From: an uncultured Acidobacteriota bacterium
GTDB lineage: Bacteria; Acidobacteriota; Terriglobia; Acidiferrales; UBA7541
NCBI GenBank assembly: GCA_963848365.1
Contig: CAWKDI010000015.1
Span: 29,037-93,036, forward strand
DNA: 64,000 nucleotides
Direction of reading: 5' to 3'
Shown here in pieces: positions 1 through 64,000 of the stretch (within the stretch, counting starts at the first letter, position 1; each line of letters opens with the position of its first letter). A program made the position numbers and the translations under genes. The notes under the pieces were generated by a model that saw only the letters and a program-made list of their open reading frames with translations, did no database searches and was not told where the DNA came from.

Positions 1-1672
1 CCTGCTTTTCGTTGGCCAGCGCGTAGAGGGCTCCAAACTGCATCAGCCCGCTGATATTGATTTGCCCCAAAATGTTTATCGACGGAATGATGGGAGCGAT
101 TCCCACCTGCGTGTCGGAAAACGGAATTTCATTTTGCACATCGGTCACAAAGCGCTGCAGCGAAAGCCGCGCTTCGTTCACCACATTGTTGGAAAGCGTT
201 GTCGTGAGCCTTCCGAGCATGTTCTGGGGCAGGAACCGTTGCGACGCCGGGCTTCCGGGCAGGCATAGTGTGGCGCCGGAGGCGTTCGCGCCGCAATCCA
301 TGGGAATGGTGGCATTCCCTCCGCCATAAAACCATCGGCCGGATAAAGTGTTCTTGTTGTTGATCAGATAGTCGAAGTTGCCGATCGCCTGGTGCTCCGC
401 GTATTTCGCCGGAATCGTGAAAGTGGTGTTCTGATTGACCCCGTTGCTCGAACTGGGAATGAAGTAGCTCCCATCGGGATTCTTCAACTGCAAAATGTTG
501 ACCGCTACGGGATTGATGTTCGAGCCGTTGCAGACAACCTGAACGACCGAGGTGGCTTTGGTGCTTCCGGCCGCGCTGCCGCCCGGGCAGAAAGCCGCCC
601 CTAGTGCTGTCCGGAAAGACGCGGTGTTTGAGCGGTCACCCAGAGGAATCCCAACCAGGGTGGGGTTGGCGTAGCCCGCCGGCGAGATGCCGTTTTTCTG
701 TGCGGTCTCCTGGTACGAGACGAAGAAGAACAACTTATCCTTCTTCACCGGGCCGCCGAAAGTCCCGCCGTATTGGTTCTGGTTCAATACTTGTCGGCCG
801 TTATTCGGGACGCCGTTAACGGGGGGGCTGATCTTGCGGAAGAAGTCGTTGGCGTTCAGCGCGGTGTTGCGGAAAAATTCAAATGCAGTGCCGTGAAACT
901 GGTTCGTTCCCGACTTGGTCACTACGTTCACATTGGAGCCCGGTTTTCGCCCATAGCCGGCATCGTAGAGCGAGGTCTGGATTTTGAATTCTTCGATCGC
1001 GTCGGGATTTACAATGCCAATTCCGGAATCAGCCCCTGAATCGGCGGTTTTTCCGTTGGAACTGAAATTCACAATGGACGCCCCATCCTGGGAGTAATTG
1101 TTCTGCGATGAACTGGCGCCATTCACGGCGATTTCCTGTGAACCTCGCCCCAGGTTGGCCGCGTTGAATACACCGGCATTGGCGCCGGCCGAGAGGCCCA
1201 GCAGGTTGGTATAGTTGCGCGAGGTCAAGGGCGTAGCCGTCATGCTCTCGGAGTTCACTACCGTCCCCACCGTGGATGTGGCCGTCTGCACCGCTTCCGC
1301 CGCTTCGCCCCGCACTTCCACCTGCTGCGTTTGGGCGCCAACCTGCACTGTTTGGTCGAAAACAACCGTCTCCGTCACAACAATGGTGACCGATGGCACT
1401 TCCACCGTATTAAAGCCGGGGGCTTCAAACTTCAGGCTGTAAGCGCCAGGCGGCAGCAGTCCAAACTTGTAGGTGCCGTCTGCGTCCGTACTCGCTGTTC
1501 GTGCCTGGCTGGTCCCCACGCTGGTAGCGGTGACGGTCGCATTCGGCACCACTGCGCCGGAAGAATCCCTCAGGGTTCCCGTCAAGGCCCCCGTGGCGGC
1601 CGTCTGCCCCAACAGCGCGGGAGTCGTCCCGACGGAGAGCAAAAACAAAATGATGCCGCTCAGTTTGGACAT
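1..1672 (-). CDS. TonB-dependent receptor, N-terminal part (CarboxypepD_reg domain + plug + start of barrel); 3' end lies beyond the window
   Basis: Absent from the ORF track because there is no stop in the window. My translation of the minus strand from ATG 1672 (alternative ATG 1708) gives MSKLSGIILFLLSVGTTPALLGQTAATGALTGTLRDSSGAVVPNATVTATS..TDADGTYKFGLLPPGAYSLKFEAPGF..LTSRNYTNLL..VTKSGTNQFHGTAFEFFRN. I did not translate every codon, but the frame reads as continuous receptor-like sequence wherever translated, and the TAG at 601-603 is out of frame. Confidence 0.8.
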   Translation of the reverse strand, partial: MSKLSGIILFLLSVGTTPALLGQTAATGALTGTLRDSSGAVVPNATVTATSVGTSQARTASTDADGTYKFGLLPPGAYSLKFEAPGFNTVEVPSVTIVVTETVVFDQTVQVGAQTQQVEVRGEAAEAVQTATSTVGTVVNSESMTATPLTSRNYTNLLGLSAGANAGVFNAANLGRGSQEIAVNGASSSQNNYSQDGASIVNFSSNGKTADSGADSGIGIVNPDAIEEFKIQTSLYDAGYGRKPGSNVNVVTKSGTNQFHGTAFEFFRNTALNANDFFRKISPPVNGVPNNGRQVLNQNQYGGTFGGPVKKDKLFFFVSYQETAQKNGISPAGYANPTLVGIPLGDRSNTASFRTALGAAFCPGGSAAGSTKATSVVQVVCNGSNINPVAVNILQLKNPDGSYFIPSSSNGVNQNTTFTIPAKYAEHQAIGNFDYLINNKNTLSGRWFYGGGNATIPMDCGANASGATLCLPGSPASQRFLPQNMLGRLTTTLSNNVVNEARLSLQRFVTDVQNEIPFSDTQVGIAPIIPSINILGQINISGLMQFGALYALANEKQ

Positions 1673-2107
1673 GCGCACCTGCCAGTGCTTGGAAATCTTT
1701 GTCAACATAGGAATCCCCCCATCCGAGACGTAAACCTGTAAGACGCCCACCCGACGATGCCAAGTGTATAGTCCGATTTTCTAAAACAAGCAACGCTTTT
1801 TAACTTTTTGGGGGAAACCAAACGTAACGCAGCCGGATGAATGTCGCTTGCCGTCAGAAAATCCTGCGCCCATACGGACACTTGAGGAGTTCAAAAAAGC
1901 TTCACAAGAAGTTCCTATCGATGAGAATATCTCGTCCGTTCAATCGAGCTGATATTGCTTGGATCAGGACGGGCGTCGTCTTCATAAGAGCGGGCTCACA
2001 GACGGTGCATCCCGATAGAACGTGACAGCTCTAAATGCCCGGCCTTGGTTGGGTCTGCTTCCCTTGCAGAAATCCTGGATGATTGGCGAGACCGATCGGG
2101 AGGAACA

Positions 2108-3511
2108 ATGCGACACGTGAAGGCATTGACCTTTTTTTTGCTTGCTGTGGTGGTCTGTTCATCCCCGATGGTGGCTCAGCAAGATGCGTCCGGAGGCGGC
2201 GCTATGCTCTTTGAGGGCGCGCGCCTGATTATCGGCGATGGCACTCCCCCTGTCGAAAACTCGGCGTTTATCGTTGAAAAAGGCAAATTCACGCGCGTGG
2301 GGCGCAAAGGCCAGATTCATCTTCCGAAAGGGGGCGTTCGTGTTGACTTGACGGGAAAGACGGTCATGCCCGCCATCATCGATGCCCATAGCCATCTCGG
2401 CTATTACAATGAGAAGACTCACAACGAGCAGTGGACAAACTACACGCGGGAAAACCTGATTGAGCACCTCCGGCGAATGGCCTATTACGGCGTGGGCGTC
2501 ACCTATAGCATGGGCAACGACGGCGGTCATGGAGAACTGCCCTACGACTTGCAGGCCCACCCAGTTCCCGGAGCGACGTGGTTTCGCACCGCCGGAGCCG
2601 GAATCTCCACCCCAGGCGGAGGACAGGGCGGAGCCAGGGAGAATTCCTGGACTCACGTTACGACGACGGAGGAAGCCCGAAAGGCAGTGCAGGAGCTGGT
2701 CGCGAGAAATCCCGCGATCGTGAAAATCTGGGTGGACGACCGGGCCGACCGCCTCCCTCCGGGCAAAACGATAGCGCCGATGCCACCGGAAATTTCGAGC
2801 GCGATCATCGATGAAGCGCATAAGCACCATCTGCAAGTGGCAGCCCACATCACCTACCTGAAGGACGCCAAGGAACTACTGCGCGAGGGCATTGACGGCT
2901 TCGGCCACGGCGTTCGCGACGTGGATATCGACGACGAATACATCCAGCTGCTGAAGCAGCACCCCAATACGTTCTTCACCACCGTCCTGCCAAACAGAGA
3001 CGGCCTCGCCGGGTTCAAGGAAGAAGACATCCCCTGGATCGCCGAAACGCTCCCTCCCTCGCAGGTCAAGCGCCTGCATGAACTCCTAGCCCACCAGAAT
3101 CCGCAGGGTCACCTGTTCCCCTACGCCGCGCTAACCGATGCCGAAATGTGGGGAGTGCAGTCCCGCAACTTGCGGCGAATTAATCAATTGGGGCTCATGC
3201 GGATCGCCATGGGCACGGACGCCGGCGGTGGCGGGATGATGGGCTGGAGCGCACACGCGGAGATTGCCGATATGGTGGCATCGGGAATAACCCCTTCCCA
3301 AGCCATTGTCGCCGCAACGAAGACAGCAGCCGAGATCATCAAACTTGACGACGTGGTTGGCACCATAGCCGCGAAGAAGAACGCTGATTTCCTAATACTC
3401 GACGCGAATCCCCTGGATGATATCGTCAATACCCGCCGAATCTCGAAGGTATATCTCCGCGGAGAGGAAGTGGACCGCGAGGCCATCCATCGGGATCTCA
3501 CGAAGGAATAA
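2108..3511 (+). CDS. Exported amidohydrolase-family metallohydrolase
   Basis: HxH metal motif (IIDAHSHLGY), later GTDAGGG. ATG 2108 is preceded by GGGAGGA and gives the signal peptide MRHVKALTFFLLAVVVCSSPMVAQQ. The track start at 2045 is probably an over-extension. Confidence 0.85.
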   Translation: MRHVKALTFFLLAVVVCSSPMVAQQDASGGGAMLFEGARLIIGDGTPPVENSAFIVEKGKFTRVGRKGQIHLPKGGVRVDLTGKTVMPAIIDAHSHLGYYNEKTHNEQWTNYTRENLIEHLRRMAYYGVGVTYSMGNDGGHGELPYDLQAHPVPGATWFRTAGAGISTPGGGQGGARENSWTHVTTTEEARKAVQELVARNPAIVKIWVDDRADRLPPGKTIAPMPPEISSAIIDEAHKHHLQVAAHITYLKDAKELLREGIDGFGHGVRDVDIDDEYIQLLKQHPNTFFTTVLPNRDGLAGFKEEDIPWIAETLPPSQVKRLHELLAHQNPQGHLFPYAALTDAEMWGVQSRNLRRINQLGLMRIAMGTDAGGGGMMGWSAHAEIADMVASGITPSQAIVAATKTAAEIIKLDDVVGTIAAKKNADFLILDANPLDDIVNTRRISKVYLRGEEVDREAIHRDLTKE

Positions 3512-3652
3512 GAGTCACCTCCACTCAGAGTCATTTTGTACAAAAGCAGGCCTATTGATTTCTCTACATCCGAGGATTCTCGCGATCTTCTTAGTTTCTT
3601 ATGACGCCAACGGAGCCCGGCACGATTGACATTCAATCCCAGCTGGTGATAG

Positions 3653-4582
3653 ATGTCCTACGGGCAAGCGAACCATCGAGCCCCAGCGAAAGCGGCGATG
3701 GAAAAAAAACCTCCGCGTGATTTTTTTTCCTTCCTTCTCCGGAGGGACTTTCTGATGGGGACTTTTCTGCTGACCGCTCGCCTGTTTACGGCCGGGATCC
3801 TCGTTTTCCGTATCCTTAGCGATGTTCGTGCGGCGCACTCCAGCGCCGTTCTTTACTTGGCCGTGACGATCCAGTTGGTTGGTGTGGTCCTGGTAGTCCT
3901 TGGTTATAAGACACGATTCGCGGCGCTCCTATTAGCTGCTTTCTGCGTGGCCACAACTGTGCTCGTGAACGGGCACGCCGGGGCAGCCGGGCTTTTTAGG
4001 ACCCCCTTTCTGAAAGACTTGGCAGTCGCGGGCGGCTTCTTGTTCATGTTCGCCAACGGACCTGGCCCGCTGTCGCTCGATGGAAACAGCCGCGGCGGTA
4101 AACCAGGAGAAGCGGAAGAAGGTTTTTTCATGGGCCTGCTGTTGCTGGCGGGCCGAATTTTGTCGACGCTGGTTTTTCTTTATTACGGCACGTCCAAAAT
4201 CCTGCATACCGCGCGCATGCAGGATTACATGGTAAAGCACAATTCGCACGTCCCCACGAACCTCATTTACCTCGCGATCCTGACCCAGATTCTCGCGCCA
4301 GCTCTGGTGCTGCTGGGTTACAAGACCAGGTACGGAGCGCTCGCACTCTCGGGATTCTGCATCATCGCCACTTCCTTGTTCCATGCTGACTTCGGCAATC
4401 ATGGCGAGGTGGAGCAGTTTCTATTGGACTTCGCGATCGCGGGAGGGTTGTTGTTCATGTTTGCGCATGGACCGGGTCCACTCTCGCTCGACGCTCGCCC
4501 CGCCAAACGGTCAGCGAACACCAGCCCTTCTGCCGACGGGCAAATAGAATCTGGCGTCGCAGGCGTAATCGGGCCAGCCTAG
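3653..4582 (+). CDS. Tandem (duplicated) DoxX-family membrane protein
   Basis: Two internal repeats with the same pattern: ..VLGYKTRFAALLLAAFCVATT..FLKDLAVAGGFLFMFANGPGPLSLD and ..LLGYKTRYGALALSGFCIIATS..FLLDFAIAGGLLFMFAHGPGPLSLD. Exact start uncertain (ATGs at 3653, 3699, 3755). Confidence 0.75.
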   Translation: MSYGQANHRAPAKAAMEKKPPRDFFSFLLRRDFLMGTFLLTARLFTAGILVFRILSDVRAAHSSAVLYLAVTIQLVGVVLVVLGYKTRFAALLLAAFCVATTVLVNGHAGAAGLFRTPFLKDLAVAGGFLFMFANGPGPLSLDGNSRGGKPGEAEEGFFMGLLLLAGRILSTLVFLYYGTSKILHTARMQDYMVKHNSHVPTNLIYLAILTQILAPALVLLGYKTRYGALALSGFCIIATSLFHADFGNHGEVEQFLLDFAIAGGLLFMFAHGPGPLSLDARPAKRSANTSPSADGQIESGVAGVIGPA

Positions 4583-4598
4583 AGTAGAGGGGAAGACG

Positions 4599-6824
4599 AT
4601 GCGGAAATTGTGGATACCCAGCCCCATCTTCGGCGCCTTCCTAGCGATCGGTTTGGCCCTCCTGATGTCTGCGGTCTCCCGCGTAGATGCGGGCTCGAAC
4701 TCCGGCGCCGCGGCTGCCTCACAGGTGCGAGCGAGTACGGTTTCCATCGATGCAGACGATATCGGTGGGGTCGTCACTAGCTCGAGGGGACCAGAAGCCG
4801 GAGTGTGGGTCATCGCGGAAACGACGGACTTACACACAAAGTATCGCAAGATCGTGGTGACAGACGACCAAGGCCGATATCTGATTCCGGACCTTCCGGA
4901 AGCAACCTATAAACTGTGGGTGCGCGGCTACGGTTTGGTGGATGGGCCCGAGGTTTCCCAGGTTGAGCCTGGCCAGAGAGTGGCCCTGACTGCCGCGATT
5001 GCACCGAGTGCTAAGGCCGCCGCCCAATACTACCCGGCCAATTATTGGTATTCGTTGCTCCGGGTGCCCCCAGCGAGCGACTTCCCAATGACGGTTTCGG
5101 TCCCCGTGGATGACCCCAGCGGCGCCGGCGGCGGGGCTCCGCAGACGCGGGTGATTCAGACTCAAGCGGAATGGCTCTCTACCGTCAAAGGGTGCAATGG
5201 CGTCTGCCATCAGATGGGGACCAGGGTCACCCGTGAAATCTCCCCGGCTTTGCGTACCTTCGATTCAAGCGTTCAAGCCTGGGACTACCGGATGCGGATG
5301 GGCCAAACGCGAACCGGCATCATCCGGCTGAACAGTCTGGGACATGACCGGGTTTTGTCTTTGTTTGCGGATTGGACTGACCGGATCGCGGCAGGAGAAC
5401 TTCCGCCGGTGCCGCCGAGGCCGGCCGGTGTGGAGCGCAATGTTGTCGTCACCCTTTGGGATATCGGTACGCCTATCACGTTCATGCATGACCTGTATGC
5501 GACCGACGAACGGGATCCCACTGTCAACGGATACGGGCCGGTTTATGGCAGTGACTTCAACCTGGGCCTGTTAATGATTCTCGATCCGAAGCGCAACACC
5601 GTCGAGAACGTGCACCTGCCGTTCCGCGATCCGGACGAATTGAGTCATTTCACCCCGCAGACGATGGAAAAGCCGTCGCCGTATTTTGGCGATGAACTCA
5701 TTTGGGATGAGCGCAGCGTCGCCCATCTGAAGAATATCGACAGCCAGGGGCGCGCCTGGATCGCATATGCGTGGCGCTCGCAACAGAAACCACCCGCGTT
5801 TTGCGAGGACGGCGCGAACAACAGGTTTACGCAGTACTACCCACTCGGAAAGATTTCGCGACGCCAGTTATCGTATTACGATCCGAAGACGAAAAAGTTG
5901 AAGCTGATCGACACCTGCTATAACACTCGACACGCGGGCTTTGCAGACGATCCGGACCACACGATTTATTGGGTGGGCGAAGGAGTGGTCGGCTGGATCA
6001 AGCCCCGCATTCTTGACGAGGGAGGCTCTGACGAGGCCGCTCAGGGGTGGTGCCCGGCGTATTACGACCTCAATGGCGATGGCAAATACGAAAAGAGCGC
6101 CGACAAAATCATTCCGGGCCGCGCCTACTACGTAACTTACAATCCCGTGGATGGAAGCGTTTGGTACGCTGTGGACGATACTCCGGGCAAGATCGTGCGC
6201 GTCGACATCGGTAAAAATCCACCGGAGACCTGCCGTTCCGAGGCCTACGAACCGCCCTTCGACAAGATCAAAGCGCCAGGCAAGATGGGTTTCTTTCCGC
6301 GCGGCATCGATGCGGACAGTAACGGACTCATCTGGACGGGGCTTGCGGGCAGCGGCCAGTTGGCCAGCTTCGATCGAAACAAATGTGCCGTAAAGAGCGG
6401 CCATGGAACCATGGAAGACCTCCAGCGCTGCCCGGAGGGCTGGACGCTTTATGCCTTGCCGGGGCCCCAAATGAAAGGCGCAACGGAGGGGGGCAATGCC
6501 GACTGGATCTATGGCAACTGGGTCGATCGCTTCAACACCCTAGGTCTCGGCAAGAATGTACCGATGCTGACCGGGACAGGTTCTGATTCGATCCTGGCGC
6601 TCTTGCCGGATACCCGGAAGTGGGTCGTGCTGCGGGTACCGTATCCGCTGGGGTTCAACGCTCGAAACCTGGCCGGCCGCATCGATGATCCCAGCGCAGG
6701 ATGGAAAGGGCGAGGGCTCTGGGTGGGTAATGAGATACGAAACCCCTGGCATATCGAAGGCGGGAGGGGCACCTACCCGCAGGCCGCGCATTTCCAGTTG
6801 CGGCCGGACCCACTGGCGAAGTAA
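4599..6824 (+). CDS. Secreted protein with an N-terminal CarboxypepD_reg-like domain and a large beta-rich C-terminal region; function unknown
   Basis: Signal peptide, then VVTSSRGPEAGVWVIAETTDLHTKYRKIVVTDDQGRYLIPDLPEATYKLWVRGYG. Contains CNGVCH. Long uninterrupted ORF with an RBS-like GGGGAAG upstream. Confidence 0.7.
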   Translation: MRKLWIPSPIFGAFLAIGLALLMSAVSRVDAGSNSGAAAASQVRASTVSIDADDIGGVVTSSRGPEAGVWVIAETTDLHTKYRKIVVTDDQGRYLIPDLPEATYKLWVRGYGLVDGPEVSQVEPGQRVALTAAIAPSAKAAAQYYPANYWYSLLRVPPASDFPMTVSVPVDDPSGAGGGAPQTRVIQTQAEWLSTVKGCNGVCHQMGTRVTREISPALRTFDSSVQAWDYRMRMGQTRTGIIRLNSLGHDRVLSLFADWTDRIAAGELPPVPPRPAGVERNVVVTLWDIGTPITFMHDLYATDERDPTVNGYGPVYGSDFNLGLLMILDPKRNTVENVHLPFRDPDELSHFTPQTMEKPSPYFGDELIWDERSVAHLKNIDSQGRAWIAYAWRSQQKPPAFCEDGANNRFTQYYPLGKISRRQLSYYDPKTKKLKLIDTCYNTRHAGFADDPDHTIYWVGEGVVGWIKPRILDEGGSDEAAQGWCPAYYDLNGDGKYEKSADKIIPGRAYYVTYNPVDGSVWYAVDDTPGKIVRVDIGKNPPETCRSEAYEPPFDKIKAPGKMGFFPRGIDADSNGLIWTGLAGSGQLASFDRNKCAVKSGHGTMEDLQRCPEGWTLYALPGPQMKGATEGGNADWIYGNWVDRFNTLGLGKNVPMLTGTGSDSILALLPDTRKWVVLRVPYPLGFNARNLAGRIDDPSAGWKGRGLWVGNEIRNPWHIEGGRGTYPQAAHFQLRPDPLAK

Positions 6825-6866
6825 AGCCTCTTGCGGGGCATCAACTCATAGACGGAGGAAATTTCA

Positions 6867-7805
6867 TTGCGAGCTTGCTGTGCGGGCCTGGCGGCTGTCG
6901 CCATAGCGGCGCTGTTTTTCCCCGCTCGATTATCGTCTTGGCCTCAGAGCTCTCCAACAGCGACGAAGCCCGCTGAACACGGGGCAACGCCCTTTGACCC
7001 GCGCGACTTATCCGGCACTTGGCGTGGCGAGACCGCCCAACCCGGTGAGAATTCCCGCACCGGCGAGTCGCCTCGCAACTTTGCCAGCTATAGCCAAACG
7101 ATTCCCGAACCTCCCTTAACGGATTGGGGCAAGCAGCATTTACTTTATAAATCCATTTCGCACGATGCCTTGGCCGGCACGCCTCTACCGGGCATGGGCC
7201 TTCCAGGACATCTGTGTTCGCAACGGACTTCCCACGTCCCCTGTTTTGCTACGGACCTCAATGGAGTGCCGGTGAATGACCTGGATGGCGAATACCCCGG
7301 CAAGGATTGCGAGCCGTTGTCTACGCCCGCCATGTACGACTATCCAAGCCTGGGTTCCATGGAAATACTGGTCACCCCTGACGGCGACCGCATCTTTCAG
7401 CTATTCGAGTACCATCGCGAGTGGCGTACGTTCTGGCTCAATCGTGAACATCCCAAGGATCTCGACCCTACCTATGAGGGCGACTCGACTGCTCACTGGG
7501 AGGGAGACACTCTGGTGGTGGATACAATCGGATACAACGGCAAGACCATGATCACGCAGAATGTCGGCCATTCCAAGAGCGACGCGTTCCGGCTGGTCGA
7601 ACGTTTCCGGCGCGTAGATCACGACCACCTGGTGATCGATATGACGTACTACGATCCAAAAGCGTGGGGCGACAAATCCTGGCCTGGATTTCACAAATAT
7701 TACAACTTGGTGCCGAAGGAAGACTTTCAGGAATTCATCTGCAGCCCAAGCGAGTATCAGAAGTATAAGAACCGTATAACAGATACGATGAGACGGAACC
7801 GGTGA
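6867..7805 (+). CDS. Exported hypothetical protein
   Basis: TTG start, hydrophobic N-terminus (AGLAAVAIAALFF), same strand and 43 nt downstream of the previous gene. No motif I can name. Confidence 0.6.
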   Translation: MRACCAGLAAVAIAALFFPARLSSWPQSSPTATKPAEHGATPFDPRDLSGTWRGETAQPGENSRTGESPRNFASYSQTIPEPPLTDWGKQHLLYKSISHDALAGTPLPGMGLPGHLCSQRTSHVPCFATDLNGVPVNDLDGEYPGKDCEPLSTPAMYDYPSLGSMEILVTPDGDRIFQLFEYHREWRTFWLNREHPKDLDPTYEGDSTAHWEGDTLVVDTIGYNGKTMITQNVGHSKSDAFRLVERFRRVDHDHLVIDMTYYDPKAWGDKSWPGFHKYYNLVPKEDFQEFICSPSEYQKYKNRITDTMRRNR

Positions 7806-7841
7806 GTTACTTCGTCCTCTGGCTTCGGTCTCATTCGAAAT

Positions 7842-9350
7842 TCATCCCTTCTGCAGTAAAGGCCGGAGCTCGCGGATATCTTTCACATTTTCGAGAGCGA
7901 AGACTCGATCGATGAGCTTTGATGTGGAGGAATGGCCGATCACAGGCGCCATTAGGTCGCGGGCTTTCGTGCGAATCTCGTCGCTCGTCATCGGGTTGGC
8001 TGCCGTACCACGAACCGAATCGACATGGTCATGGAACTTAGTGTTATCCATGAGCGTCACTTCGACAATAGACTGCCGTCTCGGCATGAGGCGGCCGAGT
8101 TCCTCATCGGGGACGAGTTGCACCTTCGCGCGCTCACGAAGGATGACGGGATCGTGCATGCGTGCTTTGTCGTGCACCGATCGAAACGAGATCGTATTGT
8201 CGACCAACATCATCGCCATGATGTGCTGGAGGCAAATGTCTGGCAGCTCGCGGTTGTCCACGACAGCTCCTTCCTGAGGGGCAAGCCGAACGCTGACTCG
8301 CTTTACCTGGTCGGGGGTGAAGGGATGCTGCTTTCGAATATTTTCCAATGCGTCGAGCGGCGCCTGGATTGGCATTCCTGCGCTCCATTTCTTGATATCC
8401 GTCCGTGCCACCTCGTAGCGTTGGCCGAGACTGTCTACGAGCCCCATCGGATCGGCCTTAGGCCCGAACGCCAGAAAGAAATTGTTGGGCCCGGAGAAGA
8501 CGTCATCCAGACCGGTCCAACCGGAATGAACCACCATCGCGCTGGTAACTCCGTTCCGAGCCGGTTCACCTGCAAAGTCAAAGGCCTTTTCAATGTGGTC
8601 GGGATCTCGGTTCCAAAGCGAGAGGCCGGACGATTGTTCGGCGGCATAGTTGAGAAGCCATCGCATTTGCTGGGCGCTTAGGCTTGCCGCACAACCAGCG
8701 GCAGCGGCAGCACCAAAGGTAGTGGCGATACAATGAGTGCTTCTGTGGCTCTCGTTCTCATAGGGCTCCGCGCCCAAAGTCATCGTGACTCGCGTACCAA
8801 CGTCATAGCCCAGAGTTACGGCGCGCAAAAAGTGCATCCCGTCGATGAGGAATTGCTCTCCGGCGGCGAATGCTGCAGGCACCATCGCGCAACCCGGATG
8901 TGACTGCGATGGGGCGTGGGAGTCGTCGGTCTCGTCGGAATGGGCCAGCATTCCGTTAGTCAGAGCCGCCTCGATGGGGCCGCAGAGGATGTTCGACGCA
9001 ACCACCGTCGCAACTTCTTTGCCGCCATAGGCCCGCGCGAACTTGAGCGCCTCGCGTCCCGGAAGCAATTCAGAACCCGAGACCATCGCGGCAAATGTGT
9101 CGAGTATGTGTTGCTTCGCCTTTTCCACCACCTCGAGGGGCAGTGCATGATTCAGGGCCTCGCTCATATATTTGCTGAGCCTCGTAATCACCGGGCCACC
9201 TTCCGCCGAACCGGGAAATTCCGCCCTTGCGACCACGGGAGAGAAGGCCGCTGCGGCGATCAGCAAAGCTGATCGCCGGAAAAGGCTGCGACGGCTCAGC
9301 GATACGGCTCCGCCCACAGTTCGCGCGTCTGAGGCTGCATCGTGTCCCAT
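7842..9350 (-). CDS. MmgE/PrpD-family protein with a twin-arginine signal peptide
   Basis: N-terminus SRRSLFRRSALLIAAAAFSPVVARA (Tat-like). Core LAHSDETDDSHAPSQSHPG is typical of the 2-methylcitrate dehydratase family. Confidence 0.85.
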   Translation of the reverse strand: MGHDAASDARTVGGAVSLSRRSLFRRSALLIAAAAFSPVVARAEFPGSAEGGPVITRLSKYMSEALNHALPLEVVEKAKQHILDTFAAMVSGSELLPGREALKFARAYGGKEVATVVASNILCGPIEAALTNGMLAHSDETDDSHAPSQSHPGCAMVPAAFAAGEQFLIDGMHFLRAVTLGYDVGTRVTMTLGAEPYENESHRSTHCIATTFGAAAAAGCAASLSAQQMRWLLNYAAEQSSGLSLWNRDPDHIEKAFDFAGEPARNGVTSAMVVHSGWTGLDDVFSGPNNFFLAFGPKADPMGLVDSLGQRYEVARTDIKKWSAGMPIQAPLDALENIRKQHPFTPDQVKRVSVRLAPQEGAVVDNRELPDICLQHIMAMMLVDNTISFRSVHDKARMHDPVILRERAKVQLVPDEELGRLMPRRQSIVEVTLMDNTKFHDHVDSVRGTAANPMTSDEIRTKARDLMAPVIGHSSTSKLIDRVFALENVKDIRELRPLLQKG

Positions 9351-9505
9351 AATGGTTCTCCTCTCTCAACATTGTGCAGTACCGGGGGCGAACCGCCCGC
9401 TCAACAGATGAGACGGGCGAACTTTCCGTCGAGTGTGCCAGGGCCTTGGGAACTCCGTTTTCCGTGGGGCAGAACTGTCTGTTAGTAGCACTATTCGCGA
9501 AATAC

Positions 9506-10480
9506 CTACGGTATCGCAACTCTCAACAAGCGCTGGGGCTCCGTCCCTCCTCGCGTGGGCCAGTAGACCCATTTACCGTCCAAGCTAATCCTGACAGCGG
9601 CCGAGAGTCCGGCACCATCGAGAAACTTGCTGACTTCCCCCGTGGGAGATATTTTAAATAGCGAGGTGCCGCTGGGCAGGTAGATCGTTCCGTCCTTGGT
9701 AATGTCAAAATCGTCCGGACGGAAACCCTGTGCGAACATCGTCAGCGCGCCTTTCGGACGGCCCTTCGAATCCATCTGCACGCGATAAATAGCATTTCGG
9801 CTGGTAACGGCCACATAGACCCAGCCGTCATGAACCTTGATTCCGTTTCCTGCAATATTATTGGGCCGCGCATCGTCAGGCGAGGTGAGTTGGTCGTCCT
9901 TGTACCAAGGTTCGATTTTCTTCCTGGCAAGATCGAGTCGCCAGATAACCGGACTACCTGAGTCGGCTATCACGTAAAAGCCGTGTCCCGCGTAGGCGAT
10001 CCCGTTGAAGTATGCCCCTTTGGGCCCGGGGACCGTATCTGTTATCTTGCCAGCCTTATCGATGACCAGAATTTCGGTGCCAACGTCCACCGAAAAATCG
10101 ATGTGTACTGCGCTCCCAGGCTCCACTCCAACGCTGCCGGCTAAAGGAGTCCTTGGCGAGGATCCCTTGCGCGCCGTGGCGATGAATCCACTTTTGGTCA
10201 CCAGCGGAACCATGATGTGCGCTGGAGCAGATGCAAATTTCTCCACCTGGCCATTTGGACTCACTTTCCAAAATACCTGCTCGTCGATTCCCGTCACGTA
10301 AACGGCGCCATCGGGCGTCTGGCAGAGACCTTCGGTATATCCGGATGAGGGTATGGTCCCCACCGTTTCCACCTTCTTGTTTACCGCCGGCGCCTCCTGC
10401 GCGCGTCCTGGGAAGGCAAATCCATTCCCCAAGGAGATCACAACCATGAGCAAGACACGCTGGCCAAGCTTTCCATTCAT
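9506..10480 (-). CDS. Secreted beta-propeller protein (SMP-30/gluconolactonase/strictosidine-synthase-like)
   Basis: Signal peptide MNGKLGQRVLLMVVISLGNGFAFPGRAQE and repeated short beta-strand blades (..DGAVYVTG.., ..GFYVIADSG.., ..DGWVYVAVTS.., ..DGTIYLPSG..). Family call is by resemblance only. Confidence 0.6.
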   Translation of the reverse strand: MNGKLGQRVLLMVVISLGNGFAFPGRAQEAPAVNKKVETVGTIPSSGYTEGLCQTPDGAVYVTGIDEQVFWKVSPNGQVEKFASAPAHIMVPLVTKSGFIATARKGSSPRTPLAGSVGVEPGSAVHIDFSVDVGTEILVIDKAGKITDTVPGPKGAYFNGIAYAGHGFYVIADSGSPVIWRLDLARKKIEPWYKDDQLTSPDDARPNNIAGNGIKVHDGWVYVAVTSRNAIYRVQMDSKGRPKGALTMFAQGFRPDDFDITKDGTIYLPSGTSLFKISPTGEVSKFLDGAGLSAAVRISLDGKWVYWPTRGGTEPQRLLRVAIP

Positions 10481-10782
10481 TCCGTATACCCTCGCGCTGT
10501 CGAAGATCGGTCGGAGTCTACAAGCTTAATTTCTCTTACGTCAACAGGCCGTGGTTGAAGAAAAGGTAAAGCTCTTGCTCCGTGTCGATCGAGTGCCTCT
10601 AGACGATTAAAGGCAAAGTACGACAGGCTTGAGCGTTGCAAACTGAGGCGCCCCGGTATCGATTTTTCGGTCGACCGAGAGACAAGAACAGGGATTCCGT
10701 TTGCGAAAGCTTCAAACAAGGATCGTGACGCGAGCGGCCACCAGATGGCATAACGATTCTCAGTTCGCAGGAGCCCATGCAT
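10477..10782 (-). pseudogene. Possible C-terminal fragment of a GT1-type glycosyltransferase (gene remnant)
   Basis: The 101-aa ORF contains LFEAFANGIPVLVSRSTEKSIPG, resembling the E-A-x-A-x-G-x-P-V-hydrophobic-x-S/T motif of GT-B glycosyltransferases. It lacks an N-terminal domain, and its upstream end abuts repeat R1. Confidence 0.25.
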
Positions 10783-10799
10783 CTTCCATTTCAGGTGAA

Positions 10800-10824
10800 T
10801 TCTTGGAGCATCTTTGGAGCAACT
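10800..10824 (+). repeat. Repeat R1: TTCTTGGAGCATCTTTGGAGCAACT
   Basis: One of three direct copies of TTCTTGGArCA(N2-4)TTGGArCA, read directly from the sequence. Confidence 0.65.
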
Positions 10825-10897
10825 TGAGGGGTCGGTTCGGGTGAAATCGTCGTGTCAAGCGCAGCCCGAACAGTGACTTAGATTTTATTTCCCCCGA

Positions 10898-10943
10898 GCT
10901 TTGCAAGCAGGGGTCACCGGTTCGATCCCGGTCACGTCCACCA
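10898..10943 (+). pseudogene. tRNA-Ala(UGC) 3'-half remnant (anticodon loop to CCA); no 5' half
   Basis: gc-TTTGCAA-GCAGG-GGTC-ACCGG-TTCGATC-CCGGT-CACGTCC-A-CCA. Perfect T arm; the anticodon loop reads UGC; T sits at the position pairing with G3 (Ala identity); A73 plus encoded CCA. The 40 nt upstream cannot form D arm, 5' anticodon-stem strand or 5' acceptor strand. Confidence 0.7.
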
Positions 10944-11006
10944 GAATCTTATCCCTGTCTTTTCTGCAGCTTAGCTGCAATTTCGGCCTCCGATTTCAGA
11001 GGGCTT

Positions 11007-11029
11007 TTCTTGGAGCATTTGGAACAACT
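11007..11029 (+). repeat. Repeat R2: TTCTTGGAGCATTTGGAACAACT
   Basis: Second copy. The stop codon of the truncated MBL gene (11028-11030, minus strand) overlaps its 3' end. Confidence 0.65.
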
Positions 11030-11570
11030 ACGGCTTTTGGAAGGTCAAAACCGTAGCCGGCAGACCGGCGATCATCCCACGAACAGCATCGAGCGACTCC
11101 CTCAGGCGATCCAGAGAAAGCCGAGCCATCAGATGTTTTGTCGTGTCGCTGGCGACAATGTCCAACTTAGCTTCGCTCGTCGTATAGGCTGAGTTGCCCT
11201 GCGTATGGTCTAAGTGGAAATGGCTGTTCACCAGGTAACGAACTGGCTTGGTCGTCACCTCTTTCTTGATCTGAGCGATTAGGGAGGCAGCGGCGGACGG
11301 TGTGGAGTGAGCGTCCACAACCACCAAGTCGTTGGAGTTCACAAAAATGGCGGCGTTGCAGTTTGGCATGACCTGCGGCCGGGCTAACGCAGCATAGACA
11401 CCATCGTTGACTTTCTCGATGGTGAACAGCTTCGTGCTCGCCCCGGGCGACTGGGCCCGCGCCCAAGTGGCGCGCAGGAACGCCTCCTCAATTAGCGACG
11501 CGCCAGCCAGCATCCCCCCGAAAACCCTGGTGAAAAAATCGCGCCGAGAGTGCACATGGTGGCCGTACAC
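11028..11570 (-). pseudogene. Metallo-beta-lactamase-fold protein with Tat signal, C-terminally truncated
   Basis: SRRDFFTRVFGGMLAGASL (Tat-like) and HFHLDH (HxHxDH). The ORF ends about 50 aa after this motif without the later His/Asp ligands expected in the fold. Confidence 0.6.
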
Positions 11571-11714
11571 GACGGTTCCTCCCCTTTTTGAATTAACGTG
11601 GAATTTTAGAATTTAAGTCCATAGGTGCGCGTACGGTAGCTCCGCCGCCATTTCGTGTCAACTTCGCCCGGGCGATGCCGAACTGATCGTGCAATGATCC
11701 CGACAGGACCCAAT

Positions 11715-11739
11715 TTCTTGGAACAACGTTGGAACATTT
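11715..11739 (+). repeat. Repeat R3: TTCTTGGAACAACGTTGGAACATTT
   Basis: Third copy, same orientation, about 65 nt upstream of the second tRNA-like 3' half. Confidence 0.6.
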
Positions 11740-11801
11740 AAATTGAGTGATGTCGCCCGGATGCGACGGACAAGACCCGATGTAGAGTAGCCTCGCGACG
11801 C

Positions 11802-11846
11802 CTTCAAAGCAGAGGGTCGGGGGTTCGAATCCCTCCGGGCGCGCCA
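11802..11846 (+). pseudogene. tRNA 3'-half remnant of uncertain identity (loop-like CTTCAAA, G73, CCA)
   Basis: CTTCAAA-GCAGA-GGGTC-GGGGG-TTCGAAT-CCCTC-CGGGCGC-G-CCA. Good T arm (one G-T pair). The preceding GACGC cannot pair with GCAGA, and no D arm or 5' acceptor strand is present. Confidence 0.6.
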
Positions 11847-13277
11847 TTCCTCATTTTGGGCTCTTTCAAATATCAGGTCGAAGGGCTTTCTGTAAGTAGG
11901 ATAAACACTTGTCGCATCGACAGAGCAGTTCGAAAGCACGATTCGAAGCAATTTCCCTTTTTCTGCCGGTGGCTGCCTAAGGTAAAGAAAATAGGCCTTA
12001 TTCGCGAGTTCTAAAATCCGAATGCCCTCAAGCATTCTCTCAGGACTCTGCTTCTCAAGCCCTTGCAGCGCCACAGAATTTGCTGTTGCTCCTCATTCCA
12101 GTCTGAGGATCGGGCTTCCCAGAATTCCTCACTAATCTTGCCGTCCAGCTTATCCGTATAGGCACGTTCCAATCGTCCGCGCACCTGCGCTAGTCTCTGT
12201 GACAATCGGTCGTATTCCGTTTTTACTTGGACCTCAGATCGGCCTTTGTCGTGAAGCAAAGAATCTCGGAGGCTCGCGAGAATATCGTCTGGAATGTGAA
12301 TGTTCTCGAGGATTCCGCCGAGCCGGTCTCCAAGCTCCTCTTCGCGAAAATACGGTAGCTCGCACTTGCCGCGATAACCCGTGCAACGATAATAGGTATA
12401 GCGGTTCTTCTTGAGTTCCGCCGTCACCATGCAGTCGTCATACGCACATCGCAATAGACCGCCAAAAGCAAACCGGTGCTTTTTCTGCTTCGGTCGATTA
12501 TGCCCTTGAAAGACGGCCTGGACCTGATCGAACAGGTCGCGGCTAATCAGAGGCGTCTGTGTGTGCCCCGATACAACTTGCCTTCCCAATAGAATTCTCC
12601 GATGTAAAAGGGGTTTTTGAGAATTCTCGCCAAATAGCCGTTGGAAAAGACCGGCCCAAATTGATCTTTAATGACCCTGCGAACGCTTGAAAGTGAATGA
12701 TTCCCGCTGGCATAAAGCTCGAAAATCCGTTTCGCGAGAGGAATTTTATTCGGGTCGGTTTCAATGGTGTGTTCGAGCTTGTTATTCCGATATCCCAGCG
12801 GAGGGCGGCTCGGGTAAATTCCCTGTTCCGCCTTCTCCCGCATGCCCTTGCGAACCTCTTCGCGGAGATTCTCGATGTAGTTCCGAGCGATAACTACCTG
12901 GATGCCGTGCATCAGTTTCGCTTGGGACTTTGCTTCCTTGCTGATAATCTGCCCTTCTTTCGGCAGTTGTATTTCCACCTCCAAATCTTCTAGCGTCACG
13001 CAATCCCGGAAATTACGGTATAAGCGGTCGGTCTTTTCAACGATGACCGTCCGGCAATTTGGATTCAGGCGAAGAAATCGCACCATTTCATCGAATTGCT
13101 TTCTTCCGGTTTTCTTGGCCGTTTCCACATCCACAAATTCGCACATGATCTGCAAGCGATTTTTCTGGGCGTATTCCCGCAATAGTTTCAATTGGGCTGG
13201 AATGGAGAAGCCTTCCTGCTCTTGTTCCTTGCTGGAAACGCGAGCGTAAATAACGGCGAGTATTAAGGCGAGTGTCA

Positions 13278-13733
13278 TTATTTAATATTCTCCCGTGGAA
13301 TTTTACGGCCCAAATTTGCTAGCTCACCTTGCACGCGTTCAATTTCATTGTCAACGGCCTGGATTGCATTTTTGATATCGGGGTCGATAAAAACAAGTCC
13401 CTGCTTTTCAGTGAGTTGCAGTTTTTGTCTCTTCAAATGCTGGATCCTGTTAAATAAAAGATTCGCTTTGTGCGATCCGAATCCTTTTCCCGAAACTAGA
13501 AGTTCCTCTCCCATAATCTTGTGCAATCTCTTGATGCCGAGTTTCCCCCGAAAAAATATTTGGATTCCGCATTCTAGGCAAACGCAATAGGGCTTACCGC
13601 TGCGGGAAAGCCGAATATCGAGGCCGGAGGCACAAACAGGGCAGGGGAAATCCCTCCCCGCAAAGGAATTTCCCTTGGGTTCTGTTGCCTTGAACGTAAC
13701 GTTAACGTTGGGCTCTCGTCGGTCAGTCTTCAT
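13278..13733 (-). CDS. Zinc-ribbon + coiled-coil hypothetical protein, translationally coupled to the recombinase
   Basis: CPVCASGLD..(12 aa)..CVCLECG four-Cys ribbon. The C-terminal heptad-like region overlaps the recombinase start codon. Start taken at ATG 13733 (track start 13772 also possible). Confidence 0.55.
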   Translation of the reverse strand: MKTDRREPNVNVTFKATEPKGNSFAGRDFPCPVCASGLDIRLSRSGKPYCVCLECGIQIFFRGKLGIKRLHKIMGEELLVSGKGFGSHKANLLFNRIQHLKRQKLQLTEKQGLVFIDPDIKNAIQAVDNEIERVQGELANLGRKIPRENIK

Positions 13734-13941
13734 GCTTGTTTTCCTTTCGGTCCCATTGATCGAGTAGCTCAAAGAAGCTTCTCAATGTCACAATCGAGTC
13801 CTCATCTAGTGGACGCTCTGCAAAAGGTAGGGCCTGCTTGGCATTAACTGAGGCACCTTGCTGATGATTTCGGTCGAAACGATTCGAGGGGTCTGCGATA
13901 TCTGACTTCTCGGGACACCTTTTTGAGCCTTGGTCGGGCAT
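13723..13941 (-). CDS. Small hypothetical protein (about 72 aa)
   Basis: ATG 13941. Its 3' end overlaps the next ORF by 11 nt (ATGAAGACTGA). No recognisable motif. The longer track ORF (to 14127) overlaps the divergent gene. Confidence 0.3.
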   Translation of the reverse strand: MPDQGSKRCPEKSDIADPSNRFDRNHQQGASVNAKQALPFAERPLDEDSIVTLRSFFELLDQWDRKENKHED

Positions 13942-14142
13942 ACTCTTTGCAGGGGCCGTGAACTGGCTAGGCCGCGTCGGACATGCCCATCGAACAACGG
14001 CGACGTGCTTAGGTGAAGGAACTGAAAAGGGAGTTTCATTTCCGCTATGAGCCCGGGCAAGAGGAAGCGAAAGCCGCGCATTCACATTCCCGAATCTGCC
14101 CAGACCAGTTGGAGAGACAAAGTTCATCCGTTTTTCCTACGA

Positions 14143-14742
14143 ATGGTGGATCACAACAATAAGACGCGGGCTTTGCTGGCCAGTGCGAACACAAAAGACC
14201 AAGAGGAAGGTCGGCGGCTCACAGCAAATCCACCTCCTGAGCTAATTGCAGAAGCAGAGCGTATGCACGATGCGATTCCTCCATCGGAGCGGCCCGAACA
14301 CGACGCCTATTTGTCGATATTCGGAGCGGTTGATGCGCCCGAGGGCGGCACGATCTCGATGGGCCAATACATGATGGGATGGCTGGCTTGGAACAAATAC
14401 GGCAGATCGATCGTCGAGATCATAGAGGGAGACCAATTGGGAGACGAACAATCCAGCAGACAGCTTGCCAGCGTGACAGAGGATTATCAGGCTTGGCGTT
14501 ACGGGAAGCTGGACCCCAATAAAATGCGCTTTAAGTTCGACAGCGACCACATACAGCTATTGCAAGCCGGATCGCACCTGGGACTCGAGTCGCTCTCTCC
14601 CGAAGAACTAGCCGATTGTTTCGACGCACTGTGCTTGTGTGGCCGAACGCACGATCCAGACAATCTGCGAAAGCTTCGAACTCGGCTGGCCCAAACAATG
14701 GAACGGTTGACAGCAAAAAGCCGCAACCCGGGTTCTGACTAA
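14143..14742 (+). CDS. Hypothetical protein (cargo of the recombinase-associated segment)
   Basis: Open frame with protein-like composition and no motif recognised. Start at ATG 14143 (MVDHNNK) is preferred over 14047, which overlaps the opposite-strand ORF. Confidence 0.5.
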   Translation: MVDHNNKTRALLASANTKDQEEGRRLTANPPPELIAEAERMHDAIPPSERPEHDAYLSIFGAVDAPEGGTISMGQYMMGWLAWNKYGRSIVEIIEGDQLGDEQSSRQLASVTEDYQAWRYGKLDPNKMRFKFDSDHIQLLQAGSHLGLESLSPEELADCFDALCLCGRTHDPDNLRKLRTRLAQTMERLTAKSRNPGSD

Positions 14743-15080
14743 GAACAACGACGTGTGGCCTCGGCCAAATCGCGAAATTGCGGGCGAGCGTCCGCGCTTT
14801 GGCTACGGGCGGGTGCATGAATGCTGTGGCGGGAGCAAGAGACCGGCACGGCGAAGTGGGTGGTGAACCACAAGCGCGTGTAAATGACCGGGCGTACCGG
14901 CATATCAAAAGCAAAAGTTCGGTTCGAAAGAAATAGCTGCCATTATCGCCACCATGCCATGCGACGTTGATTTCGATGAACAAAGAAATCTTTTCCGCGA
15001 TCCGCGAAAAATCGGTTTCACCTGAATATTAAAGCCAGAAAGTTACTCCGGCACATTGAGAAACAACCGAGCGATATGAG

Positions 15081-15116
15081 AAGGGGCCGTGCTCGGGATG
15101 AGGAGGACGGCCCCTT
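15081..15116 (-). terminator. GC-rich hairpin downstream of the COG4315-like gene
   Basis: AAGGGGCCGT / ACGGCCCCTT 10-bp stem with a 16-nt loop, 14 nt after the stop at 15130. No clear U tract. Confidence 0.4.
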
Positions 15117-15129
15117 CGTTCAACATCTG

Positions 15130-15534
15130 TTAGGGCAGAGCTGCATGCCAGTTGCCCTTGGCAGCACCGTCACCAGCAGTGTCGCCAGCCTTCATGTCCT
15201 TGACAAAGGTGTACAGCGGTTTCCCTTTGTAGGCCCATTGCGTGGAACCGTCATCGCGAGTTACAACGCTCCAGTCCCCCGTGGACTTCGCGTCTGCTGA
15301 AGCGGCCAATGGCGGCCAGTTCGTGGCGCACTGCCCATTGCATGTCGATTTTCCCGAAGTATCCCTGTCGGACGTATAGAGCGTCATTCCCTTCGCGTCC
15401 GCCAAAACAACCGTCCCGGAATCTGCTTTCCGTGTCTGAACGCCTCCGGGCAGTTTGTCGGCGGCGTAAGCGTATCCGGCAAGAAGCAGAAGAAAACCAC
15501 ACGCAAACATTTTGATATTTCGCATTTTCGTCAA
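15130..15534 (-). CDS. Secreted lipoprotein-like protein of the COG4315 type (Yx[FWY]xxD repeats)
   Basis: Signal peptide MFACGFLLLLAGYAYA; TLYTSDRD..CNGQCATNWPPL..GKPLYTFVKD. Confidence 0.75.
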   Translation of the reverse strand: MTKMRNIKMFACGFLLLLAGYAYAADKLPGGVQTRKADSGTVVLADAKGMTLYTSDRDTSGKSTCNGQCATNWPPLAASADAKSTGDWSVVTRDDGSTQWAYKGKPLYTFVKDMKAGDTAGDGAAKGNWHAALP

Positions 15535-15691
15535 TCCTCCTCGATGGATTTATGAGCTTTTCGACCAACGTCTTTTTCAGTTAAGACGGCATGTTGTGCC
15601 GCGACAACCATGCGGCCCCGACGACGCCGTAAGGCATCTCACCAAACTCTGAGTCTAAGAGCGGAGTGGGAGTTAATCGGGAAACGCAGAG

Positions 15692-16069
15692 CTAACGTCG
15701 TGGAGGCTTGTCTAGAGGCAAAATAAATTGTGAAGGTTCTTTCGCATAAGTGATTACGCCCGGCATACGCGTTGTCCCCGGCAACAGCAAAGGCTGAACA
15801 TCCGCCAGAACTGCTTCCGGTGCAAGTTGCAGAATTCCGGAATCAGTATGCTGATTACAACCAGCCATGTTGCACTGTTGGCTGTCACCCCTGGCACTAT
15901 CACATAGAGGCTTCCCGTCTCGCCCTCGTTGCGAAGAGCCGCTTTTGTGCATCGGACACACAGTCCCGCAGCAACAGCAGCCAGACGACTGAGAGATCGC
16001 TTCCGCGAATCCCAAGAGCGGGCTCGACAACATCGTAACCAACAACAGGAATGCTTGGATGTGCCGCAT
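15692..16069 (-). CDS. Secreted Cys-rich protein, paralogue A (CCCCG-x2-CPMH)
   Basis: MRHIQAFLLLVTMLSSPLLGFAEA signal, then SGCCCCGTVCPMH..GKPLC..QQCNMAGCN..DSGIL..EAVL..YAKEP..PPRR. Start at ATG 16069. Confidence 0.6.
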   Translation of the reverse strand: MRHIQAFLLLVTMLSSPLLGFAEAISQSSGCCCCGTVCPMHKSGSSQRGRDGKPLCDSARGDSQQCNMAGCNQHTDSGILQLAPEAVLADVQPLLLPGTTRMPGVITYAKEPSQFILPLDKPPRR

Positions 16070-16188
16070 GCGGTAGGTTCTACTACTAAAAAGTTTTGGG
16101 CGCAACTCCATTGGGTAGCTGCGAGGATGCGCTCAGTCTTTTCGCGAGAAGCTTGCTTTTTTGAAACGTCAGTAGTACAAACTTTGCA

Positions 16189-16572
16189 ATGCGACGTGTG
16201 CATGCATTTTTCCTTTTCATTGCGATGATGGCCAATCCCATTGCGGCCATGGCCTCTGCCATATTGCAGCCTTCGACGTCCTGCTGCTGTTGCGGCGCGA
16301 TGTGTCCCATGCACCGGCCTTCTCATTCTCAAGATACGCATGGAAGAAAGCTTTGCGGCGGCGGAAAGACGGATTCGAGCAAGTCATGCGATATGGGCAT
16401 CTGCAACTGCAATCCTCGTTCCGATTTCGGAATTCTATTTTTCGTAGAAGCGGTTTTGACACAACACCACGTTGTTTCGATCCTGCAACAAACACGATTT
16501 CTAGGCCTGAGCTCATACGCTGCTGAGCCTGTGCGATCCGTGCTGCCTCCTGAACAACCTCCTCGTCTGTAG
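16189..16572 (+). CDS. Secreted Cys-rich protein, paralogue B (CCCCG-x2-CPMH)
   Basis: MRRVHAFFLFIAMMANPIAAMASA signal, then TSCCCCGAMCPMH..GRKLC..KSCDMGICNCN..DFGIL..EAVL..YAAEP..PPRL. Lies 40 nt upstream of the TonB receptor gene. Confidence 0.6.
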   Translation: MRRVHAFFLFIAMMANPIAAMASAILQPSTSCCCCGAMCPMHRPSHSQDTHGRKLCGGGKTDSSKSCDMGICNCNPRSDFGILFFVEAVLTQHHVVSILQQTRFLGLSSYAAEPVRSVLPPEQPPRL

Positions 16573-16611
16573 TCCGTAAGCCCCAGCAGTTCAAAGCACT
16601 AAAAAACCATA

Positions 16612-19518
16612 TTGACGAGGAGAGTGTGTATGCACGGGGTCGTAATTCGTTCGCTGTGGATAGGTGTCCGCGTTCTTGCTGTAGCTGTTTTGTTGATTTC
16701 TTCAACTTCAGACGTTCTTCGGGCACAGGAGACTGTCAATTACGCCAGCGTCAGCGGTGATGTGACAGATCCGTCGGGTGGTGTTGTGGCTGGGGCAGAC
16801 ATCACCGCCCGCCAGATCGATACCAACGTAATCAGCTCAACCACGACGGATAGCGAAGGACGCTTCCGTTTTCCGTACCTGAAGGTTGGGCAGTACGAAA
16901 TTAAAGTTAAGCAGCAAGGCTTCGGTGATGCGACACGTGAGGTGACGCTAACCGTTGGCTCGGCGTTCGAATTGGCCATTCCGCTGGAGGTCGGCATTGC
17001 CAAGGAAAGTGTGAATGTCAGCGGCGAAGCGGCGGCAATCGAAACAGCGCGCACCCAAGTCGCCGGCACGGTCACTCAAAATGAAGTGAATAGCCTGCCG
17101 CTCAATGGGCGCAGTTTCCTCAACCTGACGCTGCTCGTTCCCGGGGTTTCTCCCACCAACACGGCCAGCACACAGTTATTCGCGGAGACTTCGGCTGTCC
17201 CCGGACAGGGCATTTCAGTCAGCAGCCAGCGCAATTTCTCAAACAGTTTCATCGTGGATGGTCTTTCCGCCAACGATGACGCAGCAGGGCTCGTTCTGAC
17301 GTTTTATGGTTTGGACGTGGTGCAGGAATTTCAGGTCGTCACTTCGGGAGGGCAAGCGGAGTTCGGCCGCGCCCTAGGCGGCTACGTGAACATGGTCACG
17401 AAGAGCGGAACCGACGCAGTTCATGGTGCGGTGTACGGGTATTTTCAGAATCAGCGATTCAACGCCGAAAATGCTCTCTCTCACGCGAACCTTCCACTGA
17501 CACAGGCTCAATACGGCGCCAGTATCGGGGGACCGATCATTAACGGCCGTACCTTTTATTTTGCCAATTTCGAGCAACGCCTATTAAACCAGGCCGGCAA
17601 TCCCGTCATCACCATCACGCCGGCGAATCTCGCCAGTATCAACGCCCGGCTTACGGCGGTGGGCTACAGAGGCCCTTTGATTTCCACCGGCCAATATCCG
17701 AATCCCGTTCACAACGTCAATTTTCTGGGAAAGATGGACCACAGCTTCAACGAGAAGGATCAATTCAGTGCCCGCTACAGCCTGTATGACGTTCACTCCA
17801 CAAACTCGCGCGGGGTTGGCGGTTTGAGCGCGGTGAGCGCGGCGGCTGGACTGAGCGACCTCGATCAAACTGCGGCCGTCAGCAACGTTTACACTTTCTC
17901 AGCACGTACTGTAAACGAAACGCGGGCCCAATTCACCAACAGCAACCTGTTGGCACCCCCGAATGACGCCATCGGGCCGGCGGTGAGCATATCCGGAGCC
18001 GCTTCTTTTGGAACGCTCTCGGGTTCTCCCACCGGACGCCTCGACCGGCTTTTCGAAATTGCGGACAATCTATCGCACCAGAAGGGGCCGCATGCCCTTC
18101 GCGCAGGCGTGGACTTCCTCTACAACGATCTCACCATCACTTTCCCGCAATCCATTCGCGGCAGCTATTCCTTCTCCAGCGTGAGCAGCTTTCTGACGGG
18201 AACCTATAGCACCTTTACTCAGACCTTCGGCAACCCCGTGGTGCCGCAGACGAACCCCAATATCGGGTTCTATGGGCAGGATGAATGGCAAGTGAATCAT
18301 GGTCTTACGGTGAATGCCGGCGTGCGGTACGACCTGGAATTCCTGAAGTCCATCGCCACGGATACCAACAACGTTTCGCCCCGGTTGGGGTTTGCCTGGT
18401 CGCCGTTTGCCCAGAAGCATACCGTCGTGCGCGGAGGGTTTGGGATCTTTTATGACCGCGTGGCATTGCGGCCGCTGGCCAACGCTCTACTCTCCGGGGG
18501 AAACACCACCAATGTCACTCAAATCCAGCTGCTGAGCACCACCCTTAATTTCGGTCAGACGGGAGCGCCCGTGTTTCCGAACATCCTTGCGAGTGCGCCC
18601 TCTGGCTTGCCGGTCAGCTTTTCCACGATGGACCCGCACATGCCAAACGCTTACTCCGAGCAAGCTAGCCTGGAGATCGAACAGCAACTGGGCAGCCACG
18701 GTACACTGAGCGTGAACTATCAGCATCTTCGTGGCGTTGATTTCATCATTTCAGTCAATTTGAATACACCCACGTGCACGGCGGCAGTCGATCCGGTCAA
18801 CTTGTGCCGTCCGAATCCCGGCTATCAAAACAACAAGCAATATTCCCCAGGAGCAGATTCTGAGTATGACGGCCTCTCGGTTTCTTATGTGGACCGGCCG
18901 ACTGGCTGGGGAACCTTCCGCGTCTCCTACACCTACTCGAAGGCCCTGGACGATGTGAGCGAGTTCTTCTTCAGCGCGCCGCTCAACAACTTCAACATCC
19001 ACCAGGACTGGGGTCGTTCCGACGACGACCAGCGCCACCGTCTGGTGTTTGACACGACGCTTCATACTTCGACCGACCGGGCAACCACCGCCTGGCAACG
19101 CATCAGTCATGGGTTTCAGCTCAACGGAATCCTGACGTATTACTCCTCTTTGCCCTTCAACATTGTGAGCGGAGCCAACACGATTCAGACCACGGCAGGC
19201 AGGCCGTGCCCGGGACTTGCCGGGAACGCCTCCGCTTGCACGAGCAACGTGGGGTTGATGATCGGCCGGAACACCGGCACGGGTTTTGATTCCTTCAGCC
19301 TAAACACGCGTCTGAGCCGGAACTTTGCCATTGGCGAGCGCTTCCGCCTCGAAGCGATCGCCGAATTGTTCAACGCTCTCAATCACACAAACTACCAAAT
19401 ACCGAACAACTCGTTCGGCACGGGTGTGTATCCGACCAATCCTTCATCCACCTTCGGTCAGCCCACGGCCGTTGGAGGCCCGCGCGCCGCCGAACTGGCA
19501 TTGCGTGTGAGCTTCTAA
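16612..19518 (+). CDS. TonB-dependent outer-membrane receptor with N-terminal CarboxypepD_reg domain
   Basis: SGDVTDPSGGVVAGADITARQ..TDSEGRFRFPYLKVGQYEIKV; plug (LPLNGRSFLNLTLLVPG); long barrel ending ..AELALRVSF (aromatic C-terminus). Confidence 0.9.
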   Translation: MTRRVCMHGVVIRSLWIGVRVLAVAVLLISSTSDVLRAQETVNYASVSGDVTDPSGGVVAGADITARQIDTNVISSTTTDSEGRFRFPYLKVGQYEIKVKQQGFGDATREVTLTVGSAFELAIPLEVGIAKESVNVSGEAAAIETARTQVAGTVTQNEVNSLPLNGRSFLNLTLLVPGVSPTNTASTQLFAETSAVPGQGISVSSQRNFSNSFIVDGLSANDDAAGLVLTFYGLDVVQEFQVVTSGGQAEFGRALGGYVNMVTKSGTDAVHGAVYGYFQNQRFNAENALSHANLPLTQAQYGASIGGPIINGRTFYFANFEQRLLNQAGNPVITITPANLASINARLTAVGYRGPLISTGQYPNPVHNVNFLGKMDHSFNEKDQFSARYSLYDVHSTNSRGVGGLSAVSAAAGLSDLDQTAAVSNVYTFSARTVNETRAQFTNSNLLAPPNDAIGPAVSISGAASFGTLSGSPTGRLDRLFEIADNLSHQKGPHALRAGVDFLYNDLTITFPQSIRGSYSFSSVSSFLTGTYSTFTQTFGNPVVPQTNPNIGFYGQDEWQVNHGLTVNAGVRYDLEFLKSIATDTNNVSPRLGFAWSPFAQKHTVVRGGFGIFYDRVALRPLANALLSGGNTTNVTQIQLLSTTLNFGQTGAPVFPNILASAPSGLPVSFSTMDPHMPNAYSEQASLEIEQQLGSHGTLSVNYQHLRGVDFIISVNLNTPTCTAAVDPVNLCRPNPGYQNNKQYSPGADSEYDGLSVSYVDRPTGWGTFRVSYTYSKALDDVSEFFFSAPLNNFNIHQDWGRSDDDQRHRLVFDTTLHTSTDRATTAWQRISHGFQLNGILTYYSSLPFNIVSGANTIQTTAGRPCPGLAGNASACTSNVGLMIGRNTGTGFDSFSLNTRLSRNFAIGERFRLEAIAELFNALNHTNYQIPNNSFGTGVYPTNPSSTFGQPTAVGGPRAAELALRVSF

Positions 19519-19543
19519 GACCGGGGATCTGGGGAGGTTTTTA

Positions 19544-21322
19544 ATGATCCACGGACGTCTCGATAAACGGACATGGCAGAGGGCGCTAATCGTGGCCCTC
19601 TGCTTTGTCTGCGGGACGCCGGCGGTTCACGCGCATGCGACACTGCTGCAAACCGAACCCGCAGCAGACAGCCGCATGGAACACGCACCGAGCCGCGTGC
19701 TTCTCTCGTTCAATGAGCGTGTCGAGACGGTTTTTAACTCGATTGAGGTTCTCAACCAGAAAGGAGAGCGAGTCGATAGTGGAGTTCCACAGGTGACCGG
19801 TGAAGGCGATGTTCTGGCGATAGGCTTGAGATCACTGAATGCGGGCCAATACGTTGTTTTTTGGAGGGTGATTTCTTTGGACGGTCACCAGGTTCAAGGA
19901 CACTTCGGTTTTGGCGTTGACTCGATGCCTCCCAGCGAAGGCGAGATGACTCGCTTTCCTCATGGCAGCGAGAGGACGACTTGGAACTCATACACTTCGA
20001 TTGTCAAGTGGTTCGGTCTGGTGGGGATGGTGGTTGGCCTTGGCGGACTCAGTTTTTGGTTATGGGCATTCGGTCCCGCGGTCCATACGGTACAACGACC
20101 CGCGATCGAGCGCGCCGCACTGGTTCGCCAAGCCGAAAAGCGCATCCACAAGATTCTCTGGGCAGCAGCTTCTGCCTTTCTTGTCTCTCAATGTCTTGCG
20201 TTGATCGACCAAGCGATGGTCTTCACCGATTTCCCTTCAATCACCGCCCTCTCACCACTAACGATCTGGACCGTAGTTGAGATGACCAACTATGGGCGGT
20301 GGTGGAGTGTCCGAATGACAGCTTCCGTCGCACTTGTTGGTCTTTGTGTTTTTGGTTTACGGTCAGTCGCCTCACGGGTGGGCAAAAGTTCCGCTTTCCC
20401 AGCGCGAAGCCTGCTGTTGGCGATTATTTTGGCAGTTCTGGGAAGTGTGGTTCTGATTTCAATTTCGTTAACTGGACACGCCCGAGCAGTTTCACGCTGG
20501 CCAGTTCTCGCAGTTGGTAGTGATTGGGCTCATTTGGCTGCGACGACAATCTGGATAGGGGGACTTGCCTTCCTCTGGATAACTGTTTCGATTGAAGAGG
20601 GCAAAAACGAAGAAGGGACAGAGTTTCTTTTGGCCGTGGCGACCCGATTTTCATTAATCGCACGGATCTGTGTCGCAGTGCTTGTAATAACGGGGATTTA
20701 TGCCGCTTGGCTTCACATGCCCAATTGGAGATCTTTCGTTTCTACAGACTACGGTCGAGTGCTCTCAATCAAACTTCTCATCATCGTTCCTTTGTTCTTG
20801 ATCGGCCTTATAAATTGGCGATGTGTATTGCCAGCGTTGGGGCGTTATTCATCGGAGCCCCGAGTAGCACTCGCGCAGACCCGCCGATTGGGGGCCCTCA
20901 TTAAAGCCGAGACCACGTTAGGTGGTGCCGTTCTCCTAGCTGTTGCAATCCTAACGGGCCTTCCTCCTTCTACGGCCGTGGCAATGAATGGACCGGTAAA
21001 TATGAGCCAGCGCAATGCGGATGCAAACATGAGTGTCGCACTGAGGCTCGACTCGGGACAGGCCGGCACGAGGCGCGCAGTTGTTGCTCTCGCGGATTCG
21101 AGAGGGCGCGCCGTCACGGATGCCAAAAGAGTCACCCTCTACTTGGCAATGCTGGATATGAACATGGGCTTAGAAACTGTCCAGGCCGAGCCATCGGCCG
21201 ATGGCACCTATCAGGCAGAACTTGCTCTGACGATGCCTGGTAGATGGAGGATCAGCGTCGAGGTTTCGCCTGCTCGTGGAGATACATTCGTGACGGAATT
21301 CAACTTTTCTTCGGGACTATAA
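19544..21322 (+). CDS. CopC-CopD-YtkA tri-domain copper transport protein (YcnJ-like architecture)
   Basis: The N-terminus HAHATLLQTEPAADS..VVFWRVISLDGHQVQGHFGFGV is CopC-like. A multi-TM CopD-like core follows. The C-terminal soluble domain ..TLYLAMLDMNMGLETVQAEPSADGTYQAEL..GRWRISVEV is YtkA/FixH-like. Confidence 0.85.
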   Translation: MIHGRLDKRTWQRALIVALCFVCGTPAVHAHATLLQTEPAADSRMEHAPSRVLLSFNERVETVFNSIEVLNQKGERVDSGVPQVTGEGDVLAIGLRSLNAGQYVVFWRVISLDGHQVQGHFGFGVDSMPPSEGEMTRFPHGSERTTWNSYTSIVKWFGLVGMVVGLGGLSFWLWAFGPAVHTVQRPAIERAALVRQAEKRIHKILWAAASAFLVSQCLALIDQAMVFTDFPSITALSPLTIWTVVEMTNYGRWWSVRMTASVALVGLCVFGLRSVASRVGKSSAFPARSLLLAIILAVLGSVVLISISLTGHARAVSRWPVLAVGSDWAHLAATTIWIGGLAFLWITVSIEEGKNEEGTEFLLAVATRFSLIARICVAVLVITGIYAAWLHMPNWRSFVSTDYGRVLSIKLLIIVPLFLIGLINWRCVLPALGRYSSEPRVALAQTRRLGALIKAETTLGGAVLLAVAILTGLPPSTAVAMNGPVNMSQRNADANMSVALRLDSGQAGTRRAVVALADSRGRAVTDAKRVTLYLAMLDMNMGLETVQAEPSADGTYQAELALTMPGRWRISVEVSPARGDTFVTEFNFSSGL

Positions 21323-21356
21323 ACATTTCGCCTCTTCTAAGAGAAGGGAGAAAACT

Positions 21357-22076
21357 GTGAGACATCAGATGTTGGGAATGCTTCGAATTTCTGTCGTGGG
21401 GGTAGGGCTTTCCCTCTTTCCTGCTTTATCCGGGGCGCACGTAACGCTGAGGCCGAACCAACCACTTCGGCCGGGCAGCTTCGCAGACTTCATCATGAAC
21501 GTCCCCAGCGAAAGAGCGAGCGGCACGGTCAGTGTGAGCCTAGAGGTACCTGAGGCTTTCCTCAAGGCCGGCGGACGTTTGAATCGCGTGGAATATCTTC
21601 CTGGCTGGGAGGTCGTAATTGAGAAGGAGGACAAGCCAGACGAAGTTTATTCAGAAGAGATGGCAGAACGCGAAAAGAGGGGCCATGCATCTGAGGGCGG
21701 AGCGTCATCTGGGACGACAGCGACAAGTGAAAAGGAAAACGAACTACTAAACGAGATGCGAAGGAAATGGATTAAGAAGGTCACTTTCACGGGAGGCATA
21801 ATTCCGCCCGATGGATTCCAGACCTTCCTTCTTTCCTTCCAACTGCCCAGCGCGCCAGGCACATACCGTTTTCCCGCCGTTCAAGTCTATGCGGATGGAA
21901 CTGAGATTTCATGGGTGGAATTGGTTCAAGGAGCGCAGCACCCTGCGCCCTCCATAATCTTGGACAATCGGCAGGAGCACCCGGCATCGCAACAACTCCC
22001 GCTTGTGCTGTCTGCTCTTGCTCTCTTGATGGCTGCAGGTCTCGCTGTCGACCGTTTTCGCCGAGGCAAAGCATGA
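21357..22076 (+). CDS. YcnI/DUF1775-family copper-binding protein with C-terminal TM anchor
   Basis: Signal peptide followed directly by HVTLRPNQ (N-terminal His after cleavage). C-terminal LPLVLSALALLMAAGLAV. Its stop overlaps the next start (ATGA at 22073). Confidence 0.75.
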   Translation: MRHQMLGMLRISVVGVGLSLFPALSGAHVTLRPNQPLRPGSFADFIMNVPSERASGTVSVSLEVPEAFLKAGGRLNRVEYLPGWEVVIEKEDKPDEVYSEEMAEREKRGHASEGGASSGTTATSEKENELLNEMRRKWIKKVTFTGGIIPPDGFQTFLLSFQLPSAPGTYRFPAVQVYADGTEISWVELVQGAQHPAPSIILDNRQEHPASQQLPLVLSALALLMAAGLAVDRFRRGKA

Positions 22077-22960
22077 ACGGTCTGAGGCGTAGAAAATCCG
22101 AATCTAAACTCGTAGCAGTTTCTACGTCAGTCGCGCTGGCCTGCCTTCTGACTGCCTGTAGCAACTCGCCGAAGCACTATTCCCTGCAAGGACGGGTACT
22201 GGGGAAAAGCGCCTTGACACAGCAACTCACCGTAAAACATAGCGATATTCCGGGCTTCATGACGGCGATGACGATGACGTATCCCATCAAAGATAGCCAA
22301 GGGTTCCAGCAGGTCCAGCCAGGTGATCTCATTACGGCAGACGTCGTTGTGGGTGGAAATAACGGCTACTGGCTGGAGCACCTGGCAATTAAGGATAAGG
22401 CTGGGCGCGGAACGGTGTCGTCGCTGCCTCCCCATGAACTTCTGCCCGGGGAACCGGTTCCGGATATAGCGCTGACGAATCAGGATGGGCAAGCGCTGCA
22501 CCTCGCTGACTTCAGAGGGAAAGCTCTACTGGTCACGTTTGTATACACGCGCTGCCCCTTTGCAACTTTTTGTCCGCTTACGAGCAGTAAGTTTGCGGCG
22601 ATCCAAAAAGAGCTGGCGAAAACGCCGGGAGACTACGAAAAGACGCATTTGATAACCATCAGTCTCGATCCTAAATACGACACACCCCCAGTCATGCGGA
22701 AGTATGGTCTCGCTTACCTCTCCGACGATCCCAAGGGATTCGGGCACTGGGAATTTGTCTCGACCAGCCCGGACGATTTGAGGAAGCTCGCGACCGCGTT
22801 TGGGCTCGAATATTTTGAACAGGACAACCTGATATCACACTCGATGAAAACCGTTCTGTTGGCCACGGATGGAACCGTGTCTCACAGCTGGTCGGACAAT
22901 CAATGGACGAATTCGGATGTGGTTGCGGCACTGCGGCAACAAGCAGGCATCCGTCGATGA
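22073..22960 (+). CDS. SCO/SenC-family thioredoxin-fold lipoprotein with N-terminal CusF-like Met-rich domain
   Basis: Lipobox LLTAC. LTVKHSDIPGFMTAMTMTYPI (CusF-like). FVYTRCPFATFCP (SCO-type Cys pair with unusual 5-residue spacing). The track start at 21911 overlaps ycnI and is rejected. Confidence 0.8.
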   Translation: MNGLRRRKSESKLVAVSTSVALACLLTACSNSPKHYSLQGRVLGKSALTQQLTVKHSDIPGFMTAMTMTYPIKDSQGFQQVQPGDLITADVVVGGNNGYWLEHLAIKDKAGRGTVSSLPPHELLPGEPVPDIALTNQDGQALHLADFRGKALLVTFVYTRCPFATFCPLTSSKFAAIQKELAKTPGDYEKTHLITISLDPKYDTPPVMRKYGLAYLSDDPKGFGHWEFVSTSPDDLRKLATAFGLEYFEQDNLISHSMKTVLLATDGTVSHSWSDNQWTNSDVVAALRQQAGIRR

Positions 22961-23071
22961 AGGGGTGACCTTAATGGAATCACAGACCACCGATGCCGAG
23001 CTGGGGCGGCGGAAATGAATCAGCTAGCCGATCTCAGCGGGACCGGTTATGGACCAAGGTAAGGAGAAGTT

Positions 23072-23446
23072 GTGCGATGGAAGCGGAATTCAGGATTGTT
23101 CACCGGAGGGGTTCTTGTATTGGAGATTTGCTTGTCTTCCTGTTCAGGCGACGTAAGCGACCGTCGAACTTCAGAAGCCGAGCGAAGAGGTCAGGGGCTC
23201 TATGCCCTTTGGTGTGCGCCATGCCACGAAGCGAACGACCTGCACTTGGTAAAAGACCCTCCGAAACTGCCTGGCTTATTCTTCCAGCAATCGCTGCCGA
23301 GTGGCGCGGCGGCAACGGAGGAAAATGTGCGAAAGACAATATTGGAGGGACGCGGCATTATGCCTCCATTTCAACAGGCTCTCAACAAGGATGAGGTCGA
23401 CGACCTGATGCAGTTTCTTCACAGCTTCAAGGGCAACGGCGATTAG
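23072..23446 (+). CDS. Class I c-type cytochrome, lipoprotein
   Basis: CAPCH haem motif, a downstream GIMPPF Met ligand region and an LSSCS lipobox-like signal. Confidence 0.75.
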   Translation: MRWKRNSGLFTGGVLVLEICLSSCSGDVSDRRTSEAERRGQGLYALWCAPCHEANDLHLVKDPPKLPGLFFQQSLPSGAAATEENVRKTILEGRGIMPPFQQALNKDEVDDLMQFLHSFKGNGD

Positions 23447-23511
23447 GCGAGCGACCAGCCAATCGAAGTGTGGACTGGTCACGGCCACTGCAATAGAAAA
23501 CGAGAACAAAC

Positions 23512-24249
23512 ATGTTTCAACAGCGGCGAGATTTGATCAAACTAGCGGGAATATCGGCACTCGCAAGTATGGGCGTCCTCACGCCCAATTCATCCAGCGG
23601 GCAGACACACACTGCCAAGGCAGGGCAGCCGTTCACGCTGCCAGCGCTGCCATACGGCTATGAAGCATTAGAACCATATATTGACGCCGAAACGATGCAT
23701 TTGCATCACGACAAGCACCACGCGGCGTATGTGAATAATCTAAACAATGCGGTAGCAAACTCCCCAGATGTTGCTGCGATGTCCGTTGAGGAACTGGTTC
23801 GGCACTTGGATAAAGTCCCCGAACCGATTCGCACGGTCGTCCGTAACAACGGCGGTGGTCATGCAAATCATTCCTTTTTCTGGCAGATCATGCACAGCAA
23901 CGGCCCGGACCGGCCACAGGGAGAGTTGGCGCGGGCCATCGATACCAAATTCGGTAGCTTCTCCGGATTTCAAGACCAGTTTACGAAGGCCACGCTGAGT
24001 GTCTTCGGCAGTGGGTGGGCTTGGCTCAGTTCCGATGACAGGGGCGGCATTGCCATCGAGACAACGCCCAATCAAGACAGCCCGTGGATGGCGGGAAGAA
24101 CTCCGCTGCTGGGAATCGACGTTTGGGAGCACGCCTACTATCTGAAGTACAAAAACGTTCGTGCGGATTACGTCACCGCGTTCTATGAGGTGATCTCCTG
24201 GGACGCGGTGAGCGAGCGATTCCACAATATTCCTGTCCAGAAGTCCTAG
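23512..24249 (+). CDS. Fe/Mn superoxide dismutase with Tat-type signal peptide
   Basis: MFQQRRDLIKLAGISALASMG; HLHHDKHHAAYVNNLN; DVWEHAYYLKY. Confidence 0.9.
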   Translation: MFQQRRDLIKLAGISALASMGVLTPNSSSGQTHTAKAGQPFTLPALPYGYEALEPYIDAETMHLHHDKHHAAYVNNLNNAVANSPDVAAMSVEELVRHLDKVPEPIRTVVRNNGGGHANHSFFWQIMHSNGPDRPQGELARAIDTKFGSFSGFQDQFTKATLSVFGSGWAWLSSDDRGGIAIETTPNQDSPWMAGRTPLLGIDVWEHAYYLKYKNVRADYVTAFYEVISWDAVSERFHNIPVQKS

Positions 24250-24278
24250 TTGCGCAATGTAGCGTGAGGGAGCGAAAA

Positions 24279-24728
24279 ATGAAGATTCTACTGCTTCTCT
24301 TGGCAACGACGGTTATCCCGCCCATACCATCACCATACCAATCGGAGCGCATTGTGCACCTTGAGGACTCGCTGTTAGCGCCATGCTGCTACACGCAACC
24401 GGTTTCCAAACACATGAGCGATATTGCATTCGACATGCGGAAGGAAATTGGCGAGATGGTTCTGGCCGGAAAGTCGGACAGAGAGATATTGGATCACTAC
24501 AAAGCATTGTATGGCCTTCAAATCCTGGTCGATCCCGAAGGGACCAGGCACAAGGTGATGTATGGCCTGCCGCCCCTATCTGCGATTGCCGGGTTCATGG
24601 CGGTCTTGTTTTTCATCCGAAGATCGGTCAACCGGCAAAGGCACGACGGACCTTCCGACGTTGGCACTTCTGCGATCTATGAGCACTATAAAGGGAAAAT
24701 CCAATCTGATCTGCGGAACTACGAGTGA
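24279..24728 (+). CDS. CcmH/NrfF-like protein lacking the canonical CXXC
   Basis: LLAPCCYTQPVSKHMSDIAFDMRKEIGEMVLAGKSDREILDHYKALYG plus a C-terminal TM helix matches the CcmH pattern, but with adjacent CC instead of C-x-x-C. Confidence 0.6.
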   Translation: MKILLLLLATTVIPPIPSPYQSERIVHLEDSLLAPCCYTQPVSKHMSDIAFDMRKEIGEMVLAGKSDREILDHYKALYGLQILVDPEGTRHKVMYGLPPLSAIAGFMAVLFFIRRSVNRQRHDGPSDVGTSAIYEHYKGKIQSDLRNYE

Positions 24729-24734
24729 AAAGGG

Positions 24735-25757
24735 ATGGGAATGAGTGTACGTCCCGTGCCTGAAAAGAGAGGCGTAGATTCAATTCGCCCGACCGCGACA
24801 ACTTTCAGGCTAAAGAAGTTCGTTCAATGGATCGCTTTTCTTGGAGCCGCCCTTCTGATATTGGCGGTTGCGTTCCGACACGGGATTGCGCCGGCCAGCG
24901 GTTCTTTTCTTTCAGTATTCGAAGCAGGACAAACCTCGGCGGTGCTCAATGTCGGAGTGCTGGTCTTTCGCGAGGGACTGGAGTGTGTGCTAGTGTTGGC
25001 CGCTCTCACCGCTGACAGGACTCGATCTGAACGTGGATATCAACGTCCCATTGCTGTGGGGGCAGGTGTTGGGTTTCTGGCAACTCTTGTAACCTGGCAT
25101 TTCGCTGTGCTCATCCTCGATGATCTCGGAAAGAATATTTCGGCCCTTGCCGTTCAGGCCGGAACCGGATTGGTGGCAATTGTCGTTCTTCTGGTGGTCA
25201 TGAACTGGTTCTTTCACAAGACCTATTGGACCGGTTGGATTTCGCTCCACACCGAGCGGAAACGAGCACTATTGACAAGCAATCAAACGAAAACTGCCAA
25301 AGCAGGTCTCCTGTGGGGAATGGGCCTCCTGGGATTCACGTCCTTCTACCGGGAGGGGTTTGAGGTTGTGCTCTTCCTTCAAAGTTACAGGCTTAGAGCG
25401 GGTGGCAGATCCGTATTAGGCGGCGTTCTTCTTGGCGTGCTTCTGTCCGGCTTGGTGGCCGTTCTTACGTTCGCAGCTCATCGGCGGTTGCCCTATAGAA
25501 AGATGCTCGTACTGACGGGTGTAATGCTCGGATTCGTCCTGCTGGTGATGGTCGGGGAACAGGCCCAGGAGATGCAACTGGCCCATTGGCTTCCTAAAAC
25601 GGATATTCCCAAGCTCGCAAAGGTGACTCCGGAGTGGATAGGTCTTTGGTTTTCTATTTTTCCGACAGTCGAGACGTTGAGTGCCCAATTGCTCGCAGGC
25701 ATTCTCGTATTGGGCTCATACATCACCGCTCAGCCCTCACGAGTCGCTACGGATTAG
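24735..25757 (+). CDS. FTR1-family high-affinity iron (Fe2+/Pb2+) permease
   Basis: Two REXXE motifs (FREGLECV, YREGFEVV) in a seven-TM-like protein. Confidence 0.85.
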   Translation: MGMSVRPVPEKRGVDSIRPTATTFRLKKFVQWIAFLGAALLILAVAFRHGIAPASGSFLSVFEAGQTSAVLNVGVLVFREGLECVLVLAALTADRTRSERGYQRPIAVGAGVGFLATLVTWHFAVLILDDLGKNISALAVQAGTGLVAIVVLLVVMNWFFHKTYWTGWISLHTERKRALLTSNQTKTAKAGLLWGMGLLGFTSFYREGFEVVLFLQSYRLRAGGRSVLGGVLLGVLLSGLVAVLTFAAHRRLPYRKMLVLTGVMLGFVLLVMVGEQAQEMQLAHWLPKTDIPKLAKVTPEWIGLWFSIFPTVETLSAQLLAGILVLGSYITAQPSRVATD

Positions 25758-25809
25758 TCCGACCCAACGTGGTGTGCATCGCAGAAAAGGATTTGGAGTA
25801 GAGGACAAT

Positions 25810-25998
25810 ATGGGAGATCGAGAGGAAATGCTGGACGAGGTGTTCCGTTTGACGAACCAGCAGGCCAAATCGCTACGAAGCCGACTCAGCGAAGAGGAGG
25901 CCAACAAATGCAGACTCCGCGCTCAGCGTATCGAAGAGCTTCTTGAACGCATCAAGAATGATGGCTTCAGCGGAGAACGTATTTCCGGGGACGGGTAG
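25810..25998 (+). CDS. Small helical hypothetical protein (62 aa)
   Basis: ATG 25810; charged coiled-coil-like sequence. Weak support only. Confidence 0.3.
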   Translation: MGDREEMLDEVFRLTNQQAKSLRSRLSEEEANKCRLRAQRIEELLERIKNDGFSGERISGDG

Positions 25999-26562
25999 CT
26001 CTCGATGTGAAAGCAACCATCTCGAAAGTTCCCGCACGTGGATCGTAGCCGGTGGATTGTCGGGATTCTGATTGCAGCTCAAAGGCAATCAGAAACTTCG
26101 CAGGATCGATGAGCCTTCAGACGTTATCAAGATCTCACCGCTTCAGCCCGCGGTTCCATAAGCTTGCCCGAGGCGAGCGAAATACTGGTGACGTAAATAT
26201 GGCCGCAATTCCGCGAAAGGTAGGCCAACTATAATGTATTGTCGCGCTATTTGGAGAATGTTGGGCGTCACGTTCCATCGATGTGGGGCTGTACCGGATT
26301 GGTTAACACGACTCACAGAAAAGATGACAAATCAAAACGTGGTATTTCTGCCACGATCCAACGTACCGCAAGAGTTCTAAAATCGTCCCCTAGGGCGCGC
26401 CATCCCTCAAGGACCCAAACCCGAGCCCTGGGTAATGGATTCGTCTGCAATGCCTGAAACGGCGGAAGCAGGTGTCGGCAGAAAAATGGGATTGGCCGCT
26501 GTTGTTCCTTGAGAAGAACCTCCTTCGTTAACTCAACAGCCACAATCCACAATTCAACCAGC

Positions 26563-28446
26563 TCAACCGGTCCGGCAAGAGCCGCATTCAGGATCTTTCC
26601 CGGCTGGGTCGTTGGCCGAGTGGAACGAGAGTTTCAGCCAGTCTCGCTGGTAGACAAAGGAAATCCCCAGCAAGACGACTCCCAGAGCTACAAAACTGAG
26701 TATTCGATAGCCTTTTTCGAGGGCGGATACGTCGTAGAGAAACACCTTCACAATCGTGACGGCGATGAGCACCAGCGATTGCCAGCGAACGAACGCGGAC
26801 TTCCTACTGAAACCAATTGCCATCAGAACCGCGCCATAGATCAGCCAGATGGCCGAGTAGCTGAAGTCCCTCTCAAGCCGCAACTGACCAAGATGAACGC
26901 CGCCAAGCACGGCCCAGTAGGAAGCAGTCAGTTGGCGCTCAAAGTAATCCGAAGCCTCCAGCGTCAACGCAATCAGCGCGAGCAAATTCAAGGCGATCAG
27001 CGCTAGTCGCAGAAGCGGCTGTTCCCCAGGCGTCGCATGCTTCTTTCCAAATTGCACAATTCCCCCGAGAACCGTAATCGCGACCAAGTAGGTGGCAAAT
27101 CGCGCGTTAAGTACAAGAGTGTCGGTGCGAAACTTGTCATAGAGAAGCAGGTGATAGATTCCCAAAGCCAGCACCGTTACCGCTAGATAGCGCAGAAAGT
27201 CGGTTCGCGTTTTCACGCTGGTCCACAGGAGGGCGGCGGACTCAACGAGCCAGCCAATCGTGATCCACTGAGCCTCAAGCTTGATTGGAATAGCAATGGT
27301 GAGGAACCCAGTTGCAATCGCCACGTGGAGCAGCTTAAGGAAGTTCGTGTCCTGCTCGGGAAAGCGCAGCCGGAAGAGGCGGCTCATCGCCAAATAGAAC
27401 CCGGCGAGCGCCAGCGTGTACCAAGTAAGCGTGGACAGATCCGACTTATACAACTGGTATAGAAACAGAAAACAAACTCCGGCATTCAGCAGGGGAAGAA
27501 GAGTGAGCGTGAGCGAAGGCCCTGCGAAACGCGTGGAACGTTCATAGGGAGTCGTGAGCGGGACCGCGGCGAAAATCGCCCCGAACAGAGCGAGGAAAAA
27601 TACGGTGACGGGCCGCTGGTCTTCCGTGTAGTACTGCATGCTCCAGCCAAGATACAAAACGATCGTGCCGGCGAAACTGCCCCACAAGAGTCGCCGCCAC
27701 GGCCTGACGGCGACCAGCGCAAGCACCGCGAGGTCCAGCAGGCAGACGTAAGGGAACAGCACGAGCTCATGGTTTTGTCCGGTGGAAAGAAGCACCGGAG
27801 TCGCAAATCCGCCTACCATAGCAAAGCCCGCCAGCATCTCCGCATCATGATTTAAAGCCAGGGCGATCGTTGCGGCCGTCACAAAAGCCATGGCCACGAA
27901 TGCGTCGGCCGAGGGAATCAGACGGTAGAGCTGAAACGCAGCCCAAAGCGAAAGATAGAGCGTGCCGACGCCAAGCGCCGTCAGCGAGTAGGAGAACGCC
28001 CTATAACCCCTGCTACGAAACCGTTCGCTCCAAATCACCAGCGCCGTGCCCGCCAGCAAGCCGATAGCGACTCTTCCGGCGGGGCCGATCCAGTTGTTTT
28101 CGAATGCATATTTGAGGAAATAGGAAATCCCAATCAGGATCGCGACAATCCCGATGCGGTTCAGCCAGAATTGGCCAATCTTCTTTTCAAGATTGGCATC
28201 AGCCGATCGCGAAGCTATTGCCGGCGAGAGCCCACGTACTTGAGCGGGTATAAAAGGCGGGGGCGCCGGGCCAGAAGCTACTGGCGCGCGGGAAGATTCA
28301 ACCGTTTCAGCCGCCCCCGGAGCGGTTGCCTGAGTCGGCGCGGTGGAAATTGCGTGGGAAGACGCGTTCCGGTCCACGGCGATGATCTGCTCCAGCTGAT
28401 AGACTCGCGCCGTAAGGGCCGCAACTTGCGCCCTCAACGCACTCAT
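26563..28446 (-). CDS. DUF2339-type polytopic membrane protein with N-terminal coiled coil
   Basis: MSALRAQVAALTARVYQLEQII, then a Pro/Ala linker and more than 15 hydrophobic helices. The track N-terminal extension to 28692 is Cys/Arg/Ser-rich and looks spurious. Confidence 0.8.
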   Translation of the reverse strand: MSALRAQVAALTARVYQLEQIIAVDRNASSHAISTAPTQATAPGAAETVESSRAPVASGPAPPPFIPAQVRGLSPAIASRSADANLEKKIGQFWLNRIGIVAILIGISYFLKYAFENNWIGPAGRVAIGLLAGTALVIWSERFRSRGYRAFSYSLTALGVGTLYLSLWAAFQLYRLIPSADAFVAMAFVTAATIALALNHDAEMLAGFAMVGGFATPVLLSTGQNHELVLFPYVCLLDLAVLALVAVRPWRRLLWGSFAGTIVLYLGWSMQYYTEDQRPVTVFFLALFGAIFAAVPLTTPYERSTRFAGPSLTLTLLPLLNAGVCFLFLYQLYKSDLSTLTWYTLALAGFYLAMSRLFRLRFPEQDTNFLKLLHVAIATGFLTIAIPIKLEAQWITIGWLVESAALLWTSVKTRTDFLRYLAVTVLALGIYHLLLYDKFRTDTLVLNARFATYLVAITVLGGIVQFGKKHATPGEQPLLRLALIALNLLALIALTLEASDYFERQLTASYWAVLGGVHLGQLRLERDFSYSAIWLIYGAVLMAIGFSRKSAFVRWQSLVLIAVTIVKVFLYDVSALEKGYRILSFVALGVVLLGISFVYQRDWLKLSFHSANDPAGKDPECGSCRTG

Positions 28447-28576
28447 CTCATCCGGGGGGCTGCTCATGCGCGTACAGTAATCCATCCATACCATCACGGG
28501 CAAGCCAGAGGGCGAAACCGCCGTCGATGGCCGGCCGAGGTGATAACATTGCACCGCCACTCGAGAGGACACCATC

Positions 28577-28777
28577 ATGGAACATGCGGCGGCACTCCTG
28601 GTGCAAACAATTTTTAATCTGGACGGACGAATGCAGGCGCTTCTGCGGGACCAGCAGGCCGCGAATCCACAAGCGGCCGCCGAATTTCTCAAGCCCTGGT
28701 ATCAGGCGATGCTGCTGATGATCAAGAGCGCCGAGGATTTTAACCAGGGGCCAACTCCGCAGCACCCTGGCGTCTAA
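28577..28777 (+). CDS. Small hypothetical helical protein (66 aa)
   Basis: Protein-like composition. Its stop overlaps the start of the next small ORF (TAATG at 28775-28779). It lies antisense to the doubtful extension of the DUF2339 ORF. Confidence 0.4.
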   Translation: MEHAAALLVQTIFNLDGRMQALLRDQQAANPQAAAEFLKPWYQAMLLMIKSAEDFNQGPTPQHPGV

Positions 28778-28953
28778 TGGAACACTCATTTTCCTGTCCC
28801 TACTGCGGCGAAGAGATTTCGATGGTGCTCGACCTTTCCGTCCGGCGCCAAAGCTACATTGAAGACTGCGAAGTGTGCTGCAAGCCGATTGAAATTACCT
28901 TCACGGTGGAAGACGACGAAGTCGCGAGCTTCTACGCCAAAACACTCGGCTAG
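28777..28953 (+). CDS. CPXCG-motif zinc-finger protein (58 aa; below the ORF-track cutoff)
   Basis: My translation: MEHSFSCPYCGEEISMVLDLSVRRQSYIEDCEVCCKPIEITFTVEDDEVASFYAKTLG. Two Cys pairs are spaced as in CPXCG-type small proteins. Confidence 0.6.
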   Translation: MEHSFSCPYCGEEISMVLDLSVRRQSYIEDCEVCCKPIEITFTVEDDEVASFYAKTLG

Positions 28954-28981
28954 CGAAATTCCGCTACTCCTCTGCCCCAAT

Positions 28982-30523
28982 TCATGCCCAGTAAGTCCTA
29001 TCAAGAGTCCGGTATTGAATCGCCTCGCTTAGATGCTTTGGCTCGATCGATGGCGCGCCTTCCAGATCCGCGATCGTTCGCGACACTTTGAGGATGCGGT
29101 CGTGCGCCCGGGCGGACAGGCCGAGCCGCTGGATTGCTGTCTCCAGCAGCTTTTCCCCGTCCGCGGAAATCGCGCAATGCTTGCGAATGAGCTTGGGCGG
29201 CATCTGCGCATTTGCATAGATTTTATCCTCGTCGCGGTAACGGTCGACCTGGATCTGCCTCGCCCGCAGCACGCGCTCACGGACGCTCGCCGAACTCTCG
29301 ATCTCTTCATTGCCGCGCAGTTCTTTGTAACGCACCGCCGGAACCTCAATGTGAATGTCGATGCGATCGAGCAGGGGGCCGGAGATTTTCGAGACGTACC
29401 GCTGGATCTGCATCGGCGTGCAGTGACATTCGCGGGTGGAATCTCCAAAAAAGCCGCAGGGGCATGGATTCATTGCCGCCGCCAGCATGAAACGGGAAGG
29501 GAAGCTCACCGAAAGAGCCGCGCGCGCGATCGTAACGCATCCATCCTCAAGGGGTTGCCGCATAACTTCGAGAACGTTGCGCTGGAATTCAGGCAGCTCG
29601 TCGAGGAAGAGCACGCCATTGTGCCCCACGGATACCTCTCCCGGCCTTGGCACAGCTCCGCCGCCAATCAATCCGGCGTCGCTGATCGTGTGATGAGGAG
29701 AGCGGAAGGGACGCGTTCCAACAATCCCGCGCGAGTCATCGAGCAGTCCTGCCACGCTGTGAATCCGGGTCGTCTCAATCGCTTCTTCGAGCGACATCGG
29801 GGGCAAGATCGTGGGGATGCGCTTGGCCAGCATCGTCTTGCCAGCGCCTGGCGGCCCGATCAAAAGAATATTGTGGCTGCCTGCACAAGCGACCTCCAGC
29901 GCGCGCTTGGCGGACATTTGGCCGCGCACATCGCGAAGATCCACGGGGTATTGGCTCGCCTCCGCAAGCACCCGAGAGGTGTCTACGGCGATTGGCTGAA
30001 AGGACTCAGGAGCGTTAATCATGTCGGCCGCTTGGGGCAGCGACTTCACGCCAAACACCTGAATGCCTTCCACCACAGCCGCTTCGCGTGCATTCGCCTC
30101 CGGCACGATTACATTGCGAATGCCGCGATCTCGCGCGGCCAAGGCCGCCGAAAGGGCGCCGCGTACCGAGCGAACGCCGCCATCGAGGGAAAGCTCGCCT
30201 AGAAACACATAGGACTCGAGCGTCTTACCGAAGAATGTTCCCTGGCAACCAAGCAGGCCCAGAGCCATCGGCAAGTCGAATGCCGAACCTTCCTTGCGTA
30301 TATCCGCCGGCGCCAGATTTACGGTAACCGACTGATAGGCGGGAAAATCGAACCCACAATTCCGTAGAGCCGCTTTGATTCGCTCGCGGCTTTCTTTCAC
30401 CGCGATGTCGGGCAGTCCAACGACATTGAAATCGCCGGAACCGCCCGGACCGATATCTACCTCAACTTCAACCAGGTAGGCATCGATTCCAAAGACAGCG
30501 GCGCTGAAGGTTTTGAACAGCAT
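28982..30523 (-). CDS. YifB/ComM-family Mg-chelatase-like AAA+ ATPase
   Basis: Lon-protease-like N-domain, Walker [23 protein letters not shown] and a C-terminal ChlI-like region. Confidence 0.9.
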
Positions 30524-30583
30524 CTTGCCAACGCGAGGTCACCCTTTCGCGTCGCCGAGCGTAACTCAAAATAGCACGTCACG

Positions 30584-31843
30584 CTAGTGATTAACGCACG
30601 CGAGCATCAGCGGAAGAATCGCGTTGTAGTCGTGCGTGATCTCAAAAGCAAACACGATGAAAGTGAAAGTTGCGCGAGAGGCGGCACCGAACACCGCGGC
30701 CATGGCCACCAGCGCATACCCGCCCGGCGACAGATGAGCGCCCGGAAAAAGTATGTTCACCACCATCGCGAATGCGCCGCCGAGGGCCGCGCTCGACATG
30801 AACATCGGCGCCAGCAACCCGCCCGATGTGCCGGATCCCAGCGAAATCACCAGGGCAGCCGCTTTGAAAACCGCAATGAGTACAAGCATCTTCAAAGCGA
30901 GGTGGTTGTTGAGAATATCTGAGATCGTATCGTAGCCTACGCCCAGCACGCGGGGAACGAAATAGCCGATCACTCCCAGAGCCAGCGCACCGATTGCCGG
31001 ATGCCACAAATTGTCGATTCTGATCCGGTCAAACTGATCCTCGACCCAATACAGCAGCTTCGTGAAGCCGATTGCCGTGATTCCGCAGATCAATCCGAGA
31101 AACAGGTAGAAGGGTAGTCCCCGGAGCGAACCAAAATCAGCATTGCCCATCGTGAACATGGACCGCTGGCCCAGGAAAATGGAACGCACACTCGTCGCCA
31201 GCGTGCTTGCGATAACTAAAGGAATAAACGAGCGTGAGCGAAACTCAAATAGAAGCAACTCGATAGCAATGATAACGGCGGAGATGGGAGTATTAAACGT
31301 CGCGGCCATGCCGGCGCCCGCTCCGCAGGCGAGCAGCACCTTTCGCTCCGCGGCGGTCGTGGAAATAATTTGCCCCACTAGCGAGCCGATTGCGCCGCCC
31401 GTCTGAATGATCGGCCCTTCAGCACCGAATGGCCCTCCGGTGCCAATAGCAATCGCGGCCGAGAGGGGCTTAAGAATGGCGACCTTTGCCTCGATCCTGC
31501 TTCGGGACGTGAGCACGGCCTCCATCGCTTCGGGTATGCCGTGTCCCTTGATTTTCTCCGAGCCGTATTTCGCCATGAACCCGACGATTACGCCGCCGAT
31601 CACGGGCGTCACAATGATCCAAAGTCCGAGATGTGACTCCGCGGGGCTTCGGAAATGAAACGACCATTCGTGGTAGAAGGCCAGGTTGGTGAACAGACCG
31701 ATCAGATCGTACAGAATGTAAGCGATTACTCCCGCCGCGATGCCAATCAGTGCCGCCAGCAGCGAAACGAGGCCAAGTCGATAGCCGGCAGGACGCTCCG
31801 CCGGCAAGGCCGCGGTAGTTTCCACGGAAACTGCCAAGTTCAT
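30584..31843 (-). CDS. ClC-family chloride channel / H+-Cl- antiporter (no CBS domains)
   Basis: GSEKIKGHGIPE, GGPFGAEGPIIQTGG, GSGTSGGLLAP. Confidence 0.85.
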   Translation of the reverse strand: MNLAVSVETTAALPAERPAGYRLGLVSLLAALIGIAAGVIAYILYDLIGLFTNLAFYHEWSFHFRSPAESHLGLWIIVTPVIGGVIVGFMAKYGSEKIKGHGIPEAMEAVLTSRSRIEAKVAILKPLSAAIAIGTGGPFGAEGPIIQTGGAIGSLVGQIISTTAAERKVLLACGAGAGMAATFNTPISAVIIAIELLLFEFRSRSFIPLVIASTLATSVRSIFLGQRSMFTMGNADFGSLRGLPFYLFLGLICGITAIGFTKLLYWVEDQFDRIRIDNLWHPAIGALALGVIGYFVPRVLGVGYDTISDILNNHLALKMLVLIAVFKAAALVISLGSGTSGGLLAPMFMSSAALGGAFAMVVNILFPGAHLSPGGYALVAMAAVFGAASRATFTFIVFAFEITHDYNAILPLMLACVNH

Positions 31844-31849
31844 CTCCTC

Positions 31850-32263
31850 TTAACGATGGGAGCCGCGAACGATCTTTTGCAACGCCGCGAGCAACTGCGG
31901 ACCGGCGGTCTGCAACTCTTCATGATGCGAGGCTGAAAGTTTGCGCAACAGCATTTCGCCGGTGCGGGTGACGCGCACCAGCACCTCGCGGCGGTCGCGC
32001 GCGCTCCTCGAACGCTTGATCAGTCCTTTCGATTCGAGCCGGTTGCTCAGTTCCACAGCGCTGTGATGGTGGATTTGCAGCCTCTCCGAAAGCACCCCTA
32101 CGGTCGGGCTGATCCCTTTCGGCAATCCCTTGATGGCCAAGAGGGCCTGGTGCTGTTGCGGCTCGATTCCTGCGGTCCGGGCAGCCTGTTCGCTGAAGTT
32201 GAGAAAGCGGCGTATCTGGTAACGAAACTCCGCCAGCGCCTCGTAGTCCATGTCGCGCTCCAT
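31850..32263 (-). CDS. MarR-family transcriptional regulator
   Basis: Winged-helix pattern QHQALLAIKG..TVGVLSERLQIHHHSAVELSNRLESKGLIKR..DRREVLV. Lies 6 nt upstream of the ClC gene. Confidence 0.8.
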   Translation of the reverse strand: MERDMDYEALAEFRYQIRRFLNFSEQAARTAGIEPQQHQALLAIKGLPKGISPTVGVLSERLQIHHHSAVELSNRLESKGLIKRSRSARDRREVLVRVTRTGEMLLRKLSASHHEELQTAGPQLLAALQKIVRGSHR

Positions 32264-32330
32264 TCCGCCAGTATATCGTGTAACGATATATTGTGGTACG
32301 TCTTTTTGGGACGCCTGTCCCTTCGAGAGA

Positions 32331-32927
32331 TCAGTAAATCCGAGGAATGAATGCGGGAACTTCGTGGGCGTATTCCTCGAACTGCGGCCCGAACTTCTCT
32401 TTTAAAAGCTTTTCCTCGCTGCGTATGCGGATTCCGGTGCCAAGCAAAAATACGACGGTTGCCGCGGCCATCTCTTGCCAGCGGCTGGCCGCAAGCCCGG
32501 TCGCAATTAACATGCCCAGCATGGCCAGATAAATCGGATGGCGCACCACCGCATAAGGTCCCTGGTGGATCAGTTCATGGCCTTCAATGACTCGCGCAAC
32601 CAGGGCCCACTGCTTCCCCAATGCGCGAGCCGCGGCAAAGCAGAACCACGTAGACGCGATGGCAAGCAGGGCGGCAAACAGTGAAATCAGCGTTTCCGCG
32701 GCCCGGGACCCGCGCCCAAGCGCCGGGGAATACGTCCGGTTCCAGACAAGAAGGATTGCATACCCGAGCATTTGCGCGAGGAAACCAGTGTGTGACCTGA
32801 GATCCCGCTTTGTTGTCGACGCAGAGGCTCCCTTCTTTCCGACGACCAGGATCACGCCGAACGCCAGCCAGCAAAGCGCGACCACCAAAGCGGCGACTTT
32901 GGCGGGTAAATCAGTCTGGAAAGTCAT
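32331..32927 (-). CDS. ICMT/PEMT-like membrane methyltransferase
   Basis: HELIHQGPYAVVRHPIYLAMLGMLI..EEKLLKEKFGPQFEEY. Start at ATG 32927. Confidence 0.7.
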   Translation of the reverse strand: MTFQTDLPAKVAALVVALCWLAFGVILVVGKKGASASTTKRDLRSHTGFLAQMLGYAILLVWNRTYSPALGRGSRAAETLISLFAALLAIASTWFCFAAARALGKQWALVARVIEGHELIHQGPYAVVRHPIYLAMLGMLIATGLAASRWQEMAAATVVFLLGTGIRIRSEEKLLKEKFGPQFEEYAHEVPAFIPRIY

Positions 32928-32943
32928 CGCACGCTCAAAAGCT

Positions 32944-33393
32944 TTAAAACTGCTTCTCGGAATCCAACAGGATCGTGACCGGACCATCGTTTGTGAGTTC
33001 CAGTGACATGTGTGCCTGGAACACCCCCGTCTCGACGCGCACCCCCAGAGCCTTCATTGCAGCCACAAATTCCTCATAAAGCGCCCTGCCTATTTCAGGG
33101 GGAGCGGCTTGCACAAAACTCGGCCGCCGCTGCCCGCGAGCGTCGCCGTAAAGGGTGAACTGCGATATAACGAGCGCTGCCCCTTGCGTGTCGAGCAGCG
33201 ACTTGTTCATCTTGCCTTGTTCATCATTAAAAATCCGAAGATTCACGATTTTTCCCGCCATGGAAACAGACGTGGCGGCGACGTCATTCTTTCCTACGGC
33301 AACCAGCACGGCGAGACCCGCGCCAATGTCGCCGGTTACGCGCCCATCCACGATAACCCGAGCCGATTTCACTCGTTGCACTACTGCTCGCAT
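32944..33393 (-). CDS. dtd: D-aminoacyl-tRNA deacylase
   Basis: MRAVVQRVKSARV..; SQFTLYGDARGQRRPSF; NDGPVT. Confidence 0.9.
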   Translation of the reverse strand: MRAVVQRVKSARVIVDGRVTGDIGAGLAVLVAVGKNDVAATSVSMAGKIVNLRIFNDEQGKMNKSLLDTQGAALVISQFTLYGDARGQRRPSFVQAAPPEIGRALYEEFVAAMKALGVRVETGVFQAHMSLELTNDGPVTILLDSEKQF

Positions 33394-33702
33394 GCCGGCC
33401 TCGTCTTGGTGTCGCCGCCCGTCCTGATTCTATGTGCCTTCTTTTGAATTGCATAATTCTGCGGCTCAAAAATCTCCGCGACTCTAAAATGCAAGCGGCC
33501 CGTCAACGCGGCTGGCGAACCTATGCCCTAATGCGCGGGTGTGTTATCCTTAGGCGTTTAAGAACGCATTCATACCGAAGGCACACACACCGAACGTTAC
33601 GTTAGCCGCAAGGAACCGCGATGGCCCGAGAAAATCCGGCCGGTTTTCTCCGTGCCATCGTGCGGCGGGTAAGTTTTTCTGTGAGTGACGGGAACGGCGA
33701 AA

Positions 33703-34569
33703 ATGTCCACACCAGCAACGAGCCCTAAAATCGATACATTGAGCCTGGCGCACTCGCCCGATAGCGATGATGCATTTATGTTCTATGCGCTGGCCACCGG
33801 CAAGGTTCGTCTACCAGGAGTCAAGTTCACACACATTCTGTCCGATATCGAATCCCTGAATCATGCGGCGCGTGAGCAGACCTACGACGTCACCGCGCTC
33901 AGCTTCTACGGCTATACCTTCGTGGCAGACAAGTACGTTCTGCTCGATTGCGGCGCAAGTTTTGGGGAAGGGTATGGACCCATCGTTGTCGCATCCCACC
34001 CCATCAAGAAAACGGACCTCGCGGGCCGCAAGGTGGCTATACCAGGCACTTTGACTACGTCCTATCTCGCGCTGAAGCTTTTCGAGCCCAACGTCGAAAC
34101 GGTGACTATGCCTTTCGACAAAATTCTCGACGCCGTTCAGGCGAAGGAAGTCGAAGCGGGCTTGCTCATTCACGAGGGCCAGCTTCTGTTTTCCGAAGTC
34201 GGATTGCACCGCGTGGTTGATCTAGGCCAGTGGTGGCACGAGTCCACCGGCCTTCCGCTGCCTTTGGGCGCCAATGCTATCCGGCGGGAACTGGGTCCTG
34301 AGATCGGTCTCCAGGTGGCTCGTATCATTCGCGAAAGCGTTTCCTATGCACTCGAGCACCGCGAGCCCGCTCTCGCTTATGCCCTGCAGTTTGCGCGGGA
34401 CATGGACCCGCAGTTGGCCGACAAATTCGTGGGGATGTACGTGAACCGCTGGACCCTGGACTACGGAGAGGAAGGCCGCCGCGCCGTGCGTGAGCTTTTG
34501 TCCCGGGGCGCTAGTGCCGGTTTCGTGTCTCCTTCGTTCAAAGTGGAGTTTCTATCGGACGCGGCCTAG
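33703..34569 (+). CDS. MqnA/MqnD-family (futalosine-pathway menaquinone biosynthesis) protein
   Basis: LSLAHSPDSDDAFMFYAL.. and a periplasmic-binding-protein-like fold pattern. I cannot distinguish MqnA from MqnD by eye. Confidence 0.7.
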   Translation: MSTPATSPKIDTLSLAHSPDSDDAFMFYALATGKVRLPGVKFTHILSDIESLNHAAREQTYDVTALSFYGYTFVADKYVLLDCGASFGEGYGPIVVASHPIKKTDLAGRKVAIPGTLTTSYLALKLFEPNVETVTMPFDKILDAVQAKEVEAGLLIHEGQLLFSEVGLHRVVDLGQWWHESTGLPLPLGANAIRRELGPEIGLQVARIIRESVSYALEHREPALAYALQFARDMDPQLADKFVGMYVNRWTLDYGEEGRRAVRELLSRGASAGFVSPSFKVEFLSDAA

Positions 34570-34742
34570 CATCAACAGGTGATATCAAAAGGCGTGGAAG
34601 TCTCTAGTCGCGGTAGGTGATACGCTTTCTCGTTCTATTTGTCGAAATCGAAAGACTTTAGCGGCGCTTCGTTTACCGCCACGTCGCAGGGGCCTGACGT
34701 AATTCCCCGTTCCTGCCTTTCCCACGCGATAATTCTAAGGAC

Positions 34743-37700
34743 ATGAGAGACCTCATCCAACAGGGCTTGGCCCTCCGCGAACTTCTCCGCGAGCGCATCC
34801 TCGTCCTCGATGGCGCCATGGGCACCATGCTGCAACAGGTGCACCTGACCGCGGAAGATTTCGGCGGACCGCACCTCGAGGGTTGCAACGAGAATCTCGT
34901 GATTACCCGTCCGGACGTGGTGCTGGGGATTCACCGGAAGTATCTCGAAGCTGGCTCGGACATTATCGAAACGAATTCCTTCGGGAGCACCCCTATAGTC
35001 CTTGCTGAATATGGACTTGGCGAGCATGCGCACGAGATCAGCCGCCGGGCCGCCGCGCTCGCCAGGCAAGCCGCCGACGAATTCTCGACTGCCGCCAAGC
35101 CGCGCTTTGTGGCCGGATCAATGGGGCCCACGACCAAAGCGATCAGCGTGACGGGTGGCATCACCTTCGAGCAGCTTCGCAACAACTTTCGCGACCAGGC
35201 GCGCGGCTTGATCGAGGGCGGCGCCGATTTGCTGCTTCTCGAGACCTGCCAGGACACTCGCAACATCAAGGCGGGCGTGCTCGCCATTGACGATCTGGCC
35301 CGCGAAATTGGACAGCCGATTCCCGTGATGATCTCCGTGACCATCGAGCCCATGGGGACGATGCTCGCCGGGCAGAACATCGAGGCGCTGTGGGCCTCGC
35401 TCGATCACGTCGACGTGCTTTCTCTGGGACTCAACTGCGCCACCGGCCCGGAGTTCATGACCGACCACGTCCGCACGCTGCAATCGCTGACCAACCGTTT
35501 TGTTTCCTGCTATCCCAACGCGGGCCTTCCGAACGAAGAGGGACAGTATCAGGAAACTCCCACCACCCTTGCCGAGCAACTCGATCGCTTTGTGGAACGC
35601 GGGTGGTTGAATATCGTCGGCGGCTGCTGCGGAACCACCGAAAAGCACATCCGCGCAATCGCGCAGATGGCTCAGGGGAAGGCACCGCGCCACCCGGGGA
35701 GACCCAGCCATCGCGCCGTCTATTCCGGCATCGACGTGATCGAAGCCGAGGAAAGCACGCGGCCTTTGATCGTGGGCGAACGCACCAACGTGATCGGTTC
35801 GCGCGAATTCAAAAAGCTCGTCGCAGCGGAACAGTGGGAAGAAGCCACCGAAATCGCTCGTCGCCAGGTGAAAAGCGGCGCGCACATCGTGGACGTGTGC
35901 CTGCAAAGCACCGATCGCGACGAGATCAAGGATATTCCGCCTTTTTACGATCAGTTGATCCGCAAGATCAAAGCGCCGATCATGATCGACACCACCGATG
36001 CCCGGGCGGTCGAACTCTCGCTCACCTATTGCCAGGGCAAGAGCATCATCAATTCGATCAACCTCGAAGACGGCGAGGAGAAGTTCGAGCGCGTCTGCCC
36101 GTTGGCCCGTTCCTACGGCGCAGCGCTTATTGTCGGCTGCATCGACGAAGACCCGCAGCAGGCTCAGGCGTTCACGCGCGAGCGAAAACTGGAAATTGCC
36201 AAGCGCTCCTACGAACTCCTCACCGGAAAATACGGCATCCACGCCGAGAACATCATTTTTGATCCTCTCGTCTTTCCCTGCGCCACCGGCGACGAAAACT
36301 ATATCGGCGGCGCGGTGGAGACAATCGAAGGTATCAGGCTCATCAAGCAGAACATCCCGCATGTCCGCACCGTCCTGGGTATCTCGAATGTCTCGTTCGG
36401 CCTGCCCGCCGGCGCCCGGGAAGTGGTCAACTCCGTTTTCCTCTACTACTGCACCAAGGCCGGCCTCGATCTGGCCATCGTCAACGCCGAGCGCATCGAG
36501 CGCTTCGCTTCGATTTCCGAGAAAGAGCGCAAGCTCGCCGAGAGCCTGCTATTCAACAGCGTACCCAAACAAGTGCCCGGCGAGCATCCCCAAGCTTCGC
36601 TTCTGCGCGACGCGCCGGCCGATTGGCGCGAACAAAGCCGCGATCAAAAAGCCGCGATCAATCAGTTCCACATCGCAGCGATCTCGGAACATTTCCGCGG
36701 CGCGGGCGGCCGCAAGAAGGCGAAAAAGCAGGATCTGCCGCTCGACCAGCGCCTTCCCAACTACATCCTCGAAGGATCCAAGGACGGCTTGATCGACGAT
36801 CTGAATCGCAAACGCGAAGAAGGGGTCGCGCCGCTCGATATCATCAACGGACCCCTCATGGCGGGCATGGCCGAGGTCGGCAGGCTGTTCAATAACAACG
36901 AACTGATCGTCGCCGAAGTGCTCCAATCGGCCGAGGCGATGAAGGCCGCTGTGAGTCACCTCGAGCAGTTTATGGAGAAGGCTGACACCGAGAAGCGCGC
37001 CAAGGTGATCCTCGCCACGGTGAAGGGCGACGTGCACGATATCGGCAAAAATCTGGTCGAGATCATTTTGAAAAATAACGGCTACGACGTCATCAATCTG
37101 GGCATCAAAGTTCCGCCGGAGGATCTGATTCGCGCGCACGAAGAGCACAAGCCCGACGCCATCGGCCTTTCAGGCCTGCTCGTGAAAAGTGCGCAGCAGA
37201 TGGTCACGACTGCCGGCGACTTGCGAGATGCGGGAATTCGCGTTCCTCTTCTGGTCGGAGGAGCGGCGCTTTCAGACAAGTTCACGCGCATGAAGATCGC
37301 CCCGCAATATCAGACCGCCGTCTGCTACGCGAAAGACGCCATGACGGGCTTGCGTCTGATGAACGAATTGAGTGACCCAAGTCGCCGCGATGCCGTGATT
37401 CAGGACCACACGTTTACAGCCGCGGTCGCTACAGAAGAAGCTGTCCCCCGCCCGCTGGAGCCTGCCGGGGAAGAACGTTCGGCCAAGGTTCGCGTCGATA
37501 TCCCGATACCCTCGGTCGCCTATCTTGACCGCAAGGTCCGCGCGGTTCCCGACCTGAACGAAATCTGGGGCTACATAAACCCCTACATGCTCTTCGGACG
37601 CCACTTGGGCTTTCGCGGGAATTTCGAAAAGGCTCTCGGCGAACGGGACGCGCGCGCCCTCGAACTATTCAACAGCATGGAGGAAATCAAGCGCGAAGCC

Positions 37701-38309
37701 GGCAACTTCATGAAAATCGGCGCGGTCTGGCAATTCTTCGAAGCCGAGCGCCAGGGCAATTCCATCGCGCTGTTTGCTCCCGATAATGGCTCGCCGATCC
37801 ATACATTCCATTTTCAACGCCAGCGCGTGGGCGATAAGCTCTGCCTGAGCGACTACATCCTTCCGGCGCACGGAGGCCAGCGCGATCATCTGGCGCTCTT
37901 CGTGGTAACGGCAGGCGCGGGAATTCGCGAAAAATCCGAAGAAGCGAAGGCCGCTGGAGAATATCTTTTCTCCCACGGCCTGCAGGCGCTGGCCCTCGAA
38001 ACAGCCGAAGCGTGCGCCGAATGGCTGCATCGACGCATCCGCGAGGACTGGGGCTTCCCCGATCCTTCCCATCTGACGATGGCGGAGCGCTTCACCTCCC
38101 GCTATCGCGGAAAGCGCTACAGCTTTGGCTATCCCGCATGCCCCAACCTGGAGGACCAGGCCGGCATCTGGATGCTGCTCCATCCCGAGGACATCGGCGT
38201 GCACCTCACCGAGGGCATGATGATGGACCCGGAAGCAAGCGTGAGCGCCCTCGTGTTTCATCATCCCGACTGCAATTATTTCTCCGTCGGCGACCAGGCG
38301 CCCGAGTAA
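34743..38309 (+). CDS. metH: Cobalamin-dependent methionine synthase
   Basis: All modules present: Hcy-binding (GGCCGTT), pterin-binding, B12-binding (GDVHDIGKN) and the AdoMet-binding C-terminus. Confidence 0.95.
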   Translation: MRDLIQQGLALRELLRERILVLDGAMGTMLQQVHLTAEDFGGPHLEGCNENLVITRPDVVLGIHRKYLEAGSDIIETNSFGSTPIVLAEYGLGEHAHEISRRAAALARQAADEFSTAAKPRFVAGSMGPTTKAISVTGGITFEQLRNNFRDQARGLIEGGADLLLLETCQDTRNIKAGVLAIDDLAREIGQPIPVMISVTIEPMGTMLAGQNIEALWASLDHVDVLSLGLNCATGPEFMTDHVRTLQSLTNRFVSCYPNAGLPNEEGQYQETPTTLAEQLDRFVERGWLNIVGGCCGTTEKHIRAIAQMAQGKAPRHPGRPSHRAVYSGIDVIEAEESTRPLIVGERTNVIGSREFKKLVAAEQWEEATEIARRQVKSGAHIVDVCLQSTDRDEIKDIPPFYDQLIRKIKAPIMIDTTDARAVELSLTYCQGKSIINSINLEDGEEKFERVCPLARSYGAALIVGCIDEDPQQAQAFTRERKLEIAKRSYELLTGKYGIHAENIIFDPLVFPCATGDENYIGGAVETIEGIRLIKQNIPHVRTVLGISNVSFGLPAGAREVVNSVFLYYCTKAGLDLAIVNAERIERFASISEKERKLAESLLFNSVPKQVPGEHPQASLLRDAPADWREQSRDQKAAINQFHIAAISEHFRGAGGRKKAKKQDLPLDQRLPNYILEGSKDGLIDDLNRKREEGVAPLDIINGPLMAGMAEVGRLFNNNELIVAEVLQSAEAMKAAVSHLEQFMEKADTEKRAKVILATVKGDVHDIGKNLVEIILKNNGYDVINLGIKVPPEDLIRAHEEHKPDAIGLSGLLVKSAQQMVTTAGDLRDAGIRVPLLVGGAALSDKFTRMKIAPQYQTAVCYAKDAMTGLRLMNELSDPSRRDAVIQDHTFTAAVATEEAVPRPLEPAGEERSAKVRVDIPIPSVAYLDRKVRAVPDLNEIWGYINPYMLFGRHLGFRGNFEKALGERDARALELFNSMEEIKREAGNFMKIGAVWQFFEAERQGNSIALFAPDNGSPIHTFHFQRQRVGDKLCLSDYILPAHGGQRDHLALFVVTAGAGIREKSEEAKAAGEYLFSHGLQALALETAEACAEWLHRRIREDWGFPDPSHLTMAERFTSRYRGKRYSFGYPACPNLEDQAGIWMLLHPEDIGVHLTEGMMMDPEASVSALVFHHPDCNYFSVGDQAPE

Positions 38310-38395
38310 CGATCCGAGTTCCTGAGTTCACATCGTGTGCGCATTGCCCACCTGTGGCACTATAGTTTCCTGCACCTTGCACGTGGGAATGGTGA

Positions 38396-39139
38396 ATGCG
38401 CTATCTGATTTTGAGCGACATCCATGCGAACCTCACGGCCTTGGATACGGCCCTCAAGGCCGCAAAAGGCCGATGGCAGAAAGCCGTTTGCCTGGGCGAT
38501 CTTGTCGGCTACGGGCCCGAACCCAACGAAGTGATTGACCGCGTTCGCTCGCTGCGCGCCGAGGTAATCCGGGGCAATCACGACAAGGCCGTCAGCGGCC
38601 TGGTTGACGCCGAGGATTTTAATCCTCTCGCTCGCGCCGCTACGCTCTGGACCAGGGACCGGCTCTTGCCGGCGAACGTTGAATACCTCACCCAATTACC
38701 CAAAGGCCCGGTCACCCTGGATGGCTTCTCGATTGTCCATGGCGCGCTTCAAGACGAGGATGAATACGTCTTCGGTCCCGCCCAGGCCCTCGAGGGTTTG
38801 CTGGATTCGCCCTCACCGGTGACGTTTTTCGGCCATACCCACATCCAGGGAGGTTTTGCCCTCCGCGACGATCAAGTTACCGTCCAGAATTTGAAGCCCG
38901 CCGCCGGAACTTCGTTTGCAAGCTTGCCGATCGAAAAGGGAACATCCTATCTCTTGAATCCCGGGTCGATCGGCCAGCCGCGTGACGGCGATCCGCGCGC
39001 CGCCTTTGCGATTGCAGACCTCGAGAAACGGTCCGTGGAATTCTGGCGCGTTCCGTATGACATCGAATCGGTGCAGAACCGCATGGTGCAGGCAGGCCTT
39101 CCGGAGCCGCTGATCTTGCGGCTTTCCTTCGGGCGTTAG
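38396..39139 (+). CDS. Metallophosphoesterase (YfcE/MJ0936-like)
   Basis: LSDIHAN, GDLVGYGPEPNE, GNHD, FGHTH. Confidence 0.8.
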   Translation: MRYLILSDIHANLTALDTALKAAKGRWQKAVCLGDLVGYGPEPNEVIDRVRSLRAEVIRGNHDKAVSGLVDAEDFNPLARAATLWTRDRLLPANVEYLTQLPKGPVTLDGFSIVHGALQDEDEYVFGPAQALEGLLDSPSPVTFFGHTHIQGGFALRDDQVTVQNLKPAAGTSFASLPIEKGTSYLLNPGSIGQPRDGDPRAAFAIADLEKRSVEFWRVPYDIESVQNRMVQAGLPEPLILRLSFGR

Positions 39140-39146
39140 GACAAAC

Positions 39147-39632
39147 ATGTTGCCTGGTGATAGTTACGAAGAGAAGAGCCGCTTTCCGGTGGCATTCATC
39201 GCCGGGGCAGTTATCGTGCTTATACTAGGTGCTGGTGCCGCTTTACTCATTCGCCGCTCGCAACCAACCGGTATTGCGGCGGCTACCAAGCTTCCGTTCG
39301 GCCCACCGGAGCAGGCGTATGCTCCCCACATTCAGTTCCAGGGTATCCAGATGGCCCACTCGACGAATTTCTTGAATCAGGAATTCACGTTCGTAGCCGG
39401 AACCATCGTAAACAATGGAGATCAGGCGATTGCGGGCCTGCAGGTAACCATTGAATTCCACGATCAGTTCAATCAAACCATCCTTCGCGATTCGGAAATT
39501 ATAATTCCGCCAACGGCACTGCCAATTCCTGCCGGCCAGATGCGCGACTTCCAGGTGATCCTGGAACGTATTCCCTCGGATTGGAATCGGCAGTATCCTT
39601 CCATACGCGTCACGGGCCTAATCCTGAAGTAG
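39147..39632 (+). CDS. Single-pass membrane-anchored hypothetical protein
   Basis: N-terminal TM helix (VAFIAGAVIVLILGAGAALLI) plus a beta-rich ectodomain. Lies 8 nt after the previous gene. Confidence 0.55.
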   Translation: MLPGDSYEEKSRFPVAFIAGAVIVLILGAGAALLIRRSQPTGIAAATKLPFGPPEQAYAPHIQFQGIQMAHSTNFLNQEFTFVAGTIVNNGDQAIAGLQVTIEFHDQFNQTILRDSEIIIPPTALPIPAGQMRDFQVILERIPSDWNRQYPSIRVTGLILK

Positions 39633-39659
39633 GCATCTGTCGGTTCTGTTTCTAAATGT

Positions 39660-41171
39660 TTGGGTGGTTTGTCTATGAACGATTTGGCCGGGCTCGACCA
39701 TGCTTTGGGCATCATCGCCGCATCAGGCCGCGCCGAGGTTCGCGAAGACGGCGAATGGCTGGCCGACTTCAATCCTCTGCATTTTGAAATTCGGCGCCAG
39801 GGAAAAAACACTCTGTTGCATCTCTGGTCTGCCGAACGCAATCTCACCCGACGCGTCGTAAGTATCAGGGAGCAATCGGAAGGGCGGATCCTGCTCGAAG
39901 TACAGCGATTCGGCCGGACCAGACCCGGCAAGTTGGAATTTCTCTGCGCTGGCACGCGCCGCCCCCCGGGTCACGTATCCCGGCAGCAATTTCTCGCAAG
40001 GGTTCGGCGAATGCTGGTCGAGTCTTTTCCGGACGGAACCGTCGAATCGCTCACGACCGCCCAGGATCTCAAGAATTCCCTCTCGGGCCTGTATGTCCGC
40101 GGCAAGATGCATGAAGGATCGAGCTCATGGGCTGTACTGGCCGTGCCTCCGTCTGACGAAACATCCTCGGTGGAAGCGAGCCTTGCGTTTGGCATTCTCT
40201 GGCTCGACCGGCTGCGAAATCATGCGGAGCGCCGCGCGATTCAAGGGCTTCGCATGCTCGTACCGCAAAACGTCAGCAGGCATCTTAGGGAACGGGTTCT
40301 GGCCCTCTCCGCCACGGTCCACGCGGAGATTTTTGAATTCTCGGAGCGCGATGGACAGATTCGCAAGGTCGATCCCGCGGATGCGGGCAATATCCAGAGC
40401 CGGCTCTTGCCACGCCCTGAAGTAGATTCCCTGCTGGAATCGGCGCGGGCCGCTGCGTCGCGGATCCCCCCGCTGGCGGCCAAGCTCTTTGCTGAAGACA
40501 GTCCGATCGCGCAGCGGATCGTTCCGGGATCCAGCGAAGCGACGTTCCTGTTTCGCGGTCTCGAGTTTGCTCGCTGGTCGATCGGAGGGCTTTCCTTTGG
40601 GCTGGACGATTCCCGCCTCCCGCTTACAAAAGCCGCCGAACCCTCCTTGGAAAAGTTGCTCCGCCAGCTCGAAGTGCATCGCAACTCTCTGGCGGCAAGG
40701 TCCTCGCATCCGCTCTACCGCAAGGCTCCTGAGCGATGGATCGAGATGATGATTCGCGAGGATCCGACAAAGCTTGACGCGCAGCTTGACCCGCGCTTTC
40801 TCTACTCCCAGCTCCCGGCTTTCACAGCCGGGAACCGCGGCGTTCTCGACCTGCTCGGCGTCACCCGCCGCGGCCAACTCGTCGTAATCGAACTGAAAGC
40901 CTCCGAGGATATCCAGCTGCCAATTCAGGCGGTGGACTATTGGCTGCGCGTCCGCCGTCACCAGCGCGAGGGCGATTTCGAGCGCAACGGCTACTTTTCC
41001 GGAGTGGAACTCGATGCAAAGCCGCCGCTCGTGTGGCTCGTCGCGCCGGCGCTGCAATTTCACTCGACTATCGATACTCTGCTGAAATATCTCTCACCCG
41101 AAATCCACATTACACGCATAGGGATCAACGAGAATTGGCGCCGCGGATTGAAAGTGACTTTTCGTCAATAA
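39660..41171 (+). CDS. Uncharacterised protein with C-terminal PD-(D/E)xK nuclease-like motif
   Basis: C-terminus ..GVLDLLGVTRRGQLVVIELKASEDIQLPIQAVDYWLRV (D..ExK pattern). The N-terminal 350 aa have no motif I recognise. Confidence 0.6.
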   Translation: MGGLSMNDLAGLDHALGIIAASGRAEVREDGEWLADFNPLHFEIRRQGKNTLLHLWSAERNLTRRVVSIREQSEGRILLEVQRFGRTRPGKLEFLCAGTRRPPGHVSRQQFLARVRRMLVESFPDGTVESLTTAQDLKNSLSGLYVRGKMHEGSSSWAVLAVPPSDETSSVEASLAFGILWLDRLRNHAERRAIQGLRMLVPQNVSRHLRERVLALSATVHAEIFEFSERDGQIRKVDPADAGNIQSRLLPRPEVDSLLESARAAASRIPPLAAKLFAEDSPIAQRIVPGSSEATFLFRGLEFARWSIGGLSFGLDDSRLPLTKAAEPSLEKLLRQLEVHRNSLAARSSHPLYRKAPERWIEMMIREDPTKLDAQLDPRFLYSQLPAFTAGNRGVLDLLGVTRRGQLVVIELKASEDIQLPIQAVDYWLRVRRHQREGDFERNGYFSGVELDAKPPLVWLVAPALQFHSTIDTLLKYLSPEIHITRIGINENWRRGLKVTFRQ

Positions 41172-41310
41172 GGGGCATGGCTTGGACCAACATGAAAAAG
41201 TCGGGCAAAAATTTAGGGAAGCGGACTGTGTTAAGCAGCCTCGCTTCCCGGGGTGTGTCCTAGAAGTATTACTTGCTTAGACGCGGGATTCTAGAAAAGG
41301 TTACTCCATC

Positions 41311-41922
41311 TCAGTAGAAAAGATATTTCCGCCATTTTTCGTCCCGATGGCCGATTAGACGCATCAGCTGGCGCGACGTATGCAGCGTGAATGGCCGCGG
41401 GCGTCGCTGGAGCTTGATCCCTGCTTCTTCCGGGGTGCGGTCGCCCTTGCGGTTGTTGCAGGTATAGCAGCAGGCGACCAGATTCTCCCAGGACGAGCGG
41501 CCGCCCCTCGACCGTGGCATCACATGGTCAAGGGTAAGCTCAGATGCGGGAAGCGCGGTTCCGCAAAACTGGCAGGTGTTCCGGTCGCGCAGCAGGATGT
41601 TCTTGCGAGAGAGAGCCCTGCTTTGCTGTGGTATATGCCGGTAGCTTAGCAGCCTGATCACGGAAGGCACCTGTACCGCCTTTGACGTCGAATGGACCTC
41701 GGTGTGGTTGGTCTCTTCCGCCTGGGCCACCCCCTTCAACATCAGAACAAGCGCTCGACGGACTGCTGTAACATTGATAGGCTCAAAGGTGGCGTTTAGC
41801 ACCAAAACGGGGGCCTGCATAACTGATGGGCGACTGACAGCGCTGCTTGCTGCGTGGGGCGCGACTGAACTCAAGCCTAGCGCAGGCCTGGGACGTAAAC
41901 CGGTTTTTAGCCGATTGTCCAT
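41311..41922 (-). CDS. HNH endonuclease
   Basis: [37 protein letters not shown]. Confidence 0.8.
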
Positions 41923-41978
41923 GTCGCCGCTTATGTGTGGCTCAAAAACTCCCGGACTTGGTAGATGCTCCTTAAGGC

Positions 41979-42821
41979 TTACAGGATTCTTTCGCCTGCG
42001 TTAATTTTAGGCTTTACCGTCGGTTGCCAACCCGGGACAAGACGCGCCACTGTCAATGCCAGGACTTTTGACGCACCCGCCTTCTTAAGCGTCTTAGCGC
42101 AAGCATCCAGCGTGGCGCCGGTCGTCATTACATCATCTACCAGTAGAATGCGTATGTTGTCAACCGTCGCCCCGTCCAAGGTATCGTAGGCGCCATGCAC
42201 AGCCTTCCAGCGTTCGCTACGCGAAAGAAGCAGTTGCGGCGGCCGCGGCTTGACCCGTTTGAGCAGACGGGAATTGACCTTCGAACCCAGCCGTTTCGCC
42301 AGGGGCTGCGCGATCAGTTCGGCCTGGTTATAGCCTCTCTCTCGCCGGCGGTCAGGATGCAGCGGTACTGGAACTAAGGCATCGACGCTCCACTTCTCCA
42401 CCTCCTGAGCCACGCATCCCGCGACTCGCTCCGCAAACCAGTGCCCCAGCCGAGTAACTTCCTCGTACTTCATCAACACGATCGCGTCGAAAAGGGTTTC
42501 GTTGTATATCGCGAAACTGCGCGCGCGCTCAAACGCAAAGAATTCGTGGCGGCAGAGGCGGCAGAGCGGCTGGATTGCCTGACTGGCCACGGCTGACACG
42601 AAAGGCCGGCCGCAGCACTCGCAGAGCGGCGGAACAATCTTCTCAAATGAAGAGAGGCAATCGTTGCAGATGGGGATTCGGCTGGCGTTCGTCAGGATCC
42701 GCGCACAGATGCGGCACGGTGCCGCAAACAGCACCGACGTCACCGCGTCGAGCGCGTTTTTCAGGATCACCCGGAAGTTGTTAACGACAGAGTTACAGGA
42801 AGAAACTACCTCAAAAATCAA
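41979..42821 (-). CDS. ComF-family phosphoribosyltransferase-domain protein
   Basis: N-terminal double Cys-pair ribbon (PCRICA..CNDC..CECCG) and PRTase motif [14 protein letters not shown]. Confidence 0.8.
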
Positions 42822-42929
42822 ACCGATGGAAGAGTTTCAAGAGAGGAGCCTCTGCGAACCGCGAGCCCCCGCCTGAATCAAATTACGCCAAGCGAGTCCG
42901 TGGTTAAATGTACCAACTGATCCAAAGCG

Positions 42930-43295
42930 CTACAGCAAGCCTTGCTCTTTTTTCTCCTGGCAGGTGATGCAGTAACGAGTCCACGGCACCGCTTCGAGCC
43001 TCTTCTGTTGAAGTTCCTGGTGGCAGGAGGCGCATTCGCCGAACGATTCCTCCCGGATTCGAGCGAGAGCATCGTCGACCAACTGCAGCAGCGAGCGGTT
43101 TTCGTGGGTCAGGCCGAATAGAAATTCCTTCGTGTAGGAGTTGGCTGCCTTGTCGGCAAGATCCACTGTCGGGTCTTCATCGGCTTCCCGGCCTTCCTGC
43201 TCGGTGCGGGCAATTCCCCGTAGTAGTTCCGCGCGCCTGGTTACCAGTTTCTTTTTGTAATATTCGAGCCGTTTCTTGTCCATCGTTGACTCCAT
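42930..43295 (-). CDS. DksA/TraR-family zinc-finger regulator
   Basis: Coiled-coil N-terminus; CASCHQEL..(15 aa)..CITCQ four-Cys finger. Confidence 0.8.
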   Translation of the reverse strand: MESTMDKKRLEYYKKKLVTRRAELLRGIARTEQEGREADEDPTVDLADKAANSYTKEFLFGLTHENRSLLQLVDDALARIREESFGECASCHQELQQKRLEAVPWTRYCITCQEKKEQGLL

Positions 43296-43609
43296 GCGGG
43301 CTCCAGCATGCCGGCAAAAACTAGCCATACTATCGACAGCGCAAGCCGCTTGTCAAATTCACTGGGCAAAAATGTTCCCATATCGGAAATCATTCGCGGA
43401 TCGTTTTCTCATAGATGAGGCTCGCGCTAAAAAGGATTCCAGGACGCGAAACCGGATTATTTAGCCAAGATATCCCTTAGCCGGGTTGCGAAGGCCAAGT
43501 GCGGCTGTTAAGATCAATACTCTGCGCCCTGGAAGACGCAAGTTACTCAAGCTTCTACCCATGGATGTTTGCGTTCCATTCAAAACCAAGCAGGTAAGGG
43601 GAAACTGGA

Positions 43610-45007
43610 TTGGCAAAATATGACCTCGTGATCATCGGCAGCGGACCGGGCGGTTACGTTGCCGCCATCCGCGCCTCGCAGTGGGGATTGAAGACCGCCG
43701 TCGTGGAGAAGGACCCGTTTCTCGGCGGCACCTGCCTGCACGTCGGCTGCATTCCGACCAAGGTCTTTCTGCACCACGCCGATATTTACGACAATTTCAA
43801 GCGCGCCGCGGAATTTGGCTTCGAGGTGAAAGATGTAAAGGTCAATTGGCCTTCGATGCTCGCGCGCAAAGACAAGATCGTCAAGAAGCACGCCGGCGGC
43901 ATCGCTGCGCTTTTCAAGAAGAACAAGGTCGACTCCATCACCGGCTGGGGACGCATCGCCGGGCCCGGCCGCGTCTCCGTCGAAAAAGACGGAAAGACTA
44001 CCGAGCTCGAAACCACCTACACGATGCTGGCGACCGGTTCGGAAGCGCGCTCGCTGCCGGGCGTCGAGATCGACGGCAAAACCGTCCTCACCAATCGCGA
44101 AATTCTTGCCCTGCAGAGCATCCCAAAATCGCTGGTCGTGGTGGGATGCGGCGCCGTCGGCGTCGAATTCGCCTCGGTCTTTCACACGTTCGGCTCCGAA
44201 GTGACGCTTCTCGAAGCGCTGCCGCGCGTCGTGCCGCTCGAGGACGAGGAAATTTCCGCCGAGCTCGAAAAGAGCTTCCGGAAAAAGGGCATCCGGATCG
44301 AACTCGAAGCAAAAGTCGAGTCCGTGACAAAGGATGCGAACGGCGCGACGGTTTCTTACACGGACAAGTCCGGGAAAGCCCAGACGATTGCCGCGGAAAA
44401 GGTCCTGATCGCCGTCGGCCGGCGCCCGCTCACCGAGAATATCGGCCTCGAGAAAACCAAGGCGAAAGTGGAGCGCGGTTTCGTTCACACCAACGCGTTT
44501 CTTGAAACCGACGAGCCGCGCCTCTATGCCATCGGCGACATCGTCGCCGGGCTTCCGCAACTCGCGCACGCCGCTTCCATGGAAGGCATCATCGCCGTCG
44601 GCCGCATGGCCGGCAAGACGATGCAGCCATTCGACCGCAAGCGCTGCCCCAACGCCACCTATTGCGAGCCGCAGATCGGCTCCATCGGCCTGACGGAAAA
44701 GCAGGCGCGCGATGCCGGGCTCGACGTGAAAACCGGCAAGTTCCCTTTCCTTGGCAACAGCAAGGCGACCATTCTCGGCCAGCACGAAGGCTTCATCAAA
44801 GTGGTTGCCGAAGCGAAGTACGGCGAAATTCTGGGCGTCCACGCCATCGGTCCTCTGGCCACCGAAATCATCGCCGAGCCGGTCGCGGCGCTCGGCCTGG
44901 AAGCCACGCTCGACGACATGGCGGCCACGATTCACGCTCATCCCACCGTGTGGGAAGCGATGGGCGACGCATTCAACTCCGTTCGCGGCCTCACCATCAA
45001 TTACTGA
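43610..45007 (+). CDS. lpdA: Dihydrolipoyl dehydrogenase (E3)
   Basis: GSGPGGYVAAIRA, redox disulfide GGTCLHVGCIPTK and the C-terminal HAHPT motif. TTG start. Confidence 0.9.
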   Translation: MAKYDLVIIGSGPGGYVAAIRASQWGLKTAVVEKDPFLGGTCLHVGCIPTKVFLHHADIYDNFKRAAEFGFEVKDVKVNWPSMLARKDKIVKKHAGGIAALFKKNKVDSITGWGRIAGPGRVSVEKDGKTTELETTYTMLATGSEARSLPGVEIDGKTVLTNREILALQSIPKSLVVVGCGAVGVEFASVFHTFGSEVTLLEALPRVVPLEDEEISAELEKSFRKKGIRIELEAKVESVTKDANGATVSYTDKSGKAQTIAAEKVLIAVGRRPLTENIGLEKTKAKVERGFVHTNAFLETDEPRLYAIGDIVAGLPQLAHAASMEGIIAVGRMAGKTMQPFDRKRCPNATYCEPQIGSIGLTEKQARDAGLDVKTGKFPFLGNSKATILGQHEGFIKVVAEAKYGEILGVHAIGPLATEIIAEPVAALGLEATLDDMAATIHAHPTVWEAMGDAFNSVRGLTINY

Positions 45008-45094
45008 TGCAGGCACGGGCGCGGATTACGCTCCATCACGAACGGCAACCACGATCGTGTCACGACAATGACGAGAAGCAACACCTGGTAGCTC

Positions 45095-45759
45095 GTGAAG
45101 CAAGCAGAGCAAATCTGCTGGGTGGTGGACCTGGGGCTCATTCCCTACGGTCCCGCGTGCGATTTCCAGCGCGCCTGGTGGAAGCGCGCAAGGCGCAGGC
45201 AATTCCCGACGTGCTGCTGCTCTGCGAGCATCCGCACGTGATTACCCTCGGCCGCAACGGCAAGCGCGAACATCTGCGCGCCGAGATCTCACGTGCTCAG
45301 CCAGATGCGCGTGGAGTTTCATCCCACCGACCGCGGAGGCGACATCACCTATCACGGCCCCGGCCAGATCGTCGGCTATCCGATCCTGGATCTCGCGGAA
45401 CATCGCCGCGATGTGCGCTGGTACGTGGAGCAGCTGGAAGAGGTGATGATCCGCGCGACGGCCGATTTCGGCATCGCCGGAAAGCGCTTGGCGGACAAGC
45501 ACGGCGTTTGGGTCGGCGCACCCGCGGGCGAAGAAAAACTGCGGCGCTCGGCGTGCATCTGAGCCGCTGGGTCACTTCCCACGGATTTGCCTACAACGTT
45601 TCGACCGACCTGCGCTATTTCGATCTGATCGTGCCCTGCGGCATTCCGGACAAGCGCGCCACATCGCTCGAACGCTTGCTCGGGCGTGCGGTTTCCACCG
45701 AGGAAGTCCGGCCGCGTCTCGTTTCGCATTTCGGAGAAGTGTTTCGGACGCGACCATGA
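45095..45759 (+). pseudogene. lipB: Octanoyltransferase LipB, interrupted by 3 frameshifts as sequenced (may be intact in vivo)
   Basis: Segments sit in alternating frames: VKQAEQICWVVDLGLIPYGPACDFQRA | LVEARKAQAIPDVLLLCEHPHVITLGRNGKREHLRA | LSQMRVEFHPTDRGGDITYHGPGQIVGYPILDL..GEEK | TAALGVHLSRWVTSHGFAYNV..CGIPDKRATSL. Junctions are at about 45175, about 45285 and 45533-45538. Confidence 0.8.
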
Positions 45760-45867
45760 TTCCGTGCATCACGTCGCGATCTCGAAGCTGCGTTGCCCGT
45801 GCCTGTCGCGATGGCCGCAATGCCGTCGCCAGACGAGGTACCAGCCCTTTCGTCTCTCGACAGGAAG

Positions 45868-46900
45868 GTGCGGCATGAGCCATCCGTGCAGCCACTCCTG
45901 CGAGCCGCTCTGCGGCGCTCACCGCTCACGAATGAACAATACCTCGATCTCTACTATTACATGCAGCTCAATCGGCAGCTCGAAGAGCGCATGGTGCGAC
46001 TGTTCCGCCAGAACAAGATTGTCGGCGGCCTCTATTCGAGCCTGGGGCAGGAAGCCGTCTCCGTCGGTACCGCGTACGCGCTCGAACCGCGCGACTGGCT
46101 CGCCCCCATGATCCGCAACATCGGCGCCTTGCTCGTGAAGGGGTTCAAGCCGCGCGATATTTTCACGCAGCACATGGCGAAGTATACTTCGCCCACGCAG
46201 GGCAAGGACGGCACCAGCCATTTCGGCGACCTGAAGCACCGCCACGTGGTCTCGCCCATCTCCATGCTGGGCGATTTGATTCCGGTGATGACGGGCGTGG
46301 CCATGGCCGGCCGTTACCTGGGCCAGAAAATCGTCGCCATGACTTGGATTGGCGACGGCGGGAGCTCCACCGGCGCCTTTCATGAAGGGATGAACCTGGC
46401 GGCCTCGCAGAAAGCGCCGCTCGTTGTCGTCCTCGAAAACAATCAGTGGGCCTATTCCACGCCGGTTGCCCGCCAGGTTCCCATTCGAGACCTCGCCAAC
46501 CGCGCGCTGGCCTATGGCATTCGCGGCCTCGATCGCCGACGGAAACGATGTCCTGGCTGTTTACCACGCCGCGAAAGAAGCGGTCGATGAATGCCGCGCC
46601 GGCCGCGGCCCCGTGCTCCTCGAAGTGAAGACCATGCGCATGAAGGGCCACGCGCAGCACGACGCGGCGGAATACGTGCCCCAGGCGATGTTCGACTATT
46701 GGAAGGCGCGCGATCCCCATCGCGCTTTTCGAGAAATATCTCACCGAAAACAATCTCTGGGACGCCGGAAAAAAAGCCGAAATCGACGCGCGCATCGAGC
46801 AGGAGCTCGACGCGGAGCAGAAATTCGCCGAAGAATCGCCGCTGCCTCCGCCGGAGCTCGCCGAGCAGGGCGTCTACTGCGAGGGATGCCACACGATTGA
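45868..46900 (+). pseudogene. 2-oxoacid dehydrogenase E1 alpha subunit (TPP-binding), at least 2 frameshifts as sequenced; 3' end unresolved
   Basis: GTG 45868 after AGGAAG; GDGGSSTGAFHEGMNLA (TPP motif). Frame switches occur at 46525-46529 (..AYGIRG|ASIADGNDVLAV..) and 46715-46718 (..WKARDP|IALFEKYLTENNLW..). Confidence 0.8.
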
Positions 46901-47265
46901 AGCAGAATGGCGGCGCCCGCAAGCCGAAGTCATGCCGCCGGCATCGAGCGTGGAAGCGGTCTGGACCGGTCGCCGACTTTGGCGCGCTTCGGCCGGCCGC
47001 CCCGCTTACGAAGCCAGCAATTTCCGTTGCGAGCCACCTGAAGCCCGCGGCGCACACGTCGAAGCACGCCTCAAAACCCGTGCCGAAGCCCCCGGAAAAA
47101 GCGCACACGAAACCGCCCGGCTGAGCTCGCTCCCGAGCCTGACATCGCCACCGCACCCGCGTTGCGCGTTCCGTTTGGCCGGGGCCCTAAGGACAAGGCC
47201 TTTCGCCAGGAGCAGCAGAATGCCAAAGACGCGCGACGCCACGACAAGCGCGGGAGGCACCGCTG

Positions 47266-48244
47266 ATGGCCGAAGTCACCATGCTCGAGGCGATCCGCCA
47301 GGCGCTCTTCGAAGAGATGGAGCGCGATCCCGCCGTCGTCACGCTCGGCGAAGATATCGGCGTCTACGGCGGCGCGTTTAAGGCGACCGAAGGGCTGCTT
47401 GCCAGATTCGGCCCCGAGCGCGTGATCGATACGCCCATCAGCGAAACGGCCATCGTGGGCGCCGCCTGCGGCATGAGCTATCTTGGCCTGCGCCCCGTCG
47501 CCGAAATGCAGTTCATCGATTTCATCGCCTGCTGCTTCAATCAGGTCACCAACTATCGTCGCCAAGTCGCACTATCTTTGGGGCGCGCCGGCGCCCATGG
47601 TGATCCGCGGCCCTTCCGGCGGCGGCGTTCACGGCGGCCCGTTTCATTCGGCGAACCCGGAAATGTATTTCGTGCATACGCCGGGACTGAAGGTGGTTTA
47701 TCCTTCCACGGCCTACGATGCGAAAGGCTTGCTGAAGTCCGCCATTCGCGATAACAATCCCGTGCTCTTTTTCGAGCACAAGTTTCTCTACCGGCGGATC
47801 AAGGAAGAGATATCCCTGAAGGCGATTACACCGTCCCGATCGGCAAAGCGGTGGTTCGCCGCGAAGGGACGCGATCTGACCATCGTGAGCTATGCCGCCA
47901 TGGTGCACACTTCGCTCGAAGCGGCCGAGAAGCTGGCCCAGGAAGGAATCGACGCCGAGGTGATCGACCTGCGCACGCTGCTCCCCCTCGACCGCGAGAC
48001 GATTCTAGATTCGGTGAAGAACACCAACCGGCTGCTCGTAGTGCACGAAGACACGCGAACCGGCGGCATCGCCGGGGAAATCGCCGCCATCGTGTGCGAG
48101 AGCGCTTTCGCCGATCTCGACGCGCCCGTGTTTCGCGTGACGGGCCTCGACACGCCGGTGCCTTACTCTCCTCCCCTGGAAGAGTGGTTTCTCCCCAACG
48201 CCGAAAAAGTTGCCGCTGCGGCGCGGGAATTGGCAAAATACTAA
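47266..48244 (+). pseudogene. 2-oxoacid dehydrogenase E1 beta subunit, 3 frameshifts as sequenced
   Basis: MAEVTMLEAIRQALFEEMERDP..FNQVTNY | VAKSHYLWGAPAPMVIRGPSGGG..YRRIKEEI | PEGDYTVPIGKAVVRREG | RDLTIVSYAAMV... Junctions at about 47557, about 47811 and about 47867. Confidence 0.85.
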
Positions 48245-48255
48245 CGCGGACGAAA

Positions 48256-48522
48256 GTGAGCGAGCGCACAGTGGGAAAAACGAAAGGTCTCAACAACGTG
48301 GAGTTTGAGGTCGGATCCGAGGTGCGCATCGCCGATCGCGCCTTTCTCGAAAGCTTCCTCGAAGCCGGGCAATATCACAACGAGCTCGAGCCCGAGCAAC
48401 TCGACTACGCGGGCCGCGTGGCCAAGGTGAAAGAGGTCACCTTCTTTCACGGCGGCGACGAGATTTACGCGCTCGAGGGCATTCCCGGCGTGTGGCACGA
48501 GGAATGTCTCAGCGCCGTCTAA
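48256..48522 (+). CDS. Small hypothetical protein between E1 beta and E2
   Basis: GTG 48256 (or GTG 48271/48298), ..VEFEVGSEVRIADRAFLESFLEAGQYHNELEPEQLDYAGRVAKVKEVTFFHGGDEIYALEGIPGVWHEECLSAV. No motif recognised. Confidence 0.35.
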   Translation: MSERTVGKTKGLNNVEFEVGSEVRIADRAFLESFLEAGQYHNELEPEQLDYAGRVAKVKEVTFFHGGDEIYALEGIPGVWHEECLSAV

Positions 48523-48545
48523 GCTTCGAACCCCAGGAGAACACC

Positions 48546-49887
48546 ATGGCTGTCGACGTCATCATGCCCCAGATGGGCGAAAGCATTTTTGAAGGCACCA
48601 TCACCAAGTGGCTGAAGAAGCCGGGCGACAAGATCGACCGCGACGAGCCTCTCTTTGAAATCTCCACCGACAAAGTGGATGCGGAAATTCCCTCGCCTTC
48701 CGCCGGCGTGCTGAAGGAGATCAAGGTCACCGAAGGCCAGACGGTGCCCATCCAGACCATCGTGGCTGTGATCGACGCCGATGGCGCGTCCGCTGCGCCG
48801 GCGCCCCCTTCTGCCCCGGCAAAAAGCGAAGCGCCCAAAGCGCCCGCCCCGCAGCAGGATGCCGCCAAGCCTGCAGTCGCGGCCCCACCTTCTGCTCCGA
48901 TGCCCGCTGCGGCCCCGCCTGCTCAGAAGCTGCCGGCTCCAAGGTCCGCAGTTCGCCGCTCGTTCGCCGCCTCGCCCGCGAGAACAATGTCGATCTATCG
49001 CAGGTTCCCGGCACGGGTGCGGGAGGCCGGGTGAGCAAGCGTGACATTCTGGCGGCTGTCGAAGGCGGCGTGTCTTCCGCCTCCGAGCGGGGCTCCCGCG
49101 CGTCCTGCCGCGCCACCGGCGCCCTCTGCATCCGGAGCCTCCGCGGCTTCCGCCGTGCTCGAAACAGCCGTGCCGCGCGAGAAGATGTATTTCGGCCATT
49201 ACGAAGTGCAGCCCATGTCCGTCATGCGGCAGCGCATCGCCGAGCACATGGTGCTCTCGAAGCGGGTTTCTCCGCACGTTTATTCCGTCGAAGAGGTCGA
49301 CGTCAGCGGAATCGCCGCGCTGCGCTCCAAAATGAAAGACAAGTTCGAGGCAGCAATCCGGCACCAAGCTCACTTTCATGCCCTTCTTCATCCGCGCCGC
49401 TGTCGAGGCCTTGCGCGCCTATCCGACCGTGAACGCCTCCGCTGACGGCACCAATGTCGTCCTGCACAAGGAATGCAATATCGGCGTTGCCGTGGCACTG
49501 GATTGGGGCCTGATCGTCCCGGTGATCAAGGAAGCCGAGGAGAAGAACTTCCTGGGATTGGCGCGCGCATTGAACGATCTCGCCGTCCGCGCCCGCACGA
49601 AAAAGCTCAAGCCGGAGGAAGTGACCGAGAGCACGTTTTCGATCACCAACCCCGGCGTTTTCGGCGGGCTCTTCGGTCTTCCCGTGATCAACCAGCCCAA
49701 CGTTGCCATCCTGGGCCTCGGCGCAATCGAGAAGCGCCCGGTGGTGATCGACGATGCGATCGCCATCCGCTCCATGGTCTACCTCACGCTCTCTTATGAC
49801 CACCGCGTGGTGGACGGCGCCGTAGCTCACCAGTTTATGGGGCATATCAAGCACACGCTCGAGAATTGGACCGAGAGCATTCTCTAG
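48546..49887 (+). pseudogene. Dihydrolipoamide acyltransferase (E2), 3 frameshifts as sequenced
   Basis: Lipoyl domain ([14 protein letters not shown]), then a subunit-binding domain in another frame ([34 protein letters not shown]). The catalytic domain is split again (..KDKFEAA | [24 protein letters not shown]). Junctions at about 48880-48940, about 49065-49085 and about 49358. Confidence 0.85.
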
Positions 49888-49923
49888 CAGCGCCGCTTTG
49901 CGCCGCCGATAGCATTTCGAATG

Positions 49924-49952
49924 GGTGAAGCCGGATTGGAGCCGGCTTCACC
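49924..49952 (+). terminator. GC-rich hairpin after E2
   Basis: GGTGAAGCCGG / CCGGCTTCACC 11-bp stem with a 7-nt loop, 37 nt after the stop. No U tract. Confidence 0.35.
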
Positions 49953-49988
49953 GACGCCCGAAGTGGTTCCTCTTCCGGGGTTCCCGCG

Positions 49989-51167
49989 ATGTCCGCTGAC
50001 AAGCATTCGTCCGATCCTTGGGGTTTGCCTCCCTGGGAGATTTCGTTTTCTCCACCCGCACGCGCGCTTCCCGGCGAAGCGGACATCGTCATCGTCGGGG
50101 GCGGATTTACAGGCCTGGCCGCCGCCGCGTGGCTGCGTCTGCTCGATCCTGGCAAATCGGTCGTGGTGCTGGAGGCCCGCTCTATCGGCTCAGGTGCCAG
50201 CGGACGCACCGGAGGCATGGTCCTGGCGGAGACTGCCGCAGGCGATTTCCCTGGTCTTGGAGACGTCCTAGGGGCCGTAAAAGATATCTTTGCGAAACTG
50301 GGCGTGCAATGCGATCTCACGCTTCCTGGCGCCTGGGAGGTCGGCCGCAGGGGCGGTCTTTCCGATTCCCGAATCGACTGGAATGATTCCGGCGCCCTCC
50401 GCGTCGTTCGGGAGGTTCCTGGCGGAACGCTTGATCCCGGGAAGCTGGTTGGTGGGTTAGCCCGCGCGGCGGACCGCCTGGGCGCCTTGGTCCTGGAAAA
50501 GCGCCACGTGTCGCGAGTGTACTGGAACAGCCGCGTGGAATTCGAGGTTGCGGAACTGGACACGGATATGGACACGGCCCCCCGTGATACGCTCTCCGGC
50601 CCCCAGCGCATCGCTGCGGCAAAAGTCCTCTTCGCGACAAATGCCTTTTCCCTGACGTTATCCGGCTTGGATCGAAACACACATCCTAAGCTGACGCTTG
50701 CCGCTTTGTCGGCGCCGCTTGCCGCACGCGAGCTCGAGACCCTGGGTCTGTCCGCTAGAAAGCCTTTTTACACCGTCGATTTGCCTTACTTGTGGGGCCG
50801 CACTTGCGCGGAAGGTTCCATCGTCTGGGGTGCCGGTTTGGTGGATGCCCCGCCGTCAGGCTATCTGGAGGACGTGAATATCGACTCGGGCGAGCCGGCG
50901 CGCATGTTCGACAAGTTAGAAAAGCGTATACGCGGTCTCCACCCAGCGCTGCGGTCCGCGAGGTTCACTCACCGCTGGGGCGGCCCCATTCTATTCCGCG
51001 ACGACTGGCGCCCCGTTTTCGATTATCACCCGCAGAGCCCCAACGCCATTGTGATCGGCGCGTTCGCCGGCCACGGAGTGGCTCTTTCGACTTATTTTGG
51101 CGCTTGGGCCGCGGAAGCCCTTCTCGGCCGCCGCGATCTTCCCCAGTGGAGTCGCCTGTCCATCTGA
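49989..51167 (+). CDS. FAD-dependent oxidoreductase (DAO family)
   Basis: ADIVIVGGGFTGLAAAAWL dinucleotide-binding motif. Confidence 0.8.
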   Translation: MSADKHSSDPWGLPPWEISFSPPARALPGEADIVIVGGGFTGLAAAAWLRLLDPGKSVVVLEARSIGSGASGRTGGMVLAETAAGDFPGLGDVLGAVKDIFAKLGVQCDLTLPGAWEVGRRGGLSDSRIDWNDSGALRVVREVPGGTLDPGKLVGGLARAADRLGALVLEKRHVSRVYWNSRVEFEVAELDTDMDTAPRDTLSGPQRIAAAKVLFATNAFSLTLSGLDRNTHPKLTLAALSAPLAARELETLGLSARKPFYTVDLPYLWGRTCAEGSIVWGAGLVDAPPSGYLEDVNIDSGEPARMFDKLEKRIRGLHPALRSARFTHRWGGPILFRDDWRPVFDYHPQSPNAIVIGAFAGHGVALSTYFGAWAAEALLGRRDLPQWSRLSI

Positions 51168-51319
51168 TTCCAGAGTCTTGTACCTGATATCGCTGGTCCT
51201 GCGGCCGTCGATGTGACCGTTGATGTAGCCGTTGACGTGGCGGTTGCTGTGGCCCCTGACGCGGTCTTGATTGACGTCGCCATGGGTTCCCGATGAGCCG
51301 ACGACGACGGTCCGCAACA

Positions 51320-52136
51320 CTACTGGAGTCTCAGCCGAAGCTCCTCGGCGAACCTGTCAATGCGGGAAAGCGGAACAATACGGATGCCCTCATCGGCAAA
51401 CAGCCGCAGCACAAACTGGTGACGTCGGCTGTCACCCGGCTCGGCTTCGGTGATCGCCGTAAACTCGCATCCCGGAACTTGCTCCCGGACTCGCTTGGCT
51501 GTGTAGGCCAGAACCTTCGGCTGAGCGGGGTCACGGCCCAATGCCACCGCTTGCAGATACCCGCGCGCGCCGTTCTGATATCCGTAGTCGAGGAACAAAG
51601 GATCGCCAGGTTCGGTAAATTGCTCGGCGGGAATATTCCGCTGAAGCTTGGGTACTCGCCGGAGCTTGAAAGCATCATTCGACGCGCCGCTTGATGCCTG
51701 CGCGCGTGCTTTCGGCAAACCCTGTGCGTTTGCGCGCCGGTGGAGCAACGTGGTCGTCAAACAGACGATCGAGTTCGGCATCAAAGTCGTCGGCAAACAC
51801 GGCTCGTTGAGGGCTGAATTGCAGGGCGTTCGAAAGGGTCTGATCGAGCCTTTCCAGATAAGCGGAGGCAGCCTGGGAGGTTGCCCTTATCCGCGAATCG
51901 AATTCCTGTGGCAGAGCCCGCAGCAACTTCTCGTCCGTATTTGGATGCAGCCTCTTCACTCGCGCGAATTCAGACGGTTCTTCAATCATCTTGATGGCTC
52001 GCTTCGATATTTCCCCAGGCGCGTGCTGTGCTGCCTGTTCGAGAAGGATCCCGATATTGACCCACTCGTCGCGCACCACATTCGGCGTATAGCGCAGCAC
52101 TTTGTAAACATAGGTGTTCTTCGGTTCTTCCGGCAT
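51320..52136 (-). pseudogene. DUF3037-type protein, one frameshift as sequenced
   Basis: N-terminus YVYKVLRYTPNVVRDEWVNIGILL (the pattern I associate with DUF3037). The C-terminal part continues in another frame (..NDAFKLRRVPKLQRNIPAEQFTEPGDPLFLDYGY..). The junction is near 51678-51684. Confidence 0.6.
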
Positions 52137-52139
52137 GGT

Positions 52140-52934
52140 TCACTTCCAGTTGGGAAAGGGTTGTGCCGACGATTTCCACGCGGAAACGATGAGATCCCGC
52201 ACCAGAGACCGCCTCCGCAAGAGCTGCTCGAGCAACCGTTCCAGGGCGTCCTGGTCCCCGCCGTACCAATCCGGCGGAATTTCGCTGGCCGCTTCCTCCA
52301 GGGCAGAAGCGTCCAGCTTCTCGATGCGCGAAGTCCACGGCTCAAACGACTCCAGGCCGCATACGCCGCCGTACACCCGATGCCGCGCGTAGAGCCCCCG
52401 GAGCGGCGCATCCGGAAAACTCCACTCGCCCGCGTTGAAACAGAACCCGTGATCGATCATCTGGGTCTGGTAGCGCATCTCGCTTCCACTGCGGAAGAAG
52501 ATAGCCTGCCGCCCGTTCGTGTTGCAACTCCACTTGTCGAACGCGAGAATGCCCCGGAATGCATCCAGGTTGAGCACCTCACACAACTGTTCCTCCGGCA
52601 GAAAATCATAAACCACGGTATCTGCCGGCGATCCCGGATAACGTGATCCGAATTGAAACCCCGCGGTGCAAGGTGCCCGCCCGCGCCCCAGTTGGATTAC
52701 CAGATCTTCGGTGAGCTGAATCAGGCCTTCGCGGACTTCCACCACTGCCGCCTTCGCCGTAGGCAGTCCGATTCTCCCCGCCAATCGAGTAGCGAGCAAT
52801 TCGTTCGCCAGAATCCTCACCCCTTGTGGGTTATTCTGGAACTTCACCACGTAGTATTCTTCGCTGGAGCAGCGCATCAGATGCGCTTGCGCCCCGCCCC
52901 GCATTCTCTTGACCTGTTCGAGCGCCAGAGGCAT
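52140..52934 (-). CDS. HipA-like / PI3-4-kinase-like small kinase
   Basis: KRMRGGAQAHLM..YYVVKF..NELLATRLAGRIGLP..AFDKWSCNTNGRQAIF..MIDHGFCF (kinase-like catalytic and DxG-like motifs). Ends 3 nt before the DUF3037 start. Confidence 0.6.
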   Translation of the reverse strand: MPLALEQVKRMRGGAQAHLMRCSSEEYYVVKFQNNPQGVRILANELLATRLAGRIGLPTAKAAVVEVREGLIQLTEDLVIQLGRGRAPCTAGFQFGSRYPGSPADTVVYDFLPEEQLCEVLNLDAFRGILAFDKWSCNTNGRQAIFFRSGSEMRYQTQMIDHGFCFNAGEWSFPDAPLRGLYARHRVYGGVCGLESFEPWTSRIEKLDASALEEAASEIPPDWYGGDQDALERLLEQLLRRRSLVRDLIVSAWKSSAQPFPNWK

Positions 52935-53189
52935 CGCGCGGGTATGCTAGCAGCGAACTACCCGTCGCAAAAATCCATTTCTTCTGAATCGGAAATCCGG
53001 CACAAGCGCAACGCAAAACCTGCGCGGCGTTCCACTCCTCGCGAACTGCCCGAAGAATCCAACCGCGGAGGGACATCAAGAAACTGCCGAAAGAAACCTA
53101 CCTGGCAAACGGCACTCGCAAAAAGCTATCGACCAGAAAGTGTGCCGTCCTGGCCGGCCACACGCGAGCTTTGCGAAGCGAACCTCGCA

Positions 53190-53246
53190 AAAGCGGAAAA
53201 AGAAATCGCGGGATCAGGCTCCTCCAGGAACTCGCCCGATCCCGCG
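53190..53246 (-). terminator. Rho-independent terminator of the H1-like gene
   Basis: CGCGGGATC / GATCCCGCG 9-bp stem (53207-53215 / 53238-53246). On the minus strand it is followed by ATTTCTTTTTCCGCTTTT. Confidence 0.65.
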
Positions 53247-53282
53247 TCAAACTCCGGCCACCACCGGCCCCTCAAAGAACGC

Positions 53283-53606
53283 TTAGCGTTTCTTCTTGGC
53301 GCTCTTTTTTGCCGGGGCTTTCTTGGCCTTGGTCTTGGCCTTGGCTTTCATCTTCGGCTTCGGTTTGGGTTTGCTCTTCGCTTTTGCTTTCGGCGGAGCC
53401 TTCTTCGCCTTGGCAGGTTTCCGCGCCGGCGCGAGCTTGCGGGATGCGGGCGCGGCTGGGGCAGCCTCCTCCTCGTCTTCCGGCTCCTCCTCGATCACGA
53501 TCTCCTCAACTTCGATTGTCTCGCCGGGCTGCTCCTGTCCCTCTTCCTCTTCTTCGTAGCTGGGCAGTTCGTCGTCTTCCTCGTCACTCATCTTCGCGTA
53601 AAACAT
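53283..53606 (-). CDS. Bipartite acidic / Lys-Ala-Pro-rich (histone H1-like tail) protein
   Basis: ATG 53606 sits 4 nt after GGAGGA. MFYAKMSDEEDDELPSYEEEEEGQEQPGETIEVEEIVIEEEPEDEEE, then ..KPAKAKKAPPKAKAKSKPKPKPKMKAKAKTKAKKAPAKKSAKKKR. Confidence 0.6.
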   Translation of the reverse strand: MFYAKMSDEEDDELPSYEEEEEGQEQPGETIEVEEIVIEEEPEDEEEAAPAAPASRKLAPARKPAKAKKAPPKAKAKSKPKPKPKMKAKAKTKAKKAPAKKSAKKKR

Positions 53607-53813
53607 CGTTCCTCCGTGGGTCTCGGGGTTGCCGGACGGCTTGAAACTCCTCCGGCGCTTATAAACGGAGTGTTGGAACTTTGTCAAGGAGCATGACTTA
53701 GAAATGTGTGCCGGTGCGGCGATTCCTGTGAGTAACCGGAGCGAATGCCGGCCGCAATGGGGCGGGCACGGACGTATCGATATGAAAAGGCGATATTTAA
53801 CTGTGGAGTGGAG

Positions 53814-55718
53814 CTAGCGCTGAATTTTCAATAAATCCCCGGCCTCAAGCGAGCGATCCGCAAGAAAAGGGTTGGACTGCTTGAGCGCCGAAACCGTAAC
53901 GCCATACTCGCGCGCGATGGAGTAGAGAGTTTCACCTGCTTTCACTTTGTGTTTCACACCCTCGGGCTTTTCGACGTTGCGCGCGGAAACGGTGCGCTCG
54001 CTGGCATGCGTACGGGACGCCTGCGAATTGCGTGGCGCAGCGGCTGCGGAAATCTCCGCCGACTCGCTGCCGGTGATCACCTTAAGCCGCAAGCCGCGAG
54101 GGGCGCGATTCCCCGCGATGTGGTTCCACCTCTTCAGATCCGTTACGGTCACGTCAAACCGATCCGCAATCCCCTCAAGGGTGTCGCCGCGCTGCACGCG
54201 GTAGTGCACCACGCGCGTCACCACCGGTACCGTCGGCACGTTCAGCAAAAATCCGGATGGCACCGTCGCGTGCGCATCGAGATGATTGGCCACCTGCAGA
54301 GCTGGAACGGTGAGCCGGTACCGCCGTGCAATGTCTGAAAGCGTTTCGCCTTCGCTCACTTCATGCAGGCGCCACGAAGTCCGCTTGTCTTCCGGCACCT
54401 GTTGTATGTTCTGCTGGAAGCGCGCCGTCAAACCTGCGGGAAGTTTCAATTCGAATCCGGGTTGGCTCGGCGTAACCGTGCGCAGCAATTGCGGATTGAG
54501 CAGGCGAAGCCCATCCAGGTCTGCTCCGGTCGCATCAGCGACGAGGTGCAGATCGACGGGATGATCGAGCTTCACAGCCTCTACGACCGCCGGCTTTTCG
54601 GGCTCGATCTGCACGCCGTAGAGAGCGGGGGCTTTGGCCACGAGCGCCATAGCGATGATGATAGGTACGTAGTTCTGCGTTTCCTTGGGAAGCGCATTTC
54701 GCTTCTGCAACTCCCAGAAGTCCGCATAGCCGGTACGTTCGACGGCCCTGGCCACATTCAACGGTCCGGAATTGTAGGCCGCCATCACCAGATACCAGTC
54801 GCCAAACATTCCGTACAGGTCGCGCAGATGACGGGCGGCCGCGCGTGTGGCCTTTTCAGGGTCGCTCCGTTCATCGATCCAGTAGCTGCGCTCCAGATCG
54901 TACTGCTCGCCCCGGTAGGGCATGAACTGCCAGATTCCACGTGCCCCGGCGCGCGAGACGGCCTGCGGCTGGAAAGCGCTCTCCGCTTGCGCCAGGTACA
55001 TCAAATCCTGCGGTACCCCTTCTTCTTTCAAAACCCGGCGGATCATCGCATCGTAGCGTCCGGCGCGGCCCAGACCATGCTCCACAATCGCTCGCCCGCG
55101 CGGGCTCGTGAAAAAGCTCAAGTACTGCAGCACCGAGTCGTTGACGGTCAACGGGAGGTCATGCGGGACCGTGATCAATTCCTTTTCCGCCTTGGCGATC
55201 AACCGTGGATCGCCCGGCGGCAGCGTCAAATCGGCAATCTCATCGATAGGGGCGGGCTGCGCGGGGGGAGCGGCCTCCGCGTCTTCGGTTTCGTCGTCAA
55301 CCCCTTGGGCGGCCGTTGCAGGGTTGGCGCGCATAGCCTCCCCGATCTGGTCGAACAACTTCGAAAGCCGCGGATCAGATTCCGCCTGGAATCCGCTCAG
55401 CAGAATTAGGTTTACGCCCTTGTCCAGCTCGGTGCGGCCCTGGTCCGGGTTGCCCGCCCTGAAGTCCTGCTGGCCGGCATTCAGGCTCGCCTGCACTTGT
55501 GCCACGAGAACGTCAATGGAAGGCCGGGTATCCAGTCGAATTGAAACGGCGGAGAGCTGGCGATCCGGAAGCGGGAGGGACTGTTTCACTTCCGTGGGCG
55601 CTGGCGCCGGCACGGCGGCTGGAGGACGAACCTGCACCTTCGTCGTGCTTCCCTCGCACCCCGCGAGCAGGATCGCACTGCACGTCACAGCGGCCCATTT
55701 CGCTATTCGCGGTTTCAT
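53814..55718 (-). CDS. Membrane-bound lytic murein transglycosylase (MltD-like) with three or more C-terminal LysM domains
   Basis: Lipobox LLAGC; SLT motif AESAFQPQAVSRAGARGIWQFMP; LysM repeats (YRVQRGDTLEGIADRF, HKVKAGETLYSIAREYGV, and others). Confidence 0.85.
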   Translation of the reverse strand: MKPRIAKWAAVTCSAILLAGCEGSTTKVQVRPPAAVPAPAPTEVKQSLPLPDRQLSAVSIRLDTRPSIDVLVAQVQASLNAGQQDFRAGNPDQGRTELDKGVNLILLSGFQAESDPRLSKLFDQIGEAMRANPATAAQGVDDETEDAEAAPPAQPAPIDEIADLTLPPGDPRLIAKAEKELITVPHDLPLTVNDSVLQYLSFFTSPRGRAIVEHGLGRAGRYDAMIRRVLKEEGVPQDLMYLAQAESAFQPQAVSRAGARGIWQFMPYRGEQYDLERSYWIDERSDPEKATRAAARHLRDLYGMFGDWYLVMAAYNSGPLNVARAVERTGYADFWELQKRNALPKETQNYVPIIIAMALVAKAPALYGVQIEPEKPAVVEAVKLDHPVDLHLVADATGADLDGLRLLNPQLLRTVTPSQPGFELKLPAGLTARFQQNIQQVPEDKRTSWRLHEVSEGETLSDIARRYRLTVPALQVANHLDAHATVPSGFLLNVPTVPVVTRVVHYRVQRGDTLEGIADRFDVTVTDLKRWNHIAGNRAPRGLRLKVITGSESAEISAAAAPRNSQASRTHASERTVSARNVEKPEGVKHKVKAGETLYSIAREYGVTVSALKQSNPFLADRSLEAGDLLKIQR

Positions 55719-56126
55719 AGCGCTTTCACCTCGCACTTGCCGATAACCCCTGCCATGCAAGCGACCAGCCGAATCAAGCACGCAAGGGGACCGATGCGAA
55801 CATCGTCGCGCCCGCATGTTGCCACAGCATCCAAAAGAGTAAAGGTATGCCAGCCCTCAGGTCAATGGCCGCAAGGTACTACACGTTGACCTTATCGAGA
55901 CAATGAGACCGTAGCTTGAAACGTATCGAAGCGCCCAGTTGTGTCGTTTCGAAACAGCCTTATATCACCGTTCCCGCTCATATTACTAGTGTTCGGATTG
56001 CCGGCCCAGGCGAGATAGGTGAACGTCATCTCCCAAGAGGGGCAGCCCTTTTGCATGCAGGAAGGGTGGAGCAGCTCAAGGCGAAGGGATTCGCGCAGGC
56101 GAGGCGGAATAACCTAGCCGCCGGGA

Positions 56127-57440
56127 TTACGCGAGGGCCTGACGGAGGTCTTCAATCAAATCCTCTGGTTCTTCCAGCCCCACCGAGACGCGAACGGTCC
56201 CTGATTCCACGCCCGCGCCGCGCAATTCCGCCTCCGACAGTTTGTAGTGCGATGTGTAGATGGGCAAAACGACGAGCGACTCCACCCCTCCCAGGCTCGC
56301 CGCCAGCAGGAATATGCGGACGCGGTCGCAGAAACGCCGCGCGGCGGGTAGACCGCCTTTCATGTCGAATGCCAGCATCGCGCCGAATCCCCGCATCTGG
56401 CGCTTCGCCAGGTGATGCTCCGGGTGCGGGAGAAGTCCCGGATAGTGTACGCGCGCCACCTTAGGATGTTTTTCCAGGAATTTCGCCACCAGCATGGCAT
56501 TCTTGCATTGCCGCTCCATTCGCACACCGAGCGTCTTCAATCCGCGGATTAACAGAAATGCCGCCTCCGGGTCCATTGATCCGCCGAGATAAATCACGTT
56601 CTGGCGCACCTTCTGTATCAGCGCCTTGCTTCCTGCGACGGCCCCTGCGATGACGTCGGAGTGCCCCGCCAGGTATTTCGTCGCGCTGTGCACGACCAGG
56701 TGAAAGCCCAGGCCGATGGGCTTTTGCAGCACCGGCGTCGCGAACGTGTTGTCGATGATCGAAACAAGGTCCCATTCCTGCACGAACTCCATCACCTTTT
56801 GCAGATCGACAAGCCGGAGCGTCGGGTTGGTGGGGGTCTCCACATACACGGCTTTCGTCCGTGGATTAACGAGCCGCTCGATGCCCGCGAGATCGGATTC
56901 CACGTGACGCACCACGATCCCGAAGCGTGGAAAAACATCGCGCATCAGGCGATAGCTTCCGCCGTAGAGCTGCCGCGTCGCGATCACTTCATCGCCAGCC
57001 CGCAACACTCCCAGCAGCGCGCTTGAAATGGCCGCGCTTCCCGAAGCAGTGACCACCGCTGCTTCGGCGCCTTCCAGCGCCGCGATCTTCTGTTCCGCTA
57101 CTGCAAGCGTGGGGTTGCCGTAGCGCGTGTAGATGTAGGCCGCGCTTTTCCCCTCCGCCCAGCGCTTCATCTCCTCGGTATTGGCAAAAGTGAAATTTGC
57201 CGTGCGCGAGATCGGCGTGCCGACCGCGGCGCCGACCCCAAAACGATCTTCGCCTACGTGGATCGCAATCGTCGAATCGCCGATGCGTGTTGCTTTGCCT
57301 GATTTTGCCATCGCTTTTTTCATCAGCGCAGGATGGCGCTTTCCGAGCATAACGGCAAGCGCCAATTTGGCGGCGCCGAGCGCCTCGTAATGCGGATCTT
57401 CGGGAGCGGTTTTGGAGGTGAGTCGAAATGCCGGAATCAA
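56127..57440 (-). CDS. Cys/Met-metabolism PLP enzyme (cystathionine gamma-synthase / O-acylhomoserine sulfhydrylase family)
   Basis: HSATKYLAGHSDV PLP-lysine motif. The TTG start at 57440 overlaps the bactofilin stop; an internal ATG start (MKKAMAKSGK..) is also possible. Confidence 0.85.
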   Translation of the reverse strand: MIPAFRLTSKTAPEDPHYEALGAAKLALAVMLGKRHPALMKKAMAKSGKATRIGDSTIAIHVGEDRFGVGAAVGTPISRTANFTFANTEEMKRWAEGKSAAYIYTRYGNPTLAVAEQKIAALEGAEAAVVTASGSAAISSALLGVLRAGDEVIATRQLYGGSYRLMRDVFPRFGIVVRHVESDLAGIERLVNPRTKAVYVETPTNPTLRLVDLQKVMEFVQEWDLVSIIDNTFATPVLQKPIGLGFHLVVHSATKYLAGHSDVIAGAVAGSKALIQKVRQNVIYLGGSMDPEAAFLLIRGLKTLGVRMERQCKNAMLVAKFLEKHPKVARVHYPGLLPHPEHHLAKRQMRGFGAMLAFDMKGGLPAARRFCDRVRIFLLAASLGGVESLVVLPIYTSHYKLSEAELRGAGVESGTVRVSVGLEEPEDLIEDLRQALA

Positions 57441-57850
57441 CCGGCGCTGGCTGCAGAGCGCATGGCGATCACGATGGGCTTGGCTTCATCACCGGGCGGA
57501 ACAATGTGGCACTGGCCCTCGAACACCGCGCCAGGTTCGATCAGCACGCAGGGAGAATGCACTTCTCCGGTGATGATTCCCGTGCCTTGTATTTCCACGC
57601 GCTTCGTCGCGTGCAGCGTGCCGTCAAACCGGCCAGCAACGATGACGTGGCTGCCGATAATTTCACCCTCGACTGCGGACTTTTCCCCAAGGACCAGCAT
57701 GTCTCGAGAAACCAGTGTGCCCTTCATCTCCGAATTGATCCGGAAGGTCCCGGGTAGCTCAAGTTTCCCGTCGACCTTTACGCCTTGGTCGAGGAAGCCT
57801 GTCCATTCGCCCGTTGCATCGTGTTTGTGGTCAAACCAGCCCCAAGGCAT
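57437..57850 (-). CDS. Bactofilin
   Basis: Repetitive beta-helix pattern: KVDGKLELPGTFRINSEMKGTLVSRDMLVLGEKSAVEGEIIGSHVIVAGRFDGTLHATKRVEIQGTGIITGEVHSPCVLIEPGAVFEG. Confidence 0.8.
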   Translation of the reverse strand: MPWGWFDHKHDATGEWTGFLDQGVKVDGKLELPGTFRINSEMKGTLVSRDMLVLGEKSAVEGEIIGSHVIVAGRFDGTLHATKRVEIQGTGIITGEVHSPCVLIEPGAVFEGQCHIVPPGDEAKPIVIAMRSAASAG

Positions 57851-57872
57851 TGCTCGCGATACCCCGCCCGCT

Positions 57873-58820
57873 TCATTCTCTCATCAACTGATCATAGAGT
57901 CGCGCCAGATCACTATCACTGTAGTATTCAAAAATCAACTGCCCTGCTCCACCACCTTTGCCTGCATGAAGAAGTACACGTGTCCCGAATCTGCGTTGAA
58001 GGTCTTCCAGTGCCGCTTTCGTGTTAGGGTCAACAGTTCTGGCGGTCGGCACGGGCGCCGTACGCGGGCCACGGGAGGCCAGCCGCTCGACTTGCCTCAC
58101 CGTCATTCCACCCTTCGCGATTCGACGGGCAACGTCGAGGCGGGTTGCAGGATCCGGTAGTGCCAGGAGCGCGCGTCCATGTCCGGCGGTCAGCGAACCA
58201 TCCGCGAGCATCTCCTGAATCGGCTCCTCGAGCTTTAGAAGACGGACGGTGTTGGCAATCGTCGCACGGTCCTTGCCGGTCTTTTCAGCGACCTGTTCCT
58301 GCGTAAGATGGAAATCGTCGGTCAATTTTTGAAAGGCATGCGCCTGCTCAATTGGGTTCAGGTCCTCGCGCTGGAGATTTTCGACCAGCGTCATCTCAAG
58401 TGCCGTCTCCTCTGGAACGTCGCGGATGACGATGGGCACGCGGCTCATCTGCGCGCGTTGCGCCGCACGCCAGCGCCGCTCGCCAGCGATTAGCTGATAC
58501 CTCCCGGCGAGCCTTCTGACGACGAGGGGCTGTACGATGCCGCTGGCCCGGATTGACTGGGCAAGCTCATTCAGCGCTTCATCGCGAAAATAAGTCCTTG
58601 GTTGATATGGGCTTGGATCGATCAAGTCAATATCGGCGAGGAGCAGCCCGTCATTCGGAAGGGATTCCGGTGCCCGAACTGTCACTGCCGCTGTCCCCAC
58701 TCCCGCCATCGGTGCCGCTGTGGCCGCTGGTTGCACCTGCTGCTGCGGCTGATGCGGTGCGTGCTCCTCCGGCTCCCGTATCAGTGCGCTCAGTCCCCGG
58801 CCCAACGCGTTTCTGGGCAT
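57873..58820 (-). CDS. parB: Chromosome partitioning protein ParB
   Basis: MPRNALGRGLSALI, IVQPLVVR, GERRWRAA and an HTH region. Start at ATG 58820 rather than the track start 58919. Confidence 0.9.
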   Translation of the reverse strand: MPRNALGRGLSALIREPEEHAPHQPQQQVQPAATAAPMAGVGTAAVTVRAPESLPNDGLLLADIDLIDPSPYQPRTYFRDEALNELAQSIRASGIVQPLVVRRLAGRYQLIAGERRWRAAQRAQMSRVPIVIRDVPEETALEMTLVENLQREDLNPIEQAHAFQKLTDDFHLTQEQVAEKTGKDRATIANTVRLLKLEEPIQEMLADGSLTAGHGRALLALPDPATRLDVARRIAKGGMTVRQVERLASRGPRTAPVPTARTVDPNTKAALEDLQRRFGTRVLLHAGKGGGAGQLIFEYYSDSDLARLYDQLMRE

Positions 58821-59574
58821 TAGAAATGACCTCCTTCGCCAGTTGGATGTAGCTTTCTGCGCCCTTGCTATGTATATCGTAGAACATAACAGGCATACCG
58901 TGGCTGGGGGCCTCCGCAAGCCGAACGTTTCGCGGGATCACGGTTTCAAAGACCTGTGCCCCGAAGAAACTCCTGAGGTCAGCGGCCACCTGTTTGGATA
59001 GCGTGGTTCTATCATCATACATCGTCAGTAGTATGCCTTCGATCCCCAATGCCGGGTTAATCGTCCGGCGGAGGCGCATCAAGGTATCCAGCAGTTCCGA
59101 AACTCCCTCCAGTGCGAGATATTCACACTGGATGGGCACCAGAACAGAGTCGCTGGCCGCGAGGGCATTGAGGGTCAGAAGATCCAGAGAAGGTGGGCAA
59201 TCAATTAGGATAAAGGCGTATTTGTCGCGAACCTTCTGAACGGCCGCCTTCAGGCGATATTCCCGGTCTTCCATCGCAACCAGCTCGACGGCAGCGCCCA
59301 CAAGGTTTTTGTCGGAGGGGATCAGGTCCAGGCCGTCGACCTGGGCATCAATAGTTATTCGCTCGATGGGTTCATCCAGGATTAGAGCCTGGTAGAGCGT
59401 CCGGCGGGCTGGGTCCTTTGGAAATCCAAGTGAGCTGGTTGTGTTTCCCTGAGGATCGCAATCGATGATCAGGGTTCGCTGTTCCGAAGCGGCTAGAGAG
59501 GCCCCCAGATTGACTGTAGTAGTTGTCTTGCCGACCCCGCCCTTCTGGTTGGCGATGGAAATGACACGTGCCAA
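58651..59574 (-). CDS. parA: Chromosome partitioning ATPase ParA/Soj, with an unusual 60-aa low-complexity C-terminal extension as sequenced
   Basis: The TTG at 59574 sits 4 nt after GGGGGGA and gives MARVISIANQKGGVGKTTT. The track start at 59625 would place it 2 nt from parS at 59628-59643. The ORF reads 170 nt into parB. Confidence 0.85.
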   Translation of the reverse strand: MARVISIANQKGGVGKTTTTVNLGASLAASEQRTLIIDCDPQGNTTSSLGFPKDPARRTLYQALILDEPIERITIDAQVDGLDLIPSDKNLVGAAVELVAMEDREYRLKAAVQKVRDKYAFILIDCPPSLDLLTLNALAASDSVLVPIQCEYLALEGVSELLDTLMRLRRTINPALGIEGILLTMYDDRTTLSKQVAADLRSFFGAQVFETVIPRNVRLAEAPSHGMPVMFYDIHSKGAESYIQLAKEVISNAQKRVGPGTERTDTGAGGARTASAAAAGATSGHSGTDGGSGDSGSDSSGTGIPSE

Positions 59575-59627
59575 AATTCCCCCCAGTGCGCGGTGAATGT
59601 AGCAGAAACATTTTGCGGCGTGCAACT

Positions 59628-59643
59628 TGTTTCACGTGAAACA
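59628..59643. promoter_or_regulatory. parS: parS site (perfect palindrome TGTTTCACGTGAAACA)
   Basis: Matches the canonical 16-bp parS consensus tGTTnCACGTGAAACa, directly upstream of parA. Confidence 0.85.
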
Positions 59644-59692
59644 TTCTCTGCGCCCATTTTCTACTTTAAAGCCCGCCATAGCTCGCCATTTT

Positions 59693-59708
59693 AGTTCCAC
59701 GTGAAACA
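59693..59708. promoter_or_regulatory. parS: Second parS-like site (AGTTCCACGTGAAACA)
   Basis: One mismatch at position 1, 65 bp from the first site, between rsmG and parA. Confidence 0.7.
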
Positions 59709-59722
59709 TTTTGCGGACCTGC

Positions 59723-60355
59723 CTACGCCATATCGCCAGAAAGGAGATAGCGGCGCTCCGATTGAGGTATGCGGACTGGTGCCGACCATTTCCAACCGCT
59801 CGGGTGATGCATGGGAATCTTTTGTGCGTCTTCCTCCCCCACCCAAAGAACGACGCGCCCCCCGGGGGCCAGATTCGTCCTCGCAAACGCCAGGATGCCG
59901 GCAAACTCTCCAACAGCTCTCGCCGTGACATAATCAAAACGAGAACTTTCGACGGCCTCGAAAGTCTCCATGCGGCCTTGCCATACCCGAACGCCAGCTT
60001 CGACGCCCAGCTTCCTTGCAACCTCTCTCAGAAACACGCACTTCCTCATATTCGACTCGATAAGCGTAACGCTCATAGAGGGGCGCGCAAGATAAATTGG
60101 CAATCCGGGAAAACCGGCCCCTGATCCAACGTCGGCGAGCCGACCATTTTGAATCAGCCCGGAAGTCAAAGCGAAGATGCTCTCTCCAAAGTGAAATCTG
60201 AGAATTTCGCCGGGATCGGTCACCGTAGTTAGGGAAAGAGTCTCATTCCACCGGGCGAGTAATTCAATATAGCTACGGATCTGACCGCACAATGCATCGC
60301 TCGCCCTAAATCCATATTTTTCAAGCTCATCGAAACAGGCAGATTCACCATTCAT
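59723..60355 (-). CDS. rsmG: 16S rRNA (guanine527-N7)-methyltransferase
   Basis: LADVGSGAGFPGLPI SAM motif and the conserved position upstream of parAB. Confidence 0.9.
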   Translation of the reverse strand: MNGESACFDELEKYGFRASDALCGQIRSYIELLARWNETLSLTTVTDPGEILRFHFGESIFALTSGLIQNGRLADVGSGAGFPGLPIYLARPSMSVTLIESNMRKCVFLREVARKLGVEAGVRVWQGRMETFEAVESSRFDYVTARAVGEFAGILAFARTNLAPGGRVVLWVGEEDAQKIPMHHPSGWKWSAPVRIPQSERRYLLSGDMA

Positions 60356-61074
60356 ACTATATTAGTAGTACTACTAGATTTGTCTCTGAGCCGCCGAAAA
60401 GCTCGAGGCGCCATCATTCCCGCCACAATATCTGCTACGAAGTGCGAAACCACAGGCGCCAGCAAGCTCCCGGTCCACCAGCGAATTGTGGAGAAGCAAA
60501 CTCCCACAATGAATGTAGAAAGAATACCGCGCGGCCCTTGGTATAAGTGAGCCAGTCCAAACATCGCACTGGCGGCCAAAATCCCGAAAAAGGCCAAGTG
60601 CGCCCATCGCTGCAAAGTTGTCTGAACGAATCCGCGGTAGATGAACTCCTCGCAGAAAGCCACCGTCAAGACGACTCCAACGAACGCCACGCGCTCAACG
60701 TCATCCTGCGGGAAAATGCGGCTGGCAAGCTGCGCCATGGCGCCCTGGGCCTCGCGTGGCTGCGCGGCCAGTTGACGCAGACTCACCAATTGATTGGTCA
60801 AGACCAGCGCGGAAAAAAGGACGGTCACAACGATGACGACCGCCACATGCGGCACAGCCAAGCCCAGTTGCGCAGGCCCGATTCCGCGCGCTCGCGCGCG
60901 CCAAAAGATGATTGCCACCGCAAGCCATTGCGAGACGACTGTGGAGGCGTACAATCGAAGCCGGTCCCGTTTGGTCGTTTCTTCCAGGGCCATCAGGCGC
61001 TTCATGCGGCGCCTGCCAAGAATTGGCACGACGATAGCTAGAAAAATCAGAATCACAACAAAATCCCAGGGCAT
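60352..61074 (-). CDS. CPBP-family intramembrane glutamic endopeptidase (CAAX protease-like)
   Basis: EEFIYRGF, FGLAHLY, VSHFVADI. Confidence 0.8.
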   Translation of the reverse strand: MPWDFVVILIFLAIVVPILGRRRMKRLMALEETTKRDRLRLYASTVVSQWLAVAIIFWRARARGIGPAQLGLAVPHVAVVIVVTVLFSALVLTNQLVSLRQLAAQPREAQGAMAQLASRIFPQDDVERVAFVGVVLTVAFCEEFIYRGFVQTTLQRWAHLAFFGILAASAMFGLAHLYQGPRGILSTFIVGVCFSTIRWWTGSLLAPVVSHFVADIVAGMMAPRAFRRLRDKSSSTTNIV

Positions 61075-61153
61075 CGCTCGATCAAATCATTTTCACATCC
61101 CTTCGGCAAGCTAAAGTCCGGCGCCTTCGCCACGTCGTCCCTTTCACATGAAG

Positions 61154-61183
61154 TTGACACGGACCGAGCCGGGGCTTTATCGT
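61154..61183 (+). promoter_or_regulatory. Candidate sigma70-type promoter of purD
   Basis: TTGACA (61154-61159), 18-nt spacer, TATCGT (61178-61183), 25 nt upstream of the ATG. Confidence 0.3.
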
Positions 61184-61208
61184 GCAGAATCTCTGTTGCC
61201 GGAGACTT

Positions 61209-62513
61209 ATGAAAATTCTCGTGATCGGAAGCGGCGGCCGCGAGCACGCCCTGGTCTGGAAACTTGGGCAGAGCGCCTCAGTCGAGAAGATCTGGTGTGC
61301 GCCAGGAAATGCCGGAATTGCGGAGCACGCTGAATGCGTCCCGCTCGATCTGAAGAACGTGGCGGCCGCCGCCGATCTCGCAAAATCGCTGGGCGTTGAC
61401 CTTACTATTGTCGGTCCGGAACTGCCGCTGGCCCTCGGCATTGTCAACGAGTTTTCGCGCCGCGGTCTTGCCATCCTGGGCCCTGCGCGCGAGGCGGCGC
61501 AGCTAGAGGGCAGCAAGATTTTCGCCAAGCAGTTTATGGAGCGCCACCGTATTCCCACCGCCGCGATTTATGGCATCTGTGATTCCACAGCGGAAGCGCT
61601 TAACGCGATCGAAAAAGCCGCTTTGCCGGTGGTCATCAAAGCCGACGGCCTTTGCGCCGGCAAAGGAGTTCTTGTAGCGTCTTCCCGGGATGAGGCTCTT
61701 CAGTTCGTAAGCCGCGCGATGGATCAGCACGAGTTCGGAGCCGCCGGCCAGCGTCTCCTTATAGAAGAAGGCCTTCGTGGAAAGGAACTGTCCTACATCA
61801 TCCTGACAGACGGCGAGCATTTCGTCTCGATGGCGCCCACTCGCGACCACAAGCGCGCCTTCGACCACGACGAAGGCCCCAACACAGGCGGCATGGGCGC
61901 TTATTCCACCGATCACATTCTTTCTCCCGATCTTGAGAAAGTAATCGTCGAGAAGATCGTTCGGCCCACCCTCGCGGGCCTCAAGCAGGATAAGCTTCCA
62001 TACTGCGGCTTTCTCTACTTTGGCCTGATGCTCACGCCGGAAGGCCCGAAGGTTCTCGAATACAATTGCCGCTTGGGCGATCCAGAAACCGAGGCGATTC
62101 TGCTTCGCGCCGACTTCGACTTTGCGGACGCGTGCGTCCACGCGGTTCGCGGAGACCTGCGAAACTTTGCGGCGCATTGGACTCCCGGAGCCAGCGTTTG
62201 CGTCGTCATTGCCTCGGAAGGTTATCCAGGCAATCCCTTAACGGGCAGGCCAATTCTTGGGTTGCCGGCCGTTCAAGGTCAGGGCAGCGTGGTATTCCAC
62301 GCCGGCACGAGTGGAGAGAAAGGGCGCTATTACACAAACGGCGGCAGATTTCTTGTTGTTGCGGCTAGCGGAACCGATTTAGAGGCGGCCCGCAAGAAGG
62401 TTTATGAATCTCTACGCGTGATAAAATGTGAGGGCTCTTTCTATCGAACCGATATCGGCACGAGCGAACAGGGAAAAGTTCTTCACCACACCACCGCAAA
62501 ATCCGTCAGCTAA
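61209..62513 (+). CDS. purD: Phosphoribosylamine-glycine ligase
   Basis: [15 protein letters not shown]..; ATP-grasp core; ..GGMGAYS.. Confidence 0.9.
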
Positions 62514-62535
62514 AATTCATCTGGGAGAAAGTGCA

Positions 62536-63068
62536 TTGATCAAATCTGAGGCAAGGGAAGTACTTGTGGGAATTCTAATCGGTTCTGATAGCGATTACCC
62601 TGTAATGAGTGAAGCAGCAGCCGTGCTGGAGAAATTTAGCATCCCCTATGAGATAGAGGTGGTCTCCGCGCATCGCACCCCGGCGCGCGCCCATGAATAC
62701 GCCACCAGCGCCGCCAGCCGGGGTCTGAAGGTGTTGATTGCGGCGGCGGGGTCGCAGCTCACCTGGCGGGCGTGATCGCCGCGAATACCACGCTGCCGGT
62801 AATTGGCGTTCCGATGGCCGCAGGGGGCCTGAACGGCCTCGACGCGCTCCTGGCCACCGTCCAGATGCCGGGCGGAATTCCCGTCGCGACAATGGCCATC
62901 GGAAAAGCGGGAGCGGTCAACGCGGCGATTTTCGCCGCAGAAATTTTAGGCACCTCCGATGCGAACGTCGCCAGAAAACTGACAGGCCACAAGGAAGAGC
63001 TGGCCCGCTCCGTGGTCGAAAAAAATCAGCGCCTGCAGGAGCAGCTGGCGGCGAGACATTCTGTGTGA
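62536..63068 (+). pseudogene. purE: N5-CAIR mutase PurE, one frameshift as sequenced (G-run at 62748-62751)
   Basis: ..[37 protein letters not shown] | [21 protein letters not shown]... The two halves lie in different frames and join at GCGGGG|TCGCA. Confidence 0.85.
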
Positions 63069-63173
63069 TTTGCTTGATGGCTGAGCAAAACCACCACCCA
63101 TTGCCCTCCGGCTCTGAGGGGCCTGCATTTTTTTCGGCGTTACGATCCGTTTGAGCCCTGTTTGCGCAAATTC

Positions 63174-64000
63174 CTAGGATGCGGAAGTTGCGCTTGCCAG
63201 GGCTTCCAGTTTTTTCAGCCGGTCGTCGCCGCCAATCACGATCAGGCAGTCACCGGGGCGGATGATCGAGTCCTCAGCCGGATTAAACGCCATTTTGCCT
63301 TCCGCGTTTTTCACTGCGAGCACAATCACGCCGGCTTGCTGGCGAATCATCGAATCTCCTAGCTTTTTTCCCGCCAACGCGGACCGCTCCGGGATCCTCA
63401 CCTCACCGATTTCGATGTCGAGGCGCTCTGTGCCGAACGCCGTATCGATAAAGTCAAGCACGTTGGGCCGCAGAAAAAGCTGCGCGATGCGGCGGCCGAC
63501 AAAAAAATAAGGCGAAATCACCTGCGTGGCGCCGGCCCGGAGCAGCTTGGAAGTCGCCTCTTCCTCGCTGGCGCGCGCGATGATTTTCAGGTCGGACCGA
63601 AATCCGCGGGCCGTCAAAATAATGTAGAGATTTTCCGCGTCCGAGCTTACCGCCGCCACGAAACCGCGGGCGCGGTCGATTTTCGCGCGTGCGAGTATCT
63701 CCTCGCTCGACGCGTTTCCAACAATCACCGGAATCTTTTCATCCTCGGCCCAGCGGGCGCGGTTGGGATCCTTTTCGATAATCACGCAGTTCTCGCCGCG
63801 GGCGCGAAGTTCCCGCACGACCGTGCGTCCCACGCGGCCTGCTCCGCAGATAATGTAATGGTTCGAAAGCTTGGAGATTTCGCGTTCCATTTTCCGCCTT
63901 CCAAACACCTTTCCGAACTCGAATTCCAGCAACGCCTGCGAAAACGTGCCGATCGTGAGGCCCACCCCGGCCACAGAAGCAACAATGAGAAACGAATTGA
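63174..64000 (-). CDS. Potassium channel protein with TrkA-N/TrkA-C (RCK) domains; 5' end beyond the window
   Basis: IICGAGRVGRTVVREL Rossmann motif. The frame stays open upstream of the GTG at 63974 (..NSFLIVASVAGVGLTIG, TM-like) to the window edge. Confidence 0.8.
   Translation of the reverse strand, partial: NSFLIVASVAGVGLTIGTFSQALLEFEFGKVFGRRKMEREISKLSNHYIICGAGRVGRTVVRELRARGENCVIIEKDPNRARWAEDEKIPVIVGNASSEEILARAKIDRARGFVAAVSSDAENLYIILTARGFRSDLKIIARASEEEATSKLLRAGATQVISPYFFVGRRIAQLFLRPNVLDFIDTAFGTERLDIEIGEVRIPERSALAGKKLGDSMIRQQAGVIVLAVKNAEGKMAFNPAEDSIIRPGDCLIVIGGDDRLKKLEALASATSAS

Follow-up and report, generated by a model that had tools for sequence, protein, structure and literature searches.

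Two short open reading frames (ORFs), A and B, lie back to back in a 64,000-nucleotide stretch of DNA from an uncultured Acidobacteriota bacterium (the window), and B heads an operon of genes associated with copper acquisition and delivery. What do these small, Cys-rich and apparently exported proteins do there? A first-pass annotation proposed that they could be periplasmic copper chaperones, or else sensors specific to this uptake route. Copper-responsive arrest peptides, such as CutF and CruR, are a recent addition to the regulation of bacterial metal homeostasis, and have been described mainly in Pseudomonadota. We consider it likely that A and B work in cis as leader ORFs that sense copper, in the manner of CutF and CruR, and are not stable copper chaperones; they most likely belong to an undescribed family in the Acidobacteria, kin in kind to CutF and CruR, that switches on a copper-uptake operon.

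Two divergent paralogues and their family

Both ORFs exist as originally described, divergent and separated by a 119-bp spacer (Table 1), and they are true secreted-type paralogues: A and B share 41% identity over their full length (BLASTP, E 1e-29), score E 3.5e-45 and 1.7e-41, respectively, with the family HMM, and both contain the entire list of motifs first reported (CCCCG-x2-CPMH, G-[KR]-x-LC, C-[ND]-M-[AG]-x-CN, D-x-GIL, EAVL, YA-x-EP and a PPR[RL] end). ORF A starts at ATG 16069; a 139-aa version starting at 16111 was rejected because N-termini across the family begin with MRR. In A and B this MRR is followed by a hydrophobic core and A-x-A, features of a Sec-type signal peptide read from the sequence and accompanied by an AlphaFold helix at residues 2–25. 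Readings as lipoproteins (no lipobox ahead of the first Cys) and as RiPP precursors (no maturase genes at the locus) were rejected. Comparison with orthologues gave dN/dS values of 0.34–0.40 for A and 0.18–0.30 for B; both ORFs are under purifying selection.

Word-index searches with single sequences returned only 4 and 2 close matches; an exhaustive profile search revealed a family that resolves, at 50% identity, into about 78 clusters, occurring in metagenomes and Acidobacteriota MAGs only. One candidate member, P0008 (3126 aa), was rejected as a repetitive false positive matching the signal-peptide region only. In 56 aligned members the only invariant positions are C39 (the Cys of CPMH), P124, P125 and R126. 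The consensus metal motif is CC-x-G-x-M-C-P-M-H, in which the CPMH Cys is the sole invariant one, and the CCCC run is lineage-specific, not family-wide. PPR is present in about 96 of the 106 retrieved sequences, and is separated from the stop codon by exactly one residue (PPR-x-stop) in 86 of them; the spacing from CxMH to PPR is narrowly distributed (median 83 residues, sd 3.5, range 76–95). The strongest constraint in the family falls on the last four codons ahead of the stop, and it acts on the peptide level for PPR, whose codons differ among distant loci (CCT, CCC, CCG or CCA; CGT, CGA or CGC) with constant amino acids.

The first-pass annotation could assign the pair to no characterised family, and profile searches agree: neither A nor B matches any Pfam or NCBIfam model at E≤1, and a PDB profile search gave no match. 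An Rfam scan of positions 15000–17000 found no RNA family. AlphaFold2 with the family alignment yielded the signal-peptide helix alone, the remainder being coil with no folded domain (pLDDT 61, pTM 0.25); disorder is predicted for the mature part.

Neighbouring genes, the shared spacer and the ORF ends

The copper context noted initially stands: B is followed by a TonB-dependent receptor gene and then by CopCD/YcnI/SCO-type genes. The reported 40-nt gap between B and the receptor holds, at 39 nt, for the first possible start, TTG 16612. This start was rejected because the Shine-Dalgarno (SD) sequence GAGGAG (16617–16622) would then fall within the coding sequence; the likelier start, ATG 16630, sits 7 nt past this SD and 57 nt from the stop codon of B. 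On the other side, 166 nt separate A from the Lipoprotein_15 gene; a literature search on Lipoprotein_15/PF03640/COG4315 found nothing useful. A gene for a copper-responsive transcription factor is absent from the locus.

Locus retrieval with a narrow alignment (A1) yielded close relatives only. Wherever a related locus extends over both flanks, the divergent A/B pair is kept; there are about 10 such loci (L001/L003, L004, L013–L020). Family genes come first in their operons, and the next gene encodes a TonB-dependent receptor in 8 of 9 diverse loci (of the CarboxypepD_reg/Plug type in L006–L012), sometimes followed by CusF or CusF-SCO1. Among close relatives, B heads the same receptor alone (L002), a receptor followed by PepSY_TM (L001/L003, the receptor of L003 being a different one), or 24 leftover codons of a receptor gene and, after them, CusF-SCO1; in this last arrangement the stem described below is retained (L004, L014–L020). 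B is a portable head of interchangeable downstream modules in these relatives.

Table 1. Positions of the features discussed, numbered from the first nucleotide of the window.
Feature	Position	Strand	Remarks
Lipoprotein_15 (COG4315-type) gene	15130–15525	minus	proposed regulated gene after A; SD GGAGGA 15540–15535
C-rich, G-poor stretch, end of A	15650–15709	minus	C/G 2.6; extends over start of the intergenic region
Putative arrest motif of A	15692–15709	minus	KPPRR + stop; family C-terminal PPR-x-stop pattern
Paralogue A, putative leader/sensor ORF	15692–16069	minus	125 aa; signal peptide, CCCCGTVCPMH, C-terminal KPPRR-stop
Codons for CCCCGTVCPMH in A	15947–15979	minus	motif match to B
Putative divergent promoter spacer	16070–16188	both	119 bp; no SD on either side
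Candidate promoter of A	TTGCGC 16105–16100; TAGAAC 16082–16077	minus	17 nt between hexamers; 7 nt to ATG
Palindrome CTTTTCGCGAGAAG	16138–16151		between the two candidate promoters; inverted repeat I4; conserved in L003 and L004
Candidate promoter of B	TTGCTT 16153–16158; TACAAA 16176–16181	plus	17 nt between hexamers; 7 nt to ATG
Paralogue B, putative leader/sensor ORF	16189–16572	plus	127 aa; signal peptide, CCCCGAMCPMH, C-terminal PPEQPPRL-stop
Codons for CCCCGAMCPMH in B	16282–16314	plus	putative Cu(I) ligand motif; contains C39
Putative arrest motif of B	16546–16572	plus	PPEQPPRL + stop; P124, P125, R126 invariant in family
C-rich, G-poor stretch, end of B	16549–16608	plus	C/G 2.3; extends over start of the intergenic region
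5' arm of stem, CCUCCUCGUC	16558–16567	plus	P124-P125-R126 codons + first base of L127 codon; anti-SD-like; inverted repeat I1
3' arm of stem, GACGAGGAG	16614–16622	plus	includes SD of receptor gene
TonB-dependent receptor gene (CarboxypepD_reg + OMP_b-brl_4)	16630–19518	plus	first proposed regulated gene after B
CopC-CopD-YtkA fusion	19544–21322	plus	copper acquisition/delivery part of operon
DUF1775/YcnI	21357–22076	plus	copper acquisition/delivery part of operon
CusF+SCO1 fusion	about 22073–22960	plus	copper acquisition/delivery part of operon

A strict sigma-70 scan detected no promoter site in the spacer, and an SD is absent upstream of all 14 family genes compared. A TAnnn[TAC] hexamer occurs at exactly -13 in 10 of these 14 genes vs 4 of 73 neighbouring genes, placing a -10-like hexamer exactly 7 nt ahead of the ATG. 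Since the genes lack an SD of their own and carry such a hexamer at this distance, we read the leader as a probable leaderless-mRNA promoter. The element AGTAGTA[GC]AA, previously regarded as part of a duplicated 5' leader, is indeed present (16078–16087, minus; 16171–16180, plus), but it ends 8 nt ahead of each ATG, not 6–7, and, given the missing SD and the recurrent hexamer, more likely overlaps the -10 position; the ‘shared leader’ is probably the promoter of leaderless mRNAs. The palindrome between the two candidate promoters may be an operator.

At the other end of B, the PPR codons (CCUCCUCGUC) pair with the receptor SD in the predicted minimum-free-energy fold (predicted P = 0.83 for pairing of the SD with the end of ORF B), with a modest fold z-score (-1.5). 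Of 11 B-type or distant loci, 7 are predicted to pair SD and PPR codons in this way; controls with shuffled ORF ends are often not beaten, and such pairing comes partly free because CCNCCN complements GGAGG; in the other 4 loci the SD is masked by a different hairpin, or weakly. SD masking is also predicted in most A-type loci. The stem is retained in L003 with a different downstream receptor gene and a G-C to G-U change, CCCCC/GGGGG replaces CCUCC/GGAGG in L012, and the first Pro of PPR is encoded by CCU in 7 of 9 lineages vs a background of about 15%. The C-rich, G-poor composition of both ORF ends resembles that of a Rho utilisation (rut) site.

A proposed copper-sensing leader and its alternatives

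In the mechanism that we propose, A and B would each be transcribed from their own promoter in the spacer, probably as leaderless mRNA, and translated into a signal-peptide-bearing, intrinsically disordered nascent chain rich in Cys, Met and His. The ribosome would pause on reaching the C-terminal Pro-Pro-Arg-x-stop, at which point the CC..CPMH segment, about 83 residues upstream, would already be out of the exit tunnel and at or beyond the Sec translocon, able to meet copper. The paused ribosome would sit over the PPR codons, otherwise paired with the SD of the next gene, and over the C-rich, rut-like stretch, so that the pause would expose the downstream ribosome-binding site, block Rho, or both. 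A pause at B would turn on the operon encoding the TonB-dependent receptor, CopCD, YcnI and CusF/SCO1; a pause at A would turn on the Lipoprotein_15 gene. Copper bound to the nascent chain would alter the duration of the pause and, because the regulated genes serve copper acquisition, the sign seen in CruR, where copper releases the pause and the operon is off, appears the likelier by analogy. We infer stalling at Q/E-P-P-R-x-stop from the same kind of analogy; that the chain binds copper, in which direction it responds, that the mRNAs are leaderless and that Rho takes any part are likewise proposals. The secreted mature peptide could in addition have a function of its own. Of the roles envisaged by the first-pass annotation, that of sensors specific to this uptake route fits this evidence.

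The other role envisaged there, that of secreted periplasmic Cu(I) chaperones or buffers passing Cu(I) between the outer-membrane receptor and CopCD/YcnI/SCO1, seems unlikely. It would agree with the signal-peptide-like N-terminus (predicted helix 2–25, then A-x-A), with the many Cys residues and the CPMH amid copper genes, and with purifying selection across the entire ORF; CutF, too, was initially proposed to be a chaperone. However, the predicted disorder of the mature part contrasts with the beta-rich fold expected of CusF, CopC, PCuAC or SCO1, none of whose models, nor any other chaperone model, matches A or B. A single Cys is invariant, the CCCC run being specific to the A/B lineage, and the strongest constraint lies in PPR-x-stop, the last four codons, for which a chaperone offers no rationale. 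The genes always head their operons, with B heading swappable downstream modules, and CutF, their analogue, is broken down as it is exported and works in cis alone. On these grounds, A and B are probably not chaperones.

Secreted copper-binding ligands, ribosomally made chalkophore-like carriers re-imported by the adjacent receptor, would likewise be Cys-rich peptides with an export signal; a TonB-dependent receptor adjoins in most loci, and metal chelates are the usual cargo of such receptors. This reading is nevertheless very improbable, as maturation and export genes (MbnBC-like, radical SAM, peptidase, ABC exporter) are missing from the locus and there is no path through the outer membrane; in L004-type loci the operon behind B has no intact receptor gene, a lipoprotein gene comes after A, and the constraint on the C-terminal PPR-x-stop is unaccounted for. 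The same constraint, together with the SD pairing, is left unexplained if A and B are exported or membrane-tethered trans-acting regulators, such as sigma/anti-sigma or two-component partners for both divergent operons. The divergent layout around a common control region with a conserved palindrome would suit such regulators, and small exported proteins upstream of receptors at times join signalling, but no sigma factor, anti-sigma factor, kinase or response regulator was found near the locus or in the related loci examined, and neither protein has a transmembrane or cytoplasmic domain besides the signal peptide; we give this reading very little credence. Finally, the shortness of both ORFs and their missing SD might suggest chance ORFs, or a non-coding divergent promoter region mis-read as genes, a view refuted by the paralogy (41% identity, E 1e-29), the 78 family clusters from the profile search, dN/dS values of 0.18–0.40 and invariant amino acids encoded by varying codons, which leave it a negligible probability.

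Comparison with known arrest peptides

The copper-sensing leader reading of A and B draws on two described systems. CutF, a 118-aa nascent exported peptide encoded in the Rhodobacter capsulatus cutFOG operon, senses copper and controls a detoxifying multicopper oxidase; copper induces a stall, the functional arrest motif P109EPEGPPPRL118 lies at the very C-terminus, and the stalled ribosome melts a stem that hides the SD of the next gene. Compared by published description, A and B (125 and 127 aa) resemble CutF in their small size, Sec-type signal peptide, central Cys/His motif and lack of a Pfam match; B in particular also shares its ending (...EQPPRL-stop vs ...GPPPRL-stop), its lead position in a copper operon, the next gene lying a short way downstream, and a stem, predicted for B, over the SD of the next gene. 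The rule set for CutF-like proteins (Ozturk et al. 2021/2023), which fall into 29 sequence clusters, calls for fewer than 150 aa and, on the same strand, a further gene that begins under 1000 nt downstream (166 and 57 nt for A and B), an N-terminal Sec signal peptide (sequence features present in both), PP in the last 15 residues (both) and a central Cys/His metal motif (CCCCG-x2-CPMH and further Cys). The rule set also asks for a stem-loop that shields the downstream SD; the window is predicted to have one, as are 7 of 11 other loci and the majority of A-type loci, with modest statistics and a partly intrinsic complementarity. In contrast to CutF, A and B precede uptake and delivery genes, and the opposite copper sign is therefore expected; C-x-x-H-C lies about 45 residues from the Pro motif in CutF vs about 83 for CC-x-G-x-MCPMH in the A/B family, CutF has an EF-P-dependent PPP where A and B have only PP, and CutF is from Pseudomonadota. 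CopL (Xanthomonas/Stenotrophomonas), SilD, CusD and CzcI, whose clusters are grouped as CutF-like by rule, are by description similarly small Cys/His-rich exported proteins encoded upstream of metal homeostasis genes, and CopL acts only in cis, but they head efflux or oxidase genes and belong to Pseudomonadota.

CruR (Bp2923; DUF2946/PF11162) of Bordetella pertussis is encoded in the operon cruR-crtA(bfrG)-crpH and, like B, is the first ORF of its operon, ahead of a gene for a TonB-dependent copper receptor. CruR homologues, like members of the A/B family, stand at the front of operons that contain PepSY_TM, CopC, YcnI or Sco genes, and the order leader-receptor-PepSY_TM of L001/L003 is that of cruR-crtA-crpH. 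CruR and A/B also share an export signal, a Cys motif, a Pro-Pro arrest motif shortly before the stop (putative in A/B), rut-like C>G composition where the ORF ends and the expectation that copper switches uptake genes off. The earlier link to DUF2946-type proteins beside copper TonB receptors was the right lead, but membership of PF11162 fails: A and B do not match this model at E≤1, and none of 108 family members reaches its gathering score of 23.7 bits. Three of the 108 match below threshold, the best of them, P0032 (E 0.0013, 19.9 bits), at profile positions 1–92 of 117, spanning the N-terminal and Cys region, not the C-terminus; a tblastn search of plasmids with P0032, the member nearest DUF2946, gave no match. 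The conserved CXXC of CruR can be read in A/B only within the CCCC run, and the family does not keep it; CruR has RAPP 3 residues from its end, a motif seen in no family member, against [QE]PPR followed by 1; the metal-to-arrest spacing is 45 ± 2 in CruR vs a median of 83, constrained to this other length; and CruR has a 162-nt intergenic region with Rho-dependent termination and no reported SD-masking stem, whereas the distances are 57 nt for B, with such a stem predicted, and 166 nt for A. The >2000 listed CruR homologues include no acidobacterial one.

SecM (SecM-secA), VemP, MifM and the RAPP-type ApdA/ApdP are likewise exported nascent chains that stall at a C-terminal motif and open a stem over a downstream ribosome-binding site, but they monitor the secretion machinery, not metal, use RAGP or RAPP arrest motifs, and have no Cys-rich sensor segment.

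The locus suggests that the same arrest-peptide logic as in CutF and CruR operates in soil and peat Acidobacteria. Since PF11162 and NCBIfam models miss the A/B family, its copper-uptake operons would be annotated as unregulated, with a ‘hypothetical protein’ in front, and the family offers a practical rule for locating copper-regulated TonB-dependent receptors in uncultured Acidobacteria. A narrower reading, which we hold only tentatively and think rather doubtful, is an Acidobacteria-specific arrest-peptide variant combining paired back-to-back sensors, a control region shared by two divergent operons, leaderless mRNAs, and PPR codons that serve both as arrest site and as anti-SD. If this were true, the longer, 83-residue reach from sensor to arrest would leave the copper site lying across the Sec translocon, and the nascent chain would read periplasmic copper, which would release, not induce, the stall. 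Set beside CutF and CruR, with another metal motif, double the spacing, possible leaderless initiation and a paired layout, the A/B family forms a comparison set for what makes P-P-R-x-stop stall, and could help show how copper binding by a nascent chain reaches the ribosome.

The divergent pair and its gene neighbourhood

The first-pass annotation of the window described two small cysteine-rich paralogues, A and B, facing away from each other across a 119-bp spacer at 16070-16188; the ORF coordinates bear this out, and every motif it listed as shared is present in both. End to end, A and B share 41% identity (E 1e-29), and dN/dS against their orthologues (0.18-0.40) indicates purifying selection; both are therefore translated genes, and chance ORFs are excluded. 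CusF-SCO1 probably starts at 22073, overlapping the YcnI stop, while the ORF listing extends to 21911. The Fe/Mn superoxide dismutase has a twin-arginine-like N-terminus (MFQQRRDLIKLAG...). No literature link between Lipoprotein_15 and copper was found. A serine recombinase gene (Resolvase and Recombinase domains; 12547-13278, minus strand) lies 2.4 kb from the pair, adjoined by ORFs at 13278-13772 and 14047-14742 that have no family match, and the region may be mobile.

Features of the A/B region, with positions in the window
Feature	Position	Strand	Remarks
Lipoprotein_15 gene	15130-15525	minus	after A; COG4315, Y-x-F-x-x-D repeat
C-rich, G-poor stretch	15650-15709	minus	A end and intergenic start
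Paralogue A	15692-16069	minus	125 aa, counted from ATG 16069
A promoter-like geometry			TTGCGC, 17 nt, TAGAAC, 7 nt, ATG
Near-perfect palindrome	16138-16151		between the putative divergent promoters
B promoter-like geometry			TTGCTT, 17 nt, TACAAA, 7 nt, ATG
Paralogue B	16189-16572	plus	127 aa
C-rich, G-poor stretch	16549-16608	plus	B end and intergenic start
Stem 5' arm	16558-16567		CCUCCUCGUC; P124-P125-R126 codons and first base of L127 codon
Stem 3' arm	16614-16622		GACGAGGAG; complementary to CCUCCUCGUC
TonB-dependent receptor			CarboxypepD_reg + OMP_b-brl_4; first gene after B
CopC-CopD-YtkA fusion	19544-21322	plus	592 aa; after receptor
YcnI/DUF1775			after CopC-CopD-YtkA
CusF-SCO1 fusion	22073-22960	plus	after YcnI
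c-type cytochrome			after CusF-SCO1
Fe/Mn superoxide dismutase	23512-24249	plus	within copper/cytochrome operon
CcmH-like protein	24264-24728		3' of superoxide dismutase
FTR1-type permease	24735-25757		3' of CcmH-like protein

Family extent, conservation and operon position

Neither protein matched Pfam or NCBIfam at E<=1, or any PDB chain, and word-index searches returned only six close relatives. When 1.84 billion representatives were searched exhaustively with a profile, 78 clusters emerged at E<1e-3, nearly all of 115-165 aa and matched end to end; a second profile search yielded 40 proteins, all metagenomic, unnamed or 'hypothetical', and devoid of Pfam domains. Genome matches came from two MAGs only, one assigned to Candidatus Acidiferrales (class Terriglobia) and the other to an uncultured member of the Acidobacteriota. 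One protein from the profile search, P0008 (3126 aa, E 2e-23), was rejected as a low-complexity false positive: its score came from 33 hits to one and the same part of the profile, positions 3-23, which is the signal-peptide region.

The family alignment comprises an N-terminus of the form MRR-hydrophobic-AxA, a metal-motif consensus CC-x-G-x-MCPMH (the four-cysteine run is confined to the lineage of A and B), a weakly conserved middle region with scattered cysteines, and a C-terminus [PA]-P-[EDF]-[QE]-P-P-R-x-stop. Only the cysteine of CPMH and the Pro-Pro-Arg (PPR) near the C-terminus, a putative arrest motif, are invariant; exactly one residue separates PPR from the stop in 86 of 106 members, and the spacing from CxMH to PPR has a median of 83 residues (sd 3.5). 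From a 56-sequence family alignment, AlphaFold2 predicted a single helix at residues 2-25 (the signal peptide) and coil for the remainder (mean pLDDT 61, pTM 0.25), so that A and B are predicted not to be folded proteins.

In eight of nine independent contigs with distant members, the family gene opens the operon and a CarboxypepD_reg/Plug TonB-dependent receptor lies 39-95 nt downstream (the exception is locus L005); CusF-SCO1 follows the receptor in L007, and CusF in L012. Close relatives keep the divergent pair and, after A, Lipoprotein_15. Identity between relatives is 56-82% for A and mostly 90-96% for Lipoprotein_15 (80% in the L015 and L016 contigs), A thus diverging faster than its downstream gene. 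Because the genes after B vary among relatives, B behaves as a portable regulatory head. L001 and L003 carry B, then a different 819-aa receptor and PepSY_TM; L002, a solo second copy of B in the same MAG as the L003 pair, lacks an A partner and is followed by the window's receptor alone (95% identical). In L004 (7504-7633) and L014-L020 the receptor-CopCD-YcnI module has been lost, while B, the intergenic region and the stem are kept; of the receptor only 24 N-terminal codons (MHGVVIRPLWLSVVFFFRGRRNF-stop) remain, with CusF-SCO1 directly after. In L002, a PadR-type regulator gene (7205-7813, minus strand) lies divergently upstream of B, and a gene for a BNR-repeat protein (11686-12948, plus strand) follows the receptor.

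Putative promoters and RNA features

Starts of 14 family genes were compared, drawn from the window (16070-16188) and from upstream regions in L002-L012. An SD (Shine-Dalgarno) core lies within 20 nt of the start in none of these 14 versus 29 of 73 neighbouring genes, and a TAnnn[TAC] hexamer stands at exactly -13 (7 nt to the ATG) in 10 of the 14 versus 4 of the 73. Because an SD is lacking and the hexamer sits 7 nt 5' of the ATG, these sequences suggest expression from leaderless mRNAs. The geometry is identical on the A and B sides in the window, and the simplest reading would be a divergent promoter pair producing leaderless mRNAs; a strict sigma-70 scan found no site. AGTAGTA[GC]AA, attributed in the first-pass annotation to a duplicated 5' leader, occurs at the coordinates reported but ends 8 nt, not 6-7 nt, from each ATG; since it overlaps the -10-like hexamer, promoters are the simpler reading, and the duplicated leader is not upheld. 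The palindrome CTTTTCGCGAGAAG, conserved in L003 and L004, may be the operator of some regulator.

The stem's 3' arm includes the SD of the receptor gene, which likely starts at ATG 16630. Pairing between the SD and the leader-ORF end is predicted at 7 of 11 loci and also, over distances of 166-196 nt, at most A-type loci; a caveat is that CCN-CCN is intrinsically complementary to GGAGG. The stem has a fold z-score of only -1.5, with weak shuffling controls, and Rfam gave no match. Compensatory changes are present: L003 keeps the stem within unrelated intergenic sequence, with G-C changed to G-U, and in L012 CCCCC/GGGGG replaces CCUCC/GGAGG; the first Pro codon of PPR is CCU in 7 of 9 lineages versus ~15% genome-wide.

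Proposed mechanism and known leader peptides

We propose that the nascent, signal-peptide-bearing chain would pause at PPR-x-stop, and that the paused ribosome would mask both the C-rich stretch and the PPR codons, which resemble an anti-SD, freeing the downstream ribosome-binding site, blocking Rho, or both. Because 83 residues separate CPMH from PPR, the Cys-rich segment would already have emerged from the ribosome tunnel and have reached or passed the translocon, a position in which it could putatively bind copper. As the targets are acquisition genes, copper would be expected to make the pause shorter and turn off the operons, in the manner of CruR; of all the steps, the sign of this effect is the least certain.

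That A and B are instead stable periplasmic chaperones or buffers seems improbable, as this would leave the predicted disorder, the single invariant cysteine, the PPR-x-stop constraint and the portable first-gene position unexplained, though such a role could be a second function. A secreted chalkophore-like ligand, for which maturation and export genes are lacking, is very unlikely, and we give equally little credence to a trans-acting regulator, which would be without partners.

An arrest-peptide leader has precedents. CruR (DUF2946) of Bordetella heads an operon of a TonB-dependent receptor and PepSY_TM, and requires a CXXC motif and, 45 residues away, a C-terminal RAPP arrest motif; copper relieves the arrest, permitting Rho-dependent termination. 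Operons headed by CruR homologues also contain CopC, YcnI and Sco genes. Unlike CruR, A and B fail the PF11162 profile and lack both RAPP and the 45-residue spacing (family median 83). The C-rich, G-poor stretch in both mRNAs (C/G 2.3-2.6), which covers 40 nt at the end of the ORF and 40 nt at the start of the intergenic region, resembles the rut-type region reported for cruR. CutF of Rhodobacter capsulatus (118 aa, no Pfam match) combines a Sec signal peptide with a C69xxHC73 motif and ends in P109EPEGPPPRL118, and its copper-induced stalling melts a stem shielding the cutO Shine-Dalgarno; its last four residues, PPRL, are those of B. A and B show every feature in the published rules for the CutF-like class (<150 aa, signal peptide, Cys/His motif, PP within 15 residues of the C-terminus, same-strand downstream gene). 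Acidobacteria are mentioned in neither the CutF nor the CruR paper, and none is among the >2000 listed CruR homologues. A and B thus most likely represent an unannotated acidobacterial addition to an established class, the copper-sensing arrest-peptide leader ORFs. The family is not categorically new but varies on that class in its divergent pair, different metal motif, doubled spacing and, probably, leaderless mRNAs; it is of use in annotation and offers a test bed for comparison.
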